DNA of 33,374 bases from a virus. Its lineage: Duplodnaviria > Caudoviricetes. The stretch is from positions 1 through 33,374 of the IMG/VR virus record IMGVR_UViG_3300014202_001535, one strand, 5' to 3'. The notes beneath the pieces were generated by a model, which had not been told where the DNA came from, did not search any database, and saw only the letters and a list, made by a program, of their open reading frames with translations. Each line of letters opens with the position of its first letter. Within the stretch, counting starts at the first letter, position 1. Below are positions 1 through 33,374 of the stretch, in pieces. Made by a program: the position numbers and the translations under genes.

Positions 1-2412
1 TCACGGGGTTTGGTGGCAATCAAGGGCCGTGATTACGTTGGTTGAAGCGTGCTTGAAACTCCATTTCATAAGGGCTGCAACAAGCCTGAAATGCTCATCC
101 ACGTACCCAACATGATAGGCCGTCGACTCGCTTATTTGGAAGTTATAGTTCTCCTCGAGACAAGGCTCATCTCGAGGTACGTGGTTATTATCGGTGGCCG
201 CGTCACCGTCTTCCAGCTTCGTTATTACAATGCTTTCGTCTGCCCTAGTCACGTGAAGCATAGGGTATAGACTTAGCGAATTGGTGCCGGTCATCACGGT
301 CTCATATGTGTTGTATGTGTACCGAGGAACATCAGGTACCTCTATCGAGTCGGGCGTGGCCGGCGGGTCCCGCGTTATTATAAAAGCGGCGCCAAATACA
401 GAGGATGTAACGCCCGGCGTGTTGGTGATTGAAGCGAACCGAGGGTAGGCGTCTAAAACGCCAACGTTTGACTGCGCGGTGCAATGACAATATATGTTAT
501 CTCCAACCTCTAGAACAAACCGGTTCATATTGAGCTCGTTCTGGCGCCGCTCGACCCATTTTACCGTAGCGGTTGCCGGGCGCAGGACGGACCAGACCGA
601 GGAGGTGTACACCCGCGTCCAGTACGACGCCGATAGTGGCACATTGCGGTACGTGTCGGACCAGAATATGGGATCGATTCCCTGCGCTTCGTCGCAGTCG
701 TACATGACGCTCTCTTTTAGCCACTTATCTCCCATCCTTTCTATGGTGTCCACGCGGTAGTAATCAGTAATACAACTCAGGTTCGTTTCAAGACAGGTAT
801 CGTCCGCTAAATTTATCGACTCCTCTATGCTAAAAAAGTCCATTTTGGTTTTTTCGACGGTCTTTATGCTGAAGAACGCCACATTCCCAATCTGCACCGT
901 GTCCGGATCATAATCGTAGGCGCCATTTGTTGAAATGGGCATCAATATGGGGGGAGATGTGTAGTGGCCAATTTCGCCGCTGGTCGTGATGACAGGGAAC
1001 GTGGGCGGCTCACACTCACCCCCATAATCGGGAAATTTAAACTCGGTGTCCTCTTTAAAAAAATAACGGTTGGTCCAGTCGAGCGGCACCCAGCCTGACA
1101 CGGCGCGGCCGGTAATTCCCGCCTGATTATTTTTGGTGTAGGCCATCCTCTCCAGGGCGCGGCGCAGGCCGTCCGGGCCGTAGTCGCCTTCACGCGCCGC
1201 GAGCATCGCGTTTGTGACGGTAAAAACGACCGGTGTTGCCCCGGAAACAACCGCCGAATAATAGGGCGTGCCCAGGTAATTAATGCTCAGCTGCCACCCG
1301 TTGCTAACCCCGGCGCTGGTCCATGAAATTTTATCGGTAGGGCTACCGCTTGAAAGGTTCATAATTGCAGGAGTGAAAACGAGTCTTTGAGTCTCCACCT
1401 GGCTCAGCCCCGTTCCCGGCTCGAGATGCCTCGCAGGGGAGTATGTAAAGTAGTCGTTCGTGTTCGCGGCCGGCATTGGCATGGCCACTATCTCGGACGT
1501 TAAATTCGTGGTCCTCCACCCGAACACATTTACGTCGACCAGGTTTGTCGTCGCCTCCCACGGCAGATCGGCGCAGGCCAGCATTTGTGTGCGGCCGCCG
1601 GCGACGACTTGCACGACGTCGGCCATCGGTATCCAGCGGTTCGTTTCGAGGCCGCAATTAAATACGGCCACAGAGTTCGGTGTGTGCCATTGCCACTCAT
1701 CCTCACGCGGGTAGTAATAGTATGGTATCAGCTGCCGCACGTACTCCTTCAGAACAGCCAAATCGAGCGGGCGAAATAGGCCGCTGTATTTACGGTATGC
1801 TCCGCCATAATTCGCGGAGTCCGAGAACGTCGCGGAAAGGTCCAGCGCTCCTCCATGCGCCGATGCATAGCGCTGCGCGCCGACACCGTTGATTATTATC
1901 GACTGGTTGGGCTCGACGCCATAGCTCGCGTACACGGCGGCACACCGCTCCGCCGTCGCCTCCCACAGTTCGTAGAGTTGAGCCTCCGCTCTGGTCATGG
2001 CCACCTGCTGGGTAACCTGCGACGCCGTCGCGAACCAATCAAATGAATACGCCAGTTCATCGACGCAGATAACGACGCCCGTACTGGCCCATGAGCCGAG
2101 CAGATTGGTGTTAATCGGCACCGAAGAATAAAGGTCCTCGAAAATAAAATCATTGTCAGGTACCGCCGGCAACCGGAAGTCGGGAAACGGCAGCAAATGC
2201 GTGGGGCCGTAAAAATGCCGGAACATAAAATCCGGGCACGATTGATATTCGTTGTCCCCGGTAATATCCCACTCGAACTCGACGACGCGAACATACATTC
2301 TGTTGGTCGCGACGATCTCGCTCATCGATCCGTTCGTGGACCATACCAGCGGCGTGAACGCACAGACCGCGTTAGTAATAATTAATTGTGCCAGGACTAT
2401 TATTTTTTTCAT
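1..2412 (-). CDS. 803-aa exported protein at the distal end of the tail module (possible tail-tip/receptor-binding or surface protein)
   Basis: Long ORF; N-terminus MKKIIVLAQLIITNAVCA-F resembles a Sec signal peptide; GGAG upstream; TN-rich; overlaps the end of the preceding tail gene. Confidence 0.7.
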   Translation of the reverse strand: MKKIIVLAQLIITNAVCAFTPLVWSTNGSMSEIVATNRMYVRVVEFEWDITGDNEYQSCPDFMFRHFYGPTHLLPFPDFRLPAVPDNDFIFEDLYSSVPINTNLLGSWASTGVVICVDELAYSFDWFATASQVTQQVAMTRAEAQLYELWEATAERCAAVYASYGVEPNQSIIINGVGAQRYASAHGGALDLSATFSDSANYGGAYRKYSGLFRPLDLAVLKEYVRQLIPYYYYPREDEWQWHTPNSVAVFNCGLETNRWIPMADVVQVVAGGRTQMLACADLPWEATTNLVDVNVFGWRTTNLTSEIVAMPMPAANTNDYFTYSPARHLEPGTGLSQVETQRLVFTPAIMNLSSGSPTDKISWTSAGVSNGWQLSINYLGTPYYSAVVSGATPVVFTVTNAMLAAREGDYGPDGLRRALERMAYTKNNQAGITGRAVSGWVPLDWTNRYFFKEDTEFKFPDYGGECEPPTFPVITTSGEIGHYTSPPILMPISTNGAYDYDPDTVQIGNVAFFSIKTVEKTKMDFFSIEESINLADDTCLETNLSCITDYYRVDTIERMGDKWLKESVMYDCDEAQGIDPIFWSDTYRNVPLSASYWTRVYTSSVWSVLRPATATVKWVERRQNELNMNRFVLEVGDNIYCHCTAQSNVGVLDAYPRFASITNTPGVTSSVFGAAFIITRDPPATPDSIEVPDVPRYTYNTYETVMTGTNSLSLYPMLHVTRADESIVITKLEDGDAATDNNHVPRDEPCLEENYNFQISESTAYHVGYVDEHFRLVAALMKWSFKHASTNVITALDCHQTP

Positions 2413-4162
2413 ACCACCACTCTCCGTCTGGAAATGGAACCGGCATCGGCCCCGGTTCTTCGTTTGATACGCCGGTGCGCGTTTTTAGTCGCACAAATGG
2501 GTAAGCTGGTTCTGACTCGGCGCTATGCACAATCTGTCCTTTGTAGACGACGATGCCGTTCCAGCGGCCGGACGCGCCTGAATCGGCCGATGTTGCGTTT
2601 TGAACTGGAGCGATTCCGTCGACCTCCACGTCTCTGCCGGCGCCGGCGTCCTCGGATGTACGCTCGACGGCACTTTGAGACCAGGGCCGCAGCCGGTTCG
2701 CTCTCAGCAGCTCCTGGTAGTCCTGCATCGTGAGGTGCGCGGCGAAACCAAAATCGATCGTGGTCATGCCGGCGTCGATATTGTCGGTCACCGACTGCAC
2801 CATCGCTGCCATGGTTGCCCATGCCGTTTCACCGTCGGATAAATTAAGCTTGAGCCCCGGCCGGTGCGTGCCTGGGCACTCCGCCGCGAGCAGTATAACG
2901 GACCCCTGATGGTTAAGCGCGCCCAGCGCACCGTAGAGGCGCTCAGCCAGGCCGGTGGGTATGGGCTCGGCATATTCTTCGACCGTGTTCTTGCGGTACG
3001 TTTTATTAAAGCAATCGGTGGCCACGGTATTGGTCGTGAATATCTTCCCGGTGATGGTCCTGGCGACGTCGTCCACCGTCTGCGTGTAATTTATCGTCAT
3101 GGTTACCGTGCACCGCTCGGCCTCCTTGCCGTCGGCGCGCATCCAATCGGTCACCATGCCCTCGAGCAGCTCGCGCTCGAATTCCGACGTATTGACCACA
3201 TCGCCGACGATCGAGATAGCGCTGATCGATGCATCGGCCAGCCATTTGTTCTTTTCTTTGAGCCAGACGATCCAGTCCGGGTTATTGTCCGGAAACTCTT
3301 CGACCTTGATTTTCTGCCGCTGCGAGCTCATACGCGACCCGGCCAGCTCCACCGTGAGTATCAGCGCGCCGGGCTGCAGCGTTTCCGCTTCCGTCGGGTA
3401 CCGGTCCTCGATGATGTTCCGGTAGCTGTTGTCGTCGATCGTGTGGATCTGCTCGTACTTGACCGAAACGACCGGCACTTGCATATCAGGCCGCGGCGTC
3501 ACGTCATAATCGTGGACGCCGCCCGTGATCATGTTGATCGTCGCGGACGACTGGGCCGACTTCGGCCGTATGTGAATCGTCGGCGGCGTCGTAGTGTAGT
3601 CCACCCAGCTCGCCGCATCCGGCGCCCAGCGCAGCAGTGTGCGCAAGCACTCCCCGCACAGACAGTCGAGCGCCTCTGTGTAGGGGAAATATCCCGGCAC
3701 GTCGATCGTGCCGATCTGCAGGTCCACGCCGGCGCTGATGGCGTAAGCAATAATTTCCGTCATCGCCTGCGCGATCGTCTGCCTCGTTCCGTTCGCGGCC
3801 TGCCCGAGTATACACCGGCTCTTGTACTGCTCGATGACCGTCTCGGTGACCGCATCCCACATCAGCCAGGTCTGTTGAAACACGGTGCGGTCTAGCTCGT
3901 GCCAGGCATTAAGCGCCTGAAACTCCCGCCCTTCGAGGCGTCCGCTGCCGGCAGTTCGTGGCGTGTTTGTTTTCCCGACGAACCAGACTGTGGAATCTTT
4001 TTTAAGCGTGACGACATCGCCGTACTCAAACGACGGCGCGTCGGTGAAATCCTCGGAGAGCGAAAAGGAAAGACTGTCCGGAGCGAATGATTTTCGAACG
4101 CGGGTAAGCCGCGTCCCTTTCAGGTTCTTGACCTCGACATCGTTGATTTTCCAAGTGGCCAC
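2372..4162 (-). CDS. Putative tail tip/baseplate hub protein (596 aa)
   Basis: Directly follows the tape-measure gene (TAG/GTG overlap at 4160-4164); hub-like N-terminus (SFEYGDVVTLKKDSTVWFVG) and C-terminal segment (VQSVTDNIDAGMTTIDFG). Confidence 0.65.
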   Translation of the reverse strand: MATWKINDVEVKNLKGTRLTRVRKSFAPDSLSFSLSEDFTDAPSFEYGDVVTLKKDSTVWFVGKTNTPRTAGSGRLEGREFQALNAWHELDRTVFQQTWLMWDAVTETVIEQYKSRCILGQAANGTRQTIAQAMTEIIAYAISAGVDLQIGTIDVPGYFPYTEALDCLCGECLRTLLRWAPDAASWVDYTTTPPTIHIRPKSAQSSATINMITGGVHDYDVTPRPDMQVPVVSVKYEQIHTIDDNSYRNIIEDRYPTEAETLQPGALILTVELAGSRMSSQRQKIKVEEFPDNNPDWIVWLKEKNKWLADASISAISIVGDVVNTSEFERELLEGMVTDWMRADGKEAERCTVTMTINYTQTVDDVARTITGKIFTTNTVATDCFNKTYRKNTVEEYAEPIPTGLAERLYGALGALNHQGSVILLAAECPGTHRPGLKLNLSDGETAWATMAAMVQSVTDNIDAGMTTIDFGFAAHLTMQDYQELLRANRLRPWSQSAVERTSEDAGAGRDVEVDGIAPVQNATSADSGASGRWNGIVVYKGQIVHSAESEPAYPFVRLKTRTGVSNEEPGPMPVPFPDGEWWYEKNNSPGTINYY

Positions 4163-5562
4163 TAGCGGACCCCGCTGTACTTGAACTGCGCATTGATCTG
4201 GTCGAGCTCCTTCCGAAATTGTTTCATCTGCGCATCGCGGCCGCGGAATTGAGCGCCGACCTCTTTGAACTCGTCGATCACTGCCTGCAGCGCCTCGGCG
4301 ATCGCCGCATCCGTGCGTGAGGTATCCTGAGCGATTTTATATGCTTCCATCACCAGGTCTTTCCCACGTGCGACCGCGGCCCGACCTTCATCGCCACCGG
4401 CGACCGTCTGCCCATACTTGTTCTTTCCGCCGGTTACGACACTGCCGGCCGCATCGGCCGCCATTTCATCGGGAGTGCGAGCCGCGTCCTTCTTTTCCTT
4501 TTCCTTCTGCTGCTCATTTTTCCGTGCGGCTTCAGCACGCCGCACCTGGGCAGATGTTGTTACTTCCGTCGCGGCCTGCTGAGTGCCCCTCACCGTTCGA
4601 TTGGCGGCCTCTTCCTCCGCGACTTCATTCGCTTTATCTCTCGCGGCCTTGGCCGCTTCCTCTGCAACCGATCGTGCTACGGCTGCGGCGGCCTCTGCCT
4701 TCTTGGCCTCCGTAATACGCTCCGTTGTGTTGAGCTCGTCGTGCATGTACCCGCTTTGGTATTCCTCGGGCACGTCGCGGGTTTCCATATCAATATCGTG
4801 GATCGCTTTCGTCGCCGCGAAGAGAGCCGCGTTGGCTTCCTGCAGGCGACTCTCGGCGGCACGTGCGGCCTGCTCCGTTTCCTCTATCCGCCTCCGGCTG
4901 GCCGCCTCCTGCTCGCCGTACTTCATGTCCTCGTATTTTCGCTTTGTCTCTGCAGAGGCTTTTTCTTTTTCCGCCGGCGTCATATCGCTGGCGTCGATTT
5001 CCGCCAGCTTGAGCGCGAGCCTGGCATCGAGCAGCTTCATTTGCCGCGCGAGCAGTTTGTCGATGGTCGCGATGGCTTTGTCAACCTCGTCGCCATAATC
5101 CTTCATCTGCTGGCGGGCGTGTTCCATCGAGGCTTTGGCCGCCTCCTCCATATGCTCGGCGAGCGTCTTGGTTTCGCCTGCGGCTTTGCCGGCTGCCGCG
5201 CCGGATTTTTCCAGCTCATCGGTCTGGCTGCGAAACGCCGCCACGGCGCTAAGGACCAGCGACACGACCGCGCCCAGTATAGCGATGATCACACCCCAGC
5301 CGGACGCCACAAACGCGCGTGACGCCGCGGCCGCCTGCAGCGTCGCCGATGCCAGCATGCGCATGCCGGCGGCGGTGCCGGTGATCGCCCCTTGTCCGCC
5401 GCGCAGCACTGCGGTAATGAGCCGCCCGCCCGCGGCGACCTTGTCCAGGCCGCCCGAGGCCGACCCGGCCGCATCGTTGACGTTCTTTATCTCGTCAACC
5501 GCCTGCTGCCCGCCGTCGCCCTCCTTCTTGGTGCGGAATAATATTTCAAAGAGTTTGCTCAT
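4162..5562 (-). CDS. Tape measure protein (short, 466 aa)
   Basis: Ala/Glu/Lys-rich helical protein with a hydrophobic segment (GWGVIIAILGAVVSLVLSAV) and a TMP-like N-terminus; located in the tail module. Confidence 0.75.
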   Translation of the reverse strand: MSKLFEILFRTKKEGDGGQQAVDEIKNVNDAAGSASGGLDKVAAGGRLITAVLRGGQGAITGTAAGMRMLASATLQAAAASRAFVASGWGVIIAILGAVVSLVLSAVAAFRSQTDELEKSGAAAGKAAGETKTLAEHMEEAAKASMEHARQQMKDYGDEVDKAIATIDKLLARQMKLLDARLALKLAEIDASDMTPAEKEKASAETKRKYEDMKYGEQEAASRRRIEETEQAARAAESRLQEANAALFAATKAIHDIDMETRDVPEEYQSGYMHDELNTTERITEAKKAEAAAAVARSVAEEAAKAARDKANEVAEEEAANRTVRGTQQAATEVTTSAQVRRAEAARKNEQQKEKEKKDAARTPDEMAADAAGSVVTGGKNKYGQTVAGGDEGRAAVARGKDLVMEAYKIAQDTSRTDAAIAEALQAVIDEFKEVGAQFRGRDAQMKQFRKELDQINAQFKYSGVR

Positions 5563-5585
5563 TTATGGCGTCCGGGTGAACGTTT

Positions 5586-6422
5586 TCACTGCACACCCCA
5601 TCTTTGTTTGACTATATAAATTATTTTATACTGGTCTGCTAAGCTCGGCGCTGGCTGCCACAGTGCGACTTCGCCCACATCGGCAAATGCTCTAGTTGTC
5701 ACGTCCGGGAAAATCTCCCCTAGCCTATATCCCGCATTCCACCCGATGCCCGCATTAATTACGCTGTTTGTATCCGTTGCCCCGTTAGCCCGAAGTACCA
5801 CATCAGAAAACGATGAAAATGCCGCCGAAACAACTGTCGGCGCGGCATTCGTCACATCAACAGGAAATAATATATATTGGAGATTGTTTGTACTAGAACC
5901 TGTATCCCGGTGAGCTATTACAGTTGCGTTGTTTTCCTGCACAAGGCCCGCCGACCGAGTGGCGAAGCGCCATGAATTACTCCGGTCGTTGCCACCCGGC
6001 ACGCCACACTGCAAAATTGATCCCGACCAATGAATCCCGCTGTGTTTCGGCATTGTTGTTTTTATGACTGCTACGGCGAAAAATGACTGAGTTGCGTGAG
6101 GTAAATATGCGTAGCTCATCCAGTTTGTTCTATTGAATCTAAGCACAGACATTCCGTTGATGCCGTTAGTTATGTAGGTTGGGCAGTTGGCGCTGTTTGT
6201 TTGCGTCGCGTTGCGCTGCCAAATGCTGTAATCAAGATTATTCGCTACCACTCCGGCGTTGGTGTGTCCCGTTATCAAGTCGTGTCGATGCCAGAGCTGC
6301 AGTCCCTCTATTTGATTAATATCAAAGGCCGCCTGCCACAAATCCTCAAACGCGTCCGGCGGAAGCTCGGCGCGCGAAATAATGCCGGTGAGCAGCAGGA
6401 ATATTATTGGGAGCCTTATCAC
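5586..6422 (-). CDS. Exported LamG/concanavalin-like domain protein (278 aa)
   Basis: GTG start overlaps the upstream TGA (GTGA at 6419-6422); signal peptide MIRLPIIFLLLTGIISRA; motif GLQLWHRHD...NATQ...PTYITNGINGMSVLRF...GEVALW typical of LamG-like jelly-rolls; lower GC than flanks. Confidence 0.7.
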   Translation of the reverse strand: MIRLPIIFLLLTGIISRAELPPDAFEDLWQAAFDINQIEGLQLWHRHDLITGHTNAGVVANNLDYSIWQRNATQTNSANCPTYITNGINGMSVLRFNRTNWMSYAYLPHATQSFFAVAVIKTTMPKHSGIHWSGSILQCGVPGGNDRSNSWRFATRSAGLVQENNATVIAHRDTGSSTNNLQYILFPVDVTNAAPTVVSAAFSSFSDVVLRANGATDTNSVINAGIGWNAGYRLGEIFPDVTTRAFADVGEVALWQPAPSLADQYKIIYIVKQRWGVQ

Positions 6423-8953
6423 AGCGATGACGCCTCCCATGCCGAGCGAAATGCGCGGGATCGGAACAAAATGTTTTTTACGTCATTCGTGGGTATCGCG
6501 ATCGTTCCTGTGCCGCTCACGTTCGTCACGCTGAACGTGATCGGCCAAGAACCTGCGTTGAGGTGGAAGCTGATTCCGTTAACCTGGCTGGTGAGCGCGG
6601 AGGCGATTGCGATCGTCGTCGCACCCGTGGCCCAGTACGCCTGGTGGTAGCCGTTGCTCGGGTGCAGTACAATATTGGTGGCAGGCGGGATCGTGTGAAA
6701 ATCATTCGCGCCGGTGAACCTATTGCGAAATTTCGGTCGCACGATGATGAACTCGCCGTTGGTCGTCACGGTCGTCTCGGGGAAAAAGTCCGGCTCAAAC
6801 TCGATGATGTTGCAGATTTGCGTCACGACGACGGAGCCGGAGATAAACGATACGCGGGTAATCGCGCCGGACACCACGGCGATTGATACAAGTTGCGTGG
6901 CATCGCTGCGCGTGATGGGCGCATTCGGAGACATATCGCCGCTTGGCACATAGACATGATCGGCTGCACTAAAGTCAATCGTTCCGGTGGCTGCGCCTCC
7001 GCGGTTGACCACCGCCTGCAGCGTGTCTGCCTCGGAGGTCAGATAACCTACAAGCGCGTGATCTCCCCAGGCGTGCGCCTCCAGCGCCGCGGCGATGCCG
7101 TTGGTTGCGTATGGGGATAGATTGATAATCGGCTCAGGCCCGCCGGAGCTCGTGACTTGCATCAGGTTCGTGTTGCCCGATAAAATATTGGTAATCGTTC
7201 CGGCTCCGCCGCCGCCGGTAATGCCATCGAGGTTTGAGCCGTTACCAAAGATCGGCAAATGAAACGCGATCTGCCCGCCGCCCTCAATATCGTTTGTCGA
7301 GACGGCCAGGACGCGATAGTACAGCGCACTGGTTATCGAATATGTCAGCGTATACGTGCCGTTGAAAAGGTCCGGCCAGGTTGACTCATAGTCGTTGGTC
7401 GATGATTCCGCCCAGGTGTTCAGATCGCTTGATTCCTCCAGGTACGGCCGGAAAAGCGACGAGGCCGCCACGACCACAGCCTGCGTTCCATCGGAATATT
7501 GAAACGCCACGATCCGCGGCTCGACAATCCCGCCGCCGGTAATTTCAACGGCCCGTGTGCCCGCAAAGTCAAATCGAATGGTTTCATTCGTCTGGTAAAT
7601 CTCCCAAAATTGTCCGGGCCGGAGTTTCTTGTAATTCAAATCCGCGCCCACAAGAGACGGCGTGATGTTGTTTATCCCTGCCAGCAGCGCATTGTAAGCA
7701 TTACGGAGCGCCTGCGCATTGACTACCTGCCTGACCGGTGCGTCATCCGTTGGCGTATCCACAAGAATAATTTGAGCAACCGTATCGTTTGTGAACAGAT
7801 ACCGATCGGTCTCTGTAAATCGCGAACGGGCAATGCCAACTATTTCCAGCACATCCGGCCGCCCGAGCGGGTCAGGAGTCTCATACCCCAGATACTGCAC
7901 CCTCACATGGTTCGGCAGAAGATTATTGACCGGCATAATGTTCACGCCATTGGCGATAGGAAATACATTGCTCCCCGTCCAGGTTATGGTACGCAAGTCC
8001 TGTGCATCTCCCTCGGCGTACACGGTTGATATGGCAATATTCCCAACCCCCAGGGTATTCTGCACCAGCAGCTCGATATAGGCCGTGTTGTCCGGATTAT
8101 GGATGGAAAAAAAGTCGTGGAAATAAACGCTCTCGCCCGGCTCAAGGGAGAGAATGTCCGTGATGTTGGTTGAAGACGAATCCGATCCCCACCCGTAGAT
8201 TGTTACATCCATCTGCCAGTTGGTGGAGGATCCGGCCGGCGCCGGATCGAGCGGCCACACTTCACGCAGCCGCTCCTCCGTTTCGTTCTTGAGCAGCGCC
8301 GCGGCCCGCAATTCATCCAGCTCGCCGGTGTAGGCAAGCGTGTCTGCCACTTCACCGGCAAATATCGTTTCAGAAATAACGGTTAGTCTCTCACGCGGGC
8401 CTGCCACGCTGTTATATTTCAGCCTAATTGTTCCGACATCGTCTTCATTCAGCATTCGCTGAAATATAATTTCCTTGCTGGCTGTCCCGTGATTAGGCTG
8501 CATGATAATGCCGGCCGGATTTGAGCCGCCCATAATCAGCGGCCCGGTCATCGGCTCGGACCCATCGAGCGGAAGAAAGCGAGCGAGATCCGTCAGCCTG
8601 GCGACCACGCCGGGGTTCACACCCAGCGGAATATCAGCGCCATTCCCCACGACCGTCTCATCGGTGTTGGTCACCGATCCACCGCCCGACGGCAAATTGC
8701 CGAGCGCCTCTACGACCCAGTTGCTGTCCGCTTTCGTGGCGAGGCCGGCGGTCACCTCGGCGACCCATTGCGTGTCCAGCGATGTCAGGCCCAGCGCATC
8801 GAGGATGCGCACGCGCTCGATTGTCCAAAGATTCGTGTGCGTCCTCAGTCCGGTCTGGTCCGCCTGTATCGCCGACGGGCGGATCGGCGGCTGTGCATGA
8901 CCGGTGCCGGCCGCGAAAACGATGAGCGGCAACATAATCAAAAATTTTTTCAT
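6419..8953 (-). CDS. Exported tail-fibre-like protein (844 aa)
   Basis: ATG at 8953 overlaps the upstream TGA (ATGA); signal peptide MKKFLIMLPLIVFAAGTGHA; tail-fibre-like motifs FLPLDGSEPMTGPL, AHAWGDHALVGYLTSEADTLQAV and FGNGSNLDGI. Confidence 0.72.
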   Translation of the reverse strand: MKKFLIMLPLIVFAAGTGHAQPPIRPSAIQADQTGLRTHTNLWTIERVRILDALGLTSLDTQWVAEVTAGLATKADSNWVVEALGNLPSGGGSVTNTDETVVGNGADIPLGVNPGVVARLTDLARFLPLDGSEPMTGPLIMGGSNPAGIIMQPNHGTASKEIIFQRMLNEDDVGTIRLKYNSVAGPRERLTVISETIFAGEVADTLAYTGELDELRAAALLKNETEERLREVWPLDPAPAGSSTNWQMDVTIYGWGSDSSSTNITDILSLEPGESVYFHDFFSIHNPDNTAYIELLVQNTLGVGNIAISTVYAEGDAQDLRTITWTGSNVFPIANGVNIMPVNNLLPNHVRVQYLGYETPDPLGRPDVLEIVGIARSRFTETDRYLFTNDTVAQIILVDTPTDDAPVRQVVNAQALRNAYNALLAGINNITPSLVGADLNYKKLRPGQFWEIYQTNETIRFDFAGTRAVEITGGGIVEPRIVAFQYSDGTQAVVVAASSLFRPYLEESSDLNTWAESSTNDYESTWPDLFNGTYTLTYSITSALYYRVLAVSTNDIEGGGQIAFHLPIFGNGSNLDGITGGGGAGTITNILSGNTNLMQVTSSGGPEPIINLSPYATNGIAAALEAHAWGDHALVGYLTSEADTLQAVVNRGGAATGTIDFSAADHVYVPSGDMSPNAPITRSDATQLVSIAVVSGAITRVSFISGSVVVTQICNIIEFEPDFFPETTVTTNGEFIIVRPKFRNRFTGANDFHTIPPATNIVLHPSNGYHQAYWATGATTIAIASALTSQVNGISFHLNAGSWPITFSVTNVSGTGTIAIPTNDVKNILFRSRAFRSAWEASSL

Positions 8954-9555
8954 ACGGGGTCTCCCCATGTATCTGTTGGTACGCCATCGACCATGACCGG
9001 AAGTTTCGGACGCCATCGTTGATCCTCCTGAAAAAAAGCCTCCCAGGCGCCATTGCGAAGGCGCCAGGTGTCGCCGGTCGGGTTGACGACTATGGGGCCG
9101 GGCAGGCCGTTGCCGTTTCCGTCCTCGACAAAAATAATCGGGCCGCCGCCGAAGGTTATTTTATTGCCGGCATCTGTGACGCCGCTGACTACAAGCCAAA
9201 ACGCCCGCTCGCGGCCGTTGAGGACGATGTTGGTGTCCTCGGCCTCGAATTCCACGGCGGCGTGCTGATCCGCGCCGGCGTTCCACTGCTCCATGGTCAT
9301 TTCATCGTCAATGTCTTCGGCGAGCACCTCCTTCTCCAGAAACGGCAGCCCGGTCCGGCTCGCGTCAAACATCTCAATTTTAAGCGTGGCCAGGTTCGAC
9401 GGCGTGACCAATTCGTTCATGTAGAACAGGCCCATCTCCACGCGCAGATCGTTGCCTCGCCACACCCGCGGCGTCTCGCCGGTCAGCGCATCGATGACGC
9501 CGTAATGTGTGCCGTGCTCGATGCGTAAGCGAATCCTTGCAGTTTCAAGTATCAA
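8950..9555 (-). CDS. Tail protein, possible BppU-like fibre/baseplate adaptor (201 aa)
   Basis: Beta-rich ORF coupled to both neighbours; sits immediately before the fibre-like gene. Confidence 0.5.
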   Translation of the reverse strand: MILETARIRLRIEHGTHYGVIDALTGETPRVWRGNDLRVEMGLFYMNELVTPSNLATLKIEMFDASRTGLPFLEKEVLAEDIDDEMTMEQWNAGADQHAAVEFEAEDTNIVLNGRERAFWLVVSGVTDAGNKITFGGGPIIFVEDGNGNGLPGPIVVNPTGDTWRLRNGAWEAFFQEDQRWRPKLPVMVDGVPTDTWGDPV

Positions 9556-9941
9556 CTGACACCTCCCGCGATAACAACGTATTCATGAAATGTTCGCGCG
9601 CCGAGAAACCAGCCACTGTGCGTCTCGATCGCGGCCGCGGCGAATACCGTATTCGTCGTGCCGCTGCCGACATTGCTCTGCGCGATAATGGTCAGTGTGC
9701 CGGACTTCACCAGCGTCGCGTGATGGTTGGCCACAAACGCCTGGGCAGCCTGTGCCGTTGCGTGCGTGCGCTCCACCCTGAACGCAATCGTGTGCAGGGA
9801 ATTTCCGCGGGCGAACGGTACAATCGCGGCCGCCCGAACAACCGGCTCGGCCTGCACAACTTCCCGCCCGTCGATTTTAAACGACTCCACACTCTCCGCA
9901 CCGCCGGGCGCGAGTTCTGATGCTCCCAGGGTAATCTTCAT
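9552..9941 (-). CDS. Small tail protein, possibly distal-tail-like (129 aa)
   Basis: Follows the tail tube gene; beta-strand-rich; coupled to the next gene. Confidence 0.5.
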   Translation of the reverse strand: MKITLGASELAPGGAESVESFKIDGREVVQAEPVVRAAAIVPFARGNSLHTIAFRVERTHATAQAAQAFVANHHATLVKSGTLTIIAQSNVGSGTTNTVFAAAAIETHSGWFLGARTFHEYVVIAGGVS

Positions 9942-9945
9942 TTTT

Positions 9946-10893
9946 TTACACCAGGCTGAACAGCCACAGAACTTGGGGAGCAGCGCCGGTGAACCGGTGC
10001 GCGGTGACGAAGGTCAGCTCGCCGTTGCGGTTGGTCACGTCGCCGTAGGCAAGCGATCCCGTATCAATTCCCGCCTGGTAGATCGTCGCTGTTTTCGGCG
10101 TCTCTACGCCGAGCTCCGTGAAAACCAGGTTCTGATTGTTCTTCGCCAGGCTTTGACCAGGCAGCACCGCGGTCGCGCCCTGCAGCTTCATGAGGTCGTA
10201 GATATCGGCCTCGGTGAGATTACCCGGCTTTAACTTCGCCTTCACGCGCAAGGACTTCAGGTAGATGTCGACGGCGCCGAAGGCGTCCATCTTTTTAATT
10301 TCTACCTGAGGCTCGATCGTGATTTCAGCAGGCCCCTCGAAGTGAATATCGATTCCGCCAAAGGCCGCCTTCCAACGGCGCGACGGCGCGCTGAACGTGC
10401 CGGCATACGTGAGGCTGAGCGCATTATCCGTTACGGCGTTAAACGCATCGGCAGCGTCGAGGTCCGCGTTGTCCTTCTGCAGCGCGGTGATCATCGCGTC
10501 GCCGTTGATCGTGACCGATGTGCCGAGCCGAATGGTGGCCGGCTTGGTCAGTGCCCAGCGTGAGTAGGCGATATTTTTGCCGGCGCCGGTCTGCACCTGC
10601 AGCGCGGCCGCCTGCATGATGCTCTTGCCGATGTCCGCGACGCCGTAGGTGGGGACGCAGCATTTGTTGAAACCAACCGCATCGCCGGCCGGAGTAAACG
10701 AAAGCTCCATGTGCTGGCTCTTCAGCCGGGGGTCGTACTCCCCCGCGAGACTGGTTTTAGCCGCCCAGGTCTCGCGCACAATCTTTTCGTTTATGTCGCC
10801 CTCGGTGATCACGTCCACGACGGGATCGCCGGGAAAGCGGATAATAGCCGGGCCGGCGATGAGATCAGGTGAATCGAATACTCCAGTGGTCAT
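9946..10893 (-). CDS. Major tail tube protein (315 aa)
   Basis: Strong SD (AAGGAG); position after tail completion genes; size and beta-rich composition typical of siphophage tube proteins; no sheath gene seen. Confidence 0.65.
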   Translation of the reverse strand: MTTGVFDSPDLIAGPAIIRFPGDPVVDVITEGDINEKIVRETWAAKTSLAGEYDPRLKSQHMELSFTPAGDAVGFNKCCVPTYGVADIGKSIMQAAALQVQTGAGKNIAYSRWALTKPATIRLGTSVTINGDAMITALQKDNADLDAADAFNAVTDNALSLTYAGTFSAPSRRWKAAFGGIDIHFEGPAEITIEPQVEIKKMDAFGAVDIYLKSLRVKAKLKPGNLTEADIYDLMKLQGATAVLPGQSLAKNNQNLVFTELGVETPKTATIYQAGIDTGSLAYGDVTNRNGELTFVTAHRFTGAAPQVLWLFSLV

Positions 10894-11375
10894 AGCGTTA
10901 CTCCTTGCGTTTGGTTTTGAAATTGAAAGCGGGTTTTAAAGTACAGCTCGTAGTAAACGGCGCCCTTCCATGGGAGCCGTTTGAATGCGGGGTCATCCAT
11001 TTCGAGAGGCGCAGCCGCCTGGTCGGGTTTGAACAAATGCAGATTTGACATCAGATACTCGATCATGGGTTTGATGCGCGGCTTGCCCTCATGAAGTGTT
11101 GGGCTGGACCAGACGCCGACGACAACGCCAACGTTTTTAAGAACCGGCCCCGGCACGTTTCCCGCCGGGTCCTTGCCCATGACGATGGTCACGAAGATAA
11201 AAAGGCCAAGGCCCTTGCCGAGACCGCCCGCGATTTGTGAAAGCAGATCGCCTTCGTCCTCGCTCTGAACCGGCACCTCGTGCGTCCGGATCAGCGGCAG
11301 CCGGCGAATCTGCGCGGCGATAGAGTCCTGCGCCGCCTGCATTTTACTTTTTGGCAAAAACATCACTTCGGTCAT
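10890..11375 (-). CDS. Putative tail terminator/completion protein (161 aa)
   Basis: Between the gpG-like gene and the tube gene; C-terminal AVYYELYFKT resembles gp37-type terminators. Confidence 0.5.
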   Translation of the reverse strand: MTEVMFLPKSKMQAAQDSIAAQIRRLPLIRTHEVPVQSEDEGDLLSQIAGGLGKGLGLFIFVTIVMGKDPAGNVPGPVLKNVGVVVGVWSSPTLHEGKPRIKPMIEYLMSNLHLFKPDQAAAPLEMDDPAFKRLPWKGAVYYELYFKTRFQFQNQTQGVTL

Positions 11376-11965
11376 TCCAGTCCCATCCCTTCAAAATAAT
11401 CTTCCAGCGCTTCGTCGATCGCCTCGTGCATAACCTCATCCGCCGGCATCGCGTGCGGGTCCTTGAATATCTTGAGCGGTGGATCCATGAGCCAGTACTG
11501 CACCTCCGGGTCCTCCGGCGTGCCGGTGGCCAGCGCGGCGCGCAGTTGGCCGTCGTGCCGATAGTGAAATAAAAACAGGTCCGCAATCACGCCTTCGCGG
11601 GGCGATCCGGCTTGATAGGCCCGATCCGTTTCTGGAACCGCCAGCTTGGAGGCTCCCCGCTTCGGATAAATATCTCCGCCGTACACCTTCATATTGAAGG
11701 CCGGATCGTGAATCGTGATGACGGCCTCGCTGCCGGTGATCTCACTCGGACCGGTTACCGCGGCCAGGCCGGCCCAGAAATGCTTGCGGGAAAAGCCGCG
11801 GCGGTTCGGGCTATCATCATCGCGCTCCTGGAAGTGATCCTGCATCACGCGCTCGCCGGCCGCGCTCGCGACTTCAAGAATATCCGTCTGCGCCTGCAGC
11901 GCCGCATTCAGGCGCTCGGCGTCATAGCTGACCGCATCCGTCGTTAAGATATCCACGACGATCAT
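11372..11965 (-). CDS. Mu gpG-like virion morphogenesis/neck protein (197 aa)
   Basis: Motif KVYGGDIYPKRGASKLAVP resembles the GG.I.PK..K.L.P of gpG-like proteins; follows the gpF-like gene. Confidence 0.6.
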   Translation of the reverse strand: MIVVDILTTDAVSYDAERLNAALQAQTDILEVASAAGERVMQDHFQERDDDSPNRRGFSRKHFWAGLAAVTGPSEITGSEAVITIHDPAFNMKVYGGDIYPKRGASKLAVPETDRAYQAGSPREGVIADLFLFHYRHDGQLRAALATGTPEDPEVQYWLMDPPLKIFKDPHAMPADEVMHEAIDEALEDYFEGMGLE

Positions 11966-12795
11966 GCAGCCCTCCGCCAGATCAATTTACTGCCGCGGGT
12001 TTCCACCAGGCTGCCGAACAGATCGATGATCGTCTCGACGAGATCGTCGCCCATGTCCGAAATATCCGCCTCGTAACCGTCGTTGAAACCTTGTTCCTCG
12101 GGTATTTCAGGCGACGTGAAATCCTGCTCAATGACGCCCAGCGCAATCGCCTCGCGTCGCGATACGTCGCGCAGTCCCATGCCGCTGCCATAATCAAACG
12201 GAGGCCACGGCGTGCCGAAGCGGGAAATTTTCGTCCATATCTCATCGCCTTTGAGCGCGATCATGCGGCCGTCGTAAAGCTGGCCTCTGTTCTCCTCCCA
12301 AATTTCCGACCATGGTCGAGCCTGGCCCTTTGGAATAATTCGCCGCACCAGCTCCTGCGCCGGGAAGGCGACACGGATCCCGCGGCCCTGGTCGCGCTTC
12401 CATTTCGCGTAGCCCTGGGCGCTGCGTGTCTGCATGTCGTAAATAAGGCGCAGCCGGCGGGCGCTGGCCACGTCGGTCAGTCCGCCGGTGCCGTCGCTGA
12501 TGCCGCGATCGAGTGCGCGCTCTCGCATATCGCCGACGAAGGACGAGCGGGTCACAAACGCCTCGCCCTGGGCCACGGCCTCTTTGCGCAGCGCGACCGC
12601 ATCCGCGAGCTTGCCCTGGACCTCGCTCATCCACCGCGCGTCCTCGACGCCGGCTGCGATCAGCGAGCGCGTGTAAATCTCCGCGGGAATCTTTTCGATG
12701 TCGGCGGACCGCAGCGCCGTCGGCACAACGGACTTGCCTTCGATCTTGTCGGCCAGGGCGGCGGCCGACTCTGATGCTATGGCGCGCAGCTTCAT
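11962..12795 (-). CDS. Mu gpF-like head morphogenesis protein (277 aa)
   Basis: RRLRLIYDMQTRSAQGY and IWTKISRFGTPWPPFDYGSGM motifs; ATG at 12795 overlaps the upstream stop. Confidence 0.8.
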   Translation of the reverse strand: MKLRAIASESAAALADKIEGKSVVPTALRSADIEKIPAEIYTRSLIAAGVEDARWMSEVQGKLADAVALRKEAVAQGEAFVTRSSFVGDMRERALDRGISDGTGGLTDVASARRLRLIYDMQTRSAQGYAKWKRDQGRGIRVAFPAQELVRRIIPKGQARPWSEIWEENRGQLYDGRMIALKGDEIWTKISRFGTPWPPFDYGSGMGLRDVSRREAIALGVIEQDFTSPEIPEEQGFNDGYEADISDMGDDLVETIIDLFGSLVETRGSKLIWRRAA

Positions 12796-13004
12796 GATTC
12801 CAATCCCGCCAGGTGATTGATAATGCGCAGCAGCGCTTCTTTTCTTTTCTTCGTACCGGCAACCCACGCCTGCCGGGCCATTGTCTCGTAAACGTCAGCC
12901 GGCGCCGGCTGCTTGAGGTGATCGGCCTCCGCGGTTTCCACGAAGCGCAGCGATGCGGTTAATTCACCGATCGCCAGGGCAGCATCTCCGGACTGCAGCT
13001 TCAT
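12792..13004 (-). CDS. Hypothetical protein (70 aa)
   Basis: ATGA overlaps with genes on both sides. Confidence 0.6.
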   Translation of the reverse strand: MKLQSGDAALAIGELTASLRFVETAEADHLKQPAPADVYETMARQAWVAGTKKRKEALLRIINHLAGLES

Positions 13005-13447
13005 ACAGCCACCCCCGGTATCGGCGCATAATGCCAGGACAAGTCATTCGCCCGCGCGGCGCCGCGGCGCCAGACACCGCGACCGCCGTACTGCACCGAC
13101 TTCCAAATCGAATATGCCAACGGCATCGGATCGCCCGCATCCAGGCAATCGTAATAGAGCTCCTCGTTTGCATCGGAGAACGACAGCCCGATCAGATCCC
13201 GCAGCGAAAAGCAGCCATCGTGTTTGATGTAACGGTGCAGCCGCTTGCTCAGCGGATGCCCGGCCAGCGGCCACGCCAGACGCGGCACCGATCCACCGTC
13301 CGTGACAAAACCGTGCACCACGCCATCGATCCATTTCTTTTCGAGCAGCACCGGATCGCGGTGCCGGAAGTGCAGCATCAGCGACTGGTCCACGATGTAG
13401 TCGCGGCCGTCGAGCCAGACGAGGCGTATGGGAGTCGGGCGGCGCAT
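13001..13447 (-). CDS. DUF1353 family protein (148 aa)
   Basis: Signature GFVTDGGSVPR...HD...DANEELY; ATG 1 nt after the upstream stop. Confidence 0.8.
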   Translation of the reverse strand: MRRPTPIRLVWLDGRDYIVDQSLMLHFRHRDPVLLEKKWIDGVVHGFVTDGGSVPRLAWPLAGHPLSKRLHRYIKHDGCFSLRDLIGLSFSDANEELYYDCLDAGDPMPLAYSIWKSVQYGGRGVWRRGAARANDLSWHYAPIPGVAV

Positions 13448-13448
13448 A

Positions 13449-13832
13449 TCAGAACTTGAACCCTTTCTCGCGCATGATTCGGTGATGTTCGTCAGCGGAT
13501 TTGATTCCGCGGCTCGATAAAATTGCGTGGCCCATCTCGTGCTCCGCCTCGATAAACGTGAAATCCGGGTATAAGCCCACGTGCCTGCCGATCGTCGTAC
13601 CGCCATGAATGCCCAGGACACCGACCGCGCGCGGCTTTTGCCAGAACGACACGACTACGCCGCTGCCGGCATATTGTATTCCGAGTTTCTTCTCCGCCGA
13701 CGCCATCGCTGCGTTCAGTTCCGCATGGTGCGACGGCGCGATAATATTCCCGACGCGTGGTTGCGACGGTTTGCTCGAGGAGCAGCCGAATGCCGTGGCA
13801 ATAATTAAAATGAGCGCGATGTTAATTTTCAT
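13449..13832 (-). CDS. Lipoprotein with HEXXH zinc-metallopeptidase motif (127 aa)
   Basis: Lipoprotein signal MKINIALILIIATAFG-C; motif EAEHEMGHAIL; downstream DEHH could supply a third ligand. Confidence 0.65.
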   Translation of the reverse strand: MKINIALILIIATAFGCSSSKPSQPRVGNIIAPSHHAELNAAMASAEKKLGIQYAGSGVVVSFWQKPRAVGVLGIHGGTTIGRHVGLYPDFTFIEAEHEMGHAILSSRGIKSADEHHRIMREKGFKF

Positions 13833-14038
13833 AGTGTTGCGTCTTTCCCTGGGATAACCATAAAGTGCGTCGGAAGATTGTGGTCGACATCGGTCTCAAT
13901 GAGATAACCAGGCCAAACCCACCAGCCGCCAGACTCCGCGTCGTACTGGGTGATGTCGTACTTTTCATGATTCCATGTAACAACAATGTGCTCATTCGTT
14001 TTCGGCGCGTCCTTAAAGGGCTTCCAGATTTTTTCCAT
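13829..14038 (-). CDS. DUF551-like small protein (69 aa)
   Basis: WKPFKDAPK...PTHFMVIP pattern; TGATG coupling to the upstream gene. Confidence 0.6.
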   Translation of the reverse strand: MEKIWKPFKDAPKTNEHIVVTWNHEKYDITQYDAESGGWWVWPGYLIETDVDHNLPTHFMVIPGKDATL

Positions 14039-14859
14039 CACATGCCAATATCGCGCGGCAGCCAAACGCGCTCGGGTTTCCCGACCGGGAGATAGCGGAT
14101 ATCCAGGCGCTGTCCGCCCTGGGCTTCCGGCTTCAGCCAGGAGCAAGTGTGATTCGGCGGAAAGTGCACGCGGTTCTTTCCCGTCGGATCGCACAAGTCC
14201 GCGAATACGCTCATCGCGTCGCCGGAGTGAGAGTGAGAAAACTTCAGCAGGTGGCCGTTTGAATATTTAATCACATACGAGACCTTGTCCGGTATCGATG
14301 CCGGCGCGCCGTTGTCGTCGTAGCGGCCTTTTAAATCCGTTCGCACCACAGAGCCATCATCACGCTTCACGTCGATGTATGTTATTCTGGAGTGAACGGT
14401 GCATTTAACATACACGGGCTGCGCGCCGCCGGCGCGGAAGCTCGTGTCGCCGGTCGCGAACTCGTAAAGCTCGACATGGCCAGGCCAGCGAGCCAGCGCA
14501 TTTTTCACGAAGAAATTAGGAATATATCCGGATTCATATTGCACCAGACGATTGCCGCCCTTGGTCGGCACTTCCCAGGATATTTGTCGCCCAGGATAAA
14601 GGAGTACATTGTCCGGCACGTCCTGCAGCGCGAGGTTCAGGATCGGAAACGACGCGACGGGCGGCACGGCGTTCGTCTCGGTGGCATCGGGGGCATCCGG
14701 CTTTTGTTCCTTCTTCGCCGCGTATTCCTCGATCGCTCGGTCCACGAGTTCATCCACATCCGCGATGACCTCCGTCCAATCGATCTGCGATGATCCGGGC
14801 AGGCTCGCGCAGCCGGAAAGGGCGGCGCATACAAACAAGCTGATAAATATATTTCTCAT
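14038..14859 (-). CDS. Lipoprotein of unknown function (273 aa)
   Basis: Signal MRNIFISLFVCAALSG-C (lipobox LSGC); GAGG SD; Pro-rich linker before a globular domain. Confidence 0.7.
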   Translation of the reverse strand: MRNIFISLFVCAALSGCASLPGSSQIDWTEVIADVDELVDRAIEEYAAKKEQKPDAPDATETNAVPPVASFPILNLALQDVPDNVLLYPGRQISWEVPTKGGNRLVQYESGYIPNFFVKNALARWPGHVELYEFATGDTSFRAGGAQPVYVKCTVHSRITYIDVKRDDGSVVRTDLKGRYDDNGAPASIPDKVSYVIKYSNGHLLKFSHSHSGDAMSVFADLCDPTGKNRVHFPPNHTCSWLKPEAQGGQRLDIRYLPVGKPERVWLPRDIGM

Positions 14860-14866
14860 GGGTTCC

Positions 14867-15196
14867 TCACTTTTTCAGGTTTACGTTTTCAGCGCCCTGG
14901 GCGCGGATAGAAGGCGACACGCCCTCGCTTAGGTTTTCGGTTCGGACATCGCCAAATTTCACATCACCCGGCGTGTAGACGCGGATGAGCGTGGACTTGT
15001 AGTGCAACCCGGAACATCCGGACACCGCCAGCGCCGCCAGCAGCGCCACAGTAAAAAACGGCAGGCGATTCGCCTTGCTGCTTGTGTAACGCCGGCGGAA
15101 CCGCCACTTCACCAAAAGAAAATCAATCAGCGCCATGAGCAGGAATATCACCGCGACAACGGCGATCATCAGTATTATGGAGTAGAGATTATTCAT
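14867..15196 (-). CDS. Membrane protein with an N-terminal TM helix and an internal lipobox-like segment (109 aa)
   Basis: Hydrophobic residues ~6-29, basic loop KWRFRRR, second hydrophobic stretch ending LAVSG-C. Confidence 0.6.
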   Translation of the reverse strand: MNNLYSIILMIAVVAVIFLLMALIDFLLVKWRFRRRYTSSKANRLPFFTVALLAALAVSGCSGLHYKSTLIRVYTPGDVKFGDVRTENLSEGVSPSIRAQGAENVNLKK

Positions 15197-15197
15197 G

Positions 15198-15653
15198 TTA
15201 CAGTCCTCTTAATTTTTCTCTGGTGGCCTTCCGCCTGGAGCTGCTTGCCAGCTCGATTCCCCCGGACGGTTGTACTTCCGCATTTACAGCGTCATCCGCA
15301 TCGCTGATCGGAAACTTCTCGGTGCCGGCGATATCGAGATCGCGATACGCCTGCTTTATCATTTCTTTTTGCTCATCGGTCAGACTGAGGCCGATCGACA
15401 GCCGCACCGTCATCGCTTCGATGATGAGCATGGCCGCCTGTGTTTTGAGTTCCGGCGGTACCGCGTTCGAAGTTGCAGAAATTCGAACGCGGCCGCTGAC
15501 TCGGTTGCGAACATAGGCGGCCCGGTCCGGCATCAACCGCGCGAAAGGAGAACTCTGCCCCGTTCCGAGCGCCGCGCTCTGCAGCGCGGTCAGCTGCGCG
15601 GCCACCAGGTAGTCGCGCAAGTGATCTTCGGTGATGACAATCCAGGCCGCCAT
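15198..15653 (-). CDS. Mu gp36-like (DUF1320) head-tail connector
   Basis: W...TEDHL N-terminus, VPPELK motif and AYRDLD C-terminal pattern; position after the capsid gene. Confidence 0.7.
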   Translation of the reverse strand: MAAWIVITEDHLRDYLVAAQLTALQSAALGTGQSSPFARLMPDRAAYVRNRVSGRVRISATSNAVPPELKTQAAMLIIEAMTVRLSIGLSLTDEQKEMIKQAYRDLDIAGTEKFPISDADDAVNAEVQPSGGIELASSSRRKATREKLRGL

Positions 15654-15656
15654 TAG

Positions 15657-16034
15657 TTATTCCTCTCGACCAACGGCGTGAGCCGTTCCGCTGATATTGG
15701 TCGGTGCGCTGAAGCGCAAACCATCACCACGAAACAGTCTGATGACATTGGTTCCGGTGTTTAGCCGACGATCGTTTGCCGCGATGATCTTCGTCCCGAC
15801 CAGGTTGGTCAGAAGGCCGATCTCCTGGGTGATGGTGTAAATGGTCGTCGTTGCGGCTGCGCCTGGCAGAACCAGGTGGTCCAGCACAAACGACGGGTAT
15901 GAGGGCGAACTGTCGGGCTCGTACTCAAAAAAACCGGCGCCATTCACGATTTCGATATCCTTCTTCACCGGCTGCCCGGCGAACAAGGGCACGGCGATGA
16001 GCGCCGCGAGAGTCATTACAATAAGTGATTTCAT
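15657..16034 (-). CDS. Exported small beta-rich protein (125 aa) between capsid and gp36
   Basis: AGGAG SD; signal peptide MKSLIVMTLAALIAVPLFA; three TN motifs. Confidence 0.7.
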   Translation of the reverse strand: MKSLIVMTLAALIAVPLFAGQPVKKDIEIVNGAGFFEYEPDSSPSYPSFVLDHLVLPGAAATTTIYTITQEIGLLTNLVGTKIIAANDRRLNTGTNVIRLFRGDGLRFSAPTNISGTAHAVGREE

Positions 16035-16056
16035 CTTTATTTCTCCTGTTTCGGTT

Positions 16057-16103
16057 TTCCATCGGCTGGAACGCGGGCACCCGCCCGGTTCCAACCGTTG
16101 GAA
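16057..16103. repeat. Pair of short palindromes TTCCA-n5/6-TGGAA downstream of the capsid gene
   Basis: ttccatcggctggaa and ttccaaccgttggaa lie between the capsid stop and the next RBS. Confidence 0.45.
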
Positions 16104-16108
16104 GTTGA

Positions 16109-17101
16109 TTAGCTGATGGTGAGTGACCGCACGCCGAGCGTGCTCGTGACCACGGTCTGCGAATAATGCTCGACGGTGAGGTCGACCAGTTTCGCCGACA
16201 CCTCGTGACGGTAGACGCGGAAGTCTCCGTCGCCCGCGGGGGTGACGAACCGCTTGATGTTGCTCGCATCCTCCGTCGTCATGTTCTGCTCGGCGAAGAA
16301 CATGAGGACCTTGTTGGATGCCAAAGCATCCTTCGTGGTCCTCGTGGCCTGCCAACGAGTTTTCAGGCGGCGCACTTCATCGACACCGAAGAGCCCGGAG
16401 AGCTCCTTCTCTCCAAGCCCAGCGGAGGCGAAACCTCCTGCCGAGTTCTGGGCGCGGTGAGACAGGGCACGTTTGTCCCAGGCCACATCACCGACACCGA
16501 TACGCACCGGGCGGATGCCGGCGGCGTCGCTGGCAAGTGTGAGCTGGGTAATGATGTCCATGTCCGGGTCCTTGCCATCGGAAGTGTCCCAGGTCTTGGC
16601 CACGTTCGTGGCAACCGCCAGCAGGGCCGTGGCGGCACGACGCACTTCGATGCGGCGGAGACGACGCAGAAGCCGTGCGATTTGAGTTTCCTCATACATA
16701 TCGCCGTAGACTTCGTCCGCATCGATCCGGACGGTGAGGCCCTTGTTGAGGGTCTTGCCGAGCTCCATGCCGCCGGAGTACCGGACCTGCTTGAAGTCAG
16801 CGCCGATCGCGCGAATGTCGGAATCGTCCGACTCGGCGTAGAACGCCTCCGCGTTGCTGGCCATGCGATACTCGAACCGTCGGACTGCCGGCACGCGCGG
16901 CGCGAGGAATTCGAGCTCCGCTTCCAGATCGGCACCATCCCGCCAGCCGACGGCATATGCCGTCAGCCCTTCGGAAAAGTGGGCCGTACCGAACCGCGAT
17001 TCGTTGGCGAGATATATCACGCCAACACGATTATTGCTTCCGACATCCGCCGGAAGGCGCTCCTGGGGAGGAAGCGCAATGAGAGCACTGGATTTTTTCA
17101 T
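16109..17101 (-). CDS. Major capsid protein (330 aa)
   Basis: AAGGA SD; follows the protease and decoration genes; capsid-like segment KTWDTSDGKDPDMDI...GIRPVRIGVG. Confidence 0.8.
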   Translation of the reverse strand: MKKSSALIALPPQERLPADVGSNNRVGVIYLANESRFGTAHFSEGLTAYAVGWRDGADLEAELEFLAPRVPAVRRFEYRMASNAEAFYAESDDSDIRAIGADFKQVRYSGGMELGKTLNKGLTVRIDADEVYGDMYEETQIARLLRRLRRIEVRRAATALLAVATNVAKTWDTSDGKDPDMDIITQLTLASDAAGIRPVRIGVGDVAWDKRALSHRAQNSAGGFASAGLGEKELSGLFGVDEVRRLKTRWQATRTTKDALASNKVLMFFAEQNMTTEDASNIKRFVTPAGDGDFRVYRHEVSAKLVDLTVEHYSQTVVTSTLGVRSLTIS

Positions 17102-17135
17102 AATGATGATTTCCTTGTGATGGTTTTTATTCGAC

Positions 17136-17570
17136 TTAGCCGGACACGACCTGTGACTCGGCGATCTTGTGAGCGATCTCCGCTTCGTCTCCCGCGGCCA
17201 AGCCGCCGGAAATGACACGGCCCACGCCGTAGTAAGTGCCGGCCACAGCACTCAGCTTGCTGGCCTGACCTTCGGCCGCGGTGAACACGTCGTCGCCTGG
17301 GGCGACGGCTTCGGTTACGGTTACCAGCGAGGTGCCGGTGGACGAGCCGAGGATTTCGACTTCGATGATGTCGCCAATGGCGGCGTCATCTTTCGCGATG
17401 TACAGCGGCTTGTCGTTCGCTCCACAGGGAACGATTGAATTGGCCGCCGTGCCTTTTTTGAGCAGCTGATATTTTACAATAACTGCTTCAGCCTGGCGGC
17501 TGGTCCGACCCGTCGGACTTACGCCCTCTGCGACGTTCGCAAAGGGAATGAGTTTGTTTTTCTTTTTCAT
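17136..17570 (-). CDS. DUF2190-like capsid decoration/cement protein (144 aa)
   Basis: Motif AVAPGDDVFTAAEGQA...GVGRVISGGLAAGDEAEI; located between scaffold and capsid. Confidence 0.75.
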   Translation of the reverse strand: MKKKNKLIPFANVAEGVSPTGRTSRQAEAVIVKYQLLKKGTAANSIVPCGANDKPLYIAKDDAAIGDIIEVEILGSSTGTSLVTVTEAVAPGDDVFTAAEGQASKLSAVAGTYYGVGRVISGGLAAGDEAEIAHKIAESQVVSG

Positions 17571-17576
17571 GGTTTT

Positions 17577-17590
17577 TCTCTCTCTCTCTC
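17577..17590 (-). repeat. (GA)7 microsatellite in the RBS region of the decoration gene
   Basis: mRNA sense reads GAAAG-(GA)7-AAAACC-ATG. Confidence 0.85.
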
Positions 17591-17603
17591 CTTTCCCTCT
17601 GGT

Positions 17604-18137
17604 TTAGGTTGCGAGGGCAAATAGTTCCTTGTTTTTGAGGTTGCGTTTCACGGCCGCGTAGGCGGCATCGCGATCGCCGTTATGTTTCGGCAGCTCTTCG
17701 TTCACCAGGTCGATGATCTTCTGAGCCTTCGTGCGCCCGTCGCTGTCGCGGCGGCCGAGTGCGTCGGTTCGTGATTGCGTTTTCATTTCCGGCTTCTCAT
17801 TCGCCAGCGCGATGACGTTCTTGTCAAAGTCTTCCGCCAGCTTCTTTTCCCATGCGGCTTTCGTCGCGGGGGTCGCCCGGCCCTGGGCGAGAGCGAAATC
17901 AATCAGCACACCGGCGTGCGCCTTGCGCTCGTTGGCGAGCTTGACTTCGGTTTCAGTCTTGGCGGTATCCGCTGCGGCCTTTTCATTCGCCAGCGCGGTT
18001 TTTTCTGTTTCGAGGCCCTCGGCCTTACCCTCGGCATCCTCGGCGCGTTTTTTCAACGCAATGAGCGCTTCTTTGACCTGAGCATCGGTTGCGGCCGCGT
18101 CCAGGTTCAGAAACGCGATCAGTTCTTCGCGGTTCAT
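17604..18137 (-). CDS. Internal in-frame scaffold protein (Mu Z-like, 177 aa)
   Basis: ACAGGAG SD before internal ATG (MNREELIAFLNLDAAATDAQV), analogous to Mu I/Z. Confidence 0.7.
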   Translation of the reverse strand: MNREELIAFLNLDAAATDAQVKEALIALKKRAEDAEGKAEGLETEKTALANEKAAADTAKTETEVKLANERKAHAGVLIDFALAQGRATPATKAAWEKKLAEDFDKNVIALANEKPEMKTQSRTDALGRRDSDGRTKAQKIIDLVNEELPKHNGDRDAAYAAVKRNLKNKELFALAT

Positions 18138-18800
18138 ACTATTCTCCTGTTTGTTACCCGCAGCCGATTCATTCGGCAGACGGAAGTCATAGATTTTCGG
18201 TTTATTGGTGAGGCCGACGCTGTCCATCAGGATGGGCCGGCAAATGAGCGTGCCGTTTTCCTCTCCCACCACGGCGCCGCGCCAGTAGGGCGAGAACCAC
18301 TTGAAGGCTCCCTTGCGCGGCTGCTCGTTCCACATGGGGTGCAGGAGCAGGCATTTTCCCTCCGTATCAACCTCGGCCTTGGAAAAATGGCCGTAGGCGC
18401 CTTTGTCCGGATACTGAGATGCAAATTCCGGCACGTCCGGATGCCCGACATAAATGGGAACGTCCTTGCCCTCCGCCGCTCTCGCATTCACGAACTCCGC
18501 CAGTTCGCGGGCGGACACTTCATCCAGGCGCTGCAGGACCGATCGCTGCCGTCCGCGGTACTCTTTCGTTTCGCCGTAGGGGTAATCGCGGAACGGAAGG
18601 ACAAACGGCTTATCCGTTTCCACGGAAAAGCCCGGCGCGATGCACGCGAGTGCCAAAATTTCACCGGCAGCGGCCGTCGTCTGCTCGTTTGCCAATTGCA
18701 ACGATTGCAACGCCATTGCAAACTGGAGATCGGGTCCCCGCCCCCGTCTTGGGGCGCGGGAGCCCGCCAAGCCCGTAGAACTCATTTTAAACGTCCTCAT
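17604..18800 (-). CDS. Mu I-like prohead protease with C-terminal scaffold (start may be 18716)
   Basis: VPIYVGHPD, AYGH, FKWFSPYW and SVGLTNKP motifs of Mu-like proteases; coiled-coil C-terminal half. Confidence 0.85.
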   Translation of the reverse strand: MRTFKMSSTGLAGSRAPRRGRGPDLQFAMALQSLQLANEQTTAAAGEILALACIAPGFSVETDKPFVLPFRDYPYGETKEYRGRQRSVLQRLDEVSARELAEFVNARAAEGKDVPIYVGHPDVPEFASQYPDKGAYGHFSKAEVDTEGKCLLLHPMWNEQPRKGAFKWFSPYWRGAVVGEENGTLICRPILMDSVGLTNKPKIYDFRLPNESAAGNKQENSMNREELIAFLNLDAAATDAQVKEALIALKKRAEDAEGKAEGLETEKTALANEKAAADTAKTETEVKLANERKAHAGVLIDFALAQGRATPATKAAWEKKLAEDFDKNVIALANEKPEMKTQSRTDALGRRDSDGRTKAQKIIDLVNEELPKHNGDRDAAYAAVKRNLKNKELFALAT

Positions 18801-20323
18801 GACTTTGTTCCCTTCGTTTCCTTTTGCCCAATCTCTCCGAGCGCCGCCGCCAGCATCTGATCGCCCAGGGCAAGGGCGTCCGTGGCCGCCAATTCCGGCA
18901 GCCGGGAAGGCATGCTCTGAATGATCTTCTCCGCCGCCGCGATAAACGCCTGTTCGTCCTTGGCCTCCGCTCCGGCCTTCTCAATTTCCGCCAGCACATC
19001 TTCCAGAACCTCTTTGCGCTTGGCCGTCACGGCCGCGACTGGATCGCCCGTCTCATTCGCCAGGCCAAGCCCAGGCTGCGAGTAGCCGGCCGCTGCCGGC
19101 GTCATGGCATCATCGGCCGTCGCGGCCTCAGCCCGCCCATAACGGGCCAGCGAGTCGCGCTTGGAAAGTTTCGTGCCGTGTTTGATGAGATGCTCGTCGA
19201 CCTTGATGTCGCGGTCGGTCGTGTCCTGGCTCGGCTGCTGCAGCCGGAAGTAGGCCAGCGGCACATCGTCTCCCAGGGCAAACTTGATAACGAACCGGTC
19301 AACCTGCTCATTGAGCGTCTCGGTGATGATCTCGCAGTTATCGGCGTCGAGCAGCACGGACTCCTCGCCCTGCAGGCTGGCGCCGGTGCCGTCGCCCTTG
19401 CCGCTTGAAATACTGGAGAGGTCACCGCCGCGCCCGAGCGCTGCAATTGCCCGGTCCATGCGCTCGACCAACGGTGGATAGGGCAGCGTCCCGGAAGTGG
19501 ACAAGTCAATTTTGTCCAGTCGATCGTCGAGCCCGGACACCATCGACCAGTCAATCGCGAATTGACGAACCGCCTCGACCAGCGCGGTCCACTCCGGCGA
19601 ATCTTTCTTCGCGTTCGTCTTCGCGTGCAGGCCGGGCGTCCCGTTCCGCTCCGAGTAGACGAGCCAGTCGTTCAGCGCCAATTTTTTAAATGCGGCCGCG
19701 ACCGCGCAGGCAATGCCCACGCCTTCACCGACCGTGACCATCCATTCGCCGTCCGGCATCTCAACGCCGTCAACCGCCCCGTCACTCTGGAGGAAGCGCA
19801 GCCGTCCGGTTGTGGCCTCGAAAAACCAGAGCGGGCAAAAAACAAATTCCGCGGTCAGCTTCCCGTCGGGTAAAATTTTCCAGATGATTTCATGGGCCGC
19901 GTACAGCTTGCCGAAGCTGTCCATCATCTGACGGACGAGCATCTTTACGCCGCCGCGCTGATTGCGCATCAGCGCGTGCGTCGTCCTCAGGTGAGCGTAA
20001 AAATCGGTCAACACCTCACGGTGTTTTTCGGCCCTGGCGTTTTCCTCCTCGCCTTCGACTATGACAATGTCATAGCCGTTCCTGGCGACGGACTTCTTCG
20101 CCTTCGAAAAAACGACCTTCGTCATGTCGTCGCGGTTTTCCAGCGCCTCCATGATCATGGCCAGGTCCTTCAAACGACCGGCCTCAAAATCCTCAATTTG
20201 TCGGGCCAACCGTTCCGGCTCGAAATTCCGCATCGGATTAAAACGCGAGCGCTTCGCCTGGACAACTCGCTCCGGGGAAATAAAGCTTTCCTTCTTTTTT
20301 TGCTTTGACGGCCGTGCCTTCAT
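18797..20323 (-). CDS. Portal protein, DUF935/Mu gp29 family (508 aa)
   Basis: MMDSFGKLYAAHEIIW and DWLVYSERNGTPGL motifs; follows the terminase. Confidence 0.88.
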   Translation of the reverse strand: MKARPSKQKKKESFISPERVVQAKRSRFNPMRNFEPERLARQIEDFEAGRLKDLAMIMEALENRDDMTKVVFSKAKKSVARNGYDIVIVEGEEENARAEKHREVLTDFYAHLRTTHALMRNQRGGVKMLVRQMMDSFGKLYAAHEIIWKILPDGKLTAEFVFCPLWFFEATTGRLRFLQSDGAVDGVEMPDGEWMVTVGEGVGIACAVAAAFKKLALNDWLVYSERNGTPGLHAKTNAKKDSPEWTALVEAVRQFAIDWSMVSGLDDRLDKIDLSTSGTLPYPPLVERMDRAIAALGRGGDLSSISSGKGDGTGASLQGEESVLLDADNCEIITETLNEQVDRFVIKFALGDDVPLAYFRLQQPSQDTTDRDIKVDEHLIKHGTKLSKRDSLARYGRAEAATADDAMTPAAAGYSQPGLGLANETGDPVAAVTAKRKEVLEDVLAEIEKAGAEAKDEQAFIAAAEKIIQSMPSRLPELAATDALALGDQMLAAALGEIGQKETKGTKS

Positions 20324-22380
20324 ACCGTGGCCCCCCGCCTACTCGACCTCGTCGGACGGAACCCGCGGCTCACCGCCTGCATGTGGTGTTCCGTCGATAC
20401 CGCACTTCCGCCCACCGTCTCCGCCAGCGCCCCATACGTCGCGCTCAGGAGGAAATGGTTTTCGATTCCGTCCACGAAATGGGAAACGCCGCGGTCGCCG
20501 ATTTCCTTGCGGGATCCCGCCATGAAATGTTTTTCCAACAGCTCCACCACGAGCGGGCTGCCCGGAACTTTTTGCGGCAGGCGGAGCGACGGCACCGTGC
20601 GCAGCTTCCCGTCCACCACATCGACCACATCCTCCGCCGCGGTCAGCAGTTCGTTGATCACCCGCTGAATCGACTCGTCGCGGTTGCATTGAATCACCGG
20701 GTACATTTTGCCGTCCTGGGTGATCCCCAGTTTGTGCCGGATGCCCTGGCCATCCTTCAGCGAGAATTCCACCGCGGCGCAGCGCAGTCCCGACCACTGC
20801 TGCAGGTCGCCGCGCCAGATCAAACCGTTCGGGAAATAAATCGTCGCCTTCTCCGGGTCCGGAAGTTTCGGAAAATCGAAATCCAAGAGCCCGTTCAATA
20901 TGTAGCAAAGGTCCCGCGCGAGCTCGCGCTCCGCGCCGATGTCGATGAACAGACAGGCCACCCCGAGCGTGTGGCACAAAATCGGAATGCGCTCACGGCA
21001 GCGCTCCGTGGAGAGCTGCTCCGCCCAGGACAAGCGCTTGTCTGTGCGCCCGAGCACATCACGCGCCGTGAACCAGCAGCGGTCGCCGGTGTCGAGCCCC
21101 GCGAAAATCTTCGCACCGGTCCGCGGCGTCAGCGAAAGATCAAACGCGTCGACCGTGCGTGCCCGCTCCATGATCGCCGGTTCGAGTTTCTGCAGCGTGG
21201 ACTTCGGAATCGCCATGCGGTCGCAGCGGAAAGAACGCATCGCCTCCGGATCACGCACCGCGCTCGTGCACCAATCAAAAACCATCTGCTTCAGCGCGAT
21301 CGCCGTTGTGCACATCTGCGAGATGCGAATAGAGAGCTTGCGCTCCTTGATCCGGTCCGGACGCCGCGGCACATAATCGATCGCGTCCGCATCAAGTTTG
21401 CAACCGCACTGCACGCAGCCGTAATAGTAATGGCCGTCGTGATCGAATTCCGCCATCGCCAGGTCAGAACCTGCCTGCCGGAAATCACCGGTAAACGTCA
21501 TCTGCGGATCGCTGCGCTTTGCCACACCATCCATCGCCAGGCGAACGATACCCGGCCAGTCCTCCTCCGGCTGATGATCATGTTTGCATTCCGGACACGT
21601 CGCGATACCGACGAACTGCGAGCCCTCCTCGAATTCCTTCTGCTGCCCCGCCCCGAAAATGCGCTGCGTGCCGATTGAAAAACGGAGGCGGAAATCCGAG
21701 GATGACATACGGCCGGGGAGAAACTTCGCGATGCGGTCCGGGATATCGTCCTTTTCATCCTCGATAATCACATCCATTGAAAACGATGTGGGAATTTTGC
21801 CCATGCCGCGCATGTAGCCGATCCCGGTGCGCACGCCGTCGGTCACCATGAATGCACCCTTGCGGTTCACGGCCTTGCCGGAGTCGTTCAGCATTTTCCC
21901 GATCTGCGTCATCTCCGCAAACCAGGGAGCGACATCGATCACCTCCGGCCGCAGCTTCGTATCTACGATTCCCTGGACAAGCTCATCGTCAGGGAGATAG
22001 TAACCAACGCGCAGAAACTTAATCGCCGTCAGATAGGCCATGAGCCACAGCGCGATGATCGTCTTTCCAAATTGCGCGCCGCCGCAGATAGCAAGGGAAC
22101 CATCGGTGAGTGGTACTCCCGTATGTGAACCCAGCAGATCATCGATCAAATCCGCGGCGACGCTCAATGGTTTGCGGCCGGCGAACGTATACGGCACGAT
22201 ACCGATCTTCGTCACGACGCGGGCCGCCTTTTCTAAAAACTCACGGAACGAGGAAACCTTCGGCGTCTCAACCGCCGGCGCAGAAGCCTGGTTAAACTTC
22301 GCATCCATCGAATCAATGGCGCTTCGTCCGCCCTTGGATGCTGAGCGTTGGCTGTTGGATGTTGAATGTTGTGTCTTCAT
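20320..22380 (-). CDS. Terminase large subunit, GpA-like (686 aa)
   Basis: Walker A GGAQFGKT; YYLPDD...KLRP; Walker B VIIEDE; CPEC and CVQC Zn motifs; nuclease AGLDTG. Confidence 0.88.
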   Translation of the reverse strand: MKTQHSTSNSQRSASKGGRSAIDSMDAKFNQASAPAVETPKVSSFREFLEKAARVVTKIGIVPYTFAGRKPLSVAADLIDDLLGSHTGVPLTDGSLAICGGAQFGKTIIALWLMAYLTAIKFLRVGYYLPDDELVQGIVDTKLRPEVIDVAPWFAEMTQIGKMLNDSGKAVNRKGAFMVTDGVRTGIGYMRGMGKIPTSFSMDVIIEDEKDDIPDRIAKFLPGRMSSSDFRLRFSIGTQRIFGAGQQKEFEEGSQFVGIATCPECKHDHQPEEDWPGIVRLAMDGVAKRSDPQMTFTGDFRQAGSDLAMAEFDHDGHYYYGCVQCGCKLDADAIDYVPRRPDRIKERKLSIRISQMCTTAIALKQMVFDWCTSAVRDPEAMRSFRCDRMAIPKSTLQKLEPAIMERARTVDAFDLSLTPRTGAKIFAGLDTGDRCWFTARDVLGRTDKRLSWAEQLSTERCRERIPILCHTLGVACLFIDIGAERELARDLCYILNGLLDFDFPKLPDPEKATIYFPNGLIWRGDLQQWSGLRCAAVEFSLKDGQGIRHKLGITQDGKMYPVIQCNRDESIQRVINELLTAAEDVVDVVDGKLRTVPSLRLPQKVPGSPLVVELLEKHFMAGSRKEIGDRGVSHFVDGIENHFLLSATYGALAETVGGSAVSTEHHMQAVSRGFRPTRSSRRGATV
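22342..22371. repeat. Degenerate 7-bp tandem repeat (tgRNYgt)x4 in the first codons of the terminase
   Basis: tgagcgt tggctgt tggatgt tgaatgt. Confidence 0.7.
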
Positions 22381-22943
22381 ACGGCGGCCTCCGCCGCTCC
22401 GCGCACCACATCGCGGAATTTGAAGAACAACTGCTCCGCCTCTTGATTCCCGCGGATATCCACGAACAACGCATCCAGGGCTTTTTCCTGCTGCGTCTTC
22501 AACGACTCCCGGAACTTCTCCATATCCAGCGCGATCCGCGCCTTCGTCAGTTCGGCCTGATCCATGCCGCCGACGATGTTCATGATCGTTTCAATGGTCT
22601 TGATGTCCACGCCCTGCATTCCTGCATCAAAAGCGATATGCATAAGCTGCGCCTTCAGCGCCTTGGCAATATCCGGTACACGCTCCGCCAGCTTGGCCCC
22701 AAACTGATCCGCATTCCGTGCCGACCGCAAAATACGCTCGCGGTTCAGTTGCTCGGTGTACTCCCGCCAGAACTTCGAAAGCGCCCGCGTCGAGACATCC
22801 AGTGAAAACTTTTCGAGCACTATTTTTTTAACATCAACCAGGCTGGCACCCGGAACACGCATCAGAAGATAGAGCTGGTCCGCCTGGTCTTCCGACAAAG
22901 CCTCCAACTTTTTATCTGATCTTGGTTTTTTATCCGTGTTCAT
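22377..22943 (-). CDS. Mu gp27-like (DUF3486) terminase small subunit candidate (188 aa)
   Basis: KPRSDKKLEALS N-terminus; HTH-like VSTRALSKFW; directly upstream of the terminase. Confidence 0.7.
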   Translation of the reverse strand: MNTDKKPRSDKKLEALSEDQADQLYLLMRVPGASLVDVKKIVLEKFSLDVSTRALSKFWREYTEQLNRERILRSARNADQFGAKLAERVPDIAKALKAQLMHIAFDAGMQGVDIKTIETIMNIVGGMDQAELTKARIALDMEKFRESLKTQQEKALDALFVDIRGNQEAEQLFFKFRDVVRGAAEAAV

Positions 22944-22960
22944 CCGCGTTTATCCGTGGT
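22931..22960. repeat. 10-bp tandem repeat x3 (YATCCGYGKT) at a gene junction
   Basis: tatccgtgtt catccgcgtt tatccgtggt. Confidence 0.8.
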
Positions 22961-23193
22961 TACTTTTCCGGCTTCTTCCCCAGGGATTTTATTTTTTCGA
23001 TATCGCCGGCGTCGGCCACCTGCAACAGCAGCGCAAAGATCACGGCGGCCGCCGCGATAAAGGAAGCCAGAACCTGCAGCACCGCAGATGCCACGATCAC
23101 TAGCAGCACAATCACGATCACCGCGGCAGCCAGAACAACGCAGCCCGCGGCAGCCCGCCCAACAAATCCAAATATTCCAGTTAATATTTTCAT
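22960..23193 (-). CDS. Small hydrophobic membrane protein, holin candidate (77 aa)
   Basis: About 45 contiguous hydrophobic residues (two TM helices) and a charged C-terminus. Confidence 0.55.
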   Translation of the reverse strand: MKILTGIFGFVGRAAAGCVVLAAAVIVIVLLVIVASAVLQVLASFIAAAAVIFALLLQVADAGDIEKIKSLGKKPEK

Positions 23194-23216
23194 GTCGTCC
23201 CTTCGCTTCCTTCCGC

Positions 23217-23480
23217 TCAATGTCCGGTTTCTTGTTTGAACCAGACCTCACCGCTCGGTGAAATAGCTACGCGCACCACATCGTCATCGCGCGCCATGAT
23301 TATTCGTTTCTCGCGGTCAAGCTCCTCCACAAGTTCCCGCGTCTCGCTCTCAAACGGTGCCGGGCGCGCTGTTAGGATTAGCTCGTTGTGCAATTCATCG
23401 GTGCGCAACGTGTAGCCGGTGTCTTTGACGTTCATGAGTATCCGCAGAATGGCGACCTTCAATTTTCGCTTACGGTTCAA
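23217..23480 (-). CDS. Mu gp26-like winged-helix protein (87 aa)
   Basis: KVAILRILM...GYTL...ISPSG pattern; Mu gene order; TTG start overlaps the upstream TGA. Confidence 0.6.
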   Translation of the reverse strand: MNRKRKLKVAILRILMNVKDTGYTLRTDELHNELILTARPAPFESETRELVEELDREKRIIMARDDDVVRVAISPSGEVWFKQETGH

Positions 23481-23785
23481 GATGCGTCCTCCTCGGTTGG
23501 AAGCTGAATGTCGATTTTTTCGCGGGCGGCAATTACACCAATGAGTTTAGCGAGTGGCCCGACCATATTGCGTAACCTCTTGTCGACCTTCTCCACCTTC
23601 AGGCTCAGCGCAGTCAGGCGGCGATCAAGTTCCGGGGCGGTAATCAGGCGCTCATTTTCTGGATCGGCCCGCTGCATCATTTTTGCCGTGAGGTTTTGCC
23701 AAAGAGAAAATCCCTGGTTAAGACCGACGATGATAAAAGACGCGCAGCCGATCCAAACCAGCAAATCGCTTGCATTCGGTTCCAT
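23477..23785 (-). CDS. Mu gp25-like membrane-anchored coiled-coil protein (102 aa); first late gene
   Basis: N-terminal TM (LLVWIGCASFIIVGL) followed by a coiled coil; precedes the gp26-like gene. Confidence 0.55.
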   Translation of the reverse strand: MEPNASDLLVWIGCASFIIVGLNQGFSLWQNLTAKMMQRADPENERLITAPELDRRLTALSLKVEKVDKRLRNMVGPLAKLIGVIAAREKIDIQLPTEEDAS

Positions 23786-23789
23786 CAGC

Positions 23790-23880
23790 GCACCCCCCCA
23801 AGGGGTGCCGGCGGCCAACCGAAGTCGAAAGGAAAAGTAACTCCTTCGGCGGCCGCCGGCGTGGGGGTGCCCGTTAGGGC
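23790..23880 (-). promoter_or_regulatory. Structured RNA leader of the late operon
   Basis: Inverted repeats 23807-23816/23851-23860 (10 bp) and 23819-23824/23844-23849; gcacccc at 23790 pairs with either 23802-23808 or 23863-23870. Confidence 0.6.
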
Positions 23881-24102
23881 GGGGTATTTCAAAATCACTT
23901 GTAGGCCTCCAATTCCATCAGGAAGCGAGAGAGGTAATTGCGCAGCGCCCGGCGGCGCTCTGAATGAACCGGCATTTGAATATCGCCGGAGGAAGGATAA
24001 AAACGAAGGACGAGCACCCCACCAATGTGAATGTGCGCGTCCTCCTGAAGGTCACTAATACATGGGGATTTATGACGGGGCGAGTTTACATGACACCCTC
24101 CA

Positions 24103-24160
24103 TTACCGTAGGATTTCTTTACACTGTCGGCTTTTTTAACACCGTCGGCATTTTTTACAC
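24103..24160. repeat. 18-bp tandem repeat, about 3.3 degenerate copies
   Basis: ttaccgtaggatttcttt / acactgtcggctttttta / acaccgtcggcatttttt / acac. Confidence 0.7.
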
Positions 24161-24226
24161 TTCGCATTGAGCCGCACAACTAACACGGCCCGACCCTCGC
24201 GCGAAGCACACCACCAGCGGAACAAA

Positions 24227-24250
24227 CAAAACCAGCAAAACCGACAAAAC
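24227..24250. repeat. CAAAAC x3 at 9-bp period (possible late-activator sites)
   Basis: caaaac at 24227, 24236 and 24245. Confidence 0.55.
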
Positions 24251-24283
24251 AAAAAAGCCCCGCGGAATTACCCGCGGGGCTTT
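24251..24283 (-). terminator. Intrinsic terminator of the leftward immunity operon
   Basis: aaagccccgcgg-N6-ccgcggggcttt stem followed by a T6 tract on the - strand, just after the 24309 stop. Confidence 0.85.
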
Positions 24284-24308
24284 ATCATAATATTATTTCA
24301 GACCAGCC

Positions 24309-24578
24309 TCACCCACTCGTATCAGCGGGCGGGCCGCCGCGCGTCTGGTTCGGCCCACACAGCTTTAGCCATTCGGCGCGTGTTTGTGAATTAAACCAAG
24401 CTTCTTTAGTTTCACCGGGGATCAAACCGTCAGCCGAGAGGCTGTCTATTAAATCTGTGGCGGATTTTAGCGCACGTTTAAGCATCACCGCATTCCACTT
24501 GTCGCCGCCGATAACTTCGCCTACCAATCCATTCGCGGCGAGGCCGTTGTCTGTCATCTCTGGTCTGTTGTCGCTCAT
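24309..24578 (-). CDS. Hypothetical protein (89 aa) in the immunity operon
   Basis: ATGA-coupled to the upstream gene; followed by the terminator. Confidence 0.6.
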   Translation of the reverse strand: MSDNRPEMTDNGLAANGLVGEVIGGDKWNAVMLKRALKSATDLIDSLSADGLIPGETKEAWFNSQTRAEWLKLCGPNQTRGGPPADTSG

Positions 24579-25060
24579 GGCTTAGTTTCCTTCGTTTCCT
24601 TTTGTTCAATTAATCTGCCTTCATCCGCTCGCTTCACCAACACATCAAGCGCCGCAGCCATCCGCTTCGTCGCGTCCCTCTGCTGGCGAGTAAATCGATA
24701 TATGCCGGCCATCCATTTGAGCGAAATGAAACCGGCAAGCAGCGACGCGATCTCTATCGCGCCGGCCTTCGACTCTCCCAAAATAACCGTCACAAAAAGT
24801 CCACAGCCCAGGACGAGGCTCATCCACGCGAATACTTCCAGAACGTTATCTGTATACATCGGCCAGTCATCACCATCGGCGGCCGTCCGCCTTTTTATTT
24901 TCTTCGCGGCCTGTTCCGGCCTCGCCTTCAATTCGGGAGCCGCCGTAAATCGCACGGTTGGAAACGGCACCCAACTGTGACCGCACAGGCACTCGGCCTC
25001 CTGCCCCGATTCAACCTCGATGCTGGCGCCGGTTTTACAACGTGGACAAACTATATTCAT
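24575..25060 (-). CDS. Zn-ribbon plus two-TM membrane protein (161 aa; start may be 25111)
   Basis: CPRC...CLCG N-terminus and two hydrophobic helices; co-transcribed with the repressor. Confidence 0.65.
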   Translation of the reverse strand: MNIVCPRCKTGASIEVESGQEAECLCGHSWVPFPTVRFTAAPELKARPEQAAKKIKRRTAADGDDWPMYTDNVLEVFAWMSLVLGCGLFVTVILGESKAGAIEIASLLAGFISLKWMAGIYRFTRQQRDATKRMAAALDVLVKRADEGRLIEQKETKETKP

Positions 25061-25094
25061 GATTAACCCCGCGAGTGAATCTACCGCGATAGAT

Positions 25095-25295
25095 TCACTT
25101 TTTCTTTCCATATCCTGGCCGTGCTTCTCTCGTAATCGGTATCGTCATGTACCCGTCGTGTTTAATTTTCTGGATATAATCAATGGTCGCCTGGCGAACG
25201 ATCGCAGCCTTTTTAATTCCCGAGCTGTTGGCAATCTCGGTGAGTTGCTCCTCAATTTCATCGTCGAATCGAATGCTGACGCTGGCCTTTTTCAT
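25095..25295 (-). CDS. Ribbon-helix-helix protein, putative immunity repressor (66 aa)
   Basis: SVSIRF beta-strand, helix DEIEEQLTEIA, G turn, helix KAAIVRQAT (CopG/Arc pattern). Confidence 0.7.
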   Translation of the reverse strand: MKKASVSIRFDDEIEEQLTEIANSSGIKKAAIVRQATIDYIQKIKHDGYMTIPITREARPGYGKKK

Positions 25296-25383
25296 GTCCA
25301 ATGTGTAGCGCGTTTGTAGCGCAACCTCAACCGTAAAAAAATAAAGATTGACGTTGTAGCGCAATGCACTACATTTACCACCA
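25296..25383. promoter_or_regulatory. Divergent promoter/operator region (lysis-lysogeny switch)
   Basis: Rightward TTGACG(25348)-16-TACATT(25370); leftward TTGAGG-17-TACACA; TGTAGCGC at 25304, 25315 and 25355, plus inverted GCACTACA at 25366. Confidence 0.75.
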
Positions 25384-25572
25384 ATGAAAGCAAATCGACT
25401 TCACAAGCCATCCAACATCAGGTTTCATCCCGCTGTCACTGGCGATCTGAATCTTCTGTCGAAGAGATTCGGCGTTACCAAAAGTGATCTGGTGCGTAAT
25501 GCCGTGAAGGAAAAAATAGCCGAGTGGCACAAAAGCGACAGTGTTGTGTTTAAGGGTGCCGCCAATGGCTGA
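25384..25572 (+). CDS. Ribbon-helix-helix protein in the Ner/Cro position (62 aa)
   Basis: SNIRF strand followed by LNLLSKRFGVTKSDLVRNAV RHH pattern; first early gene. Confidence 0.75.
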   Translation: MKANRLHKPSNIRFHPAVTGDLNLLSKRFGVTKSDLVRNAVKEKIAEWHKSDSVVFKGAANG

Positions 25573-25882
25573 AGTTGCGTCATCCATCGACATGGTCGAA
25601 ATGCTTATGCGCCGGCTTCCGCCTGGCGACACGGTCACAATCCCTGATGTTGTTGTCGCGTGGAACAAAGACCGCACCGTCGTCGATGGGTGGGTCAGGA
25701 CCGGCGAAGTTGACGCCATCGATTTAGGCGGCGGGAATTGCGAGTACTGGGAGATCAGCAAAGTTTCCCTCCGTGTATTTCTAAATCGCCGCTCCGCCGG
25801 CATCCGCGCCCCCGCCGAGCGCCGCCTCGAAAATCGGCAGCTCAATCTCTTTGACTCACCAATGAAAGGAAAAACCAAATGA
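25565..25882 (+). CDS. Excisionase/MerR-like HTH DNA-binding protein (105 aa)
   Basis: TIPDVV...TVVDGWVRTGEVDA...WEISKVSL pattern; C-terminal QLNLF. Confidence 0.65.
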   Translation: MAEVASSIDMVEMLMRRLPPGDTVTIPDVVVAWNKDRTVVDGWVRTGEVDAIDLGGGNCEYWEISKVSLRVFLNRRSAGIRAPAERRLENRQLNLFDSPMKGKTK

Positions 25883-26379
25883 GCAAACTACCCGTACCCA
25901 AATCGCGCGAGGAAATGGAAGACCTCGTGCGCGACATCTGCGTTCAGCAGGTTAGATGCGACGGAATTAAAAACGAAATGAAGTCCGCATTATTGTATAT
26001 CGGCGAACAATACGAGGACCAGATTACCGCAAACGAATTACGGCTGAAAGCCATGATGAAGTGTGCAAAAAAATGGGCGGATAAAAACATCGGGGTGAAC
26101 GCCTCGTCTCGCTCAATCATCATGGTGGCCGGAACCGTTGGCTATCGCAAGGGCAACCCGTTCCTCAAACCGGCCAAGGGCTATACCTGGGACCGCATTC
26201 TCGGCGTTCTCGAAGCCGCGTTTAAAAAATATGTCCGCGTCAAAAAAGAGCCGAACAAAGAACTGCTGCTGGAAGACTGGAAGAAAATTTCCGACTCGGA
26301 CAAAAAGCAGATGGGCATCGAGCAGGATCAGAAGGATTCGTTTTTTGTAGATGGCAACACCAAAGAGGTGGCCTCATGA
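25879..26379 (+). CDS. gam: Mu Gam-like host-nuclease inhibitor (166 aa)
   Basis: Helical N-terminal half; GTVGYRKGNP and YVRVKKEPNKELL motifs; strong SD. Confidence 0.88.
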   Translation: MSKLPVPKSREEMEDLVRDICVQQVRCDGIKNEMKSALLYIGEQYEDQITANELRLKAMMKCAKKWADKNIGVNASSRSIIMVAGTVGYRKGNPFLKPAKGYTWDRILGVLEAAFKKYVRVKKEPNKELLLEDWKKISDSDKKQMGIEQDQKDSFFVDGNTKEVAS

Positions 26380-26684
26380 TCTCCCTCGCCTTCATCACCG
26401 GCGCCCTCATCGGCGCCCTGCTCGTCAGCGCCTGGAAGATCGACGCAGCCAACGGCAACACCAAGTGGGTGGGGCGCTTTCTCCGAAAGCGCACAGTGCA
26501 TCTCTTCAACCGCGACGGAACCATGAACAAGGCCGGCTTTCGCGCGCTCTCCAGGGTAACCATGTTCGACGAGGAAACTCCAGCGGGAGGGCGAGGCTCC
26601 CGCCGAGCCGCTGGGACAACCGTAGCCGCGCCACGCCCGCTGGATCACCAGCACTACTCCCTAATCGGAGGCATCCTTCAATGA
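26376..26684 (+). CDS. Hypothetical protein with N-terminal TM (102 aa)
   Basis: GAGG SD; ATGA overlaps on both sides. Confidence 0.6.
   Translation: MISLAFITGALIGALLVSAWKIDAANGNTKWVGRFLRKRTVHLFNRDGTMNKAGFRALSRVTMFDEETPAGGRGSRRAAGTTVAAPRPLDHQHYSLIGGILQ
26585..26611 (+). repeat. REP-like element, copy 1
   Basis: gggagggcgaggctcccgccgagccgc; related copies at 30041 and 31500. Confidence 0.8.
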
Positions 26685-26890
26685 TCACCGCCAAAGACTC
26701 CGTCATCGCGATCTCCGAGCGCGAACTGGATGATTCCGCGGGCATGGTCGAGATTCAAGCGGTCATCATCTGCGACAAACAAACAGCAGATAAAATCAAG
26801 CTGGCCCTGACCCTTGATCTTCACAAGCTGGGCATCAGCTATGTGCCACAGTCGGTCTATAAAATGATAATTGATAGGGCCGCGTCGTGA
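26681..26890 (+). CDS. Hypothetical protein (69 aa)
   Basis: GGAGG SD; ATGA/GTGA coupling. Confidence 0.6.
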   Translation: MITAKDSVIAISERELDDSAGMVEIQAVIICDKQTADKIKLALTLDLHKLGISYVPQSVYKMIIDRAAS

Positions 26891-27150
26891 TCGCCAAGCG
26901 CCCGCGGCACGGATTCGGAGCCACCCGAACGCGCTGCTATGTCCGCTTACGCGGCAGAATTATCCGTCTCATCATCGTGACAGATTACAGCGTCTGTGAT
27001 GCGGACGGGACGCCTCCACGATCCTTCATCAAGCGACTTGATCATCGCCGCTGGCCGCGCGGGCACCACTTGTATCGCGGAAACTATACACAAAAATTTA
27101 TTGCGTGGGTGGATTTGCTAAGTCCGGGCCAATGGTACGAACAGGCATAA
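26887..27150 (+). CDS. Hypothetical basic protein (87 aa)
   Basis: GTG start overlapping the upstream TGA. Confidence 0.5.
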   Translation: MIAKRPRHGFGATRTRCYVRLRGRIIRLIIVTDYSVCDADGTPPRSFIKRLDHRRWPRGHHLYRGNYTQKFIAWVDLLSPGQWYEQA

Positions 27151-27167
27151 CCGTTAAAAATACCCTT

Positions 27168-28022
27168 ATGAAAATCCAAAATCCAAAATCTAAAATCCAA
27201 AATCCTCCTGACCCCGTCACCGCCCCGACCGACAGCGACAAGATCATGTCCACCGCCATCACCGTCCGCCCCGGCGTCCAGGTAGAAGCCAAAATCATCG
27301 CCGGCCAGCTCACCGACCAGTACGAAAAGGCCGTGGGAGGACTGATCGAGCAGGTTAAGTTCGGCGCAATGCTCCTCCAAATAGAGCCTGGAATGAATCT
27401 ATCGCGAAAGATTCACTCTGGTCCGGGTAGTTATGACGGTTCGCTCAAACAGTGGATGCACCAAAACTGCCCGCGCGTACACTACGGGACCGCCATGAGC
27501 TTTAAAACCTGTGCGGAGAAGGTAAGGTCGGAGCTGCAAATAGGCAAGAGCACCGATATGGCTATGCTGCTCGGCGCTGCAGCGGACGCACTAAACCCAA
27601 AGCAAAAACGGGTCCGCGCCAGCATCGAAAAATTTATTGCCGGAAAATCCAAGCGCCAGTTACTGCTTGGGTTTGATGTTGGTGTCCACGAGCGCAAATT
27701 CCCCGGCGGCTACCCGGCGCTTAACACCTGGCTGAAAAAGAACTACCCGGACTTGTGCGGGCAAAATCTTTCCGTGGACGAGCTCCCGGAAAATGTGCGC
27801 GATGAATTTCTCGCCTGGAACAAGGAGCACGGCCCCAAGCCGCCGAGCGGCCACGCCCACCAAAAACGCCTCGCGGAGGAAAAGTGGTTCAACCACATGG
27901 CCAACCTCCAAAAGTTCATGGACAAAAAGATCTTAGTTTTTCTCGACCGGATCGACCTCGAAAATTACGCGGACGCGCTGACGGAAGCCGGCAAAACGCT
28001 GAAGGAGATTCTTAAGAAATGA
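27168..28022 (+). CDS. Conserved pre-transposase protein, possibly DUF3102-like (284 aa; start may be 27246)
   Basis: FGAMLLQI...SLKQWM pattern; coupled directly to the transposase gene. Confidence 0.55.
   Translation: MKIQNPKSKIQNPPDPVTAPTDSDKIMSTAITVRPGVQVEAKIIAGQLTDQYEKAVGGLIEQVKFGAMLLQIEPGMNLSRKIHSGPGSYDGSLKQWMHQNCPRVHYGTAMSFKTCAEKVRSELQIGKSTDMAMLLGAAADALNPKQKRVRASIEKFIAGKSKRQLLLGFDVGVHERKFPGGYPALNTWLKKNYPDLCGQNLSVDELPENVRDEFLAWNKEHGPKPPSGHAHQKRLAEEKWFNHMANLQKFMDKKILVFLDRIDLENYADALTEAGKTLKEILKK
27171..27205 (+). repeat. 7-bp tandem repeat (AAAATCY)x5
   Basis: aaaatcc aaaatcc aaaatct aaaatcc aaaatcc. Confidence 0.9.
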
Positions 28023-30031
28023 GCGCCATCATCGATTATACGACTGAGGACCTCGAACTGATTGCCGGCCTCCCCGACGCAGAGAAGGAGCGCATCGGCA
28101 TTTTGAAGGACCTGCTGCAGCGCGTAATCGATGCGCCGAGCCGCCGCACGGAGATACGTATGATCGAGCGGGAACTCGACACCCGCGGGTTTGACGAGAA
28201 GTCGATCTATCGCGCCCTCGATGTTTGGGAAACCACCGGCAGCCTGTTCGAGCTGGCCCGCAAAAAGTACAAGGACATTGTTCGCGAAATAAAAGAACTC
28301 ACCCCCGAGGAGCGTGACCTCTTCCGCACGTACATCATGGCGAACCAGCGCGGCAAGCTGCGCCCGGCCCACAAGGTGCTCATGCGCGACCTGCGCAACG
28401 GAAAGGTATTCCCAGGCATCGGCTCATGGAAGGATTTATATCGTCGTGACTTTTGCCGCCGCCCGCCCGATCAATTCCCCAAGCAGTACATCCCGAAGGG
28501 CTGGAGCTATTCGACGTTTCTGACCTGCAAGCTGACGCCCTTCCAGGTGAAGGCCATCACCATCGGGCTGCAGTCCGCCAAACAACATGCGCCGATGGTT
28601 TTTCCCACGCGCGTCGGGCTTGAAGTCGGCCAGTTTCAAACCGCCGACGATTTGTGGCACGACTGTGATATCAACCTTCTCGGCATCAATGACCGTTCCA
28701 TGCGGCCGCTCGAGTATAACTTCATGGATATTTTCAGCGCGAAGAAATTCGCCTACGGTCTCAAGCCGATGGAGTGGGACCAGGAAGCCGGCAAGCGCCG
28801 CACCCTGAACCGCCGCGACTTTCTTTTTCTGTTTTGCCACGTGCTGACGGAATACGGGTACCGGCCGGCCGGGACAACGTTTTCGTTCGAGCTCGGCGCG
28901 GCCAATCTGACGAACAATAAAATTTTAGATATTATCGGCCGTGCGACAAACCACGCCATCACCTTTCACCACGGCGGAATCGATCGCAAGGCATCGGTTC
29001 CCGGACTATTCGACGCGCCGGCAAAAGGCAACCCGCGCGTGAAGGCGCTTCTGGAGTCGCACCACAACATGATGCATAACGCGACGGCCCACCTTCCCGC
29101 GCGCATCGGCAAGGACCGCGATCACCGCCCGGAAGAGTATTCCGGCCGCAGCGCCTACAACCGCGCCATGATTAAAGCCATCCAGGCCCTGCCGGCCGAT
29201 CTCGTGGAGCAACTACGCTGGCCCGTTCCGCTCTTCAACACCTACTCGCTCGCCATCGATCAAATCTATCGCGAGATCGAGGACCGCATTGACCACGACA
29301 TTGAAGGGTTCGAGGCCGCGCGCCTGGTCACGTGGGAGTATCGGCTGTCCGATGGTCCGGAGTGGACGCCCTGCGAATTTTATTACGCGGCCACGCCGGA
29401 AGAGCGCGCGGCGATCGACATGGTCATCCGCAACAATCCGGCACGCATGAATCCCCGTAAAATGTCGCCGGCGGAAGTGTACGACCAGGGCCGCGCCAAG
29501 CTCAAAAGAATTCCTCACTACGTCGTGCCTATGCTGCTCGCCGCAGCGGACGAAGATTATGCACGCCCGGTCAAGGTGGACAAATCCGGGTACATCATGT
29601 TCGACGATCGGGAGCTTCACACCGACCAGGTCATATTCAAGGCCGACCTGATCAAGAACAACGGCGTCATCGCACCGCTCACGCCTGGCATGGAGTTTCT
29701 GTCTTACATTAACCCGTTCGACACCCGCTATCTCTACCTATCACTTCCCGGCAAAGACAAGGGCGCATTCGTCGGACTCTGCCGGCGGCAGGAAGTTGTC
29801 AGCCCCGCGAACCGTGAGGCAGTTAAGCACGCCCAGGCCGAGCAGCGGAAAGAAACCCTGCGCCTGCTCAAACCGCTGGAAAAACTCGGCGCACAAATAG
29901 GCCGCGACGCATACGCCGACGACAAGCACAACGCCGAAATTTACAAACTCGCACACGCCGCCGTCGACTTCACCAAGCGCCCGGTCGACGAGTATGCCGG
30001 CATCAGCGTGGTCGATGAATTGAATAGTTGA
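28019..30031 (+). CDS. MuA-like transposase (670 aa)
   Basis: Catalytic-core motifs QTADDLWHD, FSFELGAA and GNPRVKALLES; MSPAE motif; followed by the ATPase. Confidence 0.85.
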   Translation: MSAIIDYTTEDLELIAGLPDAEKERIGILKDLLQRVIDAPSRRTEIRMIERELDTRGFDEKSIYRALDVWETTGSLFELARKKYKDIVREIKELTPEERDLFRTYIMANQRGKLRPAHKVLMRDLRNGKVFPGIGSWKDLYRRDFCRRPPDQFPKQYIPKGWSYSTFLTCKLTPFQVKAITIGLQSAKQHAPMVFPTRVGLEVGQFQTADDLWHDCDINLLGINDRSMRPLEYNFMDIFSAKKFAYGLKPMEWDQEAGKRRTLNRRDFLFLFCHVLTEYGYRPAGTTFSFELGAANLTNNKILDIIGRATNHAITFHHGGIDRKASVPGLFDAPAKGNPRVKALLESHHNMMHNATAHLPARIGKDRDHRPEEYSGRSAYNRAMIKAIQALPADLVEQLRWPVPLFNTYSLAIDQIYREIEDRIDHDIEGFEAARLVTWEYRLSDGPEWTPCEFYYAATPEERAAIDMVIRNNPARMNPRKMSPAEVYDQGRAKLKRIPHYVVPMLLAAADEDYARPVKVDKSGYIMFDDRELHTDQVIFKADLIKNNGVIAPLTPGMEFLSYINPFDTRYLYLSLPGKDKGAFVGLCRRQEVVSPANREAVKHAQAEQRKETLRLLKPLEKLGAQIGRDAYADDKHNAEIYKLAHAAVDFTKRPVDEYAGISVVDELNS

Positions 30032-30040
30032 TTTTTCACC

Positions 30041-30067
30041 GGGAGGGCGAGCCTCCCGGCGAGCCGC
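30041..30067 (+). repeat. REP-like element, copy 2 (intergenic between A and B)
   Basis: gggagggcgagcctcccggcgagccgc; 25/27 identical to copy 1. Confidence 0.8.
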
Positions 30068-30086
30068 AACAAACGAAAGGAAAAAC

Positions 30087-31130
30087 ATGAGCGACAAGTT
30101 GGTAAAAACAAAAAGGGCCATTCTGCCCAGGCCGGTACCGGCGGAGCGCCGCTGGATCATTACGCGCCTAGAGGAAATCCGTGGGCTGCTGGGATTGCCC
30201 GATGAGCAATTCGCACGGCAGCATCTGGACCGATCCTACACGGTCTGGTTCCGGGTCAAGCAGAACAACTACACCGGGAACGTCGCCAGCGTCCTGGACG
30301 CCTACGAGCGGAACATCCGCATTCTGGAAGACATGCTCGCCGTCCGCGCCCTGGCCGCGCCGAAAGTAACGCTGGATGATATTTTCACCACGCGAACGGT
30401 GCAGGCCGTATTCAACGCCGTCACCGCCGCGATGGAACGCACCGACAACAAAAAGCTGGTGTTCGTTCTGGCCCACCACGGCCAGGGGAAAAGCACGATC
30501 TGCGAACTGGTCAGGAATAAGTTCGGCGCCCACGTCGCGTTTGCTACCCAGTCATGGAGCCAGAGCTATTTCGCCGGCTGCGCCGCCGTGAATAACATCC
30601 TCGGCGATTCCGGCCCCTGGCGTGGAACCTACGAAGTGGAAAACGCACTGTGGAAAAACCTGAGCGAGCGCTGCAAGGTTCTTTGCATCGATAACGCGAA
30701 TACGTTCGGCCCGCACACCTGCAACATGGTGCGCGACGCGCTCGACATCACCGGACGGCCGATCGTGATCTTTTCCCTCCCGCACTTTTTTGACAAGCTG
30801 CGGAACGATGCCCACTGGCAATCGGCACAGATGATTCGCCGCGCCGTCGTGATTGAGGCCAAGGACATTATTCCGGAAGAGGCCGCGCACATTCTACGTA
30901 ACTGCGGGCTCAACGGCTCCGGAATGGACGCCGCCCAACGCGTCACCGTCGCTGCTAACAAATTCGCGCACTACGGCTTCGTCCACGCCGTCCGCGAATA
31001 CCTGCAGGAGAAATATCCGAGCGGCGCCACTATTGACCAGGTCAACAAAGCAATCAGCTACGTCACCGTCTCATTCCGCCAGCACAAACAATACGAAGGC
31101 CGCGGCGGAAACAAGGAGGCCCGCAAGTGA
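30087..31130 (+). CDS. MuB-like AAA+ transposition ATPase (347 aa)
   Basis: N-terminal HTH-like region; Walker A AHHGQGKS; Walker B VLCIDN; QMIRR Arg-finger region; directly after the transposase. Confidence 0.85.
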   Translation: MSDKLVKTKRAILPRPVPAERRWIITRLEEIRGLLGLPDEQFARQHLDRSYTVWFRVKQNNYTGNVASVLDAYERNIRILEDMLAVRALAAPKVTLDDIFTTRTVQAVFNAVTAAMERTDNKKLVFVLAHHGQGKSTICELVRNKFGAHVAFATQSWSQSYFAGCAAVNNILGDSGPWRGTYEVENALWKNLSERCKVLCIDNANTFGPHTCNMVRDALDITGRPIVIFSLPHFFDKLRNDAHWQSAQMIRRAVVIEAKDIIPEEAAHILRNCGLNGSGMDAAQRVTVAANKFAHYGFVHAVREYLQEKYPSGATIDQVNKAISYVTVSFRQHKQYEGRGGNKEARK

Positions 31131-31744
31131 AAGTCATAAAACCCGGCCACGCCTACCAGCTCGAAGACGGCAACATGACCAAGCTCGTGTTCCGTCATCA
31201 TGACCCACGCCTGGATATCACGATCAACGGCTGCAGAAGCTGCGACATCCTCGAAGCCATGATCCACCGACACGCCCACCTCAACCAGGGCGATGGATAC
31301 TGCATGGAGAACATAGATATCCTCCACGGCCTCTACCAGGCGCTAAACGCCGCCAAAGCCCGCCATACCCGTGTAACACGGGAGCGGGAAAAGAAGAACG
31401 CGCCCGAGCCCGACGATATAACACTCATCGTTCATATTCATGGGCGCACCCTCGTCGCCGCCAGCGCCTATGCTGAAAACCGTAAAGACCTGTGGGAGAA
31501 GGGCGAGGCTCCCGCCGAGCCGCGCGCGGCGCCCGCCAAACCGTGGCCTCTCGGAATAAATCCAATAATGGACCGGCACATAGCAACGTTCGGTCTTGAT
31601 CACTGGTCGTGTACCTCCCCAATGGGTAACGACAAATGGATGCGCCGGGACGGAATGGGTGCACTGATTCCTGGCTTCGCTATTTACACCGATGTCCTGA
31701 GACAGTTGGACAAGTCTATCCCTATGACAGGAGGCGCCAAATGA
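31127..31744 (+). CDS. Hypothetical protein (205 aa)
   Basis: AAGGAGG SD; GTGA overlap; N-terminus MKVIKPGHAYQL. Confidence 0.65.
   Translation: MKVIKPGHAYQLEDGNMTKLVFRHHDPRLDITINGCRSCDILEAMIHRHAHLNQGDGYCMENIDILHGLYQALNAAKARHTRVTREREKKNAPEPDDITLIVHIHGRTLVAASAYAENRKDLWEKGEAPAEPRAAPAKPWPLGINPIMDRHIATFGLDHWSCTSPMGNDKWMRRDGMGALIPGFAIYTDVLRQLDKSIPMTGGAK
31500..31523 (+). repeat. REP-like element, copy 3 (inside a CDS, read as GEAPAEP)
   Basis: 24 nt identical to 26588-26611. Confidence 0.8.
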
Positions 31745-32070
31745 CTAAACAGGATCGAGTATACAAGCGTAAAGAAATGTTGATATCGCTGTCGTGTCGC
31801 GCTCATAGCGTGACCTCCAAGTCCTTACTTTGGCTAGAGCCGCGAACACCTCAGTTCCTTCATAATGTAATCTATCGCATATATTGGCGCATCGACGACT
31901 GGGCATCCTGTCTTTTTTTATATGCATACGAGGGAAGTCTTACGGAAATTGATCATGCTTGGAACCATAGTGGTGAGCACTGGTTAAATAATTTTCAACG
32001 TCTCGTTGCCAATGAACGAATTTTACCACCATGGAAATCTTCGCTTCCTTCGTTTCCTTCTGTTCAATAA
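31741..32070 (+). CDS. Hypothetical protein, AT-rich (109 aa)
   Basis: AGGAGG SD; ATGA overlap. Confidence 0.6.
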   Translation: MTKQDRVYKRKEMLISLSCRAHSVTSKSLLWLEPRTPQFLHNVIYRIYWRIDDWASCLFLYAYEGSLTEIDHAWNHSGEHWLNNFQRLVANERILPPWKSSLPSFPSVQ

Positions 32071-32075
32071 AAATC

Positions 32076-32498
32076 ATGACCACCGCCACCACAACCCGCC
32101 TTCCCGACTGCGGCACGCTCGTCAACGAGTGGACATGGAAAACACCCGCCATGCGCCGCATGACGCTTGCCGTCTGCCGTCTCGCACTGGACCGCGGAAC
32201 TGGCGGCGAATTTTCCGCGCTCGACTTATCCGCGCACGGCGCCGACGAGCACGGCGGTACCGGGATCGCCGGCTCGGTGTTCCGTCAGCTCGCCGACGCC
32301 GGCATTCTCGCGCCAGTCGGCACGTTTGCCGGCGGAGAGTTTTTTCAGAAGCGCGTCAGGAACGCCGGCGGAAACCCCATAGGCGTATGGTGCCTCAAAC
32401 ATCCTGGCCTCGCCCGCGCCCTCATCGGCCGCCACGACAAGCCATTGCCCAAGCCCGAGCAGATCGAATTATTCAGGATGCCAAGGGAGTACCCATGA
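32076..32498 (+). CDS. Hypothetical protein, possibly winged helix (140 aa)
   Basis: Coupled ORF; AGSVFRQLADAGIL wHTH-like segment; C-terminal QIELF. Confidence 0.6.
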   Translation: MTTATTTRLPDCGTLVNEWTWKTPAMRRMTLAVCRLALDRGTGGEFSALDLSAHGADEHGGTGIAGSVFRQLADAGILAPVGTFAGGEFFQKRVRNAGGNPIGVWCLKHPGLARALIGRHDKPLPKPEQIELFRMPREYP

Positions 32499-32731
32499 AC
32501 GCCCCCCGCACCAACCCTCACATTATCGCCTGCCGGCGCAAGCTCCGCTACTCCGACGAAGTCAGCGCCCGCGCCGCCGCCTCCGTGATCTGCGAGCGGC
32601 ATGAGCTGGTATCCGTAGGCATCTACCGTTGCAAAGTCTGCAGCGGCTGGCACGTCTCCACAAACCGCCGCTCACGCCGCTGGAGCGTCACCGCCGGTCA
32701 GACCGTTATTCCGCTTGGAGGTAAACAATGA
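32495..32731 (+). CDS. Small Zn-binding phage protein (78 aa)
   Basis: C..K.RY...A.A...YRCKVCSGWHVS pattern. Confidence 0.65.
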   Translation: MNAPRTNPHIIACRRKLRYSDEVSARAAASVICERHELVSVGIYRCKVCSGWHVSTNRRSRRWSVTAGQTVIPLGGKQ

Positions 32732-32952
32732 GCACCTGCAAAATTCACAACGAACGCCACGTCGAGTTCTGCGACACCATGTGCGACCTCGTCGCCCGCC
32801 GCGTCATCATCCGGAACCCCGAATCAAAATTCTACAACAGCCACGAGCACTTCTTCTCCCTCGTAACCTGGGACCGCCCACCATCAAAAACAATTCCAAT
32901 AAATTTCTGCCCATTCTGCGGCGGAAGCCTGCGGGAGGATGGTTCGCCATGA
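32728..32952 (+). CDS. Small Cys-rich protein (74 aa)
   Basis: GGAGG SD; INFCPFCGGSL motif. Confidence 0.65.
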   Translation: MSTCKIHNERHVEFCDTMCDLVARRVIIRNPESKFYNSHEHFFSLVTWDRPPSKTIPINFCPFCGGSLREDGSP

Positions 32953-33374
32953 TTAAGCGACCATTAAACCCGATGTTTTCTGCTGCCGTCCTCGAAGGCA
33001 TTAAGACAACCACGATACGCGACAAGGCATGGCCAATAGGAAAAACGATCATGCTCTACAACTGGTCTGATGAAGCCTACCGATCAAGGCAGGTTGATGT
33101 TGCGGTGGTGATTGTGACAAAGGTTTTGCCTATTGAAATCCACCATCGAAGCGACGGCGGAATGTTTTACGCCTGCGATTTTAGCGGGGCTCGATTGCTG
33201 CACGAGACAGAAGGGTTTGGTTCTCGCGCCGAAATGGATGTGTGGTTCAGGCAGGCGATCAAGCCGGGACGCACGGTAACAAAAAAGCTGATGCGATTCC
33301 GTTTGGCGAACACCAATTTGAATTGCGACGCTTCGGCGTCAATTCCAAAGACTGGTTCGGGAAATGGAGAATAA
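32949..33374 (+). CDS. ASCH domain protein (141 aa)
   Basis: F..AVLEGIKTTTIR (GxKxxTxR) and C-terminal EGF....EM..WF motifs. Confidence 0.75.
   Translation: MIKRPLNPMFSAAVLEGIKTTTIRDKAWPIGKTIMLYNWSDEAYRSRQVDVAVVIVTKVLPIEIHHRSDGGMFYACDFSGARLLHETEGFGSRAEMDVWFRQAIKPGRTVTKKLMRFRLANTNLNCDASASIPKTGSGNGE

Follow-up and report, generated by a model that had tools for sequence, protein, structure and literature searches.

The window and the phage it represents

The window, by which we mean the whole stretch of DNA analysed and which is exactly the 33,374 bases of its record, is by gene content a Mu-like (pro)phage, since it encodes a Mu-type portal (PF06074, E 1.5e-43), an I protease (PF10123, E 9e-14), Gam (PF07352, E 4e-22), a terminase, a major head protein and a MuB-like ATPase. 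The ATPase, of 347 aa, matches a PHROG DNA transposition protein (E 4e-5); its 670-aa neighbour has no family match in Pfam or PHROG. The portal, I protease, Gam and MuB-like ATPase are shared with Mu-like transposable phages, whereas no sheath, invertase or Mu-type fibre gene was recognised within these 33,374 bases. The late genes lie on the minus strand and comprise the capsid gene, a 125-aa gene, the connector, lipoproteins, neck genes and a probable tube gene (315 aa), which is followed by genes for proteins of 129, 201, 844, 278, 466, 596 and 803 aa in that order (Table 1).

None of the window tail genes matches a tail core family of Pfam or PHROG. The probable tape measure protein shows weak matches to genes preceding the hub in relatives, and for the hub itself weak PHROG hub matches occur in relatives only; the hub family comprises 2160 clusters at 50% clustering. 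PDB sequence searches with the hub, the anchor and the 278-aa protein were empty, single-protein scans of viral contigs with the hub and the tube found nothing, and no repeat family in positions 1-10000 rose above chance. Relatives were collected with an alignment of 12 hub relatives, which gave 185 loci; 178 sequences with a hub, the window counted, were reduced to 147 non-redundant ones. Verrucomicrobiota, Kiritimatiellia or Lentisphaerae titles stand on 38 of the 45 relatives found in genomes, and the window hub clusters with those of L126 and L038 (SH-aLRT 97), L126 having gene families in common with the Kiritimatiellia prophage L072. The host is therefore probably a member of the Verrucomicrobiota in the broad sense, perhaps of the Kiritimatiellia, as judged from these relatives.

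Table 1. Positions of the late genes discussed in the text
Gene product	Positions	Strand	Remarks
803-aa complete ORF after the hub	1..2412	-	Predicted Sec leader, cut likely after Ala18; stop at bases 1-3
596-aa signal-less probable tail hub	2372..4162	-	Follows the tape measure gene; family marker
466-aa probable tape measure protein	4162..5562	-	Ala/Glu/Lys-rich, one hydrophobic segment
278-aa probable LamG/lectin-like protein	5586..6422	-	GTG start; probable cleavage of the predicted Sec leader after Ala18; 7 Thr-Asn pairs
844-aa fibre-type protein	6419..8953	-	Sec/SPase I leader predicted, with probable cleavage after Ala20 and Gln as the mature N-terminus
201-aa signal-less fibre anchor	8950..9555	-	Ig-like domain of BppU-N type at about 1-150, then a linker and, at about 160-200, a small C-terminal beta domain
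129-aa conserved signal-less tail protein	9552..9941	-	Distal-tail-like by position only
315-aa probable tail tube protein	9946..10893	-	By position and conservation; no family match
125-aa protein	15657..16034	-	Gene lies between those for capsid and head-tail connector; product has Thr-Asn pairs and a predicted Sec leader

Predicted leaders and the genes that carry them

Leaders were scored not by SignalP but by a rule of our own, which looks for a basic n-region, an uncharged hydrophobic core and small residues at -3 and -1; it is positive for six of the 45 called genes of the window (the frames starting at 8953, 6422 and 2412, the gene at 15657-16034 and two lipoproteins) and, as a measure of its false-positive rate, for 10 of 612 core structural genes of relatives. 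Under this rule the 844-, 278- and 803-aa proteins have the features of Sec/SPase I substrates, namely the leader layout, a used start codon and no further membrane segment. An earlier note on this DNA had described signal-peptide-like leaders starting at 8953, 6422 and 2412. All three are present at these positions, on the minus strand, and the ribosome-binding signals favour these starts. A Shine-Dalgarno match of -7.5 kcal precedes the start at 8953, which overlaps the anchor stop; an alternative start at 9016 is also preceded by a strong Shine-Dalgarno sequence and would only lengthen the basic n-region. The GTG at 6422 (Shine-Dalgarno -10.2) overlaps the stop of the 844-aa gene, and an upstream ATG at 6440 scores 0. 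The note had described all three genes as translationally coupled to core tail genes; the gene starting at 2412 overlaps the hub by 41 nt, which is not a 4-nt coupling. The predicted mature N-termini are Gln21, Glu19 and Phe19 for the 844-, 278- and 803-aa proteins, respectively; Gln at +1 occurs in 28 of 60 phage and 40 of 90 host proteins, with no excess.

The start of the 803-aa gene requires a closer look. Its ATG at 2412 has a Shine-Dalgarno value of -7.0 and lies in open structure (-2.3); the corresponding values of the alternative start at Met30 are -3.2 and -11.2. The last 13 codons of the hub, which overlap the leader, have a GC3 of 0.15 compared with 0.75 elsewhere in the hub (0 of 570 windows are so low), as expected under dual coding with the leader. 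The public gene call starts at Met30 and leaves the leader out. A leader is found on the post-hub gene of only three of 114 relatives, and the window is therefore unusual in having one there; 47 of the 114 post-hub genes start with a Cys pair. In this genome the leader of the 803-aa gene seems genuine, yet it is not the norm of the family. For this gene alone it is conceivable, though in our judgement unlikely, that translation begins at Met30 and yields an ordinary cytoplasmic tail-tip protein, which would leave two exported side-fibre parts; the public call and the 111 leaderless post-hub genes of relatives are in keeping with such a start, while the stronger and more open ribosome site of Met1, the dual-coding codon bias at the hub end and the Thr-Asn content of the protein (15 pairs where 3.8 are expected) speak against it. 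The protein, which has 13 Cys after the leader and for which no homologue, family or Atlas lead was found, is a candidate tail-tip adhesin. HMM comparison did not bear out a likeness, seen by eye, between its mature N-terminus and family F38 of post-hub proteins.

The 844-aa protein is of fibre type as far as its sequence can tell. Residues 617-710 (94 residues) match the tail fibre family PHROG 9729 (E 1e-8), so that the fibre-like motif noted earlier in this protein stands on a single match; it shares a repeat (E 7e-6) with the signal-peptide protein that occupies this slot in L017, and its Atlas look-alikes are fibre clusters (score 0.79, a weak lead). The protein has 15 Thr-Asn pairs, one Cys and no transmembrane anchor; no particle-attachment domain was recognised in it, Pfam and PHROG gave no enzyme domain, and a single-sequence model was unusable (pLDDT 33). 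Two likenesses were pursued and given up: that of its N-terminus to a motif of 12 related fibres, seen by eye, is equalled by 280 of 1000 shuffles, and a motif near residue 505, which resembles what we take to be a C-terminal motif of verrucomicrobial surface proteins, has no match in the sampled host stretches. Disulfide maturation was also rejected as a driver of export; a single Cys excludes disulfide folding as the reason for exporting the 844-aa protein, and the 803-aa protein has an odd number of Cys after its leader.

The LamG motif ascribed to the 278-aa protein survives in indirect form only. The protein matches a PHROG virion protein (E 9e-5) and a protein of the relative L057 (E 4e-6), which in turn matches Laminin_G_3 below the curated cut-off; there is no direct Pfam match, and the hhalign probability for LamG is 2%. 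The 125-aa gene, which was absent from the earlier list of leader genes, encodes a candidate exported head decoration, as judged from its leader and its place; a signal-peptide protein occupies the same capsid-side slot in 11 other loci.

A word-based, near-length search among 5.8 billion clusters with the 844-, 278- and 803-aa proteins returned only themselves, and conservation of the leaders was therefore tested by gene position. By slot, the leaders of the 844- and 278-aa genes are kept in relatives, and that of the 803-aa gene is not. The window has no signal-less fibre gene, as had been noted before, but the record stops exactly at the stop codon of the 803-aa gene, so that the sequence beyond base 1 is unseen; the longer contig on which the proteins are recorded has 133,980 bases. 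In a scan of 108 proteins from the first and second post-hub positions, a few in second position are virion-like (L004, L057, L085 and L177) and others are methyltransferases or host-type genes; another fibre past base 1 is therefore possible, but it is not the rule.

A predicted BppU-type anchor with fused or probably split fibres

The 201-aa protein is, on its predicted structure, a fibre anchor of the BppU N-terminal type. A model built from a 42-row alignment (pLDDT 90.6) was assigned through Foldseek alone: its Ig-like domain matches BppU of TP901-1 (4v96, E 4e-4; 3uh8, E 3e-3, TM 0.55 by target), phage neck or baseplate chains (9mt4, 9c39 and 9m8o, from Bas63, Sf14 and NF5) and BppU-domain viral proteins, while none of the 42 anchor-family members has a Pfam match. 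The small C-terminal beta domain is a candidate docking site. By this fold match of a model, an Ig-like N-terminal tail anchor is shared with the ORF48 BppU/RBP baseplate of TP901-1 and with lambda Stf-type fibres. In BppU, a separate receptor-binding protein docks on the C-terminal end; BppU and the receptor-binding protein are both cytoplasmic and are assembled before lysis. The window differs in that the partner genes have predicted Sec leaders, and its relatives in that they switch between fused and split forms; as far as genes and model tell, the system would work like a BppU/RBP baseplate whose receptor-binding protein comes from outside.

The anchor domain occurs in 41 non-redundant relatives, eight of which have long anchors (423-1006 aa) that continue into tail-fibre segments, the other 33 being short (182-293 aa). 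In 26 of the 33 short-anchor loci and in none of the eight long-anchor loci, the interval from anchor to hub contains a gene for a signal-peptide protein of 150 aa or more (Fisher P 6.7e-5); a relaxed rule gives 27/33 and 1/8. Six of the seven short-anchor misses have a leader that is visible by eye and was missed by the rule or the gene caller, and L098 has no gene there, so that by eye 32 of the 33 short anchors are followed by a signal-peptide protein. From this gene order we infer that the short anchor binds the fibre. On a hub tree of 86 rows (ten labelled by eye), 52 have an exported protein in the slot and the state changes 20 times, close sisters such as L070/L009 and L045/L037 being in opposite states. 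Four of four independent pairs agree with the either/or pattern (p 0.125), too few for significance. The remaining 34 rows have no exported fibre in the slot; they count against the export reading, together with the Akkermansia phage DTMo-2021a, the one relative with a cultured host that was found, whose fibre-like gene of 646 aa lacks a signal and in which no tail gene is of the exported kind.

What the exported slot proteins of relatives are was approached by a domain scan of 77 slot proteins, cut at 900 aa; the majority have leaders, and some signal-less ones were included for comparison. Most of the 77 have no domain match. Among the slot proteins with signal peptides, Peptidase_S74 was found in L085 and L042 and YadA_head in L024 and L164, in addition to BppL_N, an endosialidase-N/pectate-lyase segment, GDSL, LamG and PHROG fibre or spike matches; GH43 and M14 peptidase domains also occur in the slot. 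A profile made solely from the post-leader domain of 12 relatives, which belong to a subgroup lacking the BppU-type gene, matches two signal-less proteins (E 3e-5 and 2e-3), one of which matches Pfam phage_tail_N below the cut-off (E 4e-4). Such an attachment domain behind a predicted signal peptide would be hard to explain in cell-surface cargo. The GDSL, GH43, pectate-lyase-like and M14 domains could instead point to soluble exported helpers of lysis or dispersal (lectins, esterases, depolymerases), which would remove capsule or matrix from the path of the released progeny, and no endolysin was recognised in the window by Pfam or PHROG. We regard this as highly unlikely: the 844-aa protein has a fibre-repeat match and no enzyme domain, trimeric fibres are what the S74, YadA and attachment domains of relatives suggest, and enzyme folds of the GDSL, GH43, pectate-lyase and M14 types are often carried by tailspikes.

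A Thr-Asn excess and a proposed last step of assembly

The proteins with predicted leaders share an excess of the dipeptide Thr-Asn. It occurs 15 times against 5.3 expected in the 844-aa protein (P 4.5e-4), 7 against 1.7 in the 278-aa protein (P 1.7e-3), 15 against 3.8 in the 803-aa protein (P 1.1e-5) and 3 against 0.6 in the 125-aa protein (P 0.02), and no excess is seen in the hub, anchor, tube, capsid, portal and terminase of the window. In 60 tail signal-peptide proteins, including two from the window, Thr-Asn is the top dipeptide (2.19x), compared with 0.96x in core proteins and 0.92x in post-hub proteins. The fused fibres have 15 Thr-Asn pairs against 21 expected, though they are rich in the same residues; fibre composition is therefore no explanation. 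In the stretches sampled from two host bins, one of the Kiritimatiellia (about 277 kb) and one of the Verrucomicrobiae (400 kb), signal-peptide proteins have 4.7 Thr-Asn per 1000 aa compared with 2.1 (P 1e-8) in a comparison of 101 signal-peptide proteins with 168 without a hydrophobic segment, all below 1000 aa; with proteins above 1000 aa included, the no-signal class is equally enriched (1.35-1.9x), driven by a few very large, extracellular-looking proteins. Two samples were dropped, the non-PVC control G006 for unreliable gene calls and G009 for too little sequence. As a guess, Thr-Asn might be a site of periplasmic modification by the host, such as glycosylation; a Thr-Asn modification in Verrucomicrobiota was not found in the titles and abstract openings searched, most subscription papers and supplements lying outside.

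The same signature bears on whether the leaders lead anywhere. They could act as tethers in the inner membrane, or be remnants of host genes that were captured, with the fibres staying on the cytoplasmic side and the tails assembling at the membrane; the leaders were scored by a home-made rule only, and reading from an ATG close to the end of a core gene looks signal-like in 28 of 429 cases, which is an upper bound because real downstream leaders are included. The canonical basic-hydrophobic-AxA layout recurs across many unrelated leaders, however, and the Thr-Asn excess goes with the leader and is missing from fused fibres of similar make-up, so that we give this explanation even less weight than that of lysis helpers. 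Export of the adhesion parts, which the earlier note had put forward for all three genes, is predicted and well supported for the 844- and 278-aa proteins by the slot leaders, the exclusion by fused fibres and the Thr-Asn excess; the leader of the 803-aa gene falls outside the family norm.

We propose that the fibre of this phage is split, a signal-less anchor being served by leader-bearing fibre and lectin proteins of 844 and 278 aa and probably by the 803-aa tip protein as well, and that the exported parts dock at lysis on tails built in the cytoplasm, an account we consider moderately probable. The head, tube, tape measure, hub and anchor would assemble in the cytoplasm, while the 844-, 278-, 803- and 125-aa proteins would pass SecYEG, lose their leaders by cleavage, fold, the fibres probably as trimers, and accumulate in the periplasm, where the Thr-Asn sites may be modified by the host. 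When lysis opens the inner membrane, the exported proteins would bind the C-terminal beta domain of the anchor, the hub and the head. The likely gain would be access to host modification, and particles that become adhesive on release only. A complex prediction with anchor residues 150-200 and fibre residues 21-130 scored 0.00, which speaks neither for nor against docking. The note had left two options, joining the particle at or after lysis and late expression as cell-surface proteins. We infer that the former is the better one, because the 201-aa anchor has no fibre of its own and because attachment and trimer-chaperone domains stand behind signal peptides in relatives; that relatives are either split or fused likewise suggests adhesion parts that are probably exported and would not reach the particle before lysis.

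The latter option would have the proteins exported and never part of particles, as adhesins of the cell envelope, receptor masks or exclusion factors made from fibre parts late in infection or in the lysogen, with the particle adsorbing through the hub, the anchor or a gene beyond base 1. Bacteria do export phage-like fibres: the MAT fibres of Bdellovibrio, as described in PMC10769870, are phage-fibre-like trimers with signal peptides and often an S74 chaperone, encoded on the chromosome, displayed on the cell surface and having in common a domain of about 130 aa after the leader. The Thr-Asn excess is, moreover, common to exported proteins of the host, the signal-less post-hub gene of most relatives could be the true receptor binder, and further genes may follow where the record ends at base 1. 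Cargo for the cell surface would not be expected, however, to alternate with anchor-fused fibres or to possess a Stf-like attachment domain; the genes run on the same strand as the core tail genes and overlap them, and promoter-like sites are at chance (12 vs 8.1 +/- 3.1); a C-terminal membrane or PEP-CTERM-like anchor is present in one of the 60 tail signal-peptide proteins; and the post-hub gene of the window bears a leader too. We consider a life at the cell surface improbable on balance and less likely than docking at lysis. The MAT fibres resemble the proposed split fibre in combining phage-type trimer folds with export, and they show that such folds can mature after export; they differ in that the window genes lie inside a phage late operon beside a BppU-like anchor and not at a chromosomal, non-phage location.

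Beyond this one genome, it seems to us an evenly balanced proposition that a large family of transposable tailed Verrucomicrobiota phages finishes its particles outside the cytoplasm, bare heads and tails passing into a periplasm stocked beforehand with host-modified, Thr-Asn-tagged fibres, lectins and head decorations that attach to the anchors made in the cytoplasm, and that it has repeatedly switched between such parts and fused fibres. Tailed phages assemble in the cytoplasm and their fibres normally have no signal peptides. Host Sec is used by phage lysis proteins (signal-peptide and SAR endolysins, spanins) and by the membrane-assembled filamentous phages; the use of Sec is alike, but none of those proteins is a tail adhesin: they are enzymes of lysis or form the coat of non-tailed phages. 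No description of signal-peptide tail fibres in tailed phages was found in titles and abstract openings, with most subscription papers and supplements outside the search. Exported tail fibres would, on proof from virions, be a new kind of tailed-phage morphogenesis, and to this question the locus adds a fused-versus-split comparison on a modelled anchor, a host-secretome control and a capsid-side gene.

The family offers an unusually clean comparison between sisters with a fused signal-less fibre and sisters with a short anchor and an exported fibre, some of them prophages in named Verrucomicrobiota genomes, and it indicates an unexplained Thr-Asn signature of the Verrucomicrobiota secretome. 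If the proposal is true, tailed-phage morphogenesis would gain a further compartment through a last step that depends on export, virions may wear periplasmic modifications of the host, and the progeny of co-infected cells could swap host-range parts.

Predicted exported and envelope proteins of the late genes

The window phage carries a fourth gene with a predicted Sec leader, a Thr-Asn-rich one on the capsid side of the late genes (see the table); its product is a candidate exported head decoration. The same capsid-connector slot holds a signal-peptide protein of 157-203 aa in 11 other loci and is empty in 31. Two lipoproteins are encoded in the late operon, and HExxH occurs as a motif in the 127-aa one. 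Since no window gene could be recognised as an endolysin, lysis may rely on unfamiliar envelope enzymes. The 109-aa protein weakly matches NF058595 (invert_tail) in the family search. Outside the late genes, the ribbon-helix-helix protein is a likely repressor, taking the place of a Mu c-type one.

Additional features of the window
Feature	Position	Strand	Remark
Lipoprotein, one of two in the late operon	13449-13832	-	
Lipoprotein, second of two in the late operon	14038-14859	-	
109-aa protein	14867-15196	-	N-terminal membrane segment and internal lipobox-like stretch
Fourth Sec-leader gene, Thr-Asn-rich	15657-16034	-	between capsid and connector genes
Ribbon-helix-helix protein	25095-25364	-	divergent from early operon

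Leader-rich loci and host protein composition

In L126:1034-5983 and the Kiritimatiellia prophage L072, the distal-tail-like gene is followed by an unbroken run of seven genes, six of them with leaders; a BppU-type anchor was not detected. The first of the seven genes looks anchor-like by eye, without a match to the anchor profile. In host genome stretches from the two Verrucomicrobiota bins G001 and G010 (L186-L220), Thr-Asn ranks within the top four dipeptides for most protein classes, peaking in exported and very large proteins; we found no paper on this.

Relatives and their hosts

The products of the relatives' first post-hub genes (e.g., L064:11726-12220 and L103:11751) are mostly signal-less and matched no known family; 47 of 114 start with CC, CxC or CxxC, a pattern that possibly marks a metal-binding tail-tip module. 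Six hub homologues (L087, L093, L078, L084, L103 and L105) come from bins titled Bifidobacteriaceae, Proteobacteria or Acidobacteriota, and several fall among Verrucomicrobiota prophages in the hub tree, which makes misbinning or a wider host range possible. Akkermansia phage DTMo-2021a is an unannotated Mu-like relative; with its cultured host and signal-less fibre-like gene (L261:20864-22804), it offers a ready negative control.
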